A stretch of DNA of 64,000 bases from a virus, in the IMG/VR virus record IMGVR_UViG_3300021962_000056, positions 28,532-92,531 of that record, one strand, 5' to 3'. Within the stretch, counting starts at the first letter, position 1. Every line of letters starts with the position of its first letter. A program made the translations under genes and the position numbers. The notes under the pieces were generated by a model, which saw only the letters and a list, made by a program, of their open reading frames with translations, did no database searches and was not told the DNA's origin. Positions 1 to 64,000 of this stretch are shown here, in pieces.

Positions 1-102
1 TGGCTGCGTCGAGTTCCCGTGCGCGGTCGATGTCCACCACAAGCACTTCGCTGGTCATCTTGTGCTTGTAGACGAACGCGACTGACAGGTTTGAGGGCAT
101 GT

Positions 103-321
103 TCACAGCTTGGCCTCCTTCTTGGCCTGTTTCCATTCACGCAAAGCGGAATCGACATCCATGCCACCCATGTGGCTTCTGTTGAACATCATCCAAACCA
201 GAATGCTGTCCCCAGCGTCCTCGATTCGTTCAATGCGCTTCTTCAACGCTTCGTTCTCTGCTCGCAGTTTGTCGCGTTCCTCAAATAGGTCGACGACCAG
301 CTTGTTGTTGAAGTCACTCAC
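103..321 (-). CDS. Small phage protein, AGD...KEAK family
   Basis: GTG start overlaps the upstream TGA after AAGGAGG. C-terminus RIEDAGD...WKQAKKEAKL. Confidence 0.75.
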   Translation of the reverse strand: MSDFNNKLVVDLFEERDKLRAENEALKKRIERIEDAGDSILVWMMFNRSHMGGMDVDSALREWKQAKKEAKL

Positions 322-551
322 GGCTTGGCCTCCTTGGCCTGTCTCCAGTTGATTCGCACCGTGACTGGTGTTTCTCGGCCTAGCCATGAGTCCAAGTCGT
401 CTCCAGCCTTCTTTAGCTTCTTGATCCGGTCCTGCAGGTACTCGACCAGCTCTTTCAGCTCGTTCACATCGGATTGAAGCTCGCGGATCTTTGTGGCCTG
501 TGGGTCGATTGTAGTCACCGTATTCGACGTTGGTATTGTGTAGTCGCTCAT
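318..551 (-). CDS. Small coiled-coil phage protein, AGD...KEAKP family
   Basis: ATGA overlap and AAGGAG RBS. C-terminus KLKKAGD...WRQAKEAKP. Confidence 0.75.
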   Translation of the reverse strand: MSDYTIPTSNTVTTIDPQATKIRELQSDVNELKELVEYLQDRIKKLKKAGDDLDSWLGRETPVTVRINWRQAKEAKP

Positions 552-739
552 TTGCACTCCTTCCATTTGAATTGATTTTTACCCGCGCAATCGACCACCC
601 ACTCAGCGTGGCCTTTCCTCACGGCTTCTTCGCGCATCATGCTCTTGCCAAGCTGATCGCCCCACAGGATTGCTAAGGACAGAAAACAACCTGCTACAAG
701 TCCGTACATGCATTGTTCTAAAAGTGAAATTCTACTCAC
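548..739 (-). CDS. Small membrane-anchored phage protein
   Basis: N-terminal hydrophobic stretch YGLVAGCFLSLAILW; GTGA-coupled. Confidence 0.7.
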   Translation of the reverse strand: MSRISLLEQCMYGLVAGCFLSLAILWGDQLGKSMMREEAVRKGHAEWVVDCAGKNQFKWKECK

Positions 740-942
740 GGCTTGGCCTCCTGCTCACGCCACAACAACAGATCCGCTCGCATAGCATCGTTCTCCTGCT
801 CTAGTTGGGCGATGCGCATATGCTGCTCCGCTAGTCGCTCCGCTGCTTCAGCGACTGCCGCGTTGGCCGCGCCATCGTCGGATTGAATATCCTGAGACAA
901 TATCCGCATGGCTGCGATTAGTGTTTCGGTTGAGGTTTTCAC
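736..942 (-). CDS. Small coiled-coil phage protein
   Basis: GTGA-coupled start (KTSTETL); ends REQEAKP. Confidence 0.7.
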   Translation of the reverse strand: MKTSTETLIAAMRILSQDIQSDDGAANAAVAEAAERLAEQHMRIAQLEQENDAMRADLLLWREQEAKP

Positions 943-1208
943 GGCTTGGCTTCCTTGGCTTTGTTCCATTGCTTGATTGCTTCGTATTCTTCATCGTCGT
1001 TATTTGCGTTCAGTATCGCATCCCCCGCCTCCTCCAGCCGACGAATCCGATCAGTCAGATTGAGGGTGTGAATATTCAGTTTACTGAACATCTCATTGGC
1101 CGCGTTGAGTTCGCGTTCGAGTTGGCGGCAGAAGTCGGCATCACAAACCTGATACATTGATTCATGCGGAAAGAATGCTTCGAGATTCGCCCTCGGTGTA
1201 TCGCTCAC
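939..1208 (-). CDS. Phage protein, MSDTPR...ERELNAAN...AGD...KEAKP family
   Basis: Coupled start with GGAGG; allele of 47839-48180. Confidence 0.75.
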   Translation of the reverse strand: MSDTPRANLEAFFPHESMYQVCDADFCRQLERELNAANEMFSKLNIHTLNLTDRIRRLEEAGDAILNANNDDEEYEAIKQWNKAKEAKP

Positions 1209-1393
1209 GGCTCGTCCTCCACTTTCACCATCGGAACAAAGTCCAGCGTGTTCTCTTCGTTGATTGCAATTCCCCAGCCGTTGCGACGGCAGAAAAGCTC
1301 GGTTGCATTGTAGACCTCCATCATCGTCTTTTTAGGCAGATAGAGAGATAGAAGCCCTTGGAACGTGATGCGGATTGTGTCTTCGTCGCTCAC
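1205..1393 (-). CDS. Hypothetical phage protein
   Basis: GTGA coupling at both ends with AAGGAGG RBS. Confidence 0.65.
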   Translation of the reverse strand: MSDEDTIRITFQGLLSLYLPKKTMMEVYNATELFCRRNGWGIAINEENTLDFVPMVKVEDEP

Positions 1394-1599
1394 GGCCGTC
1401 CCTCCTTAATGATCGCCCAAACGGCTCGCTTCTTCACGCCGATAGCCTTCGCCACGTAGGCCAAGCTCTGACCTTCGTTCCACAATTTCCAGGCGCGTCT
1501 GGCATTGAATACCGGAACCGGTGCCCGTGCTGGCACCGCAACTGGATCGGGGAAACTGATCCACCCACGGGCGACTGCGTTTGAGATGAGTGCGTTCAC
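1390..1599 (-). CDS. Small helix-turn-helix protein
   Basis: LWNEGQSLAYVAKAIGVKKRAVWAII resembles an HTH. Confidence 0.65.
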   Translation of the reverse strand: MNALISNAVARGWISFPDPVAVPARAPVPVFNARRAWKLWNEGQSLAYVAKAIGVKKRAVWAIIKEGRP

Positions 1600-1823
1600 G
1601 ATTTACCTCCATTGATTACGTTCCAGATTACACTGTGCGACCGTTTGAATTTCTTCGCTAACTCACGATAGGTGTACGTCGGATTCTTGCGCTTGGCCTC
1701 GATGATCGCTTTGCATTCGGCATCGGTCATCTGTCTCCAGGTGCCGCTGGGTTGCTCTTCGATAATCGGAACCGGTGGCTGCTTCCCGATCACACGTTCG
1801 ATGGCTTCACGGGAGAGTTTCAT
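1596..1823 (-). CDS. Small helix-turn-helix protein
   Basis: ATG at 1823; NPTYTYRELAKKFKRSHSVIWNVI is HTH-like. Confidence 0.65.
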   Translation of the reverse strand: MKLSREAIERVIGKQPPVPIIEEQPSGTWRQMTDAECKAIIEAKRKNPTYTYRELAKKFKRSHSVIWNVINGGKS

Positions 1824-2601
1824 CTTTGAGGATCCAGGTTGGGGATTGAATGATCTGGATGGAATCGCCGTTGTACCCAGGCCAGCTGTCGGTGTCTTCG
1901 CAGACCATCCACTGGCGGATCCACGACTGCCACGTGCTGGACCCCTTGTCCAAGGATTCGGTGTCCAGCTGGTACACAGCGACCGCGTAGGGCGCTTGGT
2001 CTTCGACGCAGATCCACTGCCATGCGCGTGTCTCGCCGGTGATGTCCCGGTACAGGTCACGGTAGTAGGCAGCCTGCACGTCATAGCGCAGCTGGCCAAT
2101 CTGGCGCCGGAACCCGGCCTTGCTAGCATCGCGGCATTTCTTCAGGTCCACGATTACCGGGGTCGTGTTGGGCAACCAGTCGATCAGGCCCTTGCGTTCG
2201 CAGGACTCGAACTCACCGAACATCCCGACCTGCGCTTTGCCCGGTTCCGCAAACAGGCGTCCCGCAACCGGGTGTTCGCGAACGGCCTCGACCATGCGCT
2301 CGACGGTTTCGATTGCGTCCTGCTTGAACACGGTGACGCCTCGGGCCTCCTGCTCGTCTCTCCAGCTGCGTGCCTCCTTGGTCCGGTAGTCATCGAATGG
2401 CGACGTGGTCCAGAGGTACGGCGTGCCGAGGACTTTGTGATCCAGCAGGGAGCCGATAGCCATGGCCTCGGACGGTTCGCGCTCTTCCTCAAAGCCGACC
2501 ATGGCGTGCGCCGGTGACCGCGAGAAGGCCTTAAGGCTGGAGATGTTAATCGCCGGGTGTTGGCGATACGTGTGTACGTCGATGGGGTGGACTAACTTCA
2601 C
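1807..2601 (-). CDS. PD-(D/E)XK exonuclease (RecE / exonuclease VIII-like, DUF3799 type)
   Basis: INISSLKAF..SPAH, KGLIDW, VDLKK and YDVQAAYY motifs; next to the annealing protein. Confidence 0.85.
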   Translation of the reverse strand: MKLVHPIDVHTYRQHPAINISSLKAFSRSPAHAMVGFEEEREPSEAMAIGSLLDHKVLGTPYLWTTSPFDDYRTKEARSWRDEQEARGVTVFKQDAIETVERMVEAVREHPVAGRLFAEPGKAQVGMFGEFESCERKGLIDWLPNTTPVIVDLKKCRDASKAGFRRQIGQLRYDVQAAYYRDLYRDITGETRAWQWICVEDQAPYAVAVYQLDTESLDKGSSTWQSWIRQWMVCEDTDSWPGYNGDSIQIIQSPTWILKDETLP

Positions 2602-3599
2602 AGCGCACCTCCAGCCTTCATCATTGCCCGACCAATGCCGCGCTTGTTGCGGATCACCCACTTCTTCAGGTCTTCAGTCAGATCATTCGCCGTCGGGTAC
2701 GCCTCGGGCGTCGGCCACCAGTTCAGTTCGGTGGCGAGTTTCACCAGCTGCTCGTAGGTCGCACCAACCGAGGCCAGCGTGGACTCGACGGTTTCTTCAA
2801 CCAACTCGGGCAGCGGTGCCGGGGTGGCAGGAGCCTCGACCGGTGCGGGCTCAGGCTCGGGAGCCGGCGCAGGTTCAGGTTCAGGCACAGGCACAGGCTC
2901 AGCGACCGCGATGGCTTCGGGCTCGACCTTCTTCTTGCGCGGCTTGGGCTCAGGCGGATTCGGGGTCACGTCCACAACGGAACTGGTCACGGTGGTAGCG
3001 ACAGACGGCTGCACGACCTGTTGGGCTACCTGAGTGTCGTGGATCTCTTCCGAGGTGTGCATACCCAGCGCGATCTCCGGCGCATAGGCGCGGCACCAGA
3101 ACGCAGCTGCGCGGTACTGAAGCATCTGCTCCGGCATGGTCTTCCATTTACTGCCAGACTTGCCATACCAACCCTCGGCCTTGGCCATGGCGATGGTAAC
3201 CAAGGCGCCGACCAGTTCGAGATTGCCCTCGCGCTCGACAGCGAAAGCGCGGCAGCCCCAGTCATCCGTCCCCTCTTTTCCGACCCAACGGAAACGCATC
3301 GGGGAGAACCGGCCACAGGAGTTGACGGTGGCGATCAGGAACGAGGCAGACCACGTGGGCTTGCCGTGGATTGGAACCATCGACTGCATCACGGCCATGA
3401 CAGAGGCGCCGATGCGCTGACTGAGTTCGAGCGCGATGATGCAGTTGCCGAGGTTGGCTTCGCCCCGATACGAATCAGGAACGAGCGTGCTAGACGCAAG
3501 GGCCTTCGCCATGCGTTGCACTGAGACGAACGCGTTCTCCGAAGAGAAGGCGCTCAGGGGTTGCGATTGCTGTGTTGTTGCGACTTGTAGGTTGCTCAT
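2598..3599 (-). CDS. RecT/Bet-like single-strand annealing protein
   Basis: LASSTLVP..Y, GKPTWS, SKWKTMPEQMLQYRAAAFWCR.YAPE..LGMHT.EE; Pro/Glu linker. Confidence 0.75.
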   Translation of the reverse strand: MSNLQVATTQQSQPLSAFSSENAFVSVQRMAKALASSTLVPDSYRGEANLGNCIIALELSQRIGASVMAVMQSMVPIHGKPTWSASFLIATVNSCGRFSPMRFRWVGKEGTDDWGCRAFAVEREGNLELVGALVTIAMAKAEGWYGKSGSKWKTMPEQMLQYRAAAFWCRAYAPEIALGMHTSEEIHDTQVAQQVVQPSVATTVTSSVVDVTPNPPEPKPRKKKVEPEAIAVAEPVPVPEPEPAPAPEPEPAPVEAPATPAPLPELVEETVESTLASVGATYEQLVKLATELNWWPTPEAYPTANDLTEDLKKWVIRNKRGIGRAMMKAGGAL

Positions 3600-3637
3600 A
3601 CGTCAGTCACCGTATAGCAACTGACGTCACGTGTCTA
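3600..3637 (-). promoter_or_regulatory. Promoter with overlapping palindromic operator
   Basis: Minus strand TAGACA-N17-TACGGT-N9-ATG; inverted repeat ACGTCAGT-N12-ACTGACGT at 3600-3627. Confidence 0.55.
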
Positions 3638-3643
3638 GCGTAA

Positions 3644-6600
3644 TCAGAACGAATTTTTCAGATTTGTTCGGGCATTTCTGCGAATGCGGTCTGCGTTCTT
3701 GTCGATGAAGTCCGCTGCTTCGGCAGGCGGGAGTGCCAGCAGACGCTTGGAATTCTGCTCAATGAACTTGCGATAACCCTGACCAACGGCCCGTTGGTAG
3801 GCGTATTTCTCTTCGCGGGTCATCTCGCGGCGAGTGCCGTTCTCGTTGACCTTCACGGTGATAGCAGGCGTCGGCATAAACACGCCACGACTGGCGAGTT
3901 TGCCGAGAGTGCCCCAAGCTAGATCATCTTCGCGCTCCTTGGCCCATCGACTCCACGGATACCGCTCAACCTTAACCGGCTCACCCAGCACGTTCAGGAT
4001 AGGCCCCGGCCCAATCTCGCGACGGCCGAACGGCACCTGCTGGAGGAAGTATTCGTATCCGAAGTTGCCAGCCTCAGTCTTAAAGATCGACGGATCAGAC
4101 CACGCATCGACTTCTTTCAAGATGTTGGGAACCAAAGACCCTGCTAGGCGCGAAACGTAGCGCGGGAATGACTTCTCGATGAACTCGTCGGTGTCGTACT
4201 TGTAGGCGTTGGCAAAGCCTAGAAGCTCGGTCAGACCAGAGATCGCAGTCGAATCCTTGACGATGAACATTCCAGCTGCGGCGCCATCTAGGATTTTTTC
4301 AACGATGTTTTCCTGGGACCACTTATCCGGTGAGAACAACTGGCGATCTCGGAGTTCACCAATAGTTGCAAGCACACCACCGAAGCCCAGCTGGCGGTAG
4401 GACACGTAGGTATTGCCAAACCGAATGGAATACGGCTGCCGACCTTCCGCTAGCAGCTGTTTGCGCTTGTTTGGATCGAGGGACTTAAACGAACCGGTAA
4501 TGTCGATGTTGCGATCCTCTTCCTTGTCATCATCACCGAGAAACAGAGCGCCAGCATAGATGCCAAGCGCAGTTCCAAATGCTGCCTTCGCCAAGAGAAG
4601 GTCGCGGCGCGACTCGGAAAACTTCAGACCGTATTCGCCTTCTGACCTTCCAGGTGCGGATTGGTAGTACCGAATAAACGCAACTGGGAAAGCGAAGTTC
4701 AGAATTTCGTTTGCAGAGTTTGCTGCGAACCGCAGGAAGTTTGTTCCCGACAGGACCTTGTAAAGCGTCTTGCCCTGAGCCGCTTGATCGAGACCACGGT
4801 ACAAACTCCCAAGGATTCCCTGAGGCGTTTCAGTAAACGTGGTCATCTCGCGAATATCTTTCGCGGTCAGCAAGATTTCGACGGGCAGTTTCTCTTGGAT
4901 GATTTCGCGGGTGCGCTTGTTGACGAGTTCAGGACGGGTGCCTTCGGCGATGGCTCGCGCTCGCGCCGCAGCGACCGCCTCTTTCGACGGAGTGAGATAT
5001 CGACGCGCAACCTCGGGGCCGTACAACTTGCGTAACGCGTATGCCTTGGCGGTTGAGTCAGACATCAGCGCAGTCATGTGATCAAGCGCGTTGATGAGTC
5101 GGCCAACGTACTTGAACTGACTGATTCCCTTGGCAAACAAATTGCGAGACTGACCTAGTCCTTCAAGTGCGCTTCCCGGCTGGTCAGGGTTGAAGTTGAC
5201 AGAGCGGTAAAGCTCGCCACGCCAGAGCATGGGCCAGAAGTCGCGGATGCCTTCATCGAGACCCTTAAGCGCGGAGTAGGCTACAAAGCCGGCATCCTTC
5301 TTTGCCATGCCAGCAAACATGGCTGTGTTAAGAAATCCGTTCCACACGTTTGCCCAGTTGTCCACCTGCGTGCGAACGCCTGATAGCACGGCAGCGTACC
5401 AGTAATCGCGGAGTGCATCAGAGAACCGCACACCGCCTTCGCGGGCCATGAGGCGGAACATCTGCTGGATGATCTCGTTGCGGTTGACTCCGCCTTGAGC
5501 CTGTGCCTTCTGGGCCAGGTCGGTGATCTTGCGGGCCGTGGCGCCGTTTAATTCAGCGACACCAAACTCAGGCGCCACTGCATCGCGGAACGCCTGTTCC
5601 CATAGCAGGAAGGTATCGGGACCATCCTGAATCGAGAAGCTGCCCGGGGTGGCTCTCGCAATGTTGGCGTACTTCAGGATGCGGGGGAGAGATCGGAAGA
5701 GCTTCTCGCGAACATCAGGTTTTACGTTCGGCAGCGGCACCTTCTTCTGGAACTCAGCCCGGAAGATTTGGTTCCGCTTCGTTTCCCAGGCTTTGGTCAG
5801 GAGGTTGGTGATCTCCGCAATGCCAGCAGGGCTCAGGTTGCGCAGGCGGGGGTCAGCCAGGATAACCTGAAGCATCTTCTGCCGCACGGAGCCCTGGGTA
5901 TCCAGAGCCTGAGTAAGGATGTCCTGCCACTTGATCTCGATGGGAGGGCCGTCAGGCTCGCCGGGGACCTGCTTGATCTTGCGGAACTCGCGGGCGAACA
6001 CGTTGTCCGCCTTCTTCATGGCCTCGCGAATCTGGTTTACCGCCTCGCGGCCAGATTCGGTAAGCCATTTCCGCACCTGCTCAGACTCAATCTTCGAGAA
6101 CGGAATCAACTCATCCTGACGCTTGCGAATCAGGTTGCGAAGGATCATCGCCGGCTGCGCCCACCAGAAGCGTTCCTGGGCGAGCTTGCGAGCGGCCATC
6201 GCCTTAGCAGTGACAGCACCAAGCGACTTCGCTGACTCCGCCAGTCGCTTCTCAAGGTTCAACGCTCGCAGTAGTTCGACGTCGTTCTTGGCTCGAGCGA
6301 TGTCCAACTGGTTGCGTTGGATGATTTCCCCAAGGATGTATTCCTTGAATGCGTTGTCGATGTCTTCACCTAGCACGACCTGATAGGCGCGCTCCAAATT
6401 GCCATTGAAGAAATCAACCCACTTTCTTGCCTCGGATGCCCAGTTCTCATCGGTATCCTTGCTGATGTCTCCGAGGAATAGGCCGCGAGAAGGAACGCGC
6501 ACATCCGGCGACGGCGGCTGCGGACGCTCAGGTGTGCCAGCAGGGATCTCCTGATTCGGGAAAGCCTTGATGTGCTCCTCGAAGTTTGCAGCGGTCTCCG

Positions 6601-9600
6601 GCTCGTTCTGCAACTGGACGTGGGACTTGATGTAGTCCATGCCGGCATTGCGAGCGGCCACCCATGACTTCGTGGACTGATAGATGCGCAGCGCGATCTT
6701 CGAGGCTTGGAAAACGACGAAGTTCGACAACGCGGCGACGGCCTCGAAGGCCTTGCCCCGGGGATCGGTTGCGGCGATTACCTTCTGGAGGGCGGCCTCG
6801 ACCCGGTCGGGGCGTTGATTGCGCTCAGCCTCAGCCTCAGCGGCCCGTTGTTTCCGCAGCTGGACTAGGCGACGGGCTGCTCGCTCTTCGGCATTTCTGA
6901 GAGTTTGCGAAGCAGCCGCAGCTGCTTGGCTTTCAGATCGCGCCTGTCCTGCTCCTCGAAGTTCAGCACTTCGTCGAGCAAGCTGCTCAACTTGGTTTCC
7001 GTAACCAGCTTCGGCGAGGATGCGGCGATATTCTCCATCGGCAAGAAGCGTAGCAAAGTCGGGAGTGCCCGCAATAGCTTCCTCGGTAAGCTCGCCAGCC
7101 CGCAGGATTTCAAGAGCGTTGCGGGTTTCTCCGCGCCTATCTTGAAGTTCGTATAGCGTCTTGGCCCAACTCCAGACGGTTTCCTGAACCTCCGCTGGAG
7201 TCCATTGGTCGCCGGTAAGCTCGGTAAGATACTCCGCAGTGGCGCGCACCTTTGCTGACATGGCAAGGTAACCAGTCCCTTTTCCGGGATCAGTACCTGC
7301 GGCGTTCAGGCTTCCGCTAAACATAGCCTGATCGACTAGGGCAAAGTTTGCCATCCACGCGTCGTTGGTCACCTCGTTGACCACACCACGCAGGTTCAAC
7401 ATGAACGAGTTGACCTTAGGTCCACTCAGAGTAACTGAGGTTGGATCTTCCGAACTAAGAGCGCGAACCGAGTTGTTGATCCACGCATCAAGAACGCTCT
7501 CTTCACCTTTGTTCCCCTGCACCGAACGACCCATTACCGAAACGATTGCGGCGCGATCAGTTGGGCGCCCAGCTAGGTTCCAGTTTTTCCAAACATTGAG
7601 TGCGTTTATCAGGTTGCTCTCAACGCTGGTTTGCGGGCTAAGACCTGCTAGCAACGCAGCAAATCGAGGAGCATCGACTCCAAAGACGTCGATAAGTGCT
7701 TCAGCCGATTTGCGATACCAACCCCGTTTAACTGCTCCACCAAGGGCAGCCGCAGCAAACTCAGAGACAGACGGCAGTTTGTTAAACAGATCAACAAACC
7801 GTTTCTTTGTATCCGACCGCAACTTGCGGCGTTCCTCTGGAATAAGGTGACGAGCTTTCTGCTTGTACCCGCTGAGTTTTCCGTCATCAACAATCTCTGA
7901 AGCTGAACGACCCAGAACAAGATCGGTTTCAAACTGATTCCGCACGGCCTCAAGATTAACCTTGGCAGCCTGTTTCTCGTTTAGGTTAGTGCGAATGTAT
8001 TCGATTGCTGCGTCGATTGCTTGCGTGACCGCCCTGCCAGCCCGTAGCGCGTTTTGGGCGGTGATCAACGCACCATTCCAGACGAGCGCAGGAATCCCAA
8101 GGACGGCATCGAATGTTCCGCCGGTATCAACTTTGAGGTTTTCCAGCTTGGCGATTGCTTTGTCTACCTTACCGACTGGAGCAGGTGTAGGCGCCGCCGC
8201 CGGAGCCTTCCGCCGCTTATCCAACTCCATGCTCAGGTAACCAGCAAACTCGCTGAAGGCATCAGTCGTGTCCTCGGCGCTTCCCATGGACTTCTGAACG
8301 CTGGCGATCTCAGCGGCATCTCTGGCTGTGATGTAACCGGCAGCAACGGCCTTTTTGACCATCGCACGCAGCTTGGCCGGAGATTCGAGATTCGTAATCG
8401 CGCCATCTACATCTTCGATGAATGCGGCGAGCTTCTCGTTGGGATCGGCTTGGGGTGCGGGGGTGGGCTTGGCCGGAGTGGGCGCCGGCGCGGGCGCAGG
8501 TGCAGGTGCCGGACGCTCCGCTGCGGCAATCGGCTGCGGTGCCAGCACGATAACAGCGGGCTTCTTCTGAGTTCCACCGGTGCTAGTGCGAGCCAATTCC
8601 TTAAGCTGGGCACGCACGGTCTTGCCATGTGCCCGAATCTTTTCGGGCGACATACCGGAGACCTCTACCGCCCAATCCATGAATTGCTGATCAGCCTCTG
8701 ACGGTTTCTCCTGAGCAAGGATGTAAGCGGCTCGATCGAAGTCACTGCCTAACGTCGGCAGAAACACATTGCTGCCAAAGTTGTACCGGGGAGTTGACCT
8801 CGCGAGTTCCTTCGGGAGCTTGGCAGAGTGGATTTGATCCGCAGGTGAAACGCCCTGAGCGGCAGCAGCAGGTCGCACACCTCGTTTCGCCGCCCGCATT
8901 TCAGCCTGTTTCTCTGCGGCTGACTTCCGGACTGCCGGCGCCATGTATCCTTCAGGAAGCGCCTGCGGATATTGTTTCCGGAGAAAATCAATGCGCGCTT
9001 CTGGCAGCCGATCGAGTGTTTCAGCCTTCAGCTGCTTTCCGCTTTCGGCAGCACTACGAATCATCAACCAGTATTCCAGGTTTGAGTCTTCCTGAGAAAA
9101 CTGAGCGCGAACCTCGGCCTCGGTGAGATCATTGGCCTTGGCGATTTCTTTGACCCGCTTGGTGTAGTATTGCTTTTCGGTGAGTTCTTCGTCGGGCTTG
9201 ATTGCAGGTGAAGGGGCAGGAGTCGGAGCAGGCGCAGGCGCCGGAGCAACCTCCGCCTTTACTTGCTGTACTTCTTCCGGGGTGACTTCGGCTTCGGCCC
9301 CTCCGACTTCGGCAGGCCGCCCTCCTTGATCCATTTGTCGCAATCCCACTTCGACTGGGGGTTGCGGTTCTTCTCGGCGTAGCACGCCTTCATCTGGGCC
9401 TTGTTTTTGAACGGCACTGGGTGCGGGGGTTGTGGGTTGTGTTGCAGCCGGCTCGGTACCCAATCGGGCGCGATAGGCTGCAAGAGTGATAGCACCTTCC
9501 TCGCTGAGTGTGCCGGCATCTTCGGCCGTGATCAGTTCATCGAGTTCATCCTGCTCATCGGCGGTCAGGCCGGTCTCGGTATCGACAGGTGCGGCGGGTG

Positions 9601-11014
9601 CGGGGGCAGGCGCAGGGGCAGGAGCCTTCCCGACAACCGGAGCCGGAATGCCCATCTTCTGGTGCATCAACGTTAGCTCCGCAAGCTCATCTGGATTGAT
9701 CGTGCCAGCGTCGGCTTTTAGTCGCAGCTGGTCCAAACGGATAACATCAACTTCAGGCGCGGGTTTGGGCTTAGGCGTCGGCGTCTGTGTAACAACCTCA
9801 TTCTGGCCAGTAACCCCAGTCTCCTGGGACATCTTGAGAACATCTTCGGCAGTAATCTCGGCTTCACCCTCTTGCTGCGTATCTTCAATCCCGGCCACGG
9901 TGGCGTTAGCACGCGGCAATGGGTTTGCGGGATCGCCTCCCAACGATTCAGCCGCAGCATCACCCAAGTTGGCATTTCGGCGTGAACCAACCAGACCACC
10001 AACAGCACCTCCAGATATGGATCCAATGAATCCGGCCTGTGCAACACCATCAAGCCACCCTCGTTCGGGATCATACACCGCAGCGGCAGCAATGTTTCCT
10101 CCAAGCTGCTCAGCCGATTCTTGGACACCTTCAGTTGCCAGCGCCTCGACAGCGCCACGGACACGTTCAGCACCCGTGACTCCAAGGAACTTTCTTTGGA
10201 ACTTGGCAGACTTGGGAACCAACCTCTCGGCAAGCCGTGCTCCAATGCCTCCGATTTCGCCAGTAGCAAAGCGTTGAACAACTTTAGGTGCTGCTCCCAG
10301 CAATCCCTCGGTGACAGCTCCAATGGGTGCGGTTGTAACAAACGCCCCATATTTCATCTGTTCGCGGCGATCTTGAAGATCCGCAGCGACATCATACTGC
10401 TGGTTGGCTAGAGCCTGAGCAATACGACGGTTGATCGTAGTGTCAGCCTCATCAAGCGCCGATTCACCTGCTTGCAGTCCGTATGCGATACCTCCGGTTA
10501 GAGCACCAGCCGGACCAGCGATTGCCGCAGCTGGAAGGACAGAGACCGTGCTTCCGATGCCACCCATGATTTGAGCGGGTACGGACTCTCGCACGCCGGG
10601 TAGGCCTGGGTAGGTTTCCTGCCCGAACTCTTGGACAGCTTGACCGGCCTTAAAAATCGGGCTTTGAGTGGCTGAGCGTTGTTGTTGCTCGAATGGGGTC
10701 TCCGTAAACGGATCGCCAGCCTCAAAGGTTCTGGCAAATGCTTTCGCGGTTTGGCCCAGTCCTTCGAGCGCCCCACGCGGCAACTCGGAAAGAGTGTTGA
10801 GCGCAGTCTCGACTGTGCCGTACTGCCCAAGTTGAAACTTGGCTTTCTCTTCGCGCTCAGTCTCTGCTGCTAGCTCTTCCTGCCGCTGCTCTATCAAACT
10901 TTTTCGGATCGCTTGATAGTTATCGCGGACGTACTGCTGGGCCTGCTCCTCTGAAACATCGTCCGGGAATGCAACGGCGCCCAAATCACGTCCAAAGTCG
11001 ATCTCGATTGCCAT
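3644..11014 (-). CDS. Very large internal virion / DNA-ejection (polyvalent) protein
   Basis: 2456 aa, last gene of the tail operon. Ala/Gly-rich N-terminal membrane-like region, PAPA linkers, C-terminal PYSIRFGNTYVSY motif reminiscent of LPD38-type domains. Confidence 0.75.
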   Translation of the reverse strand: MAIEIDFGRDLGAVAFPDDVSEEQAQQYVRDNYQAIRKSLIEQRQEELAAETEREEKAKFQLGQYGTVETALNTLSELPRGALEGLGQTAKAFARTFEAGDPFTETPFEQQQRSATQSPIFKAGQAVQEFGQETYPGLPGVRESVPAQIMGGIGSTVSVLPAAAIAGPAGALTGGIAYGLQAGESALDEADTTINRRIAQALANQQYDVAADLQDRREQMKYGAFVTTAPIGAVTEGLLGAAPKVVQRFATGEIGGIGARLAERLVPKSAKFQRKFLGVTGAERVRGAVEALATEGVQESAEQLGGNIAAAAVYDPERGWLDGVAQAGFIGSISGGAVGGLVGSRRNANLGDAAAESLGGDPANPLPRANATVAGIEDTQQEGEAEITAEDVLKMSQETGVTGQNEVVTQTPTPKPKPAPEVDVIRLDQLRLKADAGTINPDELAELTLMHQKMGIPAPVVGKAPAPAPAPAPAAPVDTETGLTADEQDELDELITAEDAGTLSEEGAITLAAYRARLGTEPAATQPTTPAPSAVQKQGPDEGVLRREEPQPPVEVGLRQMDQGGRPAEVGGAEAEVTPEEVQQVKAEVAPAPAPAPTPAPSPAIKPDEELTEKQYYTKRVKEIAKANDLTEAEVRAQFSQEDSNLEYWLMIRSAAESGKQLKAETLDRLPEARIDFLRKQYPQALPEGYMAPAVRKSAAEKQAEMRAAKRGVRPAAAAQGVSPADQIHSAKLPKELARSTPRYNFGSNVFLPTLGSDFDRAAYILAQEKPSEADQQFMDWAVEVSGMSPEKIRAHGKTVRAQLKELARTSTGGTQKKPAVIVLAPQPIAAAERPAPAPAPAPAPTPAKPTPAPQADPNEKLAAFIEDVDGAITNLESPAKLRAMVKKAVAAGYITARDAAEIASVQKSMGSAEDTTDAFSEFAGYLSMELDKRRKAPAAAPTPAPVGKVDKAIAKLENLKVDTGGTFDAVLGIPALVWNGALITAQNALRAGRAVTQAIDAAIEYIRTNLNEKQAAKVNLEAVRNQFETDLVLGRSASEIVDDGKLSGYKQKARHLIPEERRKLRSDTKKRFVDLFNKLPSVSEFAAAALGGAVKRGWYRKSAEALIDVFGVDAPRFAALLAGLSPQTSVESNLINALNVWKNWNLAGRPTDRAAIVSVMGRSVQGNKGEESVLDAWINNSVRALSSEDPTSVTLSGPKVNSFMLNLRGVVNEVTNDAWMANFALVDQAMFSGSLNAAGTDPGKGTGYLAMSAKVRATAEYLTELTGDQWTPAEVQETVWSWAKTLYELQDRRGETRNALEILRAGELTEEAIAGTPDFATLLADGEYRRILAEAGYGNQVEQLARRSAELRGAGQARSESQAAAAASQTLRNAEERAARRLVQLRKQRAAEAEAERNQRPDRVEAALQKVIAATDPRGKAFEAVAALSNFVVFQASKIALRIYQSTKSWVAARNAGMDYIKSHVQLQNEPETAANFEEHIKAFPNQEIPAGTPERPQPPSPDVRVPSRGLFLGDISKDTDENWASEARKWVDFFNGNLERAYQVVLGEDIDNAFKEYILGEIIQRNQLDIARAKNDVELLRALNLEKRLAESAKSLGAVTAKAMAARKLAQERFWWAQPAMILRNLIRKRQDELIPFSKIESEQVRKWLTESGREAVNQIREAMKKADNVFAREFRKIKQVPGEPDGPPIEIKWQDILTQALDTQGSVRQKMLQVILADPRLRNLSPAGIAEITNLLTKAWETKRNQIFRAEFQKKVPLPNVKPDVREKLFRSLPRILKYANIARATPGSFSIQDGPDTFLLWEQAFRDAVAPEFGVAELNGATARKITDLAQKAQAQGGVNRNEIIQQMFRLMAREGGVRFSDALRDYWYAAVLSGVRTQVDNWANVWNGFLNTAMFAGMAKKDAGFVAYSALKGLDEGIRDFWPMLWRGELYRSVNFNPDQPGSALEGLGQSRNLFAKGISQFKYVGRLINALDHMTALMSDSTAKAYALRKLYGPEVARRYLTPSKEAVAAARARAIAEGTRPELVNKRTREIIQEKLPVEILLTAKDIREMTTFTETPQGILGSLYRGLDQAAQGKTLYKVLSGTNFLRFAANSANEILNFAFPVAFIRYYQSAPGRSEGEYGLKFSESRRDLLLAKAAFGTALGIYAGALFLGDDDKEEDRNIDITGSFKSLDPNKRKQLLAEGRQPYSIRFGNTYVSYRQLGFGGVLATIGELRDRQLFSPDKWSQENIVEKILDGAAAGMFIVKDSTAISGLTELLGFANAYKYDTDEFIEKSFPRYVSRLAGSLVPNILKEVDAWSDPSIFKTEAGNFGYEYFLQQVPFGRREIGPGPILNVLGEPVKVERYPWSRWAKEREDDLAWGTLGKLASRGVFMPTPAITVKVNENGTRREMTREEKYAYQRAVGQGYRKFIEQNSKRLLALPPAEAADFIDKNADRIRRNARTNLKNSF

Positions 11015-11020
11015 GGTAGG

Positions 11021-12448
11021 TTAAAGTTCCACGGGCGCACGGCCACGCGGCAAACTCAGAATTGCGTCAAACTGTTCTTGAGACAATCCCAATGGCAAGG
11101 AGTTGGTTCCAGCTGGTGTTGGAACTCCGGCCTGATTTAGAGCTTGCCGCAACTGAAGGCCAAGAACTGCGGGGTCAACACCCCTAGACTGAGCCTCAAT
11201 CATTGCCTGTCGGAGTTCTTCTGGATCCAGTTCAGAAAGCGACTCGCTTGAATTTGTGGTCGCAGGCTGAAGCGAATTCACCGCCATTCTTGGTGCAGCA
11301 ACCATAGGAGCGTTGGTGGATGCTGTCCCCGGTCCGCGTGAGGTTATCGGCGGCACGTTTCGGAGGGCGCTGCTAGGTATAATACGACGGGCGCGTGAAG
11401 CTGCTTCTGCGCGGTTTTTTGGAGCAGGTTCAGAAGAAGTGATGCCTAGTGCTTCCCTTCGATCCTTGCGTTTCACTTCTAACTGCGCTTTTGCTTCGTC
11501 GATCGTGTATCCGTAGCTTTCGCCAAAGTATCCCGTCTGATCCTTGCGTACCTTGACGTTCCCTTGATCGTCTTCGTAGACGTTGACATCTACGTTTTTG
11601 CCGCGACTAGCAAGACGCTTGAGTTCCTTTTCTGCTTCGTCGATGTCGCCGAATGGATCGGGCTCTTTATCGGGAGACGCAAGGCGTTTGGCTTGTTCCT
11701 CGAGGGCCATTTCTGGCGTGAGGTAAAGTTCAACCTCCTCACCGCTGGGACGCGTATATTTTATACTCCCCGCCTTCTCCGCCTTCTTAGGCGTAGGCGT
11801 AGGAGCAATCCACTGTCTCCCACCGAACGACATTCGTTGGCCACCACCCATGGGCGCGCCTAGACGGGTGGGCGCAGCAGTGACAGGGACATTGCCAGAG
11901 AAAATGTCAGGAGTAGAAATGTCTTCGATTTGGTTTCTGACTTCGTCTGGAAGTTCGCGGTCCTGCTCTTGATCGGCAGGGATAAACCCGCGCCGGATCA
12001 TGGCCGCAGTAAGATCCTTCTCCTGGGCCATTCGCTTTGCTGTCCCGCGAAGGCGCCCAGTCTGATAGGCTGGACTGCCAATGACCTCCGGTGACAACGG
12101 CGCCTGAGTTCCATACAGAGCGCCAAGCTCTCCCTCTGCGCCGGCTATTTGTTCCTCTTGTAATCGACGATCCCGCTTCAACGCAGAGGCCGCGTAATCA
12201 GGTTCACCGTTTGCTAGCACCAGATCCTGACCAAACTGTCCCGCTGCTGCATCGAGACGAGCTTTGATTCGCTCATCGAGTGCAGCCCTTCGTTCGATAC
12301 CCAGCTGGTTGTAATAGTCCTGCCGGATCCGCGCCTCTTCCTGGCGCTGCGCCATCGCCTCCTCACGCGCCTGGCGCTGATTCGCCAGCTGCACGCCTTG
12401 AAGGTACGACTGCCCGATGTTTTCGAGTCCTGAGAAGGGGTTTGCCAT
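11021..12448 (-). CDS. Putative internal virion (ejection) protein
   Basis: Start MANPFSG just after the upstream stop; Gln/Glu/Ala-rich helical; middle gene of a typical three-gene ejection set. Confidence 0.6.
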   Translation of the reverse strand: MANPFSGLENIGQSYLQGVQLANQRQAREEAMAQRQEEARIRQDYYNQLGIERRAALDERIKARLDAAAGQFGQDLVLANGEPDYAASALKRDRRLQEEQIAGAEGELGALYGTQAPLSPEVIGSPAYQTGRLRGTAKRMAQEKDLTAAMIRRGFIPADQEQDRELPDEVRNQIEDISTPDIFSGNVPVTAAPTRLGAPMGGGQRMSFGGRQWIAPTPTPKKAEKAGSIKYTRPSGEEVELYLTPEMALEEQAKRLASPDKEPDPFGDIDEAEKELKRLASRGKNVDVNVYEDDQGNVKVRKDQTGYFGESYGYTIDEAKAQLEVKRKDRREALGITSSEPAPKNRAEAASRARRIIPSSALRNVPPITSRGPGTASTNAPMVAAPRMAVNSLQPATTNSSESLSELDPEELRQAMIEAQSRGVDPAVLGLQLRQALNQAGVPTPAGTNSLPLGLSQEQFDAILSLPRGRAPVEL

Positions 12449-12452
12449 AAAA

Positions 12453-13193
12453 TTAGCCTCCCATGAGTTTGCGTTGAGTGGAGACCAGATCGCTTTCGCC
12501 GCCGGTGCCGGCGCGACTCTGCGCTCCCAGCTGCGCGAATCCAAGATTGGTCAATCCAGATCCGAGTGATCCAAACGCTTGACCGACCGCTCCAGTTGCA
12601 CTCGGCATACCGGCAACACCAAGGAGCGCCTGCTGTTGTGCGCTGCGCTCGCCGCCGCGCAATGCGGCAATCTGCTGTGGCGTAAACTCGTAGTTCGCCA
12701 ACGGAGCCAGCGGTGTGGTTCCAAGGATGTTGGCGAACTGTTGGTTGCCGAGGTTTGCGAAGTCCAAGCTGGTTCGTCCGAGGTCTCGGGCAACGAGGTT
12801 TCTTCCAGCTGCGCTTCCGGCGTACCCACCCTGAAGAGCTTGGCCGGCTGCTCTGCGTTGAACCTGCGCCGCGACATCAGGCGGGAGTTCACCGCGAAGG
12901 AGTGCTAGCGCGTTCTGAGTGCGTTGCGCTTGGCCTTCTTGATAACCAGGAATCTGGATGCCAAGCGACTCCAGCAGCTGGGCTCGGTTGAACGCGTTGC
13001 GCTCGGTCTCCATTTCTCGGGCGCGGGGAGCGTTGAGAGCGGACTCTCCCATTACCGCACCAACATCAAGCCCAGGAATGTTTGCAGCGTCACGGGCCTG
13101 CCGGCGCGCCGCGCTAGCGGACGACGCTGACAATGCTGCGCCTGTTCCAGACCCGACAAGCCCAACTCCTATTGCTGTTCCTACCCAAGACAT
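12453..13193 (-). CDS. Putative small ejection / DNA pilot protein
   Basis: Gly/Ala-rich hydrophobic N-terminus (MSWVGTAIGVGLVGSG); position in operon. Confidence 0.6.
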   Translation of the reverse strand: MSWVGTAIGVGLVGSGTGAALSASSASAARRQARDAANIPGLDVGAVMGESALNAPRAREMETERNAFNRAQLLESLGIQIPGYQEGQAQRTQNALALLRGELPPDVAAQVQRRAAGQALQGGYAGSAAGRNLVARDLGRTSLDFANLGNQQFANILGTTPLAPLANYEFTPQQIAALRGGERSAQQQALLGVAGMPSATGAVGQAFGSLGSGLTNLGFAQLGAQSRAGTGGESDLVSTQRKLMGG

Positions 13194-13645
13194 AGTAAGT
13201 ATTTGTTATCCCTCACGTAAGTGAGGTCGTTGCGTATCTCTTCGTGATTTTTTTTGTTCAGCGGGTTGGGGTGAACAGTCACCCAAACCGTGTCCTCTTG
13301 AATCAAAATCGCCCTTCGCGTCTGCGGCAGGGTAATTCCGTACATCGGCGCCGTGTAGGTCACCAGTCCCTCGGTTTCGCTGATTACCGTCAGCTTGCCC
13401 TGAAGCAGAAAGAACGGGTGATCGAACTTATGGATCCGACTGGTGATGATTGATCCAGCTGGCGCAAATATTTCCCGCACGTACAACCCCTCTGGATAAG
13501 TATGGTTGAGCGGGCACTCGATCTGCGGCTTGTCCGAGACAAACGCTTCCCAACGATCCAGTCGATCGTCGAGCGGAACGTCTGCGTCGGTCAGAAATTC
13601 CAACCACGTCACCGGCTGCACTACAACTGGAAGCTCTTCGGTCAT
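13181..13645 (-). CDS. Cupin-fold phage protein
   Basis: H.YPEGLYVREIFAPAGSIITSRIHKFDH..FLLQGKLTV, with a cupin-like His pair. Confidence 0.7.
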   Translation of the reverse strand: MTEELPVVVQPVTWLEFLTDADVPLDDRLDRWEAFVSDKPQIECPLNHTYPEGLYVREIFAPAGSIITSRIHKFDHPFFLLQGKLTVISETEGLVTYTAPMYGITLPQTRRAILIQEDTVWVTVHPNPLNKKNHEEIRNDLTYVRDNKYLLCLG

Positions 13646-14730
13646 CAGATGAAGCCACCAAAGATGAACTGGGTCTTGGCCGATCCGAACGGCTGCACGT
13701 TAATCACGCTGCGCTCGTTCGGGCTGTAGGCTTCGAGTTCATTGCGCAGACTGCGAAGCGCCAGCTGGATCTCACGTTCAGCCTCGGTGTACTGATTCCG
13801 GTCCTCCTTCTGGATGGCCTTCATCATGTGCTTGATCGCCTGGAGATTGCCGATGAACAGCCAATCGGAGTCAACGATGGCCGGGATGAACTCCAGACGC
13901 ACGATCGCCTCGACTACCGTGTTGGTACATTCCTCATCTGGAGGCACGCACCCGTCGCCGTGGTCGATGCAGTCGTTCTGAGCTTCCGCGTTGCACCCGG
14001 AGGTTCCGCCGCAAACCTCGGGCATCCCGATCAGGTACGTGCGACGGTACTCAGGGTTTTCTTCGCTGGGACCCCAGAGTGCGACTTCCGTGGTCACAGT
14101 ACCGTTGTAGGTCGAAATGCGCAGCCTTCCCTGCGTCAACGGCTTCTGGGCGCCGGTGAGTCCAGGCTTCTTGAACTGCTTCGTTGTCTGGACAAACGGA
14201 GTGATGTTTGGGTTTGGCAGAGTGACGTATTCACCCCAGACATACTCTCCGGAAACCGTATCGTAGGTGCGAATGGCTTCATTGGTAATCGGATCAATCC
14301 CTTGAAGCAGGACACGTTTGCCGGCATCAGCTGCTAGCTCTGGTGCCACCTGAAAATAGCAGGTCTCGATCGAATCCCGATACTGCGTGACCATACCGCG
14401 ATCCAGCAGCTGTTCCTGCTCGCATCCCTCACGGCCGCATCCGGTGCGCGGTGCGCGTTCATCCGTCTGGAACTCGTACCACTGGTTCTGGATCGGGATG
14501 TTGTACCCGCAGAGGTTCATCGCCTCGATCGTCTTGACCTCGCGAGGCCAAGTGATGCAGCCGGCAGTGACGCAGATGCGCAACTTCTTGTATGTGCCCC
14601 ACCACTTGCCCATGTCGGCAAGCCGCGCCTGAGCCTCGTTGAGCAGCTGGACGAAACGCTCGTCACAGGTGGCCAGTCCGACTGCCTGCGCGATCGTGGA
14701 GTTCTTGGCCTGTGCGAGGGTTTTTCTCAT
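13645..14730 (-). CDS. Putative head-tail adaptor (tail tubular A-like), Cys-rich
   Basis: LLNEAQARL...W helix, size and synteny. Confidence 0.5.
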   Translation of the reverse strand: MRKTLAQAKNSTIAQAVGLATCDERFVQLLNEAQARLADMGKWWGTYKKLRICVTAGCITWPREVKTIEAMNLCGYNIPIQNQWYEFQTDERAPRTGCGREGCEQEQLLDRGMVTQYRDSIETCYFQVAPELAADAGKRVLLQGIDPITNEAIRTYDTVSGEYVWGEYVTLPNPNITPFVQTTKQFKKPGLTGAQKPLTQGRLRISTYNGTVTTEVALWGPSEENPEYRRTYLIGMPEVCGGTSGCNAEAQNDCIDHGDGCVPPDEECTNTVVEAIVRLEFIPAIVDSDWLFIGNLQAIKHMMKAIQKEDRNQYTEAEREIQLALRSLRNELEAYSPNERSVINVQPFGSAKTQFIFGGFI

Positions 14731-15719
14731 GGCGGGGTGTAGAGGGGGTTGAGCGCGGTCGCGTAGACTTTCATCTGATAATCAGTGGCTGAGCTTGCAG
14801 GTCCAAGCGCCGGAGTCATAAACGGAAAGATAATCCCGTTTTGCCAAATCGGATAAACGTGAATTTGATCAAAGTCAGCCGTGTACTTGAACGCTGGCAT
14901 ATCGGCAGCAGGCCCGTCCGCTAGCAAGTTCAAGCAGTCAACTTCTTGACCCGAATACCAGGTTAATGTCGCGTTTGGAATCGTGCTCGCATCTGTAAAT
15001 GTCTGTGTTCCTACGGCAATCCTTTGCAAAACCACCCGGACCATGAACGGCATGATTTTCGATCCGGTCAATGGATTCACGAATCCATGAGTGAAATTTT
15101 CTGGCGCAGCAGAAACCGATGGAATAACTCGCAATGTAGACTCATACGTCAAAAACTGACGTAAACTCTGCCGCGTCAGGTCCCGCTTCTGCGTGATCAG
15201 CTGGAAATTTACCCCGTCGTACAAGACGGACACAACCTGACCAATCAGGATGTCGTTTGCGGAAAGGGCGGTCGTGCCATCCTTCGTGATCGTCTTGGCA
15301 CCGCGTCCATCCACATTCAGCGTGCAAGCGCCAGCATTGGTGTGGTTTGCGAGGAAGGTGTAAATCTGACCAGTCCGGTAGGCCGAAGCAGCATTGGGGT
15401 AAGCCGGCGAATTGGTGACCGCATAGTTTCCACCTGCACCTGTTGCCGTGCCCGCAAACACCACTTCGCTGCTGGATCGAATCCACGCCAGATCGGTGGG
15501 ATTTCCAGACCACTTCATCACGTCGATCGGTCGATCAGACGAATCGGTACGCAGCCAATAGAGTGCAGTGTTTCCGGGTGCGGTTTGCGATGTCACCCAT
15601 TCCGCGCCGGTATTCAGGTTTCCAATCAGCGCGGCCGCGTAAGCGTCCAGGCGATCCTGTTCGCTCGCGTAGCATTGGGGAGGGGGAAGCTCTCCAGCTG
15701 TGATGTCAATCGTTGGCAT
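14727..15719 (-). CDS. Tail fibre / receptor-binding-like protein
   Basis: TFLANHTNAGACTLNVDGRGAKTI...YDGVNFQL is a common phage fibre module. Confidence 0.65.
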   Translation of the reverse strand: MPTIDITAGELPPPQCYASEQDRLDAYAAALIGNLNTGAEWVTSQTAPGNTALYWLRTDSSDRPIDVMKWSGNPTDLAWIRSSSEVVFAGTATGAGGNYAVTNSPAYPNAASAYRTGQIYTFLANHTNAGACTLNVDGRGAKTITKDGTTALSANDILIGQVVSVLYDGVNFQLITQKRDLTRQSLRQFLTYESTLRVIPSVSAAPENFTHGFVNPLTGSKIMPFMVRVVLQRIAVGTQTFTDASTIPNATLTWYSGQEVDCLNLLADGPAADMPAFKYTADFDQIHVYPIWQNGIIFPFMTPALGPASSATDYQMKVYATALNPLYTPP

Positions 15720-15721
15720 GG

Positions 15722-18700
15722 CTAGATTCGGTAGCTGTAATCGTCTGGCTTACACGGGCCGGGGTCGCATTGAAGATCGAGACACCCTCCCGGGCAATCG
15801 AAATAGAAAAATTGATCCAGCGGCGCAACGCACCGGTCTGGCCGTCCAGCCAGGAACGATGCTCCAAACCGTCCGCCGTTGTTGCGGACAAGATCTTGCC
15901 CGCTCAAACGACGAACAGTGTTGCACGTGATCTGGACGTTGCTGACGTACCGGAAAAAGCTGCCGGTTGCCGATGTAAACGCCACGTCTGGGCCGACATT
16001 CGCGCAGGTGAAGGTGGTTGGAGTAGGCGTTCCAGTGACGATGTTTTCGTCGTTGAAGCTGGTGTTGATGAAACCCTCGGTCGTCACGTGATCCCCGATG
16101 GACAGGTGATGCGCCTTGTTCGTGGTGAACGTCGCGACGTTTGATGTCCGCTGGTAGGCGATGGGCAGCATTTCCCAGGGGAATTTCACCGGGAGGTTGA
16201 TGCCAACGAAGCCTCCGCTGGAAGAAACGATGGCGCCGGGATTGGTAACCGTGAACTGATTTGCAGCTGGTACGGTAAGAACCGTGAAAACGCCATTGAA
16301 TGTTCCGTCAGCAACTCCAACCACGGAAACCTCCATTCCAACCTGAAGCTCATGCGCTGACACCGTTGTAAATGTCGAGATACCGCTGCCGTCTCTCGAT
16401 GCGCCATCCGGAGACGCCGACGGGGGGTTGATCGGAATCTGGTAGTCCGTCGGGTAGTACCATTTGCTGCGATCGACGTCGTGATTCAGGACGATAAACG
16501 CAGCATCGAGCGGATCGAAAGCCGTCTGGTAATACCAAGTTCCCGGCCCTTGAAGTAACACGTCATTGTTTTCAACAACCATGTCGCGGTGTGCTGAAAT
16601 CAATGTGGAATACGGATTCGGATTCGCTGTCAACGGCCCGATCAACTCATACCAATCCTGCACGTTTAACGCTATGAACGCACAAATATCCAACGCTGAG
16701 TTGTTGTGGATGCGCGTTCCAAAGTGCTGGTACGAATCAACGTAGAAACAGGTTCCAGTAAACCCGTCGAAATTGTTGTAGCGGACCTCGGCGTTTAACG
16801 TCTCTCGAACGGTGATAGCATGAACCGGGCTCTGTTGGTTGACCTTGTTTGGTCCGCCGCGAACCTCGTTGTACTCGAAGGTGCAATCCTTCGCCAGGAT
16901 CCGCTGGCTGCGAAGCATTTCGACGCTTCCGTCGAGGTACAAACCGGGAATGATGTTGGGTCCAGGTGCGTTCACTGTGAACTTGAACGCGTCCGGAACG
17001 CTTAACACCGTCGAATTTACGTAAAGATTTACGTTCGCAGCAACTGGTGGGAATGCGTTTGGAAGGGCTTGGGCAACAGTAAAATTAAAATCGTCTACAA
17101 TCGAGGCAACCGTCCAAGTTCCATTGAATGAAGGATCAGTGAGAATGCCTTGAATTTTGACCGTTGATCCAACATTGGCGAAATGCCTTCCGTAGGTGGT
17201 GTACGTCGCTACGCCAGCATTACGTTGAACGACTTGAACTGCCGTCATCGTCACCGGCACCACGTCCCCAACCCGCAGCGTGTGCTTCATGACGCAGGTG
17301 TACGTCGCCACGCCAGCGGATCTGGAAACCACGTTGATCGGGTTCACAAGGCTCGAAAAGCCGCCGATCGCGCACTGGGTGTTGGCCTCTGCGTTGCCGG
17401 GATAGAGAACGCTTTGAATCGAGTTTCGGCCTTGGTATCCGAACTTGTTGTTGATGATCCGCGCACCTGGCGTCTTGTTGTCCACCGTCATCGGTAGGAA
17501 CGAGAGGGCGATGAACGTCTCAGCGTCTGCGATACCAACGCCGAAATCGTAAAACTGGTTGTCGCGGAACACCGCGTTTTCACCGCGATGATTGATTCCT
17601 GCGACCGTGTAGGACGAGTTGACTCCTGCGGTCGTTTGAGCGGTGGCAAGAACGTCAGGGTAGTAGGTCGGAGAGTAGACGCGGCCGTTTTGAGCAGGCA
17701 GTGTTATCGGAGCGGTAACGCGAGAACAATAAAACTCCTGACCGCCAGGAAGGAATCCAGCCACGGTTTTTGTGCCATTGAAGGCTGGGTCTGTCATCCC
17801 GGTAATGACAACGCTATCACCGATCGTGAAACCAAAGTTCCAGTCTGGATGCTTTGTGTAAATGTCAGCAAAACCGTTGTTTCTACCGCCAATGATTACA
17901 GCACGAATATCGCGCTGGAAAGTGGACTGGGTTATGTTCTGAACATTTCCATACCCAGTGAATGACCCATCTGCAACACCGCCTGTTTTTACGTTTACAA
18001 TGTACTGATTGATTTCGCTTACATTGGTGTATGGAGGCGGGACTATTGGCGGAGAATACGATGGAGTTGCCACCGCAGTTATGAAATGCGGGTATGCGGT
18101 CGTGTACGTGTTTACTCCAGCGGTCCTTGAAACGGATGAAATCGCGATATCTGCAACCGAGTTGTTCGTGTAGTTGCCGTCGAACGTGATGCCTTGAATC
18201 AGCGTGTTCTTGCAATTCGTCGCATCCACAGGGCGGCCCGGATATGCTCCAGCACCTCCAACCGCGCCGCTGCCGGCATAATTGCCCAGCGTCTTGATCA
18301 TCTGGATGTTGAATCCATAGGTATCGAGTCGCTTGGTTGACGTATGGTTTGCGAACTTCAGCGTCGTTTGCCCGATGCCTTTTCCGACAAACTCGACGTT
18401 GTCGATCGCAAGTCCGTAGCCGAGAACCAACGAAGATGTGTATCCGCCGCCGATTAGGTTGATCCAGCCGTTCTCTGCTGCCAGCGGAGTGTTTGCTCCT
18501 GGCATCAACACCTGAAATGAAGTTGGGCTGTAAATCGCAGTTACCTGAAATCCAAATTGGCCTGGACCGAGATTGCTCGGCAATGTTGTTGCCGGGTCGA
18601 TGTAAACCACCGAAATGCCGTACAACGTGATTTTTTCTCCAAGAACAAGACCGTGCGGGGTAGCAGTTGTAAAGGTTGTGTAGCCACCAGTCCTCTGGCT

Positions 18701-18856
18701 CTGAGTGATCTTCGCCCCCGGACTCGACCCCAGTAGAAACGTGCCTGCCGGGAAATCGCATCGACCAGCTGTGAGCAAGCATTCGTTGATCGCCCACGCG
18801 CTGTTTCGTAGCCCGCAGGGATCCGCTCCGTAATCAACTGGGTTTGAAGAGGGCAT
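15722..18856 (-). CDS. Tailspike, pectate-lyase-like beta-helix with inserted small beta domains
   Basis: NPVDYGAD, FPAGTFL, FVGKGIGQTTLK, IQGITFDGN, Asn ladders. Start at MPSSNP abuts the upstream stop. Confidence 0.8.
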   Translation of the reverse strand: MPSSNPVDYGADPCGLRNSAWAINECLLTAGRCDFPAGTFLLGSSPGAKITQSQRTGGYTTFTTATPHGLVLGEKITLYGISVVYIDPATTLPSNLGPGQFGFQVTAIYSPTSFQVLMPGANTPLAAENGWINLIGGGYTSSLVLGYGLAIDNVEFVGKGIGQTTLKFANHTSTKRLDTYGFNIQMIKTLGNYAGSGAVGGAGAYPGRPVDATNCKNTLIQGITFDGNYTNNSVADIAISSVSRTAGVNTYTTAYPHFITAVATPSYSPPIVPPPYTNVSEINQYIVNVKTGGVADGSFTGYGNVQNITQSTFQRDIRAVIIGGRNNGFADIYTKHPDWNFGFTIGDSVVITGMTDPAFNGTKTVAGFLPGGQEFYCSRVTAPITLPAQNGRVYSPTYYPDVLATAQTTAGVNSSYTVAGINHRGENAVFRDNQFYDFGVGIADAETFIALSFLPMTVDNKTPGARIINNKFGYQGRNSIQSVLYPGNAEANTQCAIGGFSSLVNPINVVSRSAGVATYTCVMKHTLRVGDVVPVTMTAVQVVQRNAGVATYTTYGRHFANVGSTVKIQGILTDPSFNGTWTVASIVDDFNFTVAQALPNAFPPVAANVNLYVNSTVLSVPDAFKFTVNAPGPNIIPGLYLDGSVEMLRSQRILAKDCTFEYNEVRGGPNKVNQQSPVHAITVRETLNAEVRYNNFDGFTGTCFYVDSYQHFGTRIHNNSALDICAFIALNVQDWYELIGPLTANPNPYSTLISAHRDMVVENNDVLLQGPGTWYYQTAFDPLDAAFIVLNHDVDRSKWYYPTDYQIPINPPSASPDGASRDGSGISTFTTVSAHELQVGMEVSVVGVADGTFNGVFTVLTVPAANQFTVTNPGAIVSSSGGFVGINLPVKFPWEMLPIAYQRTSNVATFTTNKAHHLSIGDHVTTEGFINTSFNDENIVTGTPTPTTFTCANVGPDVAFTSATGSFFRYVSNVQITCNTVRRLSGQDLVRNNGGRFGASFLAGRPDRCVAPLDQFFYFDCPGGCLDLQCDPGPCKPDDYSYRI

Positions 18857-18857
18857 A

Positions 18858-20897
18858 CTAGGCAGAGAGTAACGGGCAGGCCACTCGGCTGAGATCGCCG
18901 TATATGTCCTCCTGGAGACGTTGGGCAACCATGGCAATTCGCTTCAAGCGAAACCTGCCGGTGTTCACATAACGCAGCTGGAATTCGTAGCCATCGCGAG
19001 TGAAACCGCCGGTCTGCACGTCGCACTTGTCGGGCGGTTGTGGCAGGGCAATGCGCGATCGGGCGGGCGGCTGGTAGTATTTGACCTCTTGGCAGTTGAT
19101 TACCGCCGGCGGGCACGAAACCTCACCGGGCTCGCAGTTGCGGTACTTGGCGCAGTCTTTGATCTCGGCCCATGGATGCCAGCACTCGCCCTCGTTGGCC
19201 TTGAAGTAGACCTTGGCCTCGATGTTGCCCATGACCTGATCGTACCACTGTTCGGCGCTCATCAGGCGCTTCTTGTTGGCAGGCTCGGCAAACGTGAGTG
19301 AGCGTGTTTCAACGATCCACTCGATCGGCGAATCATCGAACCCATCGAAATCAAACTGGCCAGTACGGGTGATCTCGTAGAGGCCGATCTTTCCCTGATC
19401 CAATCCAAAGAGAAAACAACGGTCAGAATTCTGAACTCGAACCGTCAGCATTTGGAGAATGTCAGCGCCCGTCCAGACACCCTCCCAAGCAGGAGGGAGC
19501 TTGCGGCCCATTCCGGAAACCAAGTCGAAATCCATGACCACCAGCCCTCGATGCACAACACCGCGACCGTTCACCTTCTGCGGCTGGATGGTCATCAGCA
19601 TCCGGTTGTCGAAGTTCACGGAGCTAGCAGCCTTCAGGTAAAACTCCGTGTCGTAGGCCAAGGCCCGCACAACCTGCCGGCTGATAGGGGTGTTGCCCCA
19701 TTCGGTGAAATCGCGCCTGGCGTAGATCAACGACCGAATGCCGTCCTGCGCACGAAATATCAGATCACCGTTCATGGGAACGATGGATTCGTGATTGAAC
19801 GAACCAAAGTTCAGCAATGCGAATCGCTGGATCGGATAGCTGAGATCCTTCCAAACGTCGCGGTCCACTGGGGCTGCGAACGCGTAGGTCGCGGTCGGCG
19901 TGAATACCAGCAGGTCGCCATCTCCCAGCGACGTGTCCAAGTTGGCGCCAAACGCCAGTCCGGTGATCGGGCCATTGGAGACGGCGAAGGCACCGCCCTC
20001 ATTGAGGAATGTGTTCTCGGTGAATCGAATGACGGAGTTGCGGCCGTAAGCTGGATCTCCATAGACCAAGTCGCCACCGTAGTATTCTGATCCACTGGCT
20101 ACCCAGAGACGCCCCTTGCCGTAGGCCATCGGTCCTCCAACTGGAACTTCTTCACCAGTGGCGCGCCGAAACGTCGTTCCATCAAACAGGTACGGGGCAT
20201 TCAGCTGGTCTTGAACAATCAGCCAGTTTTCCGCCTGTTGGAAGAATACGTGATCCGCGTTTGGGTTGTTGGCTTGCAACCAGTATCCAGTGAAACTCGG
20301 TCCCAGCAATGGTCCTGCATCAACGCCAGGGCTGTACGTTGTGAACGTCGTTGGCGTCGGCGTGTTTTGAATCACGAAGTCACCGAAAAAACCTTCAGGA
20401 AACGAAGCGCCAACGCGCTCAGGCAGCCGCACAACCATTCCCGGAAACAAACCATGTGGAACGGAGCAGGTGTAGGTTGCGATGTTGGCAACGCGCCCTC
20501 GAGTATCAACCGTGAATGTGCCACCTTGAGGTGTTTGGTCTGAGACGAGGAAATTATTTTCGATGTCGATGCGGAACATTTTTCCGCTGATCGAAGCGAA
20601 CAGATACGGCGTGCCATCATCGTTCACATAGGCGCCGCAGCCTTGGAAATACCCAGTCTTGAATGCGTCTTGAACGGCCGCGTTGTAGTAGCCTGAGTCG
20701 GTGACAACAGTCGGATCCGGGAACGTCAACCCTTTCAACCAGATCCCTGGCCGCGCCTTGGGAAAACCTCCACGGACAGTCGTGTTCACCGCCCAAGCCA
20801 GTTGGTTGGGTTGAATCAATGACGGAGAGAACCCGCTATCTACACCGCCTTCTGCGGTGAGCAGGCCGTCAACCAAACGATTCTTTTCGGCGACCAT
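18858..20897 (-). CDS. Putative tail nozzle / packaged-DNA stabilisation protein (P22 gp10 / tubular B-like)
   Basis: 680 aa, beta-rich propeller-like pattern (GPMAYGKGRLWV, DLIFRAQDGIRSL); first gene of the tail operon. Confidence 0.6.
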   Translation of the reverse strand: MVAEKNRLVDGLLTAEGGVDSGFSPSLIQPNQLAWAVNTTVRGGFPKARPGIWLKGLTFPDPTVVTDSGYYNAAVQDAFKTGYFQGCGAYVNDDGTPYLFASISGKMFRIDIENNFLVSDQTPQGGTFTVDTRGRVANIATYTCSVPHGLFPGMVVRLPERVGASFPEGFFGDFVIQNTPTPTTFTTYSPGVDAGPLLGPSFTGYWLQANNPNADHVFFQQAENWLIVQDQLNAPYLFDGTTFRRATGEEVPVGGPMAYGKGRLWVASGSEYYGGDLVYGDPAYGRNSVIRFTENTFLNEGGAFAVSNGPITGLAFGANLDTSLGDGDLLVFTPTATYAFAAPVDRDVWKDLSYPIQRFALLNFGSFNHESIVPMNGDLIFRAQDGIRSLIYARRDFTEWGNTPISRQVVRALAYDTEFYLKAASSVNFDNRMLMTIQPQKVNGRGVVHRGLVVMDFDLVSGMGRKLPPAWEGVWTGADILQMLTVRVQNSDRCFLFGLDQGKIGLYEITRTGQFDFDGFDDSPIEWIVETRSLTFAEPANKKRLMSAEQWYDQVMGNIEAKVYFKANEGECWHPWAEIKDCAKYRNCEPGEVSCPPAVINCQEVKYYQPPARSRIALPQPPDKCDVQTGGFTRDGYEFQLRYVNTGRFRLKRIAMVAQRLQEDIYGDLSRVACPLLSA

Positions 20898-20940
20898 GAC
20901 GCTTGAACCCATTGAAAGGCCATCGCAAGATTCCCGCAAG

Positions 20941-22713
20941 ATGAATGAAAGCCCCGATTACTTGTCCATACCGTGGCGTACAAAAGACCGCTTCTTGATC
21001 GAGGCTGAGATGGTGCGTCGTGGCGGGTACATTCACAACGCCGGCGTGAAGTACGGTCAGGGCAAGTATTACCACTTCCGCGCTGCCATGACGGCGCTGT
21101 GGCCGCACTTCGACTGGCATGAATGGTCGGAGCTTCTGATCCAAGCATTCGTCGAGAACCAAGAGGTCGGCATCATGGGGCCGGGTTCATCTGGCAAGAC
21201 GTACAACTCCGCAGCGTTTGGGCTGTGCTCGTTCTACATCTGGCCGAAGGGCACCTCGATCATCATGTCGTCAACGACGCGTGAGGGTCTCCAGCTGCGA
21301 ATCTGGGGCTCGATCAAGGAGCTTCACAACAAAGCCAAGGAACGTCGCGAGTGGCTCCCGGGCCGCGTGATTGAAAGCCGGTTCATCCTGACCAGTTCGG
21401 ATGAAGATGCCGAAGCGCAGGACTTTCGAGACGGCATCATCGGTGTAGCGTGCAAGGTGGGCGGCACCTTTGTCGGCCTCTCGAACTACGTCGGATTGAA
21501 AAACGATCGCGTGATGTTGATCGCGGACGAAGCCTCGCTGATGGGGCGCGGTTTCTTGGATTCGGTGGCTAACCTTCGCAAGAACCCCGAGTTCAAGCTG
21601 ATCGCGATGGGCAACCCCAAGGACCGCAATGATGCGCTTGGCGTAGTGTGCGAACCGCATCCGACATTCGGCGGCTGGGAGGGTCTCGAATACTTGGAGA
21701 AAACGCGCACCTGGAGAACGCGGGCGCCCGGTGGGTTGGCTGTCCAGCTGTGTGGATACGACACGCCGAATGCGAAATTCCCCAAGGGCACGAATCCGTA
21801 TCGAGGCATCATCACGCCTGAGCAGATTCAGGCGGACCTCGATTACTACGGCCGGGACTCGTTGCAGTTCTCGATGATGAACCTCGGTCTGTTGCCTCGG
21901 GACGGTGGCACCAGGCGCGTGGTTACGATGTCGCTGTGCGAGCAGAACCAGGCGTTTGACGATGTGGTGTGGGACCGCGCTGACAAGATCATCCGGATCA
22001 TCGGCATCGACGCTGCGTACTCAGGCGTCGGCGGTGACCGATGCGTTATGACGGACCTCAAGTTTGGACCAGATGCGTCCGGCCGCACGGTGCTAGCATT
22101 CGCAGAACCGCCCATCGTGATTCCGGTCACAGCCGTCAAAGCCCAGCAGGCCGAGGAGCAGATTGCCGAGTACGTGTTGCTCTACTGCAAGCAGCGCAAC
22201 ATCAACCCTGAGCAGGTGGGATTCGACTCCACTGGACGCGGTACGCTGATGTCGGCGTTCGCTCGCTTGTGGTCTCCGCAGGTGGTGCCAATCGAGTTCG
22301 GCGGCAAGCCGCTGGATCGCCCGGTGCGCCAGGGAGATCCTAAGACTGAGCGCGAGGCTTACGGCAAGATGGTGACTGCACTCTGGTATTCGTCCCGCCT
22401 ACTCATCGAGTCCAAGCAGTTGCGGAAACTGCCCCGTGAAGTCGCCGAGGAAGGTTCGATGCGCGAATGGGGTATCGCCCGTACTGGATTGATCGACGTG
22501 GAGCCGAAGCACAAGACCAAGGAACGCATGGGCCGATCGCCTGACTTGTGGGATTCGTTCGTGGTTGCGCTCGAAATGGCGCGCCGAAACGGTTTTGAGA
22601 TTGCAGGCGGCCACGGTGTTGGTATTGTCAAGCGACAGACACCAAAGTGGCTGACGCGTATGTCTGACAAGCGCCGGTCAGTGGAGTCTCAACATTCATT
22701 AACTTACTCCTGA
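20941..22713 (+). CDS. terL: Terminase large subunit
   Basis: Walker A GPGSSGKT, Walker B LIADEA, GNP coupling motif, nuclease IIGIDAA..GGDRCV and RSPDLWDS. Start could alternatively be 20896. Confidence 0.9.
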   Translation: MNESPDYLSIPWRTKDRFLIEAEMVRRGGYIHNAGVKYGQGKYYHFRAAMTALWPHFDWHEWSELLIQAFVENQEVGIMGPGSSGKTYNSAAFGLCSFYIWPKGTSIIMSSTTREGLQLRIWGSIKELHNKAKERREWLPGRVIESRFILTSSDEDAEAQDFRDGIIGVACKVGGTFVGLSNYVGLKNDRVMLIADEASLMGRGFLDSVANLRKNPEFKLIAMGNPKDRNDALGVVCEPHPTFGGWEGLEYLEKTRTWRTRAPGGLAVQLCGYDTPNAKFPKGTNPYRGIITPEQIQADLDYYGRDSLQFSMMNLGLLPRDGGTRRVVTMSLCEQNQAFDDVVWDRADKIIRIIGIDAAYSGVGGDRCVMTDLKFGPDASGRTVLAFAEPPIVIPVTAVKAQQAEEQIAEYVLLYCKQRNINPEQVGFDSTGRGTLMSAFARLWSPQVVPIEFGGKPLDRPVRQGDPKTEREAYGKMVTALWYSSRLLIESKQLRKLPREVAEEGSMREWGIARTGLIDVEPKHKTKERMGRSPDLWDSFVVALEMARRNGFEIAGGHGVGIVKRQTPKWLTRMSDKRRSVESQHSLTYS

Positions 22714-22714
22714 T

Positions 22715-23125
22715 ATGGCCTCATTCAATCAAGTCATCCTGATCGGAAACCTTACCAAAGACCCCGAAGTCAAAACGCTGCCCAAGGGAAGCACCGTTTG
22801 TGGTTTCAGTCTGGCAGCCAATCGCCGCTGGAAGAGCGAGTCCGGTGAGGACAAGGAGGAGGTCTTCTTTGCCAACTGCAAAGCGTTCGGGAAGTCTGCT
22901 GACTCGATTGGTAAGTACGTCAAGAAGGGTGATCCGCTGATGGTTACCGGCCGCCTGACCACTGAGAAGTGGACCGCCAAGGACGGTCAGGAAAAGTCTT
23001 CGACCCGCATCGTGGTCGAGCAGTTCCAGTTTCTGAAGAGTCGGGATGCTTCAGCACCCGCAGCTAAGCCTGCCGCTGCCGCTCCCAAGCCTGATCTGGA
23101 CGATTCAGACGATCTTCCGTTTTAA
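22715..23125 (+). CDS. ssb: Single-stranded DNA-binding protein
   Basis: NQVILIGNLTKDPE, KKGD...V.GRL, acidic DDLPF tail. Confidence 0.95.
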   Translation: MASFNQVILIGNLTKDPEVKTLPKGSTVCGFSLAANRRWKSESGEDKEEVFFANCKAFGKSADSIGKYVKKGDPLMVTGRLTTEKWTAKDGQEKSSTRIVVEQFQFLKSRDASAPAAKPAAAAPKPDLDDSDDLPF

Positions 23126-23134
23126 TGCTGCCGT

Positions 23135-23410
23135 ATGAGCAACATGAATCTGACTTCGTTCCCCAACGGTGGATGGCAGTATTACCAGCCCGAAACCAAG
23201 TGGAATAAACCCAACCCGATGAACGATGATTTCTACGAAACAGCCAGAATCATCGCGCAGCATCGGGCCGCCAACGGTCTGCCAGCTTCACTCGAGAAGG
23301 CCCAACTGGACCTAGAGAACTACACCAAGGCCCGCTTTCCGTCCACGTACTCAACACCAGGATCCAATGTACAACCAAGGGTTTCAGGCTGTCGCACGTG
23401 CGGTCGCTAA
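23135..23410 (+). CDS. Hypothetical protein with C-terminal CxxC
   Basis: In operon; ends GCRTCGR. Confidence 0.6.
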   Translation: MSNMNLTSFPNGGWQYYQPETKWNKPNPMNDDFYETARIIAQHRAANGLPASLEKAQLDLENYTKARFPSTYSTPGSNVQPRVSGCRTCGR

Positions 23411-23759
23411 ATTGCGCCAGACGGCTCAAGGAGCGCGCATCCTGGCCGAATGGCTTGGTGATGGTGGAACACCTGTCGATCGCCGTCAGGCGCAGGATCG
23501 CATTGATACCTGCAACCGCTGTATTCACAACAAACCCACGGATGCACGGTCGGTTACCAAGACTGTGGCCGAGGCTATTCTTGAGCAGGAACAGGCGCGC
23601 AATGACATGGCGATGTTTCTGCAAGGGGAGGGGCTTGCTGGCACCTGCGAAGTCTGCGGGTGCTATCTCAAGTTGAAGGCTTGGGTCCCTCTTTCGTATC
23701 TTGGCAAGACCGAAATGCCCGATAATTGCTGGATTTCGCACGAACGGAAAGCAATCTGA
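23367..23759 (+). CDS. Cys-rich putative Zn-binding protein (DUF6171-like)
   Basis: R...CNRC and CEVCGC.L.LK...CW motifs. Confidence 0.65.
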   Translation: MYNQGFQAVARAVAKLRQTAQGARILAEWLGDGGTPVDRRQAQDRIDTCNRCIHNKPTDARSVTKTVAEAILEQEQARNDMAMFLQGEGLAGTCEVCGCYLKLKAWVPLSYLGKTEMPDNCWISHERKAI

Positions 23760-23766
23760 CACCGAT

Positions 23767-26040
23767 ATGAGCTTCAAGGAACCCAGCAGAGTCTGGAACG
23801 TCGTTAGCGCCATGCTCGAAGCGGAACAGCCGCGCTCCCGCAACCGAGCGCGCATCAACTCCTGCTTCAACGGCAACCCTCCATACACCCAGGAGGAAGC
23901 ACGCGACAACCGCATCCAGACGAACGTCAACTTCCTGGAAGGCACCCGGATCATCCATGCCTCTCGCCAGCAGTTCACGAACGCCTTCTTGAAGCCGCAG
24001 AATTACTTCTCGGTTGGTCTCGACATCGGACCCCGCGACAAGCGCACCCAGTGGGGCAACATCATCACGAAGCAGCTGAACCGCGTGATGAAGCGGTCTC
24101 CGAAATACTCTACGGTCTTGGAGTCTCAGTTTGCGGCCACGGTGCTTCACGGCATCGGGCCAGTCACTTGGCTTCGTGATCGCGACTGGTGCCCATCGGC
24201 TCGCGGCACTGAGGACATCTTGGTCCCGACCAACACGTTGACTACGATGGAGAACCTGTCGCACTTCGCGATCTACACGTCCTTTACGGCTCAGGACCTG
24301 ATCCGTATGACCCGTGGTGAGAACGTGGACCCCGGCTGGAATCTGACGCTGGTGAACCAGCTGCTGGCAGCGATGATCGAACGCGAGGCTACCAGCCTCC
24401 AGGTCAACGACTGGTCTGGCCAATACTTCCCTGAGAAGATTGAGGAAGATTTCAAGGAGAACTCCGGCTACTGGGGTTCCGACGCGACACCGGTGCTGCG
24501 TTGCTACGACTTCTACTTCCTGGACACGACCAGTGACGACCCCTCCTGGCGCCGCCGTATCATCGTTGACCAGTACAACAGCGGCATCGGCAATATGCAG
24601 ACCGCTGGACAGTGGCTCTTCGATGCGGGAGATCGGTGTTACGGCCGCGACATCTTTGAACTGATGCACGTCCAGTTTGCCGACGGCGCTGTAGTGCCTC
24701 CGTTCCGGTGGCATTCCGTGCGGTCACTCGGATACCTGCTGTACTCTGTCTGCCATCTCCAGAATCGGATGCGCTGCAAATTCACCGACTCGGTGTTCGA
24801 GCAGATGCTGTGGCTCTTCCGCAACGTCGCGGACGGCGACATGGAGCGCATGGAGAAGATCGACCTGTTCAACATGGGCGTGATCCCCGAAGGACTCTCA
24901 TGGGTTCCGCAGTCCGAACGTCACGTGCTGGACTACCCGATGCTCTCGGGCGCCATGGCCATGCACCGACAGATCATGGCCGAGTCCAGTGCGGCCTACA
25001 CGCAAGACGTGAACGACGGTTCATCGAAGGAACTCACAGCGACCGAGGTGATGGCCCGCGTGAACAACGCCAATGCGCTCATGGGCTCGATGCTCACCCG
25101 CGCCTACACTCAGCAGACCTTCCAGTACCGCGAGATCGCTCGCCGGTTCTGCACGATCGACCATCCCGACTGCGTTCAGTTCCGTCGCAAGTGCGAAGCC
25201 GAAGGCGTCGATCCATCCGTGTTCAACAACCTCGACAGCTGGGACATCATGCCTGAGCGCGTCATGGGCTCCGGCAACAAGATGCTCGAGATCGCGCAGG
25301 CTGACCGACTCATGGCCATCCGGCCGTTGCTAGCACCGGATTCCCAAGCCGAGGTGGTTCATATGTACGTCGAGGCCAACACTGACGATCCCCTCCTGGC
25401 GAATCGTCTCGCACCGGTGGACAACAAACCCGTCTCGCCGGCCGTCGAGCGCGCTACGATGGCGTGGGGAACGCTCATCGACGGTCAGCCGGTGGTTATC
25501 GCGACTTCGATCAATCGGCCCGAGTACATCCAGACGCTTCTCCAGATGCTTGGTGGCGCTATCGGGCGCATCGAGAAGGAGCAGAACGGTATGCCGACCA
25601 TGGAACGCGTGCTTGGCTTGGCCAACGTCATTCAGCACATCCAGGAGCAGATGCAGTTGATCGCTCAGGACCCCGGCCAGGAGCAGAACATGAAGCTCTA
25701 CAACGACGGCATCGCTCAGGCCTCGAACTACATCAAGGGCTACGTGCAGCGTCTTCAGCAGCAAGCTCAGGCTCAGGCCGAAGCAGGCGCAGCTGGAAAT
25801 GGAATGGATGCCGAGACCGCTGCGAAGATCCAGTCGATGCTCATCACCGCGCAGTCCAAGGCTCAGATCGCTGCCGCGAACTCCGAGCAGAAGCGCGTCC
25901 AGAAGCAGGTGGCATTCGAGCAAGACCAACAGCGCAAGAACGCCAACACGATCGCCGAGGCTCAGCGCAAGGGCGCACTCACTCGGGCGGACATTGCCGC
26001 CATGGATCTCAAGACTCAGGCCGACATCCTTAACCAATGA
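23767..26040 (+). CDS. Portal protein
   Basis: 758 aa, VLHGIG, ELTATEV motif, long Gln/Ala C-terminal barrel; lies between TerL and scaffold. Confidence 0.75.
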   Translation: MSFKEPSRVWNVVSAMLEAEQPRSRNRARINSCFNGNPPYTQEEARDNRIQTNVNFLEGTRIIHASRQQFTNAFLKPQNYFSVGLDIGPRDKRTQWGNIITKQLNRVMKRSPKYSTVLESQFAATVLHGIGPVTWLRDRDWCPSARGTEDILVPTNTLTTMENLSHFAIYTSFTAQDLIRMTRGENVDPGWNLTLVNQLLAAMIEREATSLQVNDWSGQYFPEKIEEDFKENSGYWGSDATPVLRCYDFYFLDTTSDDPSWRRRIIVDQYNSGIGNMQTAGQWLFDAGDRCYGRDIFELMHVQFADGAVVPPFRWHSVRSLGYLLYSVCHLQNRMRCKFTDSVFEQMLWLFRNVADGDMERMEKIDLFNMGVIPEGLSWVPQSERHVLDYPMLSGAMAMHRQIMAESSAAYTQDVNDGSSKELTATEVMARVNNANALMGSMLTRAYTQQTFQYREIARRFCTIDHPDCVQFRRKCEAEGVDPSVFNNLDSWDIMPERVMGSGNKMLEIAQADRLMAIRPLLAPDSQAEVVHMYVEANTDDPLLANRLAPVDNKPVSPAVERATMAWGTLIDGQPVVIATSINRPEYIQTLLQMLGGAIGRIEKEQNGMPTMERVLGLANVIQHIQEQMQLIAQDPGQEQNMKLYNDGIAQASNYIKGYVQRLQQQAQAQAEAGAAGNGMDAETAAKIQSMLITAQSKAQIAAANSEQKRVQKQVAFEQDQQRKNANTIAEAQRKGALTRADIAAMDLKTQADILNQ

Positions 26041-26300
26041 TACAATCCCCCAAGCAAGAGTTTCAGCGCGACAAGCAGCGCCTCCAATCAGTCGAGCGAA
26101 TGCTCGAAACGCCCGAACTCCAAGCCGCGCTCTTGGCGGCCTTCAATAATTTCTGCTGGAACCTTCCGCCCTCGGAGAACCCGCAGCATGGCTGGAATGC
26201 CAACTGCAAGCGCGCCGGTGCGCGTGCGTTCATCGAGGAACTGAATGGTCTGGTGGAAATGCGAAAAGAAAAAACGACTCTTAATCAGAACCTCGAATGA
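26037..26300 (+). CDS. Small conserved protein downstream of portal
   Basis: ATGA-coupled on both sides; GARAFIEEL helix. Confidence 0.65.
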   Translation: MIQSPKQEFQRDKQRLQSVERMLETPELQAALLAAFNNFCWNLPPSENPQHGWNANCKRAGARAFIEELNGLVEMRKEKTTLNQNLE

Positions 26301-27550
26301 ACCCGCTGCTATCACCAGATGCCCCAACCGAACGGGGCGCAGATTATTCCGAAGCATTTTCCGGCATCGACGCTATCGAAGGGCAAGGTCTGGACAACCC
26401 GATGGGTTCAGCGATGCCTGCGCCTGTCGCTGCACCAACTCCCGCTCCCGCTCCTGAGCCGGCCCCAGTTGCTGCCACCACCACCCCGGCTGCCGAAGCT
26501 CCGAAGCCGAAGGTTGAAGACCTGTTCAACCTGGATCGGTTCACTCCGAAGAAGGAAGATCCCGCACCTGCTGCGAAGACGGAACCCGCCAAGCCGGAAC
26601 CGACCTCGATCAAGCAGTTCCGCGAGCAGTACGAGATGACCAAGAAGGAGCGCGATGATTTCGCGGCCAAGGTCTCCGAACTCGAACGCGCCAAGTCCGA
26701 GGGCACTCGCAAGGAAGTCGAAGAAGCCACCAAGGCCCTGAAGGCTGAGATGGATTCGATCCGCAAAAACGCCGAGGAACTGGACACTGAAGTCCGGTAT
26801 CTCAACTACACGCGATCTGGCGAGTACAAGCAGAAGTACGAATCGCCGCTGCGTGAAGCGTGGCAGACGGCTCTCGGAGACATCGACGGTATCCGCGTCA
26901 CTGATGAAGACGGCACCGAGCGCGATGCCAATCATCAAGACATCATGACTCTCTTGAACGTGCCGGTAGCCAAGGCTGCTATCATCGCCCAGGAGACGTT
27001 CGGCCCAGCTGCGCCCGAGATGATGGCCCACCGCCGTAAGATCCTTGAACTCACTCAGTCTCGAGACAAGTCCATCGCCGAGTGGAAAGAGAAGGGCGCC
27101 CAACGCGAGATCGAGAAGTCCAAGCTCGTTGAGACCCGCCAGTCCCGGTCACGCGAGTTGTTTGAGTCGCAGTTTGCCGACTACGAGAAGACCCACGCTC
27201 AGCTGTTCGGCCGAGAGGAAGGCGATGAAGATGGAAACCGTCTGCTGGATGAAAGTGATCGCCTGATCAAGATCGCTCTGAAGGGCGAAGGCGTCGATGC
27301 TGACATGGGCTACGACGACAAGGTGGACCTGATCACCAAGGCTCAGGCTCAGGTGGCGCTACGTGCGCGGGCCTACGGGCGCGAGCGCCTGCGGGTAATC
27401 CGGCTCCAGCAGAAGGTGGCCGAACTCGAGAAGAAGGTTGGCAAGGTCCGGTCGTCTGAACCCGGCCAAGGTGAAGGCACCTCGACCGCTACCCGGGTGG
27501 CACCGAAGAACGCGGAGGACGCGATCGACGAACTTCCGTCAGCGTACTAA
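26297..27550 (+). CDS. Putative capsid scaffolding protein
   Basis: Acidic, Pro/Ala N-terminal linker, long coiled coil; follows portal. Confidence 0.6.
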   Translation: MNPLLSPDAPTERGADYSEAFSGIDAIEGQGLDNPMGSAMPAPVAAPTPAPAPEPAPVAATTTPAAEAPKPKVEDLFNLDRFTPKKEDPAPAAKTEPAKPEPTSIKQFREQYEMTKKERDDFAAKVSELERAKSEGTRKEVEEATKALKAEMDSIRKNAEELDTEVRYLNYTRSGEYKQKYESPLREAWQTALGDIDGIRVTDEDGTERDANHQDIMTLLNVPVAKAAIIAQETFGPAAPEMMAHRRKILELTQSRDKSIAEWKEKGAQREIEKSKLVETRQSRSRELFESQFADYEKTHAQLFGREEGDEDGNRLLDESDRLIKIALKGEGVDADMGYDDKVDLITKAQAQVALRARAYGRERLRVIRLQQKVAELEKKVGKVRSSEPGQGEGTSTATRVAPKNAEDAIDELPSAY

Positions 27551-27699
27551 CGGGCGGCCTTGCGCCTACCAGCAGCGGCTCGGCGTTGGAACTCTTCCGC
27601 GCCGAGCTTTTTTCTGCCTATGAATGCCGCGAGAGCGCGAGGATCGTCCGCACCTTGATTCTTCAGCTTGCGGACCAGTTTGGCGTATTTGGTTTGCAT
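27547..27699 (-). CDS. Small basic phage protein
   Basis: DPRALAAFIGRKKLG..FQRRAAAGR; ATG 4 nt after the upstream stop. Confidence 0.65.
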   Translation of the reverse strand: MQTKYAKLVRKLKNQGADDPRALAAFIGRKKLGAEEFQRRAAAGRRKAAR

Positions 27700-27703
27700 A
27701 GAG

Positions 27704-27949
27704 TCACCAGGCCCGACATGACCAATACTTGGCAGACAGCTTCGTTCCCGGGGTATCGCAACCATGCCGCGCACGGAAGCTCTTCCGGTTTTTCGCGATG
27801 TGCTTCTTGATCGGCATCTTGGGATCACCGAAGCGCACCAAGCGCACCTTGCCATCTTCCTTGGCCAGCACGGCAGACTTCTTGGACGCACCCGGCGTAG
27901 CCTTGGGCTTGTTGTAGCCGGCGAACTTCTGGCCTCGGTAGGTGATCAT
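27704..27949 (-). CDS. Basic phage protein (DUF6321-like)
   Basis: LVRFGDP.M...RKSFRARH.C....KLSAKYWSC..W motif. Confidence 0.75.
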   Translation of the reverse strand: MITYRGQKFAGYNKPKATPGASKKSAVLAKEDGKVRLVRFGDPKMPIKKHIAKNRKSFRARHGCDTPGTKLSAKYWSCRAW

Positions 27950-28173
27950 TTGGTCTTGGGCAGAGCGTACCACCCAGCTGGAATCTTCACAGTCGAAGGG
28001 CCGACCAGCTTACCGTCGCGGTCAAACGCGTACACGCTAGCCCGCGTCGGCTCTGCTAGCATGATCGGATCACCGGAAGGGACCAGGACCACCTTCGTCC
28101 GGCAGCCCAGGCAAATCGGCAATACGAGCAGCCAGATCGTTCTTGAGAGGTTTGGGTGCATTTCCATCTTCAA
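27946..28173 (-). CDS. Lipoprotein, putative o-spanin
   Basis: Hydrophobic signal plus lipobox CLGC; in lysis cluster; exact start uncertain. Confidence 0.55.
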   Translation of the reverse strand: MKMEMHPNLSRTIWLLVLPICLGCRTKVVLVPSGDPIMLAEPTRASVYAFDRDGKLVGPSTVKIPAGWYALPKTK

Positions 28174-28240
28174 CCGTTGGCGCAGGCGTTTCCCGGAGCC
28201 AGTCCAGGAACGCCTTCACCAGTTGGTAGATCCAGTTCAC
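28070..28240 (-). CDS. Putative i-spanin-like small protein (not in ORF track)
   Basis: GTG-start 56-aa ORF MNWIYQLVKAFLDWLRETP..., between holin and lipoprotein and overlapping the latter in Rz/Rz1 fashion. Confidence 0.45.
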   Translation of the reverse strand: MNWIYQLVKAFLDWLRETPAPTVEDGNAPKPLKNDLAARIADLPGLPDEGGPGPFR

Positions 28241-28251
28241 TGGTTAGTCAC

Positions 28252-28446
28252 TCACGCAGCTGGAGCAGCAGGCGGAGTCGGAGGAGTCTTGCGATTCTTC
28301 CAGACAGACCAGCCAACACCCAAGACCGTGATAAAAGCGCCGGCAAGCTCGTTCGCCTGGTCAACGGTGACGAGGCCCTTGGCGACAAGGAACCCGCCTC
28401 CGAATGAGAGGCCGTGGCGGACGATAGACTTGATTGAGTCGTTCAT
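28252..28446 (-). CDS. Putative holin (Pam3 gp28-like)
   Basis: SIVRHGLSFGGGFLVAKG...GVGWSVW, two hydrophobic segments. Confidence 0.75.
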   Translation of the reverse strand: MNDSIKSIVRHGLSFGGGFLVAKGLVTVDQANELAGAFITVLGVGWSVWKNRKTPPTPPAAPAA

Positions 28447-28649
28447 TTCAGAGTCATCCTACCAATCAACTGGGCCAGCACAACCAAAACCCCAAGGCCG
28501 CCAAACAGCTTCCATTGAAACTGCTTGAGGCCTTCGAGGGTGGCTTTGATTCCGTGGATGTCGGAGACCATACCGGCGTCTTTGTCACCGATGATGGTCT
28601 CCAGTCTCACGATACGTACCTCAAGGTTGTGAAGGTTCTCCTCCGGCAT
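28443..28649 (-). CDS. Small membrane protein (XhlA-like)
   Basis: Coiled coil RIVRLE followed by a C-terminal TM helix. Confidence 0.6.
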   Translation of the reverse strand: MPEENLHNLEVRIVRLETIIGDKDAGMVSDIHGIKATLEGLKQFQWKLFGGLGVLVVLAQLIGRMTLK

Positions 28650-28806
28650 TGGTGGGCGCGGTTTGGGATGCTGCTAGCAGAATCTTGTCTTGAAGCGGGA
28701 TTCCAACGCGACCGTTTTGGCTTCCGCCGGCACGGATGGCAATCTCGATCAGTTGGACGAGATTCTGGGCTTCGGTTTGGTTGATTGTCAGCGTGATTTC
28801 GTTCAT
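28621..28806 (-). CDS. Small conserved phage protein (fibre-associated)
   Basis: LVQLIEIAIRAGG; homologue at 63894. Confidence 0.7.
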   Translation of the reverse strand: MNEITLTINQTEAQNLVQLIEIAIRAGGSQNGRVGIPLQDKILLAASQTAPTNAGGEPSQP

Positions 28807-28828
28807 GCGGCGTCAGCGTATGTCAGCG

Positions 28829-29254
28829 TCAAGCAGCTGGCAACTCTGAGGAAGAGGTATCAACACCTCCGACAGGAGTTTCCGCATTGACGAGCGGCGG
28901 CTCCACCTGCGGCAGCATCGGAGGCACGATCATCACCGGAGTCACCCACGGCAGCGGCGGAGCGATGATCGGAGGGTTGATCTGGTTCTCGATCTGCTGA
29001 GTGACGTTCGCTTCGATGGCGGTCTTGTCCACGCCATTGGCATAGCACCAGCCGAGAACCTGATCCTGCGTGAGCTGATCGTACGGCGTGAAGTTCTCAG
29101 TCGGCGGAGCGAACGACGCGCTGCCGTAGCAAGTGCCGCTGTACTGATCCTGCGAGCCGTTGCAACGCCAGTCGGCGGTGATGACGACATCGGTGAGCGA
29201 GCCTTCGGTCGGGCGGACAAGAAGGCGTTCGATGATCCAGTTGATGGTAATCAT
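28829..29254 (-). CDS. Fibre-associated protein (DUF7936-like)
   Basis: DVVITADWRC, FTPYDQLTQDQVLGW, PLPW; homologue at 63529. Confidence 0.8.
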   Translation of the reverse strand: MITINWIIERLLVRPTEGSLTDVVITADWRCNGSQDQYSGTCYGSASFAPPTENFTPYDQLTQDQVLGWCYANGVDKTAIEANVTQQIENQINPPIIAPPLPWVTPVMIVPPMLPQVEPPLVNAETPVGGVDTSSSELPAA

Positions 29255-29260
29255 GGGATA

Positions 29261-31039
29261 TTAGGCTTCCAGAGCGGCAACACGGGCGGTGAGTTCCTGA
29301 ATGGCTTTCACCAGCACAGGAATGAGGTCTTGGCGAACGGACTTGTAGGGAGTTTCGCCTTCGGGGGCGTTGTCCTTCCACTCGTCGATAAGGTTCGGGA
29401 ACACCTGCTCAAACTCCTGAGCGATGAAACCCCTGTCACCTTTGATGTTCTTACCCTTACCTTCCTTCCAATCGAACTTGCGAGGCTTGAGGGCGAGAAT
29501 CGCACCGAGGCCAACGTCGATGTCTTGGACGTTTTCCTTCAGTCGAGCATCGGAGATGGCCGAGATGGTCGTGTTAGTGGCGTAGACGGTTCCGCCCATT
29601 CCAACGTAGAAACGGTACGCAGCAGCACCGGATGAATAAGCGTGAAAAGTTGTAGCAACGTTGTTTGAAGAACTTTGTGTCGCAAACACTTCTCCGTTAG
29701 CCTTAAGTTCATGACCAACTGTTCCAAGTGAACCAGCCGTAGACTTCGCCACCAACAGATTCCCACTCGCATCCAGCGTCATCGCTTGGGTGAAGGCTAT
29801 TGTTCCAGTATTAGCGGCAGCGGTGTACCAAGCGTGCTGTCCTGTTGCGGACTGTTCGTAAAGAGTGGCTTCGTCGTTTACGATGTAAGTAAAGTTACCA
29901 GCCGCGCTTTCGTAGACATTACGTCCGATGCAGGTAGAACCAGCGCTTGCAGCGGACGAGAAGTAGGTTCCAACCGCGCCGATCTGCAACGCTCGCTGAG
30001 TATTGCGCCACGCACTCGGCGTAACCCCCACGCCCACGTTTTGCGAAGCATCAATCGTAAGCGCTTCCGTCAGATTCGTTCGGAAAACAATCGACGTCGA
30101 ATTGGGTGTGCCGATGACAAACTTAGTTCCATCGGTAAACAACTGACCCTGATAGGTGCCATTGATCGCAAATGTCTGCTGTGCAGTTCCAGCCGCAGGA
30201 CAATCAATTCGGAATTGTCCAATTGTTGAAACATTTGATCCATAAGCATACAGCTTCGAAGCCGGACTTCCCCCCACGCCCAGCCCCGTGCTGTTGAGGG
30301 TCATGGCGGTGCCAGCGAATCCGCCGACGTTCTGGAACGTAAATACCCCCGTGGAGTCGATTGCAAAGCGAGTAGAAGCAGCCGTTTCGTCACTAATGGT
30401 AAGCTGCCCAGACGAATTTGAATTTACGGCAAATCTTCGCCCAGATCCACCGCTTGAGTTTAATTGAAGCTGTGCGCTATTTCCGCTGGATGCTTGAATG
30501 AACACCATTCCGAATCCAGACGCACCTTCAACTTGAATTCGTCCGTTTGTAGATCCATTGACTTGAAGATCGTAACTCGGACTCGCCGTCCCAATACCAA
30601 CACCAGTAGTCGTAGTGGCAAGTCGATTCGTCCGCACCGTCAGATCGCCGGTGATGGTGGCGGAGGCGAGGGTGGCGGTGCCGTCCACATACAACGTATC
30701 AGTAGCCTTGTCGTATGTGAAATCTTTGTCGGTTGCTAGTACTCCGTTATCATTGAAGATAACTCGCTTGTTACCAGCTACGCCATTCGGAGCCGGCGGA
30801 GCGTACAGGAACTTCATCAACTGGTTGGTGATGATCGACTCGATGTCGCTCTCGGGCTGGCGAACGATCAGGTAGAACTCGTCCCACAGTTGTTGCGTGG
30901 TCAGGTTCGGGTTAAGCGGCGTTCCGACGTTTGCGTTGGCAAGCGCGGCGGCCATTGTTGACCGAACCTCGGACAACGAGTTGAGGTTCAGGACCTGCTG
31001 AGCATCCGACAGCAGGGTTTGAATTGCGGGGGTAGCCAT
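29261..31039 (-). CDS. Fibre protein with C-terminal intramolecular chaperone (peptidase S74)
   Basis: GIGT.SP repeats, SDARLKEN, GFIAQE, LVKAIQEL. Confidence 0.9.
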   Translation of the reverse strand: MATPAIQTLLSDAQQVLNLNSLSEVRSTMAAALANANVGTPLNPNLTTQQLWDEFYLIVRQPESDIESIITNQLMKFLYAPPAPNGVAGNKRVIFNDNGVLATDKDFTYDKATDTLYVDGTATLASATITGDLTVRTNRLATTTTGVGIGTASPSYDLQVNGSTNGRIQVEGASGFGMVFIQASSGNSAQLQLNSSGGSGRRFAVNSNSSGQLTISDETAASTRFAIDSTGVFTFQNVGGFAGTAMTLNSTGLGVGGSPASKLYAYGSNVSTIGQFRIDCPAAGTAQQTFAINGTYQGQLFTDGTKFVIGTPNSTSIVFRTNLTEALTIDASQNVGVGVTPSAWRNTQRALQIGAVGTYFSSAASAGSTCIGRNVYESAAGNFTYIVNDEATLYEQSATGQHAWYTAAANTGTIAFTQAMTLDASGNLLVAKSTAGSLGTVGHELKANGEVFATQSSSNNVATTFHAYSSGAAAYRFYVGMGGTVYATNTTISAISDARLKENVQDIDVGLGAILALKPRKFDWKEGKGKNIKGDRGFIAQEFEQVFPNLIDEWKDNAPEGETPYKSVRQDLIPVLVKAIQELTARVAALEA

Positions 31040-31042
31040 AGG

Positions 31043-31447
31043 TCAGACAAATTCAGCGAACGTGTAGGAGGGGGAGCCGGTGGCCGCAGCGACGCTGATT
31101 GCGCCGATGTATCCGTCCAGCATCAAAGGGTCAGAGTGCTTAGAACCAGGGTTGTGTGGCGCAAGCGCAATGTGGTAATCCAAGGTGCTAGCCCCGGTTC
31201 CGAACTTCACATACAACTCTTCGTTCTTCTGGTTCTGGAGCGTGAATTTCTTCCGCGCCGGGTTGGCAGCAGATGTAGCGGTTACAGTCCGCAGCCCACC
31301 CAGGCTGGTCGTGGTTAGAGGGGCACCTGGCGAAGCGGCCTGAATCTGCTGAAGCAGCGTGATGATCATCGTCTGCTGCAAGCCAGGCTCCATGCAGTCA
31401 AAGCAGCCACCGAGCGTGGCCAATTCTTGAGGCGTCAATGCAGGCAT
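31043..31447 (-). CDS. Putative minor virion protein
   Basis: Start MPALTP; helical N-terminus plus beta domain (ANPARKKFTLQN..LYVKFG). Confidence 0.6.
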   Translation of the reverse strand: MPALTPQELATLGGCFDCMEPGLQQTMIITLLQQIQAASPGAPLTTTSLGGLRTVTATSAANPARKKFTLQNQKNEELYVKFGTGASTLDYHIALAPHNPGSKHSDPLMLDGYIGAISVAAATGSPSYTFAEFV

Positions 31448-31448
31448 A

Positions 31449-31712
31449 TCAGGCTTCCTCCTCCATATCCATGGATTCACCCTCAGCAGTATCCTCTTCC
31501 ATGTCCTGCTTACCGGTCTCACCAAGCGTGATGCCGTCGAATCCGATGATCTCAACGGTGCCACGCGGCGTAACGCGCCAATCAACCATGGCGGTGCCGG
31601 AGTCGCCTTCGAGCTTCAGTTCTTTGGGCGGAGTAAACTCGACCGTTTCGACTTCAGATTCCATGCGGCCCATGCCGTCCATTTTTCGCTTCCGCATCAT
31701 TTGTCCGTACAT
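31449..31712 (-). CDS. Small acidic protein downstream of capsid
   Basis: Homologous to 60885-61175 (FT.P...DG motif). Confidence 0.65.
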   Translation of the reverse strand: MYGQMMRKRKMDGMGRMESEVETVEFTPPKELKLEGDSGTAMVDWRVTPRGTVEIIGFDGITLGETGKQDMEEDTAEGESMDMEEEA

Positions 31713-31779
31713 CGTAAAATCCTTTCCTTGGTGAGAGGCTGCCAGCATCCCGGACGCTCCGGGCGGCTGCCAGCACCTC

Positions 31780-31809
31780 AAAAGGGGACCCTCCCGAAGG
31801 AGAGTCCCC
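31780..31809 (-). terminator. Intrinsic terminator after capsid gene
   Basis: GGGGACTCTCC-TTCG-GGAGGGTCCCC-TTTT on the minus strand. Confidence 0.85.
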
Positions 31810-31822
31810 GTTGATTGATTGG

Positions 31823-33442
31823 TTAGATCGAGAACTCCAACGTAACGTTGGTGCAAGGCACAACCTCGGTGGTCGTACCGAACGCGCTGCTAGCCAGCTG
31901 GATGACGTTGCCAGAGACAACGCTCCAAGTACCAGCAGCGGAGCCGAACTCGGCATCCCAGACAGTCTGCAAGGCGACAACAAGAGCAGCCACGTTGGCG
32001 GCGTTGATAGCCGCGCTGGTGATGTAGTTGTCGTTGCACAGGATGCTCTCATTCGCGTTCAACACGAAGTTCGTTCCACCGGTGACCGGAGTCGCCGTGA
32101 ACTGAATCGTCGGATTGCAGACAGCGTTCGTGGAGTTGTAGTCCTGGGCAGGATCGCCCGGATCAGCAGCGCAGCCAGCGATAATCACAGGGCAGGCACC
32201 ATTGACCTTGTGGAAGATCGCTTCAAGCCATTCCGGATGCTCAGGCTTCACGGCCAACTGGAAGTCAGCGATGAACTTGCCCTTGTTTCCACGGCTGTTG
32301 TCGATCGGTCGGCCGGAGCAGTCCGCGCCCAAGTCGTTGGTCGCGAACTTCCAACGCCCACCGTAATCCCGAACCATGAACGGCATATTCGGGTTCACGG
32401 CCTCGGGGCGGAACGGCAACACACGCAGAGCGCGGGGGTTGTTGATGTAGCTGATCTGGTACTGAGCCCGATCGTAATCACCGTTGAATTCAGAACGGAT
32501 GCCTTCGCTCGCGGCGACGTTCTTGTACGGCAGGACCAAGGTGTAGTTGCCCGGGGTCGCCGTCGCGTTAAAACGCAGCGGGAATTGCAGCACCTTCACC
32601 ATGAAGTCGCCGACGAAGCCCATGAAACCGAACTTGTAGAACTCCTTGGCAGCGGGAGCGAACTCACCGAAGCGCCAGGAGTCAGTCAGCTGGCTGTTGG
32701 ACTTGGCGAGGTAACGGAAGGTTTCCTTGTCGGTGTGCAGCTGGAGGCTGTCGTAACCTTCCTTACCGGCCTGGATAGCACCCAGGAAGTACTGGCGGGT
32801 CACGCGACTGCGGAGAATGTCCGGAGTCAACAAGCCCAAGCTAGCAGCCGTAACAGGCGCGCTGGCGCTGTCGAGAACGCGCAGGGTGGTGTAACCAGCG
32901 CCAACCCAGGAGAACGAAATCGCCGGGAGACCCGCCTTACAAGCAAAAGCGCCGCCGCTGATGCCGGTAGGGGTGTAACCAGACAATTCCATCGCCTTGC
33001 GCTGGAGGTAGTAGGTGGTGATCCAGTTCGTCGCAGGGCGAAGAACGTCGTCGATGATCTGACGGAAGTGCTCCTTGGCCTTCGTCTTCGTCATGATCTG
33101 GTCGAAGCACAGAATGTCCGAGCCCCACGCCTGCTTTTCAAGCGAGTAGGTGCTGCGGGTGTAGCCCCAACCGATCTTGTTTTCGGACGGGTCGCACGGC
33201 TGACCAACGCAACTGTCGCCAGTCGAGTTTTCCCAGGCGCCAGTCACGTTCGGGAACACGCTGTTGAAGCGGTCGAAACGATGGGTGGTGCCGGAGTACG
33301 CGTCGAACGATCCGGTGTTGTAGTATCCGATCAATCCGTCAAACGGACGGACATCTTTGAGAACTTCCTTGTCATACACAGGTTCCTGCGAGACGAGGAA
33401 GGAAGCGAACTGCTTACAGCTGATTACATTTCCACTGGCCAT
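31823..33442 (-). CDS. Major capsid protein (phage A)
   Basis: 539 aa, own promoter and terminator, strong codon bias, aligned by eye with 59416-60666; no other capsid candidate in A. Confidence 0.7.
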   Translation of the reverse strand: MASGNVISCKQFASFLVSQEPVYDKEVLKDVRPFDGLIGYYNTGSFDAYSGTTHRFDRFNSVFPNVTGAWENSTGDSCVGQPCDPSENKIGWGYTRSTYSLEKQAWGSDILCFDQIMTKTKAKEHFRQIIDDVLRPATNWITTYYLQRKAMELSGYTPTGISGGAFACKAGLPAISFSWVGAGYTTLRVLDSASAPVTAASLGLLTPDILRSRVTRQYFLGAIQAGKEGYDSLQLHTDKETFRYLAKSNSQLTDSWRFGEFAPAAKEFYKFGFMGFVGDFMVKVLQFPLRFNATATPGNYTLVLPYKNVAASEGIRSEFNGDYDRAQYQISYINNPRALRVLPFRPEAVNPNMPFMVRDYGGRWKFATNDLGADCSGRPIDNSRGNKGKFIADFQLAVKPEHPEWLEAIFHKVNGACPVIIAGCAADPGDPAQDYNSTNAVCNPTIQFTATPVTGGTNFVLNANESILCNDNYITSAAINAANVAALVVALQTVWDAEFGSAAGTWSVVSGNVIQLASSAFGTTTEVVPCTNVTLEFSI

Positions 33443-33640
33443 ATTGGCTCTCCTGCCCCGGGGGTTTTCTTCACCTACCCCTCCGAGACAACGAGGCAGA
33501 TTGCAGGTCTGTTAAGACCATCAATCCAACCTCGGTGGCGAGCCCGAGCCGTGGAACCGGCGAACGCCCTTCGGCGCTCTTTGCCAACTGGAATAACGCG
33601 CCCAGTTCGCGCTTGGTTGACGAAACCAAGCTATGCGTCG
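33443..33640 (-). ncRNA. Structured ~200-nt leader of capsid gene (candidate cis-regulatory RNA)
   Basis: At least five hairpins, e.g. 33611-33631 and 33492-33534; TTGACA on the minus strand at 33671-33676. Confidence 0.5.
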
Positions 33641-33653
33641 TGGCGGAATGCTG

Positions 33654-33845
33654 CTAGCGCGCCTTCCGAGTGTCAACGGGTTTCTTGATCACCTCTGGAA
33701 GATCGTCTTCGCCCCGCAGGACATGATCCTCAATCGCAATGATCAACACCGCCGTCTTCGTGCGCCGGGATCGAATTGCCTCATCTTCCAGCATCTGGGC
33801 GACCTCAATCGGCAGCCGGTAACTCACTCGAATTGTGTTACTCAT
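33654..33845 (-). CDS. Ribbon-helix-helix (CopG/Arc-like) regulator
   Basis: IRVSYRLP.EV.QMLE.EA....RTKTAVL..AI. Confidence 0.8.
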   Translation of the reverse strand: MSNTIRVSYRLPIEVAQMLEDEAIRSRRTKTAVLIIAIEDHVLRGEDDLPEVIKKPVDTRKAR

Positions 33846-33907
33846 GCCGGCGAGTGTGCAGCTTGTGCTTGACACGTCAAGCCGCAGAACGCAGCCTACG
33901 GCTCACG
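33846..33907. promoter_or_regulatory. Divergent promoters sharing the near-palindrome TTGACACGTCAA
   Basis: Plus strand TTGACA-N17-CAGCCT-N10-ATG; minus strand TTGACG-N16-CACACT-N7-ATG. Confidence 0.6.
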
Positions 33908-35272
33908 ATGGAACTCCGCCCCTACCAAAACCAGCTTGCTCAGGACATCCGTTCTGCATTCGGGTCCGGCGCCAAGCGGCCGCTGGCGGTCAGCCCCACT
34001 GGATCCGGCAAGACGGTTCTCTTCAGCTACATCACCAGCCAGGTCCTCAAACGCGGATCCCGGGTGATCATCGTGGCGCATCGGAAGGAAATCCTTGAGC
34101 AGATCAGCGCGACTTTGAAACGCGTCAACGTGCCGCACGGATTTATCCAGTCTGGTAAATTCATGGCTCAACAATCTGCCATGGTCGCCTCGATTCAGAC
34201 CCTTGCGCGCCGGCTGGATACGGTCACTCCTCCAGACCTCGTTATCATCGACGAAGCGCATCACTCGGTCTCCAAGTCCTACGTCCAGATGTTCGCCGCA
34301 TGGCCGAAAGCCAAGTTCATCGGCGTCACGGCCACCCCTGAACGACTCGATGGCAAGGGCCTCGGCGTCATGTTCGACCGCATGGTCATGGGGCCGTCGG
34401 TCCAGTGGCTCATCGACAACGGATTCCTGGCCAAGCCGGTCTACTACGCACCTCGCGAAGCTGTGGATCTCAGCCAAGTCCACACGATCGCCGGCGACTT
34501 CGACCGCTCCGAGGCCGAGGAAGTCGTGAACACGCCGCGCATCACTGGCGATGCCGTCACCCATTACGTCCGGTTCTGCAATCGGCAGCGCGCAGTGGCG
34601 TTCTGCATCTCAGTGGCGCACGCGCAGCAGGTCGCCGATACGTTCAACTCCTGCGGGATTCCGGCTGCTAGCATCGACGGAACACTGGAACCCGAGGTTC
34701 GCAAGCAGCGCGTCGATGATCTCACAGCTGGTAAGATTCTTGTCCTGACCTCCTGCGAACTGATCTCCGAGGGCTTCGATCTGCCGACAGTCAACGCGGC
34801 GATTCTTCTCCGGCCTACGCAGTCGCTGTCAATGCACCTGCAACAGGTCGGGCGCGCTCTTCGGCCGTACCCAGGCAAGACCCACGCGGTCATCCTTGAT
34901 CACGTCGGGAACTGCCTGCGCCATGGGCTGGCTGAGCAGGAACGCGAGTGGGACCTCGAAGGCCGCGAGAAGCGCAAGGCCAAGTCACGCCCCGTTGAAA
35001 CCAAGCAGTGCTCGAAGTGCTTCGCGATCTTCGCCGGAACCGCCTGCCCGCAGTGCGGATCCGCACGGGAGATCGCCCCTCGGGAGATCGAAGAAGTCGA
35101 TGGCGAACTCCAGCGACTGTCCATCGAGGACATCCAAAAGAAACGAGATGAACGCCGCGAAGAAGGAAAGTGCAAAACCTTGGACGATTTTCGTTCCCTC
35201 GCCGCAAAACGTGGCTACAAACCGGGATGGGCTTACTTCCGCTGGAAGGCCCGCCAACGTACATCTCTATGA
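33908..35272 (+). CDS. SF2 DEAH-box helicase with C-terminal Zn ribbon
   Basis: LRPYQ, PTGSGKT, DEAHH, TATP, QQVGRALR, CxxC pairs. Confidence 0.95.
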   Translation: MELRPYQNQLAQDIRSAFGSGAKRPLAVSPTGSGKTVLFSYITSQVLKRGSRVIIVAHRKEILEQISATLKRVNVPHGFIQSGKFMAQQSAMVASIQTLARRLDTVTPPDLVIIDEAHHSVSKSYVQMFAAWPKAKFIGVTATPERLDGKGLGVMFDRMVMGPSVQWLIDNGFLAKPVYYAPREAVDLSQVHTIAGDFDRSEAEEVVNTPRITGDAVTHYVRFCNRQRAVAFCISVAHAQQVADTFNSCGIPAASIDGTLEPEVRKQRVDDLTAGKILVLTSCELISEGFDLPTVNAAILLRPTQSLSMHLQQVGRALRPYPGKTHAVILDHVGNCLRHGLAEQEREWDLEGREKRKAKSRPVETKQCSKCFAIFAGTACPQCGSAREIAPREIEEVDGELQRLSIEDIQKKRDERREEGKCKTLDDFRSLAAKRGYKPGWAYFRWKARQRTSL

Positions 35273-35640
35273 CCGAATCCGAACTCCAAGCCCTGATCCT
35301 CCGCGCAGCTGGATCGAAATCCCACGTCCGCGTCTTCCGCAACCAAGTCGGGGAGGGCTACGTCGGCAAGGCTCTCCGCGATCCTGAAGGCGTCTTCCTG
35401 CACGACGCCCGCCACGTTCGCATGGGATTATTCCCGGGCTCTGGTGACCTGATCGGCTGGCGCACGGTTACAGTCACACCCGACATGGTCGGTAAACCCA
35501 TCGCCCAGTTCCTCTCCATCGAAGTCAAAACACCCACCGGCAAGGTCCGGCCCGATCAATCCAACTGGCTTGAGCAGGTCAACCTTTCCGGCGGTCACGC
35601 CATCATTGCACGATCCGTTAGCGATACAGACAACCTATGA
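35269..35640 (+). CDS. VRR-NUC-like nuclease
   Basis: FRNQVG, GSGDLIG, IEVKTPTG...Q..W. Confidence 0.85.
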   Translation: MTESELQALILRAAGSKSHVRVFRNQVGEGYVGKALRDPEGVFLHDARHVRMGLFPGSGDLIGWRTVTVTPDMVGKPIAQFLSIEVKTPTGKVRPDQSNWLEQVNLSGGHAIIARSVSDTDNL

Positions 35641-35819
35641 GCGACACAGCAACTACAACACAAGCCCTCCTGCAAACAGCACCAGAAAACCTCTCAGCCG
35701 AAGCCAAGTACCGTTTCTATGAACGCCTCGGCATCCTGTGCGGCAACGCGGTAGCAACCCCTGAGCAACTCCGGATCGCGCAGCTGGAAGCGGTCGAGTA
35801 CGATATGAACCACGACTAA
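35637..35819 (+). CDS. Hypothetical protein
   Basis: ATGA-coupled; ERLGI motif. Confidence 0.55.
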   Translation: MSDTATTTQALLQTAPENLSAEAKYRFYERLGILCGNAVATPEQLRIAQLEAVEYDMNHD

Positions 35820-35837
35820 CCACCCCTCACTACAAGC

Positions 35838-38051
35838 ATGACCCTCACCGAACTCTCGGACGCACTCTCCGTCCGTGTCGCAGAACTCTGCGCTCAACTC
35901 CTCCCTGCCGGCCGTCAGGTCGGCAACCAGTGGATCGTCGGCAACGTCTTCGGCGACGCTGGCGACTCCTGTTACGTCGAACTCGCTGGCCCCAAGCAGG
36001 GCCTGTGGTACGACCACGCCGCTGGTCAGGGCGGCGATCTCCTCGAACTTATCGGTCAGCACCACGTCTACCCCAAGGCCCGTGCTGCCCAGTGGGCACG
36101 CGAATTCCTCGGTATCCGCGACGATTACCAGCCTGAACCCCGCCGATTCGATCCCCTCAAACACGGCCACCGCAACGACGCCTCCCAGCCGTACCGCTAC
36201 GGCTCCGCTGCCTGGCCTTATCCCGACGCCGACGGCACCATCCAGGCCTACGTCGTCCGCTTCGACCTCCCTGACGGCTCCAAGGACGTCCGCCCCCTCC
36301 GGTTCCTGCCGCCCGATAACGTCCCACCCGACCTCCTCAACCCACGCCACTGGCGCTGGAAGGGCTGGGTCGCTCCCGAGGAGGTCCCCCTCTTCAACCT
36401 CCACCTCCTCGCCCGGCGCCCGAACGACCCCGTCCTCATCGTTGAGGGCGAGAAAACCGCCGTCGCAGCATCCAAGCTCTTCCCGTCCCACGTCGTCCTC
36501 ACCTGGCAGGGCGGTTCCAAGCGGGTCGCCCGTGCTGCTATCGACCCTCTCCTGACCCGCGCCACCCCGATCGTCCTGTGGCCCGACGCCGACAAACCCG
36601 GCCGCGACGCCATGGTCTACCTGAAAGCCCGCCTGCCCGCCGCCCGCCTCGTATCACTCCCCGATTTCCTCCCCGAGGGCTGGGACCTCGCTGATCCAAT
36701 CCCACCTGACGTATCCATCCAGGGCCTCCTCGACGCCGCTGGCGATCCACCACGCCCGGTTCCCGCTGAGCCGCAGGCTGCGTCACCTAATCCGCTTGAC
36801 GACCTCCACTACGACCCTAATTCCGGCCAGTGGTGGACCCGCAACGCCTGGGGCGATTACGCCCAGATCAACGGCGAGCGCGTCCGCACGTTCCTCACTG
36901 AGTCCGGCGTCTCCCACGTCAAAGACCAGACCGGATCCTCTGACGTCGATCGTGAACTCCTCCGGCGCACCCGCGATACCCTGATCGAATACGCCGGCCC
37001 ACTCGCCGGCCACCGCGCTGGCCTGTACGGCACGATCCTCGTCACGCGCTCCGTCGTACCGCTCGCTGGCGTCCCCGGCTTCTGCGGCCGTCTCCAGACC
37101 TACCTCCACAACCTCCTCGACCAGAACGACGACCAGTACTGGCGCCTCATCTACTGGCTTGCGCTCCGTCGGCAGGCCGTCCTGACAGGCATCTGGCGAT
37201 CCAGTCAGGCACTCGCGCTGGTCGGCCCCGCTGCGTGCGGCAAGTCCTTCGTGCAGTCCGCCATCATCACGCGCCTGCTCGGCGGCCGCATCGCCAAGCC
37301 CTACCGCTACATGAGTGGCGCCACGGACTTCAACGGCGACCTCTTCACCTCCGAGCACCTCTGTATCGAAGACGAAGCCCCTGGCCGCGACATCCACTCC
37401 CGGCGCACGCTCGGCTCGAACATCAAATCCATGCTGTTCGCCCAGAACCAGTCCTGCCACCCCAAGAACCGCCAAGCCATCACCCTCAAGCCCATCTGGG
37501 CTATGTCCATCTCCCTCAACGACGAACCCGAGAACCTCCAGGTCCTCCCGCCCCTCGACCCGTCCCTCATGGACAAACTCATTATCCTCCGCTGCGTCCG
37601 CCAGACCCTCCCGTGGCCCGGCCCCGAAATCGAAGTCCTCAAGGACATCCTCGAAACCGAACTCGCCGCCTTCGCCCACTACCTCGACGGCCTCACCGTC
37701 CCTGAGCACCTCGTCGAACCCCGCTGCGGCCTCAAGGCCTACCAGCACCCAGCCATCCTCGAAGAACTCATGCAGCTGTCACCGGAGCACCAACTCATCG
37801 GCCTCATCGACACCGTGATCTTCGAGAACGAATTCCTCACCTGGAGAGGAACGGCCGCCGACCTCGAAACCCTCCTCCGTGACTCCAAGTATTCCAGGGA
37901 GGCCGACCGGCTCTTCCGGTTCAACACCGCCTGCGGAGTCTACCTCGCTCGGCTGCATGAGCAGGATCCGGAGCGCATCAAGAAGACCAAGGCAGGCGGT
38001 AAGGTGAAGTGGGCCATCTCACCGCCACAGAAAACGGAGACGTGGAGTTGA
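35838..38051 (+). CDS. Primase-helicase (TOPRIM plus P-loop NTPase)
   Basis: VLIVEGEK, LWPDADKPG, GWDLAD, GPAACGKS, FNGDL...IEDE. Confidence 0.9.
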   Translation: MTLTELSDALSVRVAELCAQLLPAGRQVGNQWIVGNVFGDAGDSCYVELAGPKQGLWYDHAAGQGGDLLELIGQHHVYPKARAAQWAREFLGIRDDYQPEPRRFDPLKHGHRNDASQPYRYGSAAWPYPDADGTIQAYVVRFDLPDGSKDVRPLRFLPPDNVPPDLLNPRHWRWKGWVAPEEVPLFNLHLLARRPNDPVLIVEGEKTAVAASKLFPSHVVLTWQGGSKRVARAAIDPLLTRATPIVLWPDADKPGRDAMVYLKARLPAARLVSLPDFLPEGWDLADPIPPDVSIQGLLDAAGDPPRPVPAEPQAASPNPLDDLHYDPNSGQWWTRNAWGDYAQINGERVRTFLTESGVSHVKDQTGSSDVDRELLRRTRDTLIEYAGPLAGHRAGLYGTILVTRSVVPLAGVPGFCGRLQTYLHNLLDQNDDQYWRLIYWLALRRQAVLTGIWRSSQALALVGPAACGKSFVQSAIITRLLGGRIAKPYRYMSGATDFNGDLFTSEHLCIEDEAPGRDIHSRRTLGSNIKSMLFAQNQSCHPKNRQAITLKPIWAMSISLNDEPENLQVLPPLDPSLMDKLIILRCVRQTLPWPGPEIEVLKDILETELAAFAHYLDGLTVPEHLVEPRCGLKAYQHPAILEELMQLSPEHQLIGLIDTVIFENEFLTWRGTAADLETLLRDSKYSREADRLFRFNTACGVYLARLHEQDPERIKKTKAGGKVKWAISPPQKTETWS

Positions 38052-38084
38052 CACCATCGCATAAACGCGTCATCGTGCGATCGC

Positions 38085-38504
38085 ATGAATACAAAAACCA
38101 TACTACGCAACATGAAACCCGGAGAGAGCATCCTCATCTCTGGAGCTATGGCCTCCGAGGCAGATCAGATGGGTGGGTTTGCCGTCCAAGGCAATTACAT
38201 CGTCTGCATCAACGATCCGAAGCGTTACGACCCACCGATCATCTTCGGTCCCGACGGGTACCGCCGTGGATTCAACTGGATCAAAAACCTGCCTCCGGTT
38301 GGATGGACAGGCACGACCACTGAACTCAAGGCCTACGTCCGCGATCCAGAGACGCTCACCTCATTCGGTCGTCGTCTACGGATCTTCAACGAAGCGACTA
38401 AGTGCTTTGATCGCATGACCAAGTGCTCTAACCGCCCCTGGCGAGTCCGGGAAATCCCCGAGGAATACGACCTCATCGACACCTTCATCAAGGATCCACA
38501 GTGA
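38085..38504 (+). CDS. Hypothetical protein
   Basis: Preceded by TTGACA-N17-CATCGT-N8-ATG. Confidence 0.6.
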   Translation: MNTKTILRNMKPGESILISGAMASEADQMGGFAVQGNYIVCINDPKRYDPPIIFGPDGYRRGFNWIKNLPPVGWTGTTTELKAYVRDPETLTSFGRRLRIFNEATKCFDRMTKCSNRPWRVREIPEEYDLIDTFIKDPQ

Positions 38505-38869
38505 ATATCCTCACCCGACTCATGCGCCTGCGAGCAGACGGAGGACTCCACCGTGGTGTACACCATCCTGCCGTTTGGGAACGAGCAGTGATGCTGGCGA
38601 AACTCATGCCGCATCTGGAGATCACAGAATTCTCCATCACCTCGAATTACAACTGCCCTAAGATCGACCTCATCATAGCCAACGAAGGCCGAGAAATCGA
38701 CTTCCCAGACGGCGGCACACATACCCTCAAGGATATCTGGGAGGCTCAACTGAACCCTCGACCCAAGATCGAAACCCTCGAACTACATCTTCGACTCCTG
38801 GCAAAGCACTTTCCGAAATTGGTGAAGAAAAGGCACAAAGAGCGAGTCATCATCTGGTCATTCAAGTAA
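38501..38869 (+). CDS. Hypothetical protein
   Basis: GTGA-coupled to the previous ORF. Confidence 0.55.
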   Translation: MNILTRLMRLRADGGLHRGVHHPAVWERAVMLAKLMPHLEITEFSITSNYNCPKIDLIIANEGREIDFPDGGTHTLKDIWEAQLNPRPKIETLELHLRLLAKHFPKLVKKRHKERVIIWSFK

Positions 38870-39392
38870 ACGCGTAAATTCTCACCCCCTCTAGTAGGGG
38901 GTGTTTTGTAGGGCCTGTGAGGGGTGTAGCCGTACCCTCACCAGCGTTTTTCGCCTGGTTCTTAAGGGTTTCCGGAAAATAATCCGAAAAGTAGGGGGGT
39001 GGCTTAAACTTATTGGTTCCAAATGCAGGAAACGTTTCTGCTTCGTTTGCCGACGAAGCCACACATAAACCCGCATTGCGGAACCATTAATATCAGCTTT
39101 ACCCCATACTACCACTACCAGAAGAGAGTTAAGTGCTGAGAATGAGGGCAAAAACGTGGGGTGAGGGTCTGAGGATACCCCTACTAGCCCCCTCTAACCC
39201 CCTAGTTTGGTTTGGAAAGTGTCCTAGGTATTGGGGAGGGGGTCCCACGGCGACCAGTCACCGGGCCGGGCCCCCTCCCACCCCACCCCGTGGGGACGGT
39301 CCAGCCCGTAAGGTATCCTTTATGGGTCCCACGGCCAGAGACCCGGGCAGCATGCCGTGCTAGCACCGTCGGCCGGCCATGCTAGCACCGGC
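38870..39392. other. Non-coding region with inverted repeats and G/C tracts (candidate origin and/or packaging site)
   Basis: CTAGTAGGGG / CCCCTACTAG inverted pair, C-run tract at 39271-39289, tandem TGCTAGCA. Confidence 0.4.
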
Positions 39393-39731
39393 TCAGGCAC
39401 CGAGGTCAGGGGGAACGGCCGGGCTCACGTCCAGCATCGGGGCGGAGGGGCGCTTTCCACCAGATGCGGCGGGGCGGCGGGGGATCCCGAGGAGGTCGAT
39501 TAGCTGGTCCTGCACCGAGACCATGGCCTTGGCGGCGGAGATCCTTTCGTCGGCAGGTGCGGTCGGGTTTTCGGCAATGTCCCCGAGGTCCCCGGCAACG
39601 CGACGCAGGCGGAGAACCATTTGAGCCGGCAGCGTGGCCCTTGCGACCGCTAGAACCGTCCCCGTCCGGTGTTCTCTTCGGCTCAGACTTTTCGGGCTCA
39701 AATCGGGGGTGACTTTTTCTAGCGTCGGCAT
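39393..39731 (-). CDS. Putative terminase small subunit (phage A)
   Basis: Helical ERISAAKA...LIDLLG; same position as TerS of B (divergent from early operon, followed by a G-rich tract). Confidence 0.45.
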   Translation of the reverse strand: MPTLEKVTPDLSPKSLSRREHRTGTVLAVARATLPAQMVLRLRRVAGDLGDIAENPTAPADERISAAKAMVSVQDQLIDLLGIPRRPAASGGKRPSAPMLDVSPAVPPDLGA

Positions 39732-39807
39732 GACTGACAATGACTGACGCAACCCCAATTTCAACCAATGTTTGCCGAGGTTTTCCGTGAAATCTGATTC
39801 TGAGGGG

Positions 39808-39836
39808 TTGACACATAAAGCGCTCTATGCAAGACT
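39808..39836 (+). promoter_or_regulatory. Early promoter
   Basis: TTGACA-N17-AAGACT with an upstream TG. Confidence 0.6.
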
Positions 39837-39849
39837 ACGGCTCCACGGT

Positions 39850-39963
39850 ATGAAAAACACAACGAAACGCACTCTCCGAAACGTAGCGCTGGCGCTGCTG
39901 GCGCTGGCTGTTCTGGCCCTTTTGGGCTGGCTCGAAACTCAGGCCGGACTCCCCAACCACTAA
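39850..39963 (+). CDS. 37-aa single-TM peptide, first early gene
   Basis: MKNTTKRTLRNVALALLALAVLALLGW. Confidence 0.6.
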   Translation: MKNTTKRTLRNVALALLALAVLALLGWLETQAGLPNH

Positions 39964-39982
39964 CCCAAACCAAACCGAAACT

Positions 39983-41056
39983 ATGGAATACAACGAAATC
40001 GAAACCGCGACGGTGCAAGCCCTCCGCGATGAATGCCGGAAACTGAAGCTTGGCACTGGAATGCAAATTGCCGGCGCTTCCAAAGCCACGTTGCAATCGG
40101 CCCTCCGGGCCAATGCATGGCCGGCCCCGGCCCCTGCATCCGATCCAGCGGCGGCACTGACGGCCGCACTGGCCGCACTCATGCCGGCCCCCGGGATGGA
40201 CGAGGAACGGGTGAGGGCCCTGATTCGCGAAGAGATCCCGGCCCCGCCGACGATTCGGGTTGTGGTCCCCGATCGGCCCGAGGTTGAAATGTCCCGGCAG
40301 CATGAGCGGTTTCCCCTGTTGCTTCAGACGCTGGCCGTCGGCCTGAACGTGTTGTTGGTGGGCCCGGCCGGCACCGGGAAAACCACGGCGGCACGGAAAG
40401 CGGCGGAGGCCCTCGGGCTTGGGTTCTCATGCCTGAGCGTCGGGCCCCAGACTTCCAAGTCTGACCTGCTGGGCTTCATCGACGCTGGGGGGACCTACCG
40501 GGAGAGCCTGTTTGTCCAAGCCTACCGCGACGGCGGCGTGTTCCTCTTGGACGAGATTGACGCTGGAAACGCCGGCGTGCTGACGGTCCTGAATGCGGCG
40601 CTGGCCGGCGACGTGATGGCCACGCCGGCCGGTATGGTGAGCCGGTCCCCCCGGTTTCTGACGGTGGCCGGGGCGAACACCTACGGGCAGGGGGCCTCCC
40701 GGCAGTATGTGGGCCGCAACCAGCTGGACGCCGCCACGCTGGACCGCTTCGCCGTTTTGGACTGGCCAGTGGACGAAGGACTGGAAGCCGCGATGATCGG
40801 CCTCCCGGCTCCGGCTCCGGCGCTGGACGTGGCCCGGGGCGGGTTGGTGGATCCGGCCGGGTGGCTGGGCCGGGTGCGTGCCGTGCGTGCGGCGTGCGAG
40901 AAACAACAGGTGCGTGCCGTGGTTTCGCCGCGAGCGACTCAGGCCGGCGTGGCGCTGCTAGCGGCCGGCGTGGGCCGGTTCTGGGTTGAGGAAATGGTCC
41001 TCTGGCGTGGGATGCCGGCCGATGCCCGGGCCCGAGTGGAAGGGGGCTGCAAGTGA
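39983..41056 (+). CDS. MoxR/CbbQ-type AAA+ ATPase
   Basis: GPAGTGKT, FLLDEID, LDAATLDRF, VSPRA. Confidence 0.9.
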   Translation: MEYNEIETATVQALRDECRKLKLGTGMQIAGASKATLQSALRANAWPAPAPASDPAAALTAALAALMPAPGMDEERVRALIREEIPAPPTIRVVVPDRPEVEMSRQHERFPLLLQTLAVGLNVLLVGPAGTGKTTAARKAAEALGLGFSCLSVGPQTSKSDLLGFIDAGGTYRESLFVQAYRDGGVFLLDEIDAGNAGVLTVLNAALAGDVMATPAGMVSRSPRFLTVAGANTYGQGASRQYVGRNQLDAATLDRFAVLDWPVDEGLEAAMIGLPAPAPALDVARGGLVDPAGWLGRVRAVRAACEKQQVRAVVSPRATQAGVALLAAGVGRFWVEEMVLWRGMPADARARVEGGCK

Positions 41057-41835
41057 AGCGGACCACGATCGAATGCGACGGGCTGGCGGCGTTCCTGAGC
41101 CCGGGGCCCCGGTTGGCTCTGGATCGCGACTCCAGCGAGTCTGGATCGGCGGAATTTACTGGGAGCCGATCTTATGCGGAGGCGGTCCAGATTATGCGCG
41201 ACGGGTGGCCGGAAGGTGCCGAACAGGCCCGGGCCCTGAGTGCCCAGCTGGGCGCCGAAACGGCCGACAGTCTGACGTGCGAGCGGCCGGCCCCCGTTTG
41301 GGACGTGGCCGGCGATGATGCCGACGTGGCGCGATATCTGGAAGGCGAGCCCGAGAACATGGTGGCTTGGATGCCTGAGCCCGTGCCGGCGGCGGGGCGG
41401 GTTGTCCGGCTCCTCCTCGGTGGCCGGGTGGCGTATCACGTGACGGCCGAAATGATGCGCACGGCGGCCGTCATGCTGGCGGCGGCGGCCGATGCGCTGG
41501 AAGCCCGAGGCGTGCGGGTGGAAATCGTGGTCGCCTATGCCGTGGCGTGGGGGTCAACGATGCTGGAAATCCGGCACCGTTTGAAAGCGGCCGAAGAGCC
41601 GCTGGACCTGCCACGGGTTGTGGCCGGGATGCATCCCTCAGCGTTCCGGCGGGTGGCGTTCCGCTGGATGGAGACCGTGGCGGACCTGCCGGCCGGGTAT
41701 GGTTGCGGCGGGACCATCACGGTGGCCGACGGGGACGTAGTCCTGAACATCGAAAAGCTATCGGCAATCAGGCCCGACGGCCGGGCGGCGTGGCTGAAAG
41801 AACAGGCCGAGGCGGTGCTGGGAATCCCGGCCTGA
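41053..41835 (+). CDS. AAA partner protein, vWA/CobT-like (DUF7192-like)
   Basis: DVARYL.GEPE.M, DALEARGVRVEI, HPSAFRR; coupled to the ATPase. Confidence 0.7.
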   Translation: MKRTTIECDGLAAFLSPGPRLALDRDSSESGSAEFTGSRSYAEAVQIMRDGWPEGAEQARALSAQLGAETADSLTCERPAPVWDVAGDDADVARYLEGEPENMVAWMPEPVPAAGRVVRLLLGGRVAYHVTAEMMRTAAVMLAAAADALEARGVRVEIVVAYAVAWGSTMLEIRHRLKAAEEPLDLPRVVAGMHPSAFRRVAFRWMETVADLPAGYGCGGTITVADGDVVLNIEKLSAIRPDGRAAWLKEQAEAVLGIPA

Positions 41836-41924
41836 GCAGAGCACGGCCGGCCCTGCGGGGCTGGTCCTCTCTGCCCAGAGTGGGCCGACGGTGCCGGGCC
41901 GGTCCCGGTTGTTGAGTAGATGCC

Positions 41925-42551
41925 ATGAAGAAAAACAAAGGACAGGTGCGGTTTAATACCCTGCGGGTTGACCCAGCGGCCGGAACCATCACGCCGGCGC
42001 TGGACTCTTTCGAGAGTGCCCGGGAATGGATCGGGGCGGACCTGCTGGAGTGCGTGCGGTGCGGATCCGGCGTTGACTGCTGGATTGACGAAGAGGGAAT
42101 GCTCCGCGACGGGGCGGACCACTGGATCCTCGGGGGCGAGCAGCTGCTGGCCGGCCGGGCCGTGTTCGCCGGGACCGTGGATGGAGAATGGCGTGACCTA
42201 CCGATCCCGACCGGAGTCGTCGCAGCGGCGGTCAGCTGGATCCCGAAGGCGTTCAAGGCTCAGGCTCAGGAGATTGCCGACGGGATGCGGCCGGTGGCCG
42301 TGGCGTGGAACGCGGAAGGGATGGCGCAGCTGGAGAAGATGAACCGCGAGCACGCCGGCCGAGTTGAATTGCTGGCGGTGTCGGCGGTGCAGGGGAGGGA
42401 GACGCTCGGGCTCGGGGACGTGGTGACGTGCCCGGGAGGGATAACCGGATTCGTTCAGGCGATCGACGGGGACCGGGTGACGGTGTTGACCGTGGAAGGT
42501 GAGCCGGTGTTTGACCGGGCGGACCTCGAAAAGGTTTACATGGAGGACTGA
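41925..42551 (+). CDS. Phage early protein with DUF3846-like N-terminus
   Basis: IGADLLECV....DCWIDEEG...LAGRAVFAG. Confidence 0.6.
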   Translation: MKKNKGQVRFNTLRVDPAAGTITPALDSFESAREWIGADLLECVRCGSGVDCWIDEEGMLRDGADHWILGGEQLLAGRAVFAGTVDGEWRDLPIPTGVVAAAVSWIPKAFKAQAQEIADGMRPVAVAWNAEGMAQLEKMNREHAGRVELLAVSAVQGRETLGLGDVVTCPGGITGFVQAIDGDRVTVLTVEGEPVFDRADLEKVYMED

Positions 42552-42622
42552 CCCGGCGGTGGCTGGCGTGACAGGCGAGCCACCTGCGGATCGGTCCCCA
42601 GTAAGGACTGACCAGAAAAACT

Positions 42623-42910
42623 ATGAAGACAGAACAACACTACACCCCCGGCCCGTGGCACACACAAGGATGCACGATTTACGCCGGAAAAAACCGAGTC
42701 GCTCAAACGTGGGATGCCGAATACGACGGAATGCCGACACCCGCGATGGAAGCCGACGCTGGCCTGATCGCAGCGGCTCCGGAGTTGTTGGCGGCATTGG
42801 ACGGAATCCTCCAATGGTGGATGGAATCGGACGGCGGCGACGATATGCCGGCGGAATTGTTTGATCGGGCTCAGGCGGTGCTGAAGGTGGCCAAGGGAGG
42901 TGCGTTGTGA
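42623..42910 (+). CDS. Phage protein, TPGPW...LIAAAPELL family
   Basis: Motifs; homologue at 54194-54451. Confidence 0.75.
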   Translation: MKTEQHYTPGPWHTQGCTIYAGKNRVAQTWDAEYDGMPTPAMEADAGLIAAAPELLAALDGILQWWMESDGGDDMPAELFDRAQAVLKVAKGGAL

Positions 42911-43188
42911 AACGTGAACCTAACGCCTTTGATGCCGCCTTCGCAGCTGCGATGCTCGGCGCACGGATGGAGAACGCCAGTCTGGACACTCTGACGAGAG
43001 TGGCGCTGGCCGCGCTAGCGATAGCTGAATTGGAGGCTCAAGAGCATATCCCGGAAGGGTACTACGAGCCGCTGATTGACCGTGTCGCAGAGCGCTTAAA
43101 AGGCGGGTGGCCGGGTCACGCAAGGATGATAATCGGGGCGGCAGTGCGGGACGTGCTGGCCAACATGAAGGAGCGTGGCAATGAGTGA
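42907..43188 (+). CDS. Hypothetical early protein
   Basis: GGAGG RBS and GTGA coupling. Confidence 0.6.
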   Translation: MKREPNAFDAAFAAAMLGARMENASLDTLTRVALAALAIAELEAQEHIPEGYYEPLIDRVAERLKGGWPGHARMIIGAAVRDVLANMKERGNE

Positions 43189-43420
43189 CCTGACCATCGA
43201 GCGCGGCCGAGGTGCGACCTACGCGACGGACCGCTGGACGGTGTACGAGCACGGCGTCTACGAGCGCGGATCCGTGCTGGAAGGCCAGAGCCGGCGCGTC
43301 TGGCTGGATGACTTCGATACGCTGGATGAGGCGGTGATCGCTTACCCAGATGCGGACGTGATCGACGGCAGCACGTACCGGAAGCCAAGTCTGAACCACC
43401 TGCCCGGGGAGGACGAATGA
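43181..43420 (+). CDS. Hypothetical early protein
   Basis: AAGGAG RBS; coupled. Confidence 0.65.
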   Translation: MSDLTIERGRGATYATDRWTVYEHGVYERGSVLEGQSRRVWLDDFDTLDEAVIAYPDADVIDGSTYRKPSLNHLPGEDE

Positions 43421-43680
43421 CCCTCGCCGAAGCCGAACTTTCAACCCGCTTGGCCGCGCTGGTCGGGCCTGAGTCCGTCCGTGGTCCGATGCTCTCGGCC
43501 TACGATGCCCTGCTGCTAGCGCGGGAAATCCGCAGGTGGGGTCGTGACCTGCCGGTCGGGGCCGAGGAGTTTCTGGCCGGTTGTCTGCGCCGTCGTGAGC
43601 GCCGACTGACGAAGGATTCCGCTCGGGATCTGGTCGTGTTGGCCGTTGACTACTGCGGGAAACGGATTACGGTGTACTGA
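43417..43680 (+). CDS. Hypothetical early protein
   Basis: GGAGG RBS and ATGA coupling. Confidence 0.55.
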   Translation: MTLAEAELSTRLAALVGPESVRGPMLSAYDALLLAREIRRWGRDLPVGAEEFLAGCLRRRERRLTKDSARDLVVLAVDYCGKRITVY

Positions 43681-43698
43681 TTGAGATTGAGGTTACGC

Positions 43699-44040
43699 AT
43701 GAAACCTGAACTGCTAGCAGCACTGATCGCCGTGGAATCCGGCGGAAACGACCTGGCTCGGGGCCGGCACGGCGAACTCGGTGCTCTCCAGGTGCGACGC
43801 TGTGTCGTCACGGACGTCAACCGAGTCGTCGGGGGAAATTACCGATGGGCTGACATGACCAACCGAGTCGTTGCCACGAAGGTGGCTGATATTTACCTGA
43901 CCCACTGGTCGAAGCGTATCGGCCGGCCGGCGACTGACAGGGACCTTGCACTGATCTGGCATCACGGACCGAACGGGTGGAAACGCCCGGGCGGGGTGTA
44001 CTGGAAGCGAGTGCATGACCGAGTCGTCGCAGCGAAATGA
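43699..44040 (+). CDS. Lysozyme-like / transglycosylase-fold protein
   Basis: ALIAVESGG, GALQV, DVNR, IWHHGP; homologue at 53826-54191. Confidence 0.75.
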   Translation: MKPELLAALIAVESGGNDLARGRHGELGALQVRRCVVTDVNRVVGGNYRWADMTNRVVATKVADIYLTHWSKRIGRPATDRDLALIWHHGPNGWKRPGGVYWKRVHDRVVAAK

Positions 44041-44103
44041 CACGGAGCACGGTGGCCGGCGTGTCCGACCACCCTCTCCGCGCCAGTAACGCGGGAACAG
44101 ATT

Positions 44104-44403
44104 ATGGAAAACGAAACACCAGTTGAACCAACCGAGGTGCAGATTGCAGCCTCGAAACTCGGCCGTCGCGGCCGTGGCAAACCGAAGACCATCACTGATG
44201 AAGATCGCCAGCGGCGTTCCGACCAGATGAAGGAGATCAACGAGAAGCGCCGCACCGTGCGGGTGCAGGGCGTGGTCGTGAATTCGCCGGGCGGCAACAC
44301 GCAGGTCAACCAGATCGTGAAGACCATCCAGCCTGTCACCGACCCCCGAGTCGTCGCCGCTGTTGGCCGCACCGTCCGTGCTCAAGGGAGGATCGTGCAA
44401 TGA
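44104..44403 (+). CDS. Basic hypothetical protein
   Basis: AASKLGRRGRGKPK motif. Confidence 0.6.
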   Translation: MENETPVEPTEVQIAASKLGRRGRGKPKTITDEDRQRRSDQMKEINEKRRTVRVQGVVVNSPGGNTQVNQIVKTIQPVTDPRVVAAVGRTVRAQGRIVQ

Positions 44404-44591
44404 ATCGCAAAGTAACCATCGTGATCGAGGACGCTGAAGGTGGATTCAGCCTGTTGATTAACTCCGAACCGCCGCTGCCCACCGATGGCACCGTGCCTGA
44501 GCCGTCTGCCGCGTTGATCGCCGGCATGGTAGCTCGGCGTGCGATCGAGGAGTTGGTGCAATCGCAAAGCAAACCCGATGACAAAGACTGA
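44400..44591 (+). CDS. Hypothetical protein
   Basis: ATGA-coupled. Confidence 0.55.
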   Translation: MNRKVTIVIEDAEGGFSLLINSEPPLPTDGTVPEPSAALIAGMVARRAIEELVQSQSKPDDKD

Positions 44592-44880
44592 CCTGATCCA
44601 TGCGCTAGCCGAGGAGTGTGGTCTGCTGGTGCCTCACGCCCGGCAGATTGTCGATCGGATGTTCGACCTGATGATGGACGCAACATTGGCAGGTGGGTTT
44701 GAGGTACGCGGATTCGGCGTGCTGGAGACCCGAATGACCAAGCCGATGATCGGACGGAACCCGCTGAAGCCCGATGTCGAGATCGCGATTCCGCCCCGGC
44801 CGAAGGTCGTGTTCCGTCCGTCAAAGGAGTTTCGCGATCGGGCAATCAAAACACTTGCGGTTGGGGGTCGTAAGAAGTAG
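44578..44880 (+). CDS. HU/IHF-family DNA-binding protein
   Basis: MTKTDLI, RGFG, GRNP, VFRPSK. Confidence 0.9.
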   Translation: MTKTDLIHALAEECGLLVPHARQIVDRMFDLMMDATLAGGFEVRGFGVLETRMTKPMIGRNPLKPDVEIAIPPRPKVVFRPSKEFRDRAIKTLAVGGRKK

Positions 44881-44915
44881 GATACCACCGCTTGTAGTGC
44901 TGTTCATAGTTGTCT

Positions 44916-44950
44916 AGCCCCCTAGGATTGAGAGGTCCTAGGGGGTTTTT
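44916..44950 (+). terminator. Intrinsic terminator between converging operons
   Basis: CCCCTAGGATT-GAGA-GGTCCTAGGGG(G)-TTTTT. Confidence 0.85.
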
Positions 44951-45048
44951 ATTTGGGCTCCCTCCCCCGGCGTCCAGACCGAGAGAGGGATAGGCCGATA
45001 CCAAGCCGATGGATGGGAAAAACTAAGAAACCATCCCGACCACGTCGG

Positions 45049-45258
45049 TTACCCGAAGTTGGCTGATAGCACGCCTGGAATCCTGCGGAGATTCTCCAGG
45101 AGCGCGTCAGGATCCTGCGAGTTGGATACGCAGATTCCAATGAGATCCTTGCGAGCGCGCTCGCTGAGGTCCTTGGTGTCGATCACGACAACCCGGTTAC
45201 CGGAGAGAGCGATCCGATGGATGCCGGTGGATTGCTTCGATGATGCGGGCGTCTTCAC
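45049..45258 (-). CDS. Hypothetical protein
   Basis: Last ORF of the minus-strand run; start uncertain. Confidence 0.4.
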   Translation of the reverse strand: MKTPASSKQSTGIHRIALSGNRVVVIDTKDLSERARKDLIGICVSNSQDPDALLENLRRIPGVLSANFG

Positions 45259-45400
45259 GGGTCATGGCGATGTAGCGCTTCGAGACCTGCTGACAGGTCC
45301 AGCATGGATCTGGGTGACAGCCGCAGGCGATGCGTTCATGCAGCTGGTGGGCTATCGCTTTGAATCTGGAGAGTTCGTCGTTTGCGGCATTGGGTTCCAT
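45197..45400 (-). CDS. Small Cys-containing protein
   Basis: CGC...CWTC motif. Confidence 0.45.
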   Translation of the reverse strand: MEPNAANDELSRFKAIAHQLHERIACGCHPDPCWTCQQVSKRYIAMTREDARIIEAIHRHPSDRSLR

Positions 45401-45578
45401 GGTTGTGACGGTAGCGTTGGATGGTTGCGTAAGAGACATCAAGGATATGTGCTAGCTCGACATCGGTCACGTGCGGTGGCGCGCCTCTGATTGCCAGTTG
45501 CTTCTCGATTGGGATGCGCGGCCGGCCTAATGGTTTGATGAGGCCGAGGAGTTTTTTGATGCGGTGTATGAGGTTCAT
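45336..45578 (-). CDS. Small HTH protein
   Basis: GRPRI...TDVELAHILDVSYATIQRYR; ATGA-coupled. Confidence 0.55.
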   Translation of the reverse strand: MNLIHRIKKLLGLIKPLGRPRIPIEKQLAIRGAPPHVTDVELAHILDVSYATIQRYRHNHGTQCRKRRTLQIQSDSPPAA

Positions 45579-46117
45579 TCGCAGCTGTAGATTTCGGTTG
45601 TGGTTTTGAGATCCGTTGGCCACTCGGGCGCACAGAAAGAGTAGTCGTGGAACAGGACCTTGTCGGTCGGCTGGATCGTGAGCCGGCCGTTGTCCAGTTG
45701 GATGAAGCAGAACTCCTTGGCCTGTTCGGGATACCGAGAGAAGCCGTCGTCGATGGGCGCGGCGGTGAAGAGGTACTGGCCTTTGCGAAGCAGGCTACCA
45801 GCCTTCGCCTCGGCGGTGACGCCGCGCAGATAGGTGTACTCGATCGTCGAGAACTCCCGGCCGTAGCAGTCCCAGCGTTGAGCGTGCTCGATGCGCCAGT
45901 CAGGCTCTGGGTTCTCATGGAATGCTAGCGCGTGCGGTGGCACAGCCCGGTAGATCGCGCCGCATTCCAGCATGACCGTGCAGCCCCAGGCACGTCCAGG
46001 GATCGAGACCAAGCCGAACCAGACGCAGGGTTTGAACCCGTGCTCATTACTTATGAACGAGGCATCGACCCAGCAGTACTGGTGTGCTGGCAGCTGGCCT
46101 GATTGGGAGTAGGTCAT
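45575..46117 (-). CDS. Conserved phage protein of unknown function
   Basis: WFG..S.PGR, GA.Y..VP, QRWDCY, YLFT, LDNG motifs; coupled start. Confidence 0.7.
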   Translation of the reverse strand: MTYSQSGQLPAHQYCWVDASFISNEHGFKPCVWFGLVSIPGRAWGCTVMLECGAIYRAVPPHALAFHENPEPDWRIEHAQRWDCYGREFSTIEYTYLRGVTAEAKAGSLLRKGQYLFTAAPIDDGFSRYPEQAKEFCFIQLDNGRLTIQPTDKVLFHDYSFCAPEWPTDLKTTTEIYSCE

Positions 46118-46317
46118 GGAGTGGGTTTCGTGTAGAGGTAGATGCCGGTTTCCAGAAGCCGGTGAATCAGATAGCCTTGGTAGCTGAGGACCCATGCTGC
46201 CGGCGTCGGCTTGCGGTGGATCATTCCAACGGTCACGGCTTTCTTCGCTTGGGCGGCTTGGTAGAGTTCTGCGAGAGTGTTGAGTCGGGTCGGTGGAATA
46301 GGTGGGTTCTTCGGCAT
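46114..46317 (-). CDS. Hypothetical protein
   Basis: KPTPAAWVLS; coupled. Confidence 0.55.
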   Translation of the reverse strand: MPKNPPIPPTRLNTLAELYQAAQAKKAVTVGMIHRKPTPAAWVLSYQGYLIHRLLETGIYLYTKPTP

Positions 46318-46405
46318 GAGATGCAGGTCACTTTGGATTTATCTTCGGTGAGGTTTGGCAGGGATCGTCCGCACGCGCTGCGCAGGTAGCCGTAATAGTG
46401 GGTGG

Positions 46406-46603
46406 TCATGCTGGCTGGATGATGAAATCGAAGTTGGCCTTCCATGTTTCACCCAACCTGTTGTAGGTATCGGCCTTTATCTTCCAGCTGCGCGGATCCC
46501 GGGTGGCGCCGGTGTGACGGCATTTGATCCGGACGTCGATGTCTTGGATGGCTACGTTACGCAAACGGTGGTCTGGTGGGAGTTCGTGCAGGTGCTTGGT
46601 CAT
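46406..46603 (-). CDS. Hypothetical protein
   Basis: ATGA coupling with GAGG RBS. Confidence 0.6.
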   Translation of the reverse strand: MTKHLHELPPDHRLRNVAIQDIDVRIKCRHTGATRDPRSWKIKADTYNRLGETWKANFDFIIQPA

Positions 46604-46788
46604 TCCTCGACCTTCCTCTTGATCTCAGCCAGGACAGCCTCCAGCACATCGGCCCGGTGCTCGACGGCGTAGAGCATTCGCTCGATGTTGCGGCAGACTT
46701 CAGCCGGCGCCACCTGGTTCGCCGGGTGTTTGTCTCCCGGTATCAATGGCCAGCAAACGGCGTCTGTCATGGGTGTGTCGGTTCTCAT
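46600..46788 (-). CDS. Phage protein, DTP(M/R)TD family
   Basis: MRTDTPMTDA...VCRNIER resembles the N-terminus of 939-1208. Confidence 0.6.
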   Translation of the reverse strand: MRTDTPMTDAVCWPLIPGDKHPANQVAPAEVCRNIERMLYAVEHRADVLEAVLAEIKRKVEE

Positions 46789-47006
46789 GGTATCTCGCTT
46801 AGTTCTTTGATGATCGTGTTCCGCTCGCGTCCCTTTGCTCGCACGATGAGTTGAAGCAGTGTGATAGGGTCCACCGTGGAAACGTGCTGCCAATATGGTC
46901 TGGCTGCGTCGAGTTCCCGTGCGCGGTCGATGTCCACCACAAGCACTTCGCTGGTCATCTTGTGCTTGTAGACGAACGCGACTGAGAGGTCTGGTGAGAT
47001 GCTCAC
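46785..47006 (-). CDS. Hypothetical protein spanning the A/B junction (5' part repeated at 1-106)
   Basis: GTGA-coupled start; frame open across 46901. Confidence 0.6.
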   Translation of the reverse strand: MSISPDLSVAFVYKHKMTSEVLVVDIDRARELDAARPYWQHVSTVDPITLLQLIVRAKGRERNTIIKELSEIP

Positions 47007-47221
47007 GGCTTTGCCCCCTTCTTGGCCTGTTTCCATTCACGCAAAGCGGAATCGACATCCATGCCACCCATGTGGCTTCTGTTGAACATCATCCAAACCA
47101 GAATGCTGTCCCCAGCGTCCTCGATTCGTTCAATGCGCTTCTTCAACGCTTCGTTCTCTGCTCGCAGTTTGTCGCGTTCCTCAAATAGGTCGACGACCAG
47201 CTTGTTGTTGAAGTCACTCAC
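47003..47221 (-). CDS. Copy of 103-321 protein
   Basis: Near-identical; ends KGAKP. Confidence 0.75.
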   Translation of the reverse strand: MSDFNNKLVVDLFEERDKLRAENEALKKRIERIEDAGDSILVWMMFNRSHMGGMDVDSALREWKQAKKGAKP

Positions 47222-47451
47222 GGCTTGGCCTCCTTGGCCTGTCTCCAGTTGATTCGCACCGTGACTGGTGTTTCTCGGCCTAGCCATGAGTCCAAGTCGT
47301 CTCCAGCCTTCTTTAGCTTCTTGATCCGGTCCTGCAGGTACTCGACCAGCTCCTTCAGCTCGTTCACATCGGATTGAAGCTCGCGGATCTTTGTGGCCTG
47401 TGGGTCGATTGTAGTCACCGTATTCGACGTTGGTATTGTGTAGTCGCTCAT
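47218..47451 (-). CDS. Copy of 318-551 protein
   Basis: Identical protein. Confidence 0.75.
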   Translation of the reverse strand: MSDYTIPTSNTVTTIDPQATKIRELQSDVNELKELVEYLQDRIKKLKKAGDDLDSWLGRETPVTVRINWRQAKEAKP

Positions 47452-47639
47452 TTGCACTCCTTCCATTTGAACTGATTTTTACCCGCGCAATCGACCACCC
47501 ACTCAGCATGGCCTTTCCTTACGGCTTCTTCGCGCATCATGCTCTTGCCAAGCTGATCGCCCCACAGGATGGCTAAGGACAGAAAACAACCGGCTACAAG
47601 TCCGTACATGCATTGTTCTAAAAGTGAAATTCTACTCAC
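47448..47639 (-). CDS. Copy of 548-739 protein
   Basis: Identical protein with synonymous changes, which supports coding. Confidence 0.75.
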   Translation of the reverse strand: MSRISLLEQCMYGLVAGCFLSLAILWGDQLGKSMMREEAVRKGHAEWVVDCAGKNQFKWKECK

Positions 47640-47842
47640 GGCTTGGCCTCCTGCTCACGCCACAACAACAGATCCGCTCGCATGGCATCGTTCTCCTGCT
47701 CTAGTTGGGCGATGCGCATATGCTGCTCCGCTAGTCGCTCCGCTGCTTCAGCGACTGCCGCGTTGGCCGCGCCATCGTCGGATTGAATATCCTGAGACAA
47801 CATCCGCATGGCTGCGATCAGTGTTTCGGTTGAGGTTTTCAC
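47636..47842 (-). CDS. Copy of 736-942 protein
   Basis: One amino-acid change (I/M). Confidence 0.72.
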   Translation of the reverse strand: MKTSTETLIAAMRMLSQDIQSDDGAANAAVAEAAERLAEQHMRIAQLEQENDAMRADLLLWREQEAKP

Positions 47843-48180
47843 AGCTTGGCCTCCTTGGCTTTGTACCATTGCTTGATTGCTTCGTATTCTTCATCGTCGT
47901 TATTTGCGTTCAGTATCACATCCCCCGCCTCCTCCAGCCGCTTGATGCGCTGATGCTGCTCCTCCGCTCCTTCGTAGAGGTGCGCTACTTTCGCAGTCAG
48001 TCTCAAGTTCTCCTCCTCAAGCAGTTGCTGCTGCCGGATGATTTGATTGGCTGCGTTGAGTTCGCGTTCTAGTTCTCTAGCATGATTGACCCATCGCTGT
48101 GGGCAGTTGCCCTGATGAACGAATCCGTAAGCGTCCAGAATTTCAGTCAGACAGCCGTCCGTTCTTGGTGTGTCGCTCAT
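47839..48180 (-). CDS. Mosaic allele of 939-1208
   Basis: Shared MSDTPR, ERELNAAN and C-terminus; different intervening segments. Confidence 0.75.
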   Translation of the reverse strand: MSDTPRTDGCLTEILDAYGFVHQGNCPQRWVNHARELERELNAANQIIRQQQLLEEENLRLTAKVAHLYEGAEEQHQRIKRLEEAGDVILNANNDDEEYEAIKQWYKAKEAKL

Positions 48181-48545
48181 TTCTCCTCCTCCACGACGCC
48201 ACACGGCAACCACGTTTTACCGCCGTCGGTGCTGTGTTCACGTTCCTCAAGCCATAGCTCTCTGTCAGCTTGTCCGGATACCCATCCAAGAAGATGCCGA
48301 TCATATGGAGCTTTCTTGAACCGTATCCACGCACCAAGCGGAACCTCATCCGCAGTCCATGGGCGGAGCGTCTGCTTGATGCGGTAGTCGTAGCTGTCAA
48401 AGTCCCACCACGGCGCGTCTGTATCGCACCAATCTGGCTTCAACACGCTTCTTGAATCGCACTTCTTTATGCGATGCTGGATTTCGTATCCATCCACATA
48501 CGCATCCATGATGCGGATGGCTTCTTTGGTTTGTTCTCGTGTCAT
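48177..48545 (-). CDS. Phage protein, W(D/N)F...YRIK family
   Basis: MDAYVDGYEIQ...PWWDFDSYDYRIK; coupled. Confidence 0.7.
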   Translation of the reverse strand: MTREQTKEAIRIMDAYVDGYEIQHRIKKCDSRSVLKPDWCDTDAPWWDFDSYDYRIKQTLRPWTADEVPLGAWIRFKKAPYDRHLLGWVSGQADRELWLEEREHSTDGGKTWLPCGVVEEEK

Positions 48546-49189
48546 TTCGATTCCTCGATAGCTTGATGGATGACGGAGAATTCCTTGGCGAAGATCGTAT
48601 CGCGGATGGCTGTGGCGATGTCGCGATGCTCCTTTTGAGTGCCTTTGGCGCACCGCTGGTCAAAGTAGTGAATCCATGAGCGGATGTTGCCGGTCATGTA
48701 CAACGTCGTCTGCGTACAGAGTGGTAGAACCATGCGCGCTGTCTCGCGGCTAACGCCCTCGTTCAGCAGCGTACGATAGGTTCTGAACGCCAGATCGACT
48801 GACTTGGCAACAACCTCATTGGCCCACTCCTGAGGAAATGTTTCACCGCTTCCTTGGCGATTGGCTCGGTCCTGCGTACGAAGCTCGACCGGCTCCGCTG
48901 CGTCGCTCGGCGCATAACGCTGGCTGAACTCCTGAAAGCAGAAACTGCGATGGCGCAGGATCTGGGCGGAGATGGCGCGGCTGGTCTGGATTTCAACGGT
49001 CATGCTCGCTTGTTCGAAGATGCTCCAATGGCCGTGCTTGATGCAGTAGGCCAATAGCTTCGGTGCGGTGAGAAGGCTCATCTGGTTCGACGGATTGCTG
49101 ACCCTCGCGGCGAACGTGATGAAATCGGAGGCGGTCATTGTTCCGTCGCCGATGGTTGGTTTTGTGATGGCTACAAGTCTGACTTTCAT
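48542..49189 (-). CDS. thyX: FAD-dependent thymidylate synthase
   Basis: HWSIFE, QILRHRSFCFQEFSQRY, RETARMVLP, TQKEHR. Confidence 0.95.
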   Translation of the reverse strand: MKVRLVAITKPTIGDGTMTASDFITFAARVSNPSNQMSLLTAPKLLAYCIKHGHWSIFEQASMTVEIQTSRAISAQILRHRSFCFQEFSQRYAPSDAAEPVELRTQDRANRQGSGETFPQEWANEVVAKSVDLAFRTYRTLLNEGVSRETARMVLPLCTQTTLYMTGNIRSWIHYFDQRCAKGTQKEHRDIATAIRDTIFAKEFSVIHQAIEESK

Positions 49190-49270
49190 GGATACGATTT
49201 TGAATTCTCTGGTTTGCTGATTGAGCGTTATTTAGGGAATACGCTCCCCTCCACGAAATGTCCGCGCTGA

Positions 49271-49693
49271 TTAGAACGGCTTCTCCTCAGGGGCGGCGGG
49301 AGCGAGCGGCTTCATCGCCTTGAGGCGGAGAGTCTTCTTCTTCTCGCCGTTGAATTCGTACTCCTCGAAGCGGGTGACGATGCCAAGCTGAAGACCGATC
49401 ATGGCCTTGAGGAAATTGGCAAAGCTGCCTTTGGTTCCAAGGAAATCGACCTCAGTGCCATCGGGAACGTTGTGGTTCGTGGCGGCAACCAACTGATTCA
49501 CGCGGAACCAAGTGTTTTCCTGATTGATGAAGCGGTCGGTGATGCTCGCACCTTCGTCGGTTGCGAAGGTAACCTTGCAGACCTCGCGGCCTTTAACATC
49601 GAGGTTTTCTTCGACCTTCATCACGGTGACAGTGTACTCGCCTTCAGCGTTGATGTAATTGCTTCCGGCGTCCTTACGATTGACTTTGAACAT
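49271..49693 (-). CDS. Putative phage ssDNA-binding protein (DUF669-like)
   Basis: EGEYTVTV, EEYEFNGE, PF C-terminus; follows the recombination genes. Confidence 0.6.
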   Translation of the reverse strand: MFKVNRKDAGSNYINAEGEYTVTVMKVEENLDVKGREVCKVTFATDEGASITDRFINQENTWFRVNQLVAATNHNVPDGTEVDFLGTKGSFANFLKAMIGLQLGIVTRFEEYEFNGEKKKTLRLKAMKPLAPAAPEEKPF

Positions 49694-49716
49694 AATTGTT
49701 AGGTTTCGATTTTGGT

Positions 49717-50511
49717 TTAGGTTTCCGATTTATTCAGCACCCATTTTGGGCATGAAAGTGTGATGGTTGTCGTTGGGTAGGCTGGCCAACTGTCCAGTGC
49801 GCGGCACTCATGCAGCGTCGAGATTGCTTTGCGGCGCATGTTCTCACCGGCCTGAAGCCATTCGGCGTCCAGCTTGTAGATGCCGACCGCGTACGGTGCC
49901 TTACGCTCGACCGCCACGAAGATGAAGTTCTCCGCGCCGGTCATGGCAAGGTAATGCGCCGCCTGCATGTGATAGGCAAACGTGCCGATGGTTCGGCTGA
50001 ACGCTTCTGGCGATGCGTCGTCGGTCGTCTTAACATCGACCAGGGTATGATCCTCGACCCACATGTCGGGCCGTGCTTTAAGAGGTAGGCCAGTCTGTTC
50101 GTCCTCAGCAAAGACCGATGCTTCGATCTTGTTGTCGAGATGCGTGATGTCCCAGAACGGATGGCGGCGGACAGAGTTGGCGACGCCCTGCACATCGATG
50201 TCCTCAGCATGGGTCAGATGGATGCGAGACTTGTGCATCTCCTTCCACGCCTTGCCTTCCTTGGTACGACCGTCGATATCCGGCGGGATGACGGCGACAA
50301 CCTGCGAATAGAGATGCGGCTCCAGAACAGCGGTATGAATCGCCGTCCCCATCTGCATCGCTTTGCTCGGCTCCTGATGCTCCTCCAGCGCGGCGCGGTA
50401 GTGAGCCGGTGACTTGAGGATCTTGGACATCATGCTTTTGGAGAGAGCATCAATGGCGTGATACTTCTCGGCTGGCATGTCGAAATTAACGTGGCGGTTT
50501 AGAATACTCAT
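49717..50511 (-). CDS. PD-(D/E)XK exonuclease (RecE-like, DUF3799 type)
   Basis: YHA..ALSKS, GTAIH..VLEP, KARPD, DVKTT, YHMQAAHY. Confidence 0.9.
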   Translation of the reverse strand: MSILNRHVNFDMPAEKYHAIDALSKSMMSKILKSPAHYRAALEEHQEPSKAMQMGTAIHTAVLEPHLYSQVVAVIPPDIDGRTKEGKAWKEMHKSRIHLTHAEDIDVQGVANSVRRHPFWDITHLDNKIEASVFAEDEQTGLPLKARPDMWVEDHTLVDVKTTDDASPEAFSRTIGTFAYHMQAAHYLAMTGAENFIFVAVERKAPYAVGIYKLDAEWLQAGENMRRKAISTLHECRALDSWPAYPTTTITLSCPKWVLNKSET

Positions 50512-51341
50512 TCGGTCGGAGGGTTGGCGAACGCCTTGGCCTTGGAGATGAAACCGTCCGCATCGGCGATAATCATGTTGGCCACCTTGGTGCTGACATC
50601 GCGGAAGTTCTGGTCGGGCTTGATGAGGTTCTTGCTGATGAGGAACGCATTGGCCGCTTCGGAATGTGGCTCAAGAATCTGCTCCAGCTTCTCAACGAGC
50701 GAGAAGGTCGATTCCGGCGTCACATTGACCGTCTGGCGCGTCGGCACGGTCGGAGCGGGTGCTGACGGCGTGGCGGAGAAATCGGCCACCTCCTCGGGAC
50801 TGTACCGGCCTTGCGTGATGCGCGGATCGAGCATCCGAGTCGCTTTGCTGATGAGGCGCGCACGGAGCATCTCAGCGGGGAACTTCGCCCAGCCGCTACC
50901 GGGTTTGGCCGGAAGAAGACCAGCTTGCTTCGCATCGTCCGATGTGAAGGACACGCGCACCTTCTTTGCGTTCTTGCTGAAATCGGCAATCGCGGCCTGA
51001 CCGTCGAACTGAATCCAGTCGATGTCCCATCCGGCGTCCATCAGACCGGCGAGCATCGACTCGCTCTTCATCGTGATGTTACCATTGATGAGGTGATTGC
51101 TCTTCTTCCAGCTCAATGGCGTCTGCTTGCTGGCGATGCACTCCAAAGCGAGGACGTATCCCTGCTCTGGCTTTGTCGCTCCGAACATGCCGGAGTGTGC
51201 TATCCAGTCGCCAAGCTGCTTGACCGAATCAAGCGAGGTGCATGCTTGGGAATAGAATTCGCTATCAGGCTGCGGGGCTAGGGGCTGCGTCGGTTGAGAC
51301 GGTACTGCTACCGTCAGTGTGGCTGCTTGGTTGCTGCTCAT
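50508..51341 (-). CDS. Putative RecT-like annealing protein
   Basis: DAKQAGL, WAKFPAEMLRAR.IS..R..DP...G.YSPEE; next to the exonuclease. Confidence 0.7.
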   Translation of the reverse strand: MSSNQAATLTVAVPSQPTQPLAPQPDSEFYSQACTSLDSVKQLGDWIAHSGMFGATKPEQGYVLALECIASKQTPLSWKKSNHLINGNITMKSESMLAGLMDAGWDIDWIQFDGQAAIADFSKNAKKVRVSFTSDDAKQAGLLPAKPGSGWAKFPAEMLRARLISKATRMLDPRITQGRYSPEEVADFSATPSAPAPTVPTRQTVNVTPESTFSLVEKLEQILEPHSEAANAFLISKNLIKPDQNFRDVSTKVANMIIADADGFISKAKAFANPPTE

Positions 51342-51561
51342 TGGTTGTATTCTCTGTCTGCTGTTTTTGTTTGCGCTGGTACGGGTTCACGGCTCCGGTC
51401 ATTGCTCGACTCTCAAGAATCGCGGCGATGTCGGCTTCCGTGAACAAAATGCGTCGGCCAATTCTTCGGTGCTGGATGCCGTCGTGACGAACAATGCGAC
51501 GGAGGGTTTCCGTGCAAATCTGGAGCATCGCTGCTGTGTCTTTGGCGGTGTAGACTTTCAT
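51265..51561 (-). CDS. Excisionase-like HTH (HTH_17) protein
   Basis: YTAKDTAAMLQI..ETLRR......RIGRRILF. Confidence 0.8.
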   Translation of the reverse strand: MKVYTAKDTAAMLQICTETLRRIVRHDGIQHRRIGRRILFTEADIAAILESRAMTGAVNPYQRKQKQQTENTTNEQQPSSHTDGSSTVSTDAAPSPAA

Positions 51562-51790
51562 CGATCAGGTGTTCAGTGGGCTGAGACTGCGGCCTGTCGG
51601 AAGCTCTCCTTCCGCTCTAGTCCAGATCGAATTGAGAGGGCCGCAACCGGATGTTGAATCAGGGAATCCAATAAAACCCCGTCGCGAGTTCTCCTCGCGC
51701 GCTAGTTCCGATTGCAGAAAATTGGTCATTGTTGCGGACGTAGTGTTGCAGTTGTCTGAAGTAGAGTCAATGGCGAAGTGAAAGTTTTTT

Positions 51791-52366
51791 TCAGCTCCAT
51801 GCTGCGGCGATGTTTGCGGCTAGTTGGGACGACGGATCGTCGCGCTTTTTCAAGCCTTCGCATGCCGCCTTTTGCGCTGCCCTGATCCGCTCTTTCTCCT
51901 CCTCATCGTGGCTCAAAAGCACGTTCTCCATCTTGCGTCGCTCCAGATACTCCTCCTCGGTTTCATCGTCCTCATCGTCATCCTCGACAACCGATTCCTT
52001 CAGGTTGGCCAACTGCTTGGACAGTCTTTTGATTTCTCGCGTCGCCTTGCGGAGTTCGGCGTCCATCGCGATGACTCGACGCTCCAAGGCGCGATGCTCG
52101 GCCAGAATCATCTGATGCGAGCTTTCATCCTTCGGCGGCATCCAATCGCATCCCTTCCAGACGCGATGAACCTTGTCGAAAACCAAGACCCTCGACCGGG
52201 GATTTCTCATGCTGTTGAAGGCGGCAACCGCACGGCCAACCTCCCAGCCCGTGTTCTCCATGATGTAGGCCACAATCTGCGAGCGGTTCGGGTCGATGTC
52301 GTGATGCAGGGGCGGCATCAATCTGAACATGCTGCGGTGTGTTGCTCCGTTTTCCAGATAACTCAT
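51791..52366 (-). CDS. Hypothetical coiled-coil protein with acidic tract
   Basis: Preceded by TTGACC-N17-CACTTT-N9-ATG. Confidence 0.65.
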   Translation of the reverse strand: MSYLENGATHRSMFRLMPPLHHDIDPNRSQIVAYIMENTGWEVGRAVAAFNSMRNPRSRVLVFDKVHRVWKGCDWMPPKDESSHQMILAEHRALERRVIAMDAELRKATREIKRLSKQLANLKESVVEDDDEDDETEEEYLERRKMENVLLSHDEEEKERIRAAQKAACEGLKKRDDPSSQLAANIAAAWS

Positions 52367-52770
52367 ACTGCAAAGAAAGTGAAATGAAGACTACGCACGG
52401 TCAACTGAGAATTTGATGCGACACATTTCTCCATCAGAAAGTTAGCTTAAATTTGTAGCTATTCATCTGAAAGATAAACATTACCCCCTTATAAACAAGG
52501 GGGGTAAATTCGGAAACGGCTCCTCGGGGCGGCTGTGTGCGCCGCCCGAGCCGTTCCGAATATTGGGGAAGAGATGCGTTTCCATCGCTCAATCGCTCGG
52601 TTCGAATGCTCGCCAAACGCTCTAAACGCCTCATTGGCGCGTTTTGATGGCGCGGGTGCGTGTTGGTGGCGGATGCGGTGTTTTCGATGCTAGAATCGAA
52701 TCGTTCAAAAGTCATGGTTTTGGATGCGCTGGATGCGGTGCTGGTGGCCTACCTCTCATCGGATAAAAAG

Positions 52771-53043
52771 TTATCCGGCGGATTTTGGATTTTCGATGCG
52801 GACGATGAAGACGGGGGTTAGTTCGCCGACATAGGCTCCGGCCTGATTGAACTCATGGTACTCGACCGCCTCCTCGTAGGTCATGCCGTGGCTTTGAAGC
52901 TGGGCGATGACCTTCTCATAGTCGTAGGCGACGACCGGCTCGCCGCCGAAGCTATGGCATATCCCAATGATGCAGTCATCGAAGCCGTCCATGAGCAGAA
53001 GCTCATCATCGATGTCGGCCAGAAGTTCTCGGATTGTTCTCAT
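52771..53043 (-). CDS. Conserved phage protein
   Basis: DGFDDCIIG...VAYD...EEAVEY.EFN..GAYVGE.TP.F. Confidence 0.8.
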   Translation of the reverse strand: MRTIRELLADIDDELLLMDGFDDCIIGICHSFGGEPVVAYDYEKVIAQLQSHGMTYEEAVEYHEFNQAGAYVGELTPVFIVRIENPKSAG

Positions 53044-53300
53044 GGGTTATTTTTGGTCCGCTCCGGTATCGGATAGATGTCGTAGTCCTCGCTCATCTCG
53101 ACCGGGACGACCCGAATGCGGCCCTGCGTGTATTCGCCGGGATTGAGTTCCTTCGCCGCTTGCTCCGCCTCCTTGCGGCTTGCGTATTCGATTGTTTGAA
53201 AGCTGACGACGCGCTGCTTCAGGTCTGACCAGCCTATCGCGCCGGATATCTGCACCTTGAAGGCTGGCGGTGCGAAGAGATTGCGCTTGGGGCTGATCAT
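53040..53300 (-). CDS. Hypothetical early protein (paralogue of 54448-54654)
   Basis: FKVQI....GWSDL...RIRVVP versus YKIQL....GWSDL...RIVP. Confidence 0.65.
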   Translation of the reverse strand: MISPKRNLFAPPAFKVQISGAIGWSDLKQRVVSFQTIEYASRKEAEQAAKELNPGEYTQGRIRVVPVEMSEDYDIYPIPERTKNNP

Positions 53301-53581
53301 GGATAGATGCCTCCGTTGCGGAAGAGCGAGATAAGATCGACCGCATCGTCGATCATCTCCTCCCGTCGCGAGCGGCCCTCGTCGTTGGAGTCCTTGAACA
53401 TCCGCGCGTAGAAAAGGGAGTCTTCAAGAATGCTCGCAATTTTCGACGCGGCCATCAGTCGATAGCCAAGCTCGCGCGCGAGAATGTCGCTTGGCAACGC
53501 GGATTCGTTTTTAACCTCTGGCAGGAGCATTATCAGCTCTCCAAGCGACAGATTGCGCGCCTCCAGTTCTGCGGTTGTCAT
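53297..53581 (-). CDS. Hypothetical early protein
   Basis: Coupled ORF. Confidence 0.6.
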   Translation of the reverse strand: MTTAELEARNLSLGELIMLLPEVKNESALPSDILARELGYRLMAASKIASILEDSLFYARMFKDSNDEGRSRREEMIDDAVDLISLFRNGGIYP

Positions 53582-53583
53582 AG

Positions 53584-53829
53584 TCAGGGTAGCTTCTCGT
53601 CGTTCGGATTGCCTTCGAATGCTGGAGCGATTCTATCCCCTGCCTCGCGTTCGATAATCAGCTCAAGAATCTGCTCGCCGTTGGCCGCGACGATGGAGCA
53701 AATATGCTTCTCCTCGTCGTAGATTGAGAGCGGCGTCGCCTGATGCTCCTGTATCTCGCCATTGATGACCGCATTGAACAGGTCGATGATCGTTTGGGCG
53801 TTCTGTTTGCTCTGAATGGTTAGTTTCAT
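53584..53829 (-). CDS. Hypothetical early protein
   Basis: Coupled ORF. Confidence 0.6.
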   Translation of the reverse strand: MKLTIQSKQNAQTIIDLFNAVINGEIQEHQATPLSIYDEEKHICSIVAANGEQILELIIEREAGDRIAPAFEGNPNDEKLP

Positions 53830-54191
53830 TTGATGGCTATTGATTGCTGGTTCCGCTGGTTTTCTATCTTGGAAAGCTCGCGCATGACCCGCTTGGCATA
53901 GGCGCGCGTGGAAGCCTTTCTAAGACCTTTTGGCCCACCTTGCCAGAGCCGAGCGAGACTTTCGTCGCTGAGGTTGCGTCCGTAGTGCGCGAGGTATCTG
54001 GTAGCTATGTCGATGGAGACTTGGCGATTCGTTACCTGCTGGTGCGCGTAGGACGTTCCCATGATCCGGTTTACGTCGCGCACAAGGATTGCCTTAATCT
54101 GAAGCGCGCCAAGCTCGCCATGACGGCCTTTAGCTTGGTCGTTGCCGCCGGATTCGACCGCGATGAGTGCGGAGAGGAGAAGGGGGTGCAT
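53826..54191 (-). CDS. Lysozyme-like / transglycosylase-fold protein
   Basis: ALIAVESGGND.A.GRHGELGALQI, DVNR, LARLWQGGP. Confidence 0.75.
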   Translation of the reverse strand: MHPLLLSALIAVESGGNDQAKGRHGELGALQIKAILVRDVNRIMGTSYAHQQVTNRQVSIDIATRYLAHYGRNLSDESLARLWQGGPKGLRKASTRAYAKRVMRELSKIENQRNQQSIAIK

Positions 54192-54193
54192 GG

Positions 54194-54451
54194 TTAGTTT
54201 CCTTTCGCCTTGGCGATTATTTCCCGCGCGTAGTCTAGGTCTTCGTCGTCGGCCATTGGGTGGGTGAGACGTTCGAGAGCAAGGAGCATTTGAGGGGCTG
54301 CGGCAATGATGCGTGCGTTTGCCAGTTTCTCAGGCTCCGGCGTTTCCGCGTTCGCGTGGTGGTTGGTTGCCCAGCAAATCAGCGCGTCGCCAGCGCGGAC
54401 GTTAGGGCCGGTTTGACGCCAAGGGCCGGGGGTAAATGGGGTTGTTTTCAT
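54194..54451 (-). CDS. Phage protein, TPGPW...NARIIAAAP family
   Basis: Motifs. Confidence 0.75.
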   Translation of the reverse strand: MKTTPFTPGPWRQTGPNVRAGDALICWATNHHANAETPEPEKLANARIIAAAPQMLLALERLTHPMADDEDLDYAREIIAKAKGN

Positions 54452-54654
54452 GCGTAGATATTCTCGGTTTCGGGGACGCTCGCGGGGACGATGCGCGTAG
54501 ACTCTAGGAATTCGGACAGTTCGCTAAACTCCTCGCGCGCGGCATCCGCAAGTTCGCGCGTAGGAAAGAAACAGGTTTCGTACGGTCCGCCGTCGATTGA
54601 TTCGCGAAGGTCAGACCATCCGTTTGGGGTTTCTAGTTGGATTTTGTAGCGCAT
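54448..54654 (-). CDS. Hypothetical early protein
   Basis: AAACCC-ATG leader; paralogue of 53040-53300. Confidence 0.65.
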   Translation of the reverse strand: MRYKIQLETPNGWSDLRESIDGGPYETCFFPTRELADAAREEFSELSEFLESTRIVPASVPETENIYA

Positions 54655-54659
54655 GGGTT

Positions 54660-54914
54660 TCAGGCGTGGGGAGTGGTGAGCATAATGACGCGCCAATCTA
54701 CCGAATGAATATCGGGGGTTGCGTCGGACCATCCCTGCATTTCAGTCCGGCCATCGTCGTGGATTGCTTCAGAATCCGCACCGGATGCGCCGGACTCCTG
54801 ATGCCACCAGCGGCGGATGTCGCGCACATAATCAGCCGCAACATGGTGCGGACCGACATGGATGGTGATTTGGGTTTCTCCGGATTTCAGACGGTCGATG
54901 ATATGGTTTTGCAT
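54660..54914 (-). CDS. Hypothetical early protein
   Basis: AAAACCC-ATG leader just after the upstream stop. Confidence 0.55.
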   Translation of the reverse strand: MQNHIIDRLKSGETQITIHVGPHHVAADYVRDIRRWWHQESGASGADSEAIHDDGRTEMQGWSDATPDIHSVDWRVIMLTTPHA

Positions 54915-54922
54915 GGGTTTTC

Positions 54923-55540
54923 TCACGCGTTGACGGTTTCGTATTTGAAGGTTTCGGCGAACAAATGCCCCTCGCGCGCGCCGGATTCGAGTCCGCCAAG
55001 TTCGCAACGCTCCGCTTCCGTTGCGCTTAATTGCCGCGCGTAGGCATTCCAATGTCCGCGCGCGTCGCAATGCGGGATGCCGCAGGATTTGTGGAGAGTC
55101 TGCGCGAAGGCATGGAAAAAATCGTCGCGAATGGATTCGACAACATGGTCCGAATCGATGGCGCGGAGGAGTTCCGCGTCCATGAGGGAAAGGCGCATTT
55201 GCGGTAGAATACATTCGACAACAAAGTCCCGCGCATCGGCCCAGACTTGCTGGAATGCGTTGGTGACAATGAGGAGGGAATCGTCCTCGAAAAGATAGTA
55301 TCGCGAGGCATCGGCGGACGAGTCCGCGCGGAAACATTCGCGTACCTGAACGTCGGCGCACCATGTTAGGTAGGATTGAAGTTCACTGCGGTCATCGTCG
55401 GACAGGACACTGTCTGGGGATGCGTAGGATTTCCAGAGGTACACCTGCGCGGACTGCGGGAGGTTGTCAGGATCGAATGCGCGGAGGACGGAATCGCGCG
55501 CGATAATGCGTTGAAGGATGGGGACAAGTTTTGGATTCAT
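54923..55540 (-). CDS. Hypothetical early protein
   Basis: ATG after hairpin and A/C-rich leader. Confidence 0.6.
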   Translation of the reverse strand: MNPKLVPILQRIIARDSVLRAFDPDNLPQSAQVYLWKSYASPDSVLSDDDRSELQSYLTWCADVQVRECFRADSSADASRYYLFEDDSLLIVTNAFQQVWADARDFVVECILPQMRLSLMDAELLRAIDSDHVVESIRDDFFHAFAQTLHKSCGIPHCDARGHWNAYARQLSATEAERCELGGLESGAREGHLFAETFKYETVNA

Positions 55541-55621
55541 GATGCGGGATTGGTTGGGGATAGGTGGCCTACCCTTTCGCGTCACACTTTCGCATGGCGC
55601 GCGGAGGATGGGCCGGACTAT

Positions 55622-55828
55622 TCAGTCCAGACTGTCCCAAAGGGGTTGCAAGGTTGTCTGGCCTGAATAGTGGACCGTGTAGCGCGGAGGATTAGCAACG
55701 CCAGTCTCGCGCCAAAGGTCTAATTGCTGGCGCGCGTAGGATATCGCGTCGTCGTGAGTCTTTGCCCAATGCACAAGCTGAGGCTTCGATCCGCTCGCAA
55801 GCGAGGTTTGCATGACGTAGTAATTCAT
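55622..55828 (-). CDS. Hypothetical early protein
   Basis: ORF bounded by a leader and a downstream hairpin. Confidence 0.55.
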   Translation of the reverse strand: MNYYVMQTSLASGSKPQLVHWAKTHDDAISYARQQLDLWRETGVANPPRYTVHYSGQTTLQPLWDSLD

Positions 55829-55849
55829 GGATGCGCGGGGAAAGGAATT

Positions 55850-56293
55850 TCAGTTGAACCAACGTGAGGCAATGCCGCGTCCGAACGTCTCGCGAGCGAA
55901 TTTCCGAACGTCCGGCGTCACGTTGTCCCGATAGAAACGCCAAATGACGTTCGAAAGCGTTCGGCAGACTGCGGCGCGATATTCGGTGGGGAAATATTGT
56001 CCCGTGCAATAGTCCAACTCCCCGCGCGCGGAATCGAATGTCAGACGGCCCGTTTCCAATTCGCGCATGAGGAATTCAACGGGTATGGACGAATTCTCAA
56101 CAAACGACAGAAGCGCGCGCGCGTCGCGTCCATGCTGGAGAATGCGGTTTCTGTCTGAACGCAAGGCGTCCATTCCGGCATTGTCGCGCCAGTCGGACGC
56201 ATAATTGCGCCAGTCTAAACTGGAGCGTTGCGCGGCGAATGCGCGCAGCTTGGCGCAGATTTCGGATTTTGTGATGGTGGATTGAGCGGTCAT
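55850..56293 (-). CDS. Conserved phage early protein
   Basis: GRLT....LDYCTGQYFPTEYRAAVC...FGRGIASRWF. Confidence 0.7.
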   Translation of the reverse strand: MTAQSTITKSEICAKLRAFAAQRSSLDWRNYASDWRDNAGMDALRSDRNRILQHGRDARALLSFVENSSIPVEFLMRELETGRLTFDSARGELDYCTGQYFPTEYRAAVCRTLSNVIWRFYRDNVTPDVRKFARETFGRGIASRWFN

Positions 56294-56372
56294 GGATTGG
56301 TTTTCTTGGATTCGGGAATCGGGATTGATTCGCCGCCGGAGGCTACGCTTTCGCGTAGCGTCTCGCGGGGAA

Positions 56373-56888
56373 TCAGGCCAACAGTTCCGAAGCGTACCCG
56401 TTGAAGTAGCGTCCGCGCGCAACGGCCAGCAATTCGGAAAAGCTGCCGAATTCAAACTGGCTCCAGTGGCGGCGCAGATAGGCGATACGCTCGCGGGTAT
56501 TAAAGCATTTCGCCCAGACTCTTTGCGCTTCCTCTTCCTCGCGCGCGCTCCAATCTTCCTCGTTTAAGACAGGGTAACGTTCCAGTCTCGCGGCCAGATT
56601 ATCTGCGACACGCAAGGCCGATTCGTTGCTTTCGTGAATCGCCACCCATTCGACCCATCCGCAAAGGAAGTGCCTTTCGCGTACAATCTGCGGGGAAGAT
56701 TCGTCGGCATTCGGAACGTCGGCCAAATGCGCGCGCAAGGCTTCCCATTGCTGGTCAAAATTGGATTCCGTGAGAATGTCGGAATCGCGATTGCGCGAGA
56801 CGGGCGCGACAAAATAGCCTTCCCATTGCGCGCCGACGTAGTGGCGGGGGAGAGTCCAACGGTGGATGTTTTCTGGAGTGTATGTCAT
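56373..56888 (-). CDS. Conserved phage early protein
   Basis: RDSDIL.ESNF, H..CGWVE, L..YPVLNEEDWS..E.E. Confidence 0.75.
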   Translation of the reverse strand: MTYTPENIHRWTLPRHYVGAQWEGYFVAPVSRNRDSDILTESNFDQQWEALRAHLADVPNADESSPQIVRERHFLCGWVEWVAIHESNESALRVADNLAARLERYPVLNEEDWSAREEEEAQRVWAKCFNTRERIAYLRRHWSQFEFGSFSELLAVARGRYFNGYASELLA

Positions 56889-56958
56889 GGGATTTAATTG
56901 ATTCGGGCTTGATTGCCCGCCGGATTCTCAGACTTGCGCCGGAGAATCTCGCGGGGAA

Positions 56959-57297
56959 TCAGAACTTTTCGATTCGATGAAGCGCGCTTTCAATGTCGCG
57001 CTTTAAACTCTGGCGGATTGAATCGGCAAAACGACATGCCGTCTCGCGAGTCTTTTCGGCGTCCGATTTTGCGCGCGCTTCAATTTCTTGGGCTTCGATT
57101 TTGGATTGCGCGACGATTTTGTCGGCATGGATGCGCGCCTCATGGATTGAGAACGCGTAGGCTTCCGGCGGATAATCGCTGGCAAGCGCGCTTTCGATGG
57201 ATGGCAGTTGGTCGAAAAGCCAAGAGCCGCAGTAAGAGTCTTTGCCTAGCTTGGCAATGGCGTCGCGGAGGATTTGGATTTCTTCGGATTTTGTCAT
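56959..57297 (-). CDS. Hypothetical coiled-coil early protein
   Basis: AAAATCCC-ATG leader; LGKDSYCGSW. Confidence 0.65.
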   Translation of the reverse strand: MTKSEEIQILRDAIAKLGKDSYCGSWLFDQLPSIESALASDYPPEAYAFSIHEARIHADKIVAQSKIEAQEIEARAKSDAEKTRETACRFADSIRQSLKRDIESALHRIEKF

Positions 57298-57369
57298 GGG
57301 ATTTTGGGATTGATTGGATTTTGACTGCTGAATTCTGCCCACCGTCGCCGATGGGCAGCGATTCGGCAT

Positions 57370-57735
57370 TCAAGCCAATTCAGCGTAAGAATAGGACTTT
57401 AGATCGTTGCGGATTGAATCGGAAGTCCCCGCTTCGAAGGCTTCCCAAAGCGATTCGGAATCCTCGCTTTCGTTGAATTCATGGGCGATGAATTCGAAGG
57501 GGGAATATTCGCGGGAATTGGATTCGGCGGCGAAGCAAAGCAATTCGTGATATTCAGCGATATTTTCCGGCGTGACGATTTCCAAGCCAACCCAATCAAT
57601 GCATCGATTCATCCGCTCTCCAATTTTTGGGACATTATGGCATGCGATGCCGTGGCCGTGATTCCAGCCTAGGCGATAGGCACGTTCCAAGTCGGCGGAT
57701 TGGTAGGCGGCGGGGATTGATTGCGGATAATTCAT
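57370..57735 (-). CDS. Hypothetical early protein
   Basis: AAAATCCC-ATG leader; SREYSPFEF.A.EFN...LWEAFE.G. Confidence 0.7.
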   Translation of the reverse strand: MNYPQSIPAAYQSADLERAYRLGWNHGHGIACHNVPKIGERMNRCIDWVGLEIVTPENIAEYHELLCFAAESNSREYSPFEFIAHEFNESEDSESLWEAFEAGTSDSIRNDLKSYSYAELA

Positions 57736-57753
57736 GGGATTTTGGATTGAGGT

Positions 57754-57858
57754 TTAGAATTGAGAACGGAAGAAAACGAAGAAAAAGGCGTAGCCCAAGG
57801 CAACGTAGGCAATGGCAATGGCAAGGAAGGAGAGGAGTTTTTGAAGCGCGGATTTCAT
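57754..57858 (-). CDS. 34-aa single-TM peptide, first early gene of B (not in ORF track)
   Basis: MKSALQKLLSFLAIAIAYVALGYAFFFVFFRSQF directly after the promoter. Confidence 0.55.
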   Translation of the reverse strand: MKSALQKLLSFLAIAIAYVALGYAFFFVFFRSQF

Positions 57859-57868
57859 TGGTGAGGAC

Positions 57869-57897
57869 AGACTAGGGTGGAGGGTGGAAAGAGTCAA
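57869..57897 (-). promoter_or_regulatory. Early promoter of B
   Basis: TTGACT-N17-TAGTCT-N10-ATG, with a T-rich upstream element. Confidence 0.65.
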
Positions 57898-58033
57898 AGA
57901 AAAAGTTTGAAAAAGTTTTGATTGAATGGAAAACGAGGGAAAACCTTAGGAAAACGAGGGAATTTCGCGCTTGTCGTCAGCCTGTCGTCAGCGCGCTTGT
58001 CGGGCCGTCGGGCCGTCTGTACGTTCCCGACAG

Positions 58034-58495
58034 ATGAAATTGACGGATGACCAGTGGAAAACGGCGCGCGGCCTGTACCTTGCCGGAAGCGACTGGGGAA
58101 CGATTGCAGACAAACTAGGTGCAAAGAAAGCGACGTTGCAAAAACGAGCAGAAAGGGAAGGGTTGACGAAGTTAAGGCGGGAGGCGAAATCGATTTCTCT
58201 TTCAGAAATTTCTGTAAAGACAGAAAAGAGTCTTGAAGCGTTGTCTGCAATCGTTCGAAGCAAACTAGCGGCCGACGCTGCCTCTACGCTTGAAAGGATC
58301 GAAGGTTATGACTTGGAAGGATTGAAGGATGAAGCGACTAGGGAAACGATCCTTGCAAGTGTCGCGAAACGTAGCGCGCTGACATTCGGTTGGAGCGAAA
58401 CGGGAGAGCAAGCCAGCGTTTCAATCAATTTACTCGGATCGATGCCGGATCGAAGTCCGGTTGAAGTCGTCGTGAGTGAAGCCGAAACGAAGTAA
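58034..58495 (+). CDS. Terminase small subunit-like HTH protein (phage B)
   Basis: WKTARGLYLAG.....IADKLG....TLQKRA.REG N-terminal HTH; helical body. Confidence 0.65.
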   Translation: MKLTDDQWKTARGLYLAGSDWGTIADKLGAKKATLQKRAEREGLTKLRREAKSISLSEISVKTEKSLEALSAIVRSKLAADAASTLERIEGYDLEGLKDEATRETILASVAKRSALTFGWSETGEQASVSINLLGSMPDRSPVEVVVSEAETK

Positions 58496-58672
58496 ACATA
58501 ACACATCTTGTACATCATTCGTTAACTTATGGGTGAGATTAGATTAGCTAATGGACGGAAAAGGATTGTTTTCCTATGGGATAAGTAGAGATTGGCGACG
58601 ACTGGGGCGGCCCCCTTCGGGGGTGGGCTTCGTTTACGATACCCCCCTCAAAAATTTTCCACCTTTTTGACC

Positions 58673-59224
58673 ATGCTAAACAAAATCAAAATAGGTCAAA
58701 AAGTATTTCTATCCACAGCAGAGCAGAAGCTGGCCCATTTCGTCGCTAAGAATCGAAACGGCAGTAATCGCCATTTCAATGTCACGAATCTGAAGATCAG
58801 CGCGGAAGATCCGCATACGGTCGATCTTGAGGGTATTGCTGGCGAGCTTGCTTTCTGTCGCCTGTTCAATGTGTATCCTGACATTGATACCGACCGTGAG
58901 CCTCCGCATCCGCTCTACGACGCGGTTATCCCGCCTCCGCCGGGATTCCGCATCGATGTCAAAACGACCAAGTACGACAATGGAAAGCTACTGGTCGATG
59001 CGCGTAAGGGCGTGAAGACCGAGGCTGTTGATTACTACGTTCTGATGACCGGAACTTTCCCCGGCCCATACACATTCAGAGGATTCATCGCTCGCGAGCA
59101 TATCATCCAGCCTCACAAACTTGGCCTACTCAAGGGTTACAGCTCGTACATGGCGGAGCAGTCGGAGCTGACCGACGAGATAATTGCCAATCCTTCGGAT
59201 TGCCAATCGACCGATTTATTCTGA
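58673..59224 (+). CDS. Putative PD-(D/E)XK-like nuclease
   Basis: GIAGELAF, YD, IDVKTT, DYYVL. Confidence 0.55.
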   Translation: MLNKIKIGQKVFLSTAEQKLAHFVAKNRNGSNRHFNVTNLKISAEDPHTVDLEGIAGELAFCRLFNVYPDIDTDREPPHPLYDAVIPPPPGFRIDVKTTKYDNGKLLVDARKGVKTEAVDYYVLMTGTFPGPYTFRGFIAREHIIQPHKLGLLKGYSSYMAEQSELTDEIIANPSDCQSTDLF

Positions 59225-59254
59225 TTGACTTATTAGCCATTCTTATGCGTCAGT

Positions 59255-59415
59255 CCGCGCATCGACCTTAAGAGTTGCATTCAACTGGTCATTGAATGCG
59301 CCTGTCTAAGCGGCAATGACGCTCCGCAAATGGAAGGTCGGCCAATCAGCCGTCGTGTGATGGATAGGATGGCCTACCGTAATGCAGATAACGTCGGTTT
59401 AACATATTTCCTAAC
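59255..59415 (+). ncRNA. Structured leader of capsid gene B (candidate cis-regulatory RNA)
   Basis: Three-way junction closed by CGACCTT/AAGGTCG (59263-59340). Confidence 0.4.
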
Positions 59416-60666
59416 ATGGCTTGTCCTAATGTCTTTAACGCCTTCGCGGTGGCTACTGAGTCGCTCGCGCAGGACGTCTACAAACGCGCCTCGTATCGCT
59501 CGATGTGGCTCAACATGATTGAGCGCGGCGAGTATCCTCAGGGTACGGGTCTGACCCAGACCTCGTTCACCACGACCTCCATCGAGCCGACTGCGGCTGA
59601 GGAGTGGTCGGCTATCACCCTCGCCTCCGGCAACCCCGGCAGCAATGGTGGTGCTTGCGATGTCACCTACAATGACGTTCCGGTCGGCTATGATGCCGTC
59701 ACCTGGAGTCCTGAGCGTTTCGCCCTCAAGGGTCCGCTCCTCTGTAAGGATGACCTGACCTTCGACCATCGCGTCGAGGCGTTCCTGCGCGTGTATTTGG
59801 AGAAGCTCTCCATCCGCGCGCAGCGTTCTTGGGAGACTCGCTACCAGAACATCTTCGCCAAGTACGCCATCAAGGCCGTGGCCGACTCGTCCTTCACTCA
59901 GGTGGAGACGATTCCCGCTGGTGTGAATGAGCTGCCTTGGATTCAGACTGGTTCGGTTGGTCAGGCTTTGAACCAGTCCACCTCGGAGCTGACTCAGGAA
60001 ATGCTCGATGTGGCTGCTGCCACCCTGATCCGCAATGGTGCCACCAACCCCGACAGCTCTGGCTTCATCAGCTATTCGAGCGACGGCCCGGTGTTCCCGC
60101 TGTACATTGGTCTGGAGGCCAGCCAGCGCATCGCTCAGAACAACCCTGGATTCCGCGACGATCTGCGCTACGCCGACATGGGCAGTGGCACTGGCGCGGA
60201 GCTGCTCAAGCGCATTGGTGCCAATCGGGTCATCAAGAACTTCCGGCATGTGCCGAATCTGTTCCCGCCCCGCTTCACCTATGCTGGCGGCAAGTACACG
60301 CTGGTTCAACCGTTCACCAGCTCCGCCGGTACCGGCAAAGGCACGGTGTTCAGCGTCAATCCGAGCTGGACGACCGCCCCGTACGAAGGTGCCTTCATCG
60401 TCACCCCGTATGTGTTCAAGAGCCACATTGTTCGCCCTGTGAACCGTGTTGGTGACTTGAGCTGGATGCCGACCAACTACATGGGCGAGTGGCAGTGGGT
60501 GACTGGTGCCTACAAGCTGAACACCGATTGCGCCGATCCTCTCGACAAGAAGGGTCAGCACTACGCCGAGTTCATTCACGCGCCGGAGCCGATCTTCACC
60601 AATCAAGGTATGACGATCATCTTCCGCCGCTGCACTGGCGCGCTGACTCAGATCATCTGCTCCTAA
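59416..60666 (+). CDS. Major capsid protein (phage B)
   Basis: 416 aa, strong codon bias, double terminator; shares CD..., (L/I)LC.D and Y.G.W...T...DC motifs with 31823-33442. Confidence 0.72.
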   Translation: MACPNVFNAFAVATESLAQDVYKRASYRSMWLNMIERGEYPQGTGLTQTSFTTTSIEPTAAEEWSAITLASGNPGSNGGACDVTYNDVPVGYDAVTWSPERFALKGPLLCKDDLTFDHRVEAFLRVYLEKLSIRAQRSWETRYQNIFAKYAIKAVADSSFTQVETIPAGVNELPWIQTGSVGQALNQSTSELTQEMLDVAAATLIRNGATNPDSSGFISYSSDGPVFPLYIGLEASQRIAQNNPGFRDDLRYADMGSGTGAELLKRIGANRVIKNFRHVPNLFPPRFTYAGGKYTLVQPFTSSAGTGKGTVFSVNPSWTTAPYEGAFIVTPYVFKSHIVRPVNRVGDLSWMPTNYMGEWQWVTGAYKLNTDCADPLDKKGQHYAEFIHAPEPIFTNQGMTIIFRRCTGALTQIICS

Positions 60667-60692
60667 TCGGATCAGCTAATCCTACGCTACGA

Positions 60693-60732
60693 AAGAATCC
60701 GCGAGTCGAAAGGCTTGCGGGTTTTTTCTTTT
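60693..60732 (+). terminator. Intrinsic terminator
   Basis: TCCGCGAGTC-GAAA-GGCTTGCGGG-TTTTTT. Confidence 0.8.
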
Positions 60733-60797
60733 CCACTACCGTCGCCCCGGTTGATTGACTCATAGGTTGTATGTCTGTAGCAGCCTCGTTGCGAGGT

Positions 60798-60835
60798 AGC
60801 CCCTTATCGGCCCGAAAGGCTGGTAGGGGGTTTTT
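60798..60835 (+). terminator. Second intrinsic terminator
   Basis: CCCCTTATCGGCC-CGAAA-GGCTGGTAGGGGG-TTTTT. Confidence 0.75.
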
Positions 60836-60884
60836 CGCGTCGCATTAGCCTTGACAGTATGCGCGACAATCTGATGCTTCCGTC

Positions 60885-61175
60885 ATGCCGAGTTTTACTC
60901 TCCCCGAAGGCGTTGAAATCCCCGAGAATCTGAAGGAAGGCGAGGCGTTCCAGACGATGGCGACTATCGTTCTCGGTAAGAACGGCAAAGCTGAGTTCAT
61001 CGAGATTGATGGCGTGGCCATTCCCGGCTACGAGAAGAAGTCGAAGGGCAAGAAGCTGGCCGAGCGTGGCTATGAGGAGGAGGGCGAGGGTGAGGAGATG
61101 GAATCTGAGGGTGGCGGCGCGCGCGAGGGTTTCATCGCCGAGGTGATGCGTCGCGGCTCCGGTCCGATGGCCTGA
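60885..61175 (+). CDS. Small acidic protein, homologue of 31449-31712
   Basis: FTLP...IEIDG; TTGACA at 60851-60856. Confidence 0.7.
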   Translation: MPSFTLPEGVEIPENLKEGEAFQTMATIVLGKNGKAEFIEIDGVAIPGYEKKSKGKKLAERGYEEEGEGEEMESEGGGAREGFIAEVMRRGSGPMA

Positions 61176-61190
61176 TAAATTCCAAAGCGT

Positions 61191-61637
61191 ATGTCCGACA
61201 TTACATGCACTGAAACAGCGACGTTGCTGAGTGAGGTAAGCCCACTTGGATGCCGCTCGCCGTGGGAGCGTGAGATGGCGAAGATTGCGCTTCTCAATCG
61301 CATCGCGGACGGAGCCGGTACCGCTGCGGCCAATGCGGCGTCATTTGGAACTGTTCGTTCGGTTACCGTATCGACGACAATCGTTTCGACCGATTACACC
61401 ATTCTGGCCGACGCAACATCCGGCCCGATCATTGTTTCGCTTCCACCCGCTGCGACGGCCAATGGGAGAATCTTTTGCGTGATTCGGACCAATTCTGGAG
61501 GCGCAAACAATGTCACCGTTGATCCGTACGCATCCGAAACGATCAATGGGGCTGCAAACCATGTTCTGACTTCGCAGTACAGCAGGATTGTATTCACCAG
61601 CAACGGAACCGCGTGGTTCCTCATTGTGAACCAATAA
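61191..61637 (+). CDS. Putative minor virion / fibre-like protein
   Basis: ADATSG.I.VSLP.A....GR, ETING and SNGT.W form a common virion module. Confidence 0.7.
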   Translation: MSDITCTETATLLSEVSPLGCRSPWEREMAKIALLNRIADGAGTAAANAASFGTVRSVTVSTTIVSTDYTILADATSGPIIVSLPPAATANGRIFCVIRTNSGGANNVTVDPYASETINGAANHVLTSQYSRIVFTSNGTAWFLIVNQ

Positions 61638-61638
61638 C

Positions 61639-61863
61639 ATGCCTGAAGCATCATCCATAACCTGCACGGAGGCTGCTCAACTTATTGCGGAGGTTTCCGC
61701 AAGCGGATGCCGTTCCCCGTGGGAGATGGATCTGCTTGAGCTTGCGCTTTTGAATCGCATATCGGATTCGACTGGAGGATCGGTTGGATTTCCGCTGACG
61801 GCTGATCTAACATCGATTACCGCCGATGTGACGACGATTACCGCTGATCAAACCCAATTTTAA
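61639..61863 (+). CDS. Small virion-associated protein, N-terminus paralogous to 61191-61637
   Basis: ITCTE...EVS..GCRSPWE...ALLNRI.D; TAD repeats. Confidence 0.7.
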   Translation: MPEASSITCTEAAQLIAEVSASGCRSPWEMDLLELALLNRISDSTGGSVGFPLTADLTSITADVTTITADQTQF

Positions 61864-61889
61864 TAATCGCTTAGGAAACATCTCATACT

Positions 61890-63527
61890 ATGGCACAGCA
61901 AACGATTAACGTAGGCGCAGCCCCGAATGACGGAACGGGAACACCGTTGCGTACGGCGTTCCAGTACACAAACAGCAACTTCAGCGAGCTGTACACCGCA
62001 ACCGGACCGAGCGGCAACAACATCACCGTACCGGGAACCGCCACCATCAGCGGCGACCTGACGGTGGATACCAGCACTCTGAAGGTGGTTTCTGCGAGCG
62101 ATGTCGTTGGAATCAATACCGCCTCTCCGCTTACCGGAACTGATGCCGGTTTGACGATTGGTGCGATTGGTACTGTAAAAGCCTTAAACATCGGCCTCCA
62201 GAACACGTTTGCTCGTTTGCGCGAAAAGGATGCCCTTGATGCGTTTGCAATAACGACAAACATGACCGCATTGAATACACAGGACGATGCTACCAAGTCA
62301 TCTTGGAAAGCTCGGATGGGATTCGGAAACGGGAATGACAATTTTATAATTTCCCGTTCCGGTGTTGGTAGCACGACGTTTTACGATCTGCTTTCTGTTT
62401 CTACTGGTTCGTGCGTCTGGTACGACGGCGCAGGCGGCACTCGGATGACGTTGAATGCCACCGGCTTGGGCGTGGGTGCGAGTCCTCTTTCTGCATCAAA
62501 GCTGACGTTGAACGGTGGCACTGGAGACACGTCATCTCAAGATTCGATCTTCTCGTTAATCAGAACATCTTCCAACGGAAATGTTCTTACTGGAAAGGTT
62601 GTTCTAGCTCAAAAAACGACCGACTTCGGAAACATTGTTTTCCGAATCAAAACGACCGCTTCGTCTGCGGAAAACCCTGCGTATTACACCAATGCTCTTA
62701 CAATAGACGGAGAAAATGGCAACGTCGGCATCGGGGTTACGCCGAGTGCGTGGGGAAATCAATATCGCGCTATTCAGATTTTCAACAACAGCGCACTCTA
62801 CGGAGCTAACTCTTACGGTTATTACGGACTGTTGTTCAATGGATACAATGACAACACCAATATCAAAGCGATAGCTTCTTTGTATGTTGGAGAGTATCGT
62901 TATGAGTTGTCCACCGGAGCGCACAAGTGGTTTGGAACCACTGCAAATGCGACGGCTGGAGCTACTGCTACACCAACGCAAGCGATGACGCTCGATGCGA
63001 GTGGGCGGTTGTTGGTTGGAACTGCAAATGCTTCAGTCACTTCTGAAACTGGATGTCGCTTGCTGCTTAATAACGGCGCAACTGGTCATTTCACTCTTGC
63101 TGTAACAACCAATCAAAGCACTGCCGCAACTTCGTGTTATGACTTTTATTCAACGTCTGCGGCAGCATATCGTTTTTACGTTACGTCAGCCGGTGTAATC
63201 AACGCCACAAACACGACCATCTCAGCCATCTCCGATGCTCGGTTGAAGGAGAACGTGCAGGATATCGACGTTGGACTCGGTGCGATTCTCGCGCTGAAAC
63301 CGCGCAAGTTCGACTGGAAAGCTGGTAAGGGTAAGGATATCAAAGGCGACAGAGGCTTCATCGCTCAGGAGTTTGAGCAGGTGTTTCCTAACCTCATCGA
63401 CGAGTGGAAAGACCCCGCTCCCGAAGGCGAAGCTCCTTACAAGTCCGTTCGCCAAGACCTCATTCCTGTGCTTGTGAAAGCCATTCAGGAACTCGCCGCC
63501 GAAGTCAACGCTCTGAAAAACGCCTAA
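61890..63527 (+). CDS. Fibre protein with C-terminal S74 chaperone (phage B)
   Basis: N-terminal INVG..PNDGTG.PLR.AF...N.NF.ELY; SDARLKEN, GFIAQE. Confidence 0.9.
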   Translation: MAQQTINVGAAPNDGTGTPLRTAFQYTNSNFSELYTATGPSGNNITVPGTATISGDLTVDTSTLKVVSASDVVGINTASPLTGTDAGLTIGAIGTVKALNIGLQNTFARLREKDALDAFAITTNMTALNTQDDATKSSWKARMGFGNGNDNFIISRSGVGSTTFYDLLSVSTGSCVWYDGAGGTRMTLNATGLGVGASPLSASKLTLNGGTGDTSSQDSIFSLIRTSSNGNVLTGKVVLAQKTTDFGNIVFRIKTTASSAENPAYYTNALTIDGENGNVGIGVTPSAWGNQYRAIQIFNNSALYGANSYGYYGLLFNGYNDNTNIKAIASLYVGEYRYELSTGAHKWFGTTANATAGATATPTQAMTLDASGRLLVGTANASVTSETGCRLLLNNGATGHFTLAVTTNQSTAATSCYDFYSTSAAAYRFYVTSAGVINATNTTISAISDARLKENVQDIDVGLGAILALKPRKFDWKAGKGKDIKGDRGFIAQEFEQVFPNLIDEWKDPAPEGEAPYKSVRQDLIPVLVKAIQELAAEVNALKNA

Positions 63528-63528
63528 C

Positions 63529-63897
63529 ATGAACATCTCTTGGATCATCGAACGCCTTCTCGTTAAGCCGACCGAAGGCTCCTACACCGATGTCGTCATC
63601 ACCGCCGACTGGAGGTGCAACGGCTCGCAGGAATCGTACAGCGGAACCTGCTACGGTAGCTGCTCGTTCGCTCCGCCGACTGGCAGCTTCACTCCTTACA
63701 ATGAACTGACCGAGCAGCAGGTTCTCGACTGGTGCTACGCCAACGGAGTCGATCAAGCGGCCATCGAAGCGAACGTCACCGCGCAGATCGAAGCGCAGAT
63801 CAACCCTCCGGTTGTGGTGCTGCCGCTGCCGTGGGTGCCGCCCGCTCCGGTTGTTGTTGCCGAGCCTGAGGTTGTTGCCGATGCTCCGACCGTATGA
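63529..63897 (+). CDS. Fibre-associated protein (DUF7936-like)
   Basis: Close homologue of 28829-29254. Confidence 0.8.
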   Translation: MNISWIIERLLVKPTEGSYTDVVITADWRCNGSQESYSGTCYGSCSFAPPTGSFTPYNELTEQQVLDWCYANGVDQAAIEANVTAQIEAQINPPVVVLPLPWVPPAPVVVAEPEVVADAPTV

Positions 63898-64000
63898 TTC
63901 ACATCGAACTTACGCAGGAGCAGGCCAATAGCCTCCTCCAACTCATCGACATCGCAATCAAAGCCGGTGGCTACCAGAACGCCAAAGTCGGCGTTCCCAT
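63894..64000 (+). CDS. Partial homologue of 28621-28806 (runs off window)
   Basis: MIHIELTQEQANSLLQLIDIAIKAGGYQNAKVGVP. Confidence 0.7.
   Translation, partial: MIHIELTQEQANSLLQLIDIAIKAGGYQNAKVGVP

Follow-up and report, generated by a model that had tools for sequence, protein, structure and literature searches.

The tail-fibre genes of two related phages, here called A and B, are built from divergent modules punctuated by short conserved motifs (hinges 1 to 4), and we found that these hinges are real homology patches for module exchange. We consider it likely that the fibres are trimers ending in a Peptidase_S74 (S74) domain, that their modules are joined by motifs locked in their codons, and that homologous crossover in these joints yields new module combinations. 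Such a fibre would be anchored to the virion by its N-terminus and continue into a shaft made of beta modules in series, a distal tip and, at the C-terminus, a chaperone that would cut itself off after folding, with the junction motifs ATITGDLTV, MTLN.TGLGVG, D.SGN.G.GVTPSAW and FTQAMTLDASGNL lying between modules. As the junction motifs are written in nearly fixed codons, otherwise unrelated fibres share 20–60 near-identical bases per joint; should two phages, or a phage and a prophage, meet in one cell, homologous crossover could occur inside a joint, and its product would be in frame and carry a new combination of modules.

Both genes lie in the window, by which we mean the whole stretch of 64,000 nucleotides that was analysed (bases 28532–92531 of a 92.5-kb IMG/VR virus record; GC ~0.57). 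Positions 1–46900 of the window close on themselves, 46901–47200 repeating 1–300 at 97% identity; the window therefore comprises the genome of phage A and, after it, part of that of the related phage B (Table 1). A BLASTN search with the fibre A region against cultured-phage records identified one weak match, to the chaperone part only, and fibre A thus has no close cultured relative.

Table 1. Positions in the window of the fibre genes, their hinges and associated genes of phages A and B.
Feature	Position	Strand	Evidence
Tail-fibre gene, phage A (P0001, 592 aa)	29261–31039	-	Open frame; tail-fibre PHROGs; Pfam Peptidase_S74 at residues 496–550
Tail-fibre gene, phage B (P0002, 545 aa)	61890–63527	+	Pfam, PHROG; S74 fold by AlphaFold2 model and Foldseek
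S74 intramolecular chaperone/protease domain, A	29264–29554	-	Pfam PF13884, 58.7 bits; ISAISDARLKEN; 87% DNA identity to B
S74 chaperone domain, B	63231–63524	+	Pfam PF13884, 61.4 bits; Foldseek 7dc3, 4uw8, 3gw6
Hinge 1 of A (ATITGDLTV), joint of N-terminal anchor to shaft	30635–30661	-	25/27 against B
Hinge 1 of B (ATISGDLTV)	62040–62066	+	25/27 against A
Hinge 2 of A (MTLNSTGLGVG)	30272–30313	-	28/42 against B, differences mostly synonymous
Hinge 2 of B (MTLNATGLGVG)	62436–62477	+	28/42 against A
Hinge 3 of A (GVTPSAW), G/T-ending half of the D.SGN.G.GVTPSAW island	30008–30028	-	21/21 against B
Hinge 3 of B (GVTPSAW)	62733–62753	+	21/21 against A
Hinge 4 of A (QAMTLDASG)	29762–29788	-	26/27 against B
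Hinge 4 of B (QAMTLDASG)	62979–63005	+	26/27 against A
Gene downstream of fibre, A (DUF7936)	28829–29254	-	Pfam PF25590, E=5e-26; 80% DNA identity to B copy
Gene downstream of fibre, B (DUF7936)	63529–63897	+	Pfam match
Phage A pair: exonuclease VIII-like (1807–2661) and RecT-like annealing protein (2598–3599)	1807–3599	-	phrog_412 E=5.5e-65; phrog_561 E=3.4e-69
Phage B pair: exonuclease VIII-like/PDDEXK (49717–50511) and RecT-like (50508–51341)	49717–51341	-	phrog_412 E=4e-76, Pfam DUF3799; phrog_561 E=3.8e-9

Both fibre C-termini scored above the PF13884 cut-off (gathering score, 22 bits), with 58.7 bits for A and 61.4 bits for B, and both carry the catalytic Ser-Lys motif S-D-x-x-x-K as ISAISDARLKEN, in which S448, D449 and K453 are nearly invariant among 48 relatives. 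Foldseek matched the model of fibre B to the solved chaperones 7dc3 (E=9e-4), 4uw8, 3gw6 and 3gud, while a family profile matched the S74 structures 8jov, 6f45, 7dc3 and 3gud; A and B are thus members of the very large phage fibre family that ends in an S74 chaperone, predicted to be self-cleaving. A phmmer search of fibre B against the PDB was discarded, as its sole match, to TOM40, was spurious and a profile search was needed instead. The AlphaFold2 monomer contained a confident beta domain between hinges 3 and 4 and a confident S74 domain, and Foldseek identified nothing specific on this model besides S74; the shaft and hinges were of low confidence, and consequently the model does not define a structural role for the hinges.

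Comparison of the two fibres and their surroundings agreed closely with what the original prediction had described. The N-termini are unrelated, the A/B alignment beginning only at A126/B50, and residues 1–162 of B match phrog_677 (a baseplate/tail-fibre connector family), a match that A lacks. The modules are more AT-rich than the hinges (GC 0.43–0.54 and 0.54–0.73, respectively), the chaperone region and the downstream gene are highly similar in DNA (87% over 320 nt and 80% over 314 nt), the capsid proteins are only 23% identical, and the hinge identities given in Table 1 were recomputed exactly as claimed. A fifth junction, absent from the prediction, is found just before the S74 domain at AAAYRFYV, where long A/B identity starts and from which the C-terminal third is 70% codon-identical. 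The claim of hinge conservation at the DNA level held for three of the four hinges. In a protein-guided codon alignment of A and B, identical codons are used for 20 of the 22 identical degenerate residues in hinges 1, 3 and 4 and for 41 of 108 in the rest of the alignment before the C-terminal region, the latter being near the expectation from pooled codon usage (Fisher p=4e-6, a post hoc value because the blocks were picked for their identity, for which reason independent data were used instead). The blocks between the hinges are saturated at synonymous sites. At hinge 2 identical codons number 2 of 9, and in this pair hinge 2 is conserved as protein only.

Relatives of these fibres have exchanged segments at the same points. 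When relatives were aligned to B with BLASTP, the preferred starting points of the alignments were B50, ~185, 267–276 and 363–368, which are the four hinges. We scanned pairs of relatives in 40-codon windows, counting as a breakpoint any transition in DNA identity from ≥90% to ≤65%. Of 78 such pairwise transitions, 31 fell at the S74 junction and others just after hinge 1 and at hinges 2, 3 and 4; a 12-codon version of the scan was dropped as circular, since windows that short do no more than trace the conserved islands. Recent breakpoints among relatives are most frequent at the S74 junction, where the codon island is only weak. The prediction that about four segments can be swapped was thus right in placing exchanges at the hinges and too low in number: the exchange points exceed four, and none is used more than the S74 junction. 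An all-against-all megablast search of 274 fibre ORFs, in which a junction was taken as at least 93% identity over at least 150 nt followed by less than 60% over the next 90 nt, identified 38 distinct recent junctions, some of them possibly chimeras, as all relatives are metagenome contigs and assemblers may mis-join at shared repeats. Twenty-five of the 38 lie at most 6 residues from a regex-defined motif (~24% expected; p=5e-8, with an approximate null), and by eye nearly all of them lie on ATITGDLTV, D.NNRVGIGTA, SALTFDG, (T)QAMTLDASGNL, RMRLDASGN.GIG or GVTPSAW.

Individual cases illustrate the form of these exchanges. Fibres L017 and L024 are identical in DNA save for one cassette between MTLNSTGL (hinge 2-type) and LD.SGNLLV (hinge 4-type), and fibres L068 and L069 share 844 nt at 99.9% identity but are unrelated after QAMTLDASGNL, i.e., from a point inside hinge 4. 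In L147, an A-like fibre without module 2, the first half of hinge 2 joins the second half of hinge 3 directly; compared with A its hinge islands are 100% identical and its modules ~40–50% identical. Hinge 2-type motifs also serve as junctions in other fibre pairs. As the majority of modules cannot be aligned, being unrelated or too diverged, module histories were compared by correlation of pairwise identities in place of module trees, and the identities of different modules proved uncorrelated (Spearman -0.05 to 0.17, the alignments of variable modules being poor). Together with the clear cassette swaps, these values describe module histories that are not congruent, congruence being an outcome that the original prediction had named as evidence against it.

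The third codon positions of hinges 1, 3 and 4 have a striking composition. A stretch of ~7–14 codons rich in A/C (G/T fraction 0.10–0.35; background 0.52) turns, within one codon, into a G/T-rich stretch (0.8–1.0) of 4–14 codons, and the islands so formed are ~20–30 codons long (60–90 nt), lie between modules and are common to different genomes. At hinge 1 the G/T fraction is 0.10–0.19 over codons -2 to +4 and then 0.83–0.88, with 13 A/C-ending codons followed by 7 G/T-ending ones in A, and ~20 A/C-ending codons followed by G/T-ending ones in B. After the G/T stretch, hinges 3 and 4 return to background and hinge 1 has a further, moderately G/T-rich run. No skew island surrounds either of the S74 motifs SDxRxK and GFIAQE in the same genes. 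The peptide D.SGNLG is spelt GAC TCC TCC GGC AAC CTC GGC at hinge 3 and GAT GCG AGT GGG AAT TTG GGT at hinge 4, from which it follows that the spelling marks the position and not the peptide; this fits joints that each have a DNA identity of their own, and speaks against a codon requirement at the peptide level.

These observations bear on an explanation in which illegitimate joining takes place anywhere, only joints at domain boundaries survive, and the locked codons serve translation, with slow, wobble-read codons timing the folding of the trimer. The junctions do match predicted domain limits, as with the AlphaFold2 beta domain between hinges 3 and 4, junctions at domain boundaries being also expected from selection for working chimeras whatever the joining mechanism, and among the codons of the G/T-ending halves are some, such as AGT, GGG, ACG and CCG, that these AT-rich genes seldom use. 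However, the junctions lie in register within identical DNA and have no indels, which is the signature of homologous recombination, and a role in translation is difficult to reconcile with the opposite preferences in the spelling of D.SGNLG at hinges 3 and 4 or with a bias that has the form of a strand-composition switch, follows no tRNA pattern and persists over GC3 values of 0.12 to 0.69. We therefore regard this explanation as unlikely.

Community sequencing data provided a view of the hinges across many fibres. Fibre A was nearly complete in three sequencing runs and present to a fifth to a third in many, and Logan contigs from four runs of four studies (X1, X3, X4 and X5) were mapped on it. 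In all four runs, each of the four hinges is a place where contigs stop and overlap with others. Depth jumps at the hinges by up to ~50-fold (in X1, the hinge 1 bin reached 761 compared with ~15 for the modules), and numerous contigs align to consecutive hinges but not to the module between them, from which it follows that the joints and their order are common to many different fibres that occur together. As the assemblies branch at the joints, any fibre gene in a viral contig should be confirmed with long reads. The mosaic might itself be an artefact, if assemblers crossed from one fibre to another of the same sample wherever the two shared hinge k-mers: branching of the assembly graphs was indeed seen at all four hinges, and in the record itself two phage genomes are joined via a shared block. 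Against this, the pieces of fibre A and its flanks are even in depth in X1 (15–20) and X3 (50–59), which shows fibre A to be one molecule and no chimera, this check by module depth covering fibre A in those two runs. Furthermore, assembly cannot create a codon lock or a skew switch, and the same junction types recur in contigs of many different samples, making an artefact very improbable. In X4 and X5 depth is unequal (18.5 for the S74 part, 2.4 for module 3, 11.4 for module 2 and near 0 for module 1), as would be seen were the modules carried by different genomes in those runs.

The strength of the codon lock was determined across the family. A protein-pattern search of IMG/VR identified more than 562 fibre relatives, and in an alignment of 79 non-identical relatives protein conservation peaks at the hinges and S74. 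Normalised excess synonymous codon identity, computed from relatives with A and B excluded, was 0.31 at hinge 1, 0.16 at hinge 2, 0.38 at hinge 3 and 0.25 at hinge 4, compared with 0.12 in other columns and 0.155 in S74 (all hinges against the rest, Mann-Whitney p=7e-6). IMG/VR was also scanned with patterns degenerate at every synonymous position, so that codon choice was unbiased save for Ser, which was fixed to AGY; the matches (116 for hinge 1, 82 for hinge 3 and 81 for hinge 4) include related sequences, and the counts are not of independent events. All 82 hinge 3 matches are read in frame within fibre-like ORFs, in which the position of the motif ranges from residue 21 to residue 1116, and among their 35 spellings that of A and B is the commonest (10/82). 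The third positions of their Val, Thr, Pro and Ala codons are C in 1 case, A in 22, G in 138 and T in 167 (n=328; background A 0.30, C 0.20, G 0.15, T 0.35), AGT outnumbers AGC by 79:3 (background ~1:1), and the bias persists in genes with GC3 from 0.12 to 0.69 and hence presumably in many hosts. At hinge 4 (n=81), GAT is preferred by 79:2 and AGT by 71:10, and GGG (59/81, 73%; background 0.13), CTG (55/81; background 0.18) and ACG (53/81; background 0.19) predominate, while at hinge 1 the exact 27-mer of A occurs in 75 of 116 independent IMG/VR matches. The S74 catalytic motif of the same genes, serving as an internal control, has essentially background codon usage. The codons of hinges 1, 3 and 4 are thus locked across the family, beyond amino-acid constraint, and the saturation of synonymous hinge sites that the original prediction had named as contrary evidence was not seen at these three. 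A literature search for the hinge motif strings returned nothing relevant.

It could be argued that the hinges are structurally constrained peptides whose DNA identity in A and B reflects chance and shared codon bias. The hinge motifs are among the family's most conserved residues, hinge 2 with its 2/9 identical codons behaves as peptide only, the spellings of A and B are near the consensus, and the hinge 3 21-mer is identical in 6% of family pairs drawn at random (as calculated from spelling counts). Third positions at hinges 1, 3 and 4 nevertheless depart strongly from the background of their own genes, and do so independently of gene GC3, and the equally conserved S74 catalytic motif is saturated at synonymous sites, which makes an account at the peptide level highly improbable. 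That a conserved fold of the fibre mRNA accounts for the synonymous constraint is scarcely credible, for although the A/C-rich half could in principle pair with the G/T-rich half that follows it, RNAalifold applied to 69 hinge 4 regions gave -0.15 kcal/mol and 4 pairs with no compensatory change.

Returning to homologous crossover in the joints, candidate enzymes for it are encoded by the phages themselves. As had been predicted, A and B each have adjacent genes for an exonuclease VIII-like and a RecT-like annealing protein by PHROG, i.e., a RecE/RecT-type pair, and we infer that the exchange may be catalysed by these proteins. Also in line with the prediction, no reverse transcriptase (PF00078) or serine recombinase (PF00239) was found in the whole 92.5-kb record, and on these grounds a diversity-generating retroelement and serine-invertase fibre switching of the Gin/Cin/Min type were ruled out. 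The predicted use of the hinges as crossover sites is supported by the 38 junctions and the cassette swaps; that they are 'standardised' for exchange is a part of the claim we would word more cautiously, in that the hinge spelling, including the switch from A/C to G/T, may have been kept because it favours exchange. It may have been kept either by selection for exchangeability or by homogenisation through the exchanges, both of which equal the model first proposed. It is conceivable, if rather doubtful, that the switch is a selected, position-specific 'address', which would make joints alike across the community and unlike each other, keeping exchange in register, with G/T-rich strands preferred by annealing or strand-exchange proteins; the islands would then be a miniature, between-genome relative of the GRINS described below. 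Chi-like or RecA-preference readings of the G/T-rich hinge halves may be considered as well.

Several known systems share features with these fibres. Motif-guided recombination occurs in the distal fibre and adhesin genes of T-even phages, in which conserved motifs of gp37 and glycine-rich motifs of gp38 lie between hypervariable segments (Trojet et al. 2011, PMC3157838, which in its treatment of motif recombination in T-even phages cites Tetart 1996 and 1998). As in the A/B family, variable segments alternate in these proteins with conserved motifs whose order is fixed, natural exchanges have their junctions in or near the motifs, and chimeric host-recognition proteins arise with no dedicated enzyme. 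They differ in that the present fibres belong to another protein family (S74) and exchange whole beta modules of 60–130 residues and not loops, and in that the synonymous lock and third-position switch were here measured in more than 80 fibres per hinge. We identified no gp38-type Pfam or PHROG match in A or B, the 6f45 match covering the chaperone-like C-terminus only; the fibres work like the T-even gp37/gp38 system but outside those families. The GRINS (>500 bp, >80% identity within one gene cluster; 2021, PMC8256042) and the hinge islands are both tied to gene conversion between homologous modules. In both, G-over-C and T-over-A skews go together, are most pronounced at third positions and reverse sign abruptly; the islands, however, are 60–90 nt long, too short for the GRINS length criterion, and occur between modules and between genomes.

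With regard to architecture, the mosaic adhesive trimer (MAT) fibres of Bdellovibrio have a capping-loop motif, V-G-G/N-x-x-x-P-x-x-x-L, between beta-helix subdomains (Caulton et al. 2024, PMC10769870), which resembles VGIGTASP..L of the present family. MAT and S74 phage fibres share with A and B the S74 chaperone and the mosaic composition, and may also share with them their trimeric beta-prism/helix type of shaft; a profile of 48 fibres matched the MAT structures 8oml (4e-6), 8ond (1.4e-4), 8on4 and 8ojn in the shaft, a region for which our model is of low confidence; the MAT paper deals with protein architecture and not with DNA-level joints or exchange. As for the enzymes, De Paepe et al. 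(2014, PMC3945230) describe relaxed homologous recombination by Rad52/RecT-type phage recombinases and propose these proteins as drivers of mosaicism via short or diverged homology, and A and B encode a predicted pair of this type.

Given the T-even precedent, the fibre joints are a well-documented new example and no new principle. What the A/B case adds is a different type of phage, the S74 fibre family, unbiased codon statistics for three joints and read evidence at the community level. Tail fibres determine which bacteria a phage can infect, and if a few codon-locked joints carry the exchange in hundreds of uncultured phages, the evolution of host range would become predictable from sequence. 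The joints would also be ready-made, in-frame splice points for making fibre chimeras in laboratory phages, and the skew switch would offer a testable link from nucleotide composition to recombination, a question left open by the work on GRINS of polyketide synthases.

In this fibre family, recent breakpoints fell most often where the fibre tip meets the C-terminal Peptidase_S74 chaperone domain, a junction that accounted for 31 of the 78 long-window transitions, i.e., drops in DNA identity between relatives from ≥90% to ≤65% in 40-codon windows; the codon island at this junction was only mild, and A/C-rich. A DUF7936 (phrog_7802) gene accompanies the S74 domain in both phages of the record, the copies of phages A and B sharing 80% DNA identity, and its product may serve as an accessory to the fibre or in fibre assembly.

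Coordinates of the fibre junction and of neighbouring and other genes in the window
Feature	Position	Strand	Remarks
Fibre tip/S74 junction	63204-63266	+	B residues 439-459; equivalent site in relatives
DUF7936 / phrog_7802 gene	28829-29254	-	after fibre gene A
DUF7936 / phrog_7802 gene	63529-63897	+	after fibre gene B
ThyX-type thymidylate synthase, phage B	48542-49189	-	Pfam Thy1, E=6e-47

The contigs L147 (1613-2569), L162 and L017 carry hybrid joints, MTLNSTGLG(V/I)GVTPSAW, which combine the first half of an H2-type hinge (a short conserved joint between modules) with the second half of an H3-type hinge; such a hybrid amounts to a whole module lost or gained through out-of-register exchange. 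The inter-hinge modules of fibres A and B are markedly more AT-rich than their own genomes (e.g., GC 0.43-0.50 for the modules of fibre A, 29261-31039, versus 0.57 for the genome), and third codon positions are AT-rich across the whole fibre family. This AT-richness suggests that the modules were recently imported from lower-GC phages.

The whole 92.5-kb record comprises one full phage genome of 46.9 kb, which closes into a circle (window 1-300 and 46901-47200), and part of a second, related phage, the two being joined through a shared block of ~1 kb; this join may have arisen in assembly, as a chimera, or may reflect a real concatemer, and the even depth of fibre A in two metagenome runs (X1 and X3) shows contiguity for A itself only.

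Additional ORFs lie near the fibres of several relatives. Downstream of the fibre gene, L007, L011, L017, L021, L065 and L071 have short ORFs (179-202 aa) starting with the N-terminal anchor motif of B (MAQQTINVG..PNDGTGTPLRTAF-like); each could represent either a second fibre gene or an anchor module in reserve. Two or three tandem fibre genes of the same family are found in each of L060, L064, L067, L049, L081 and L055, and such copies represent exchange partners inside one genome.
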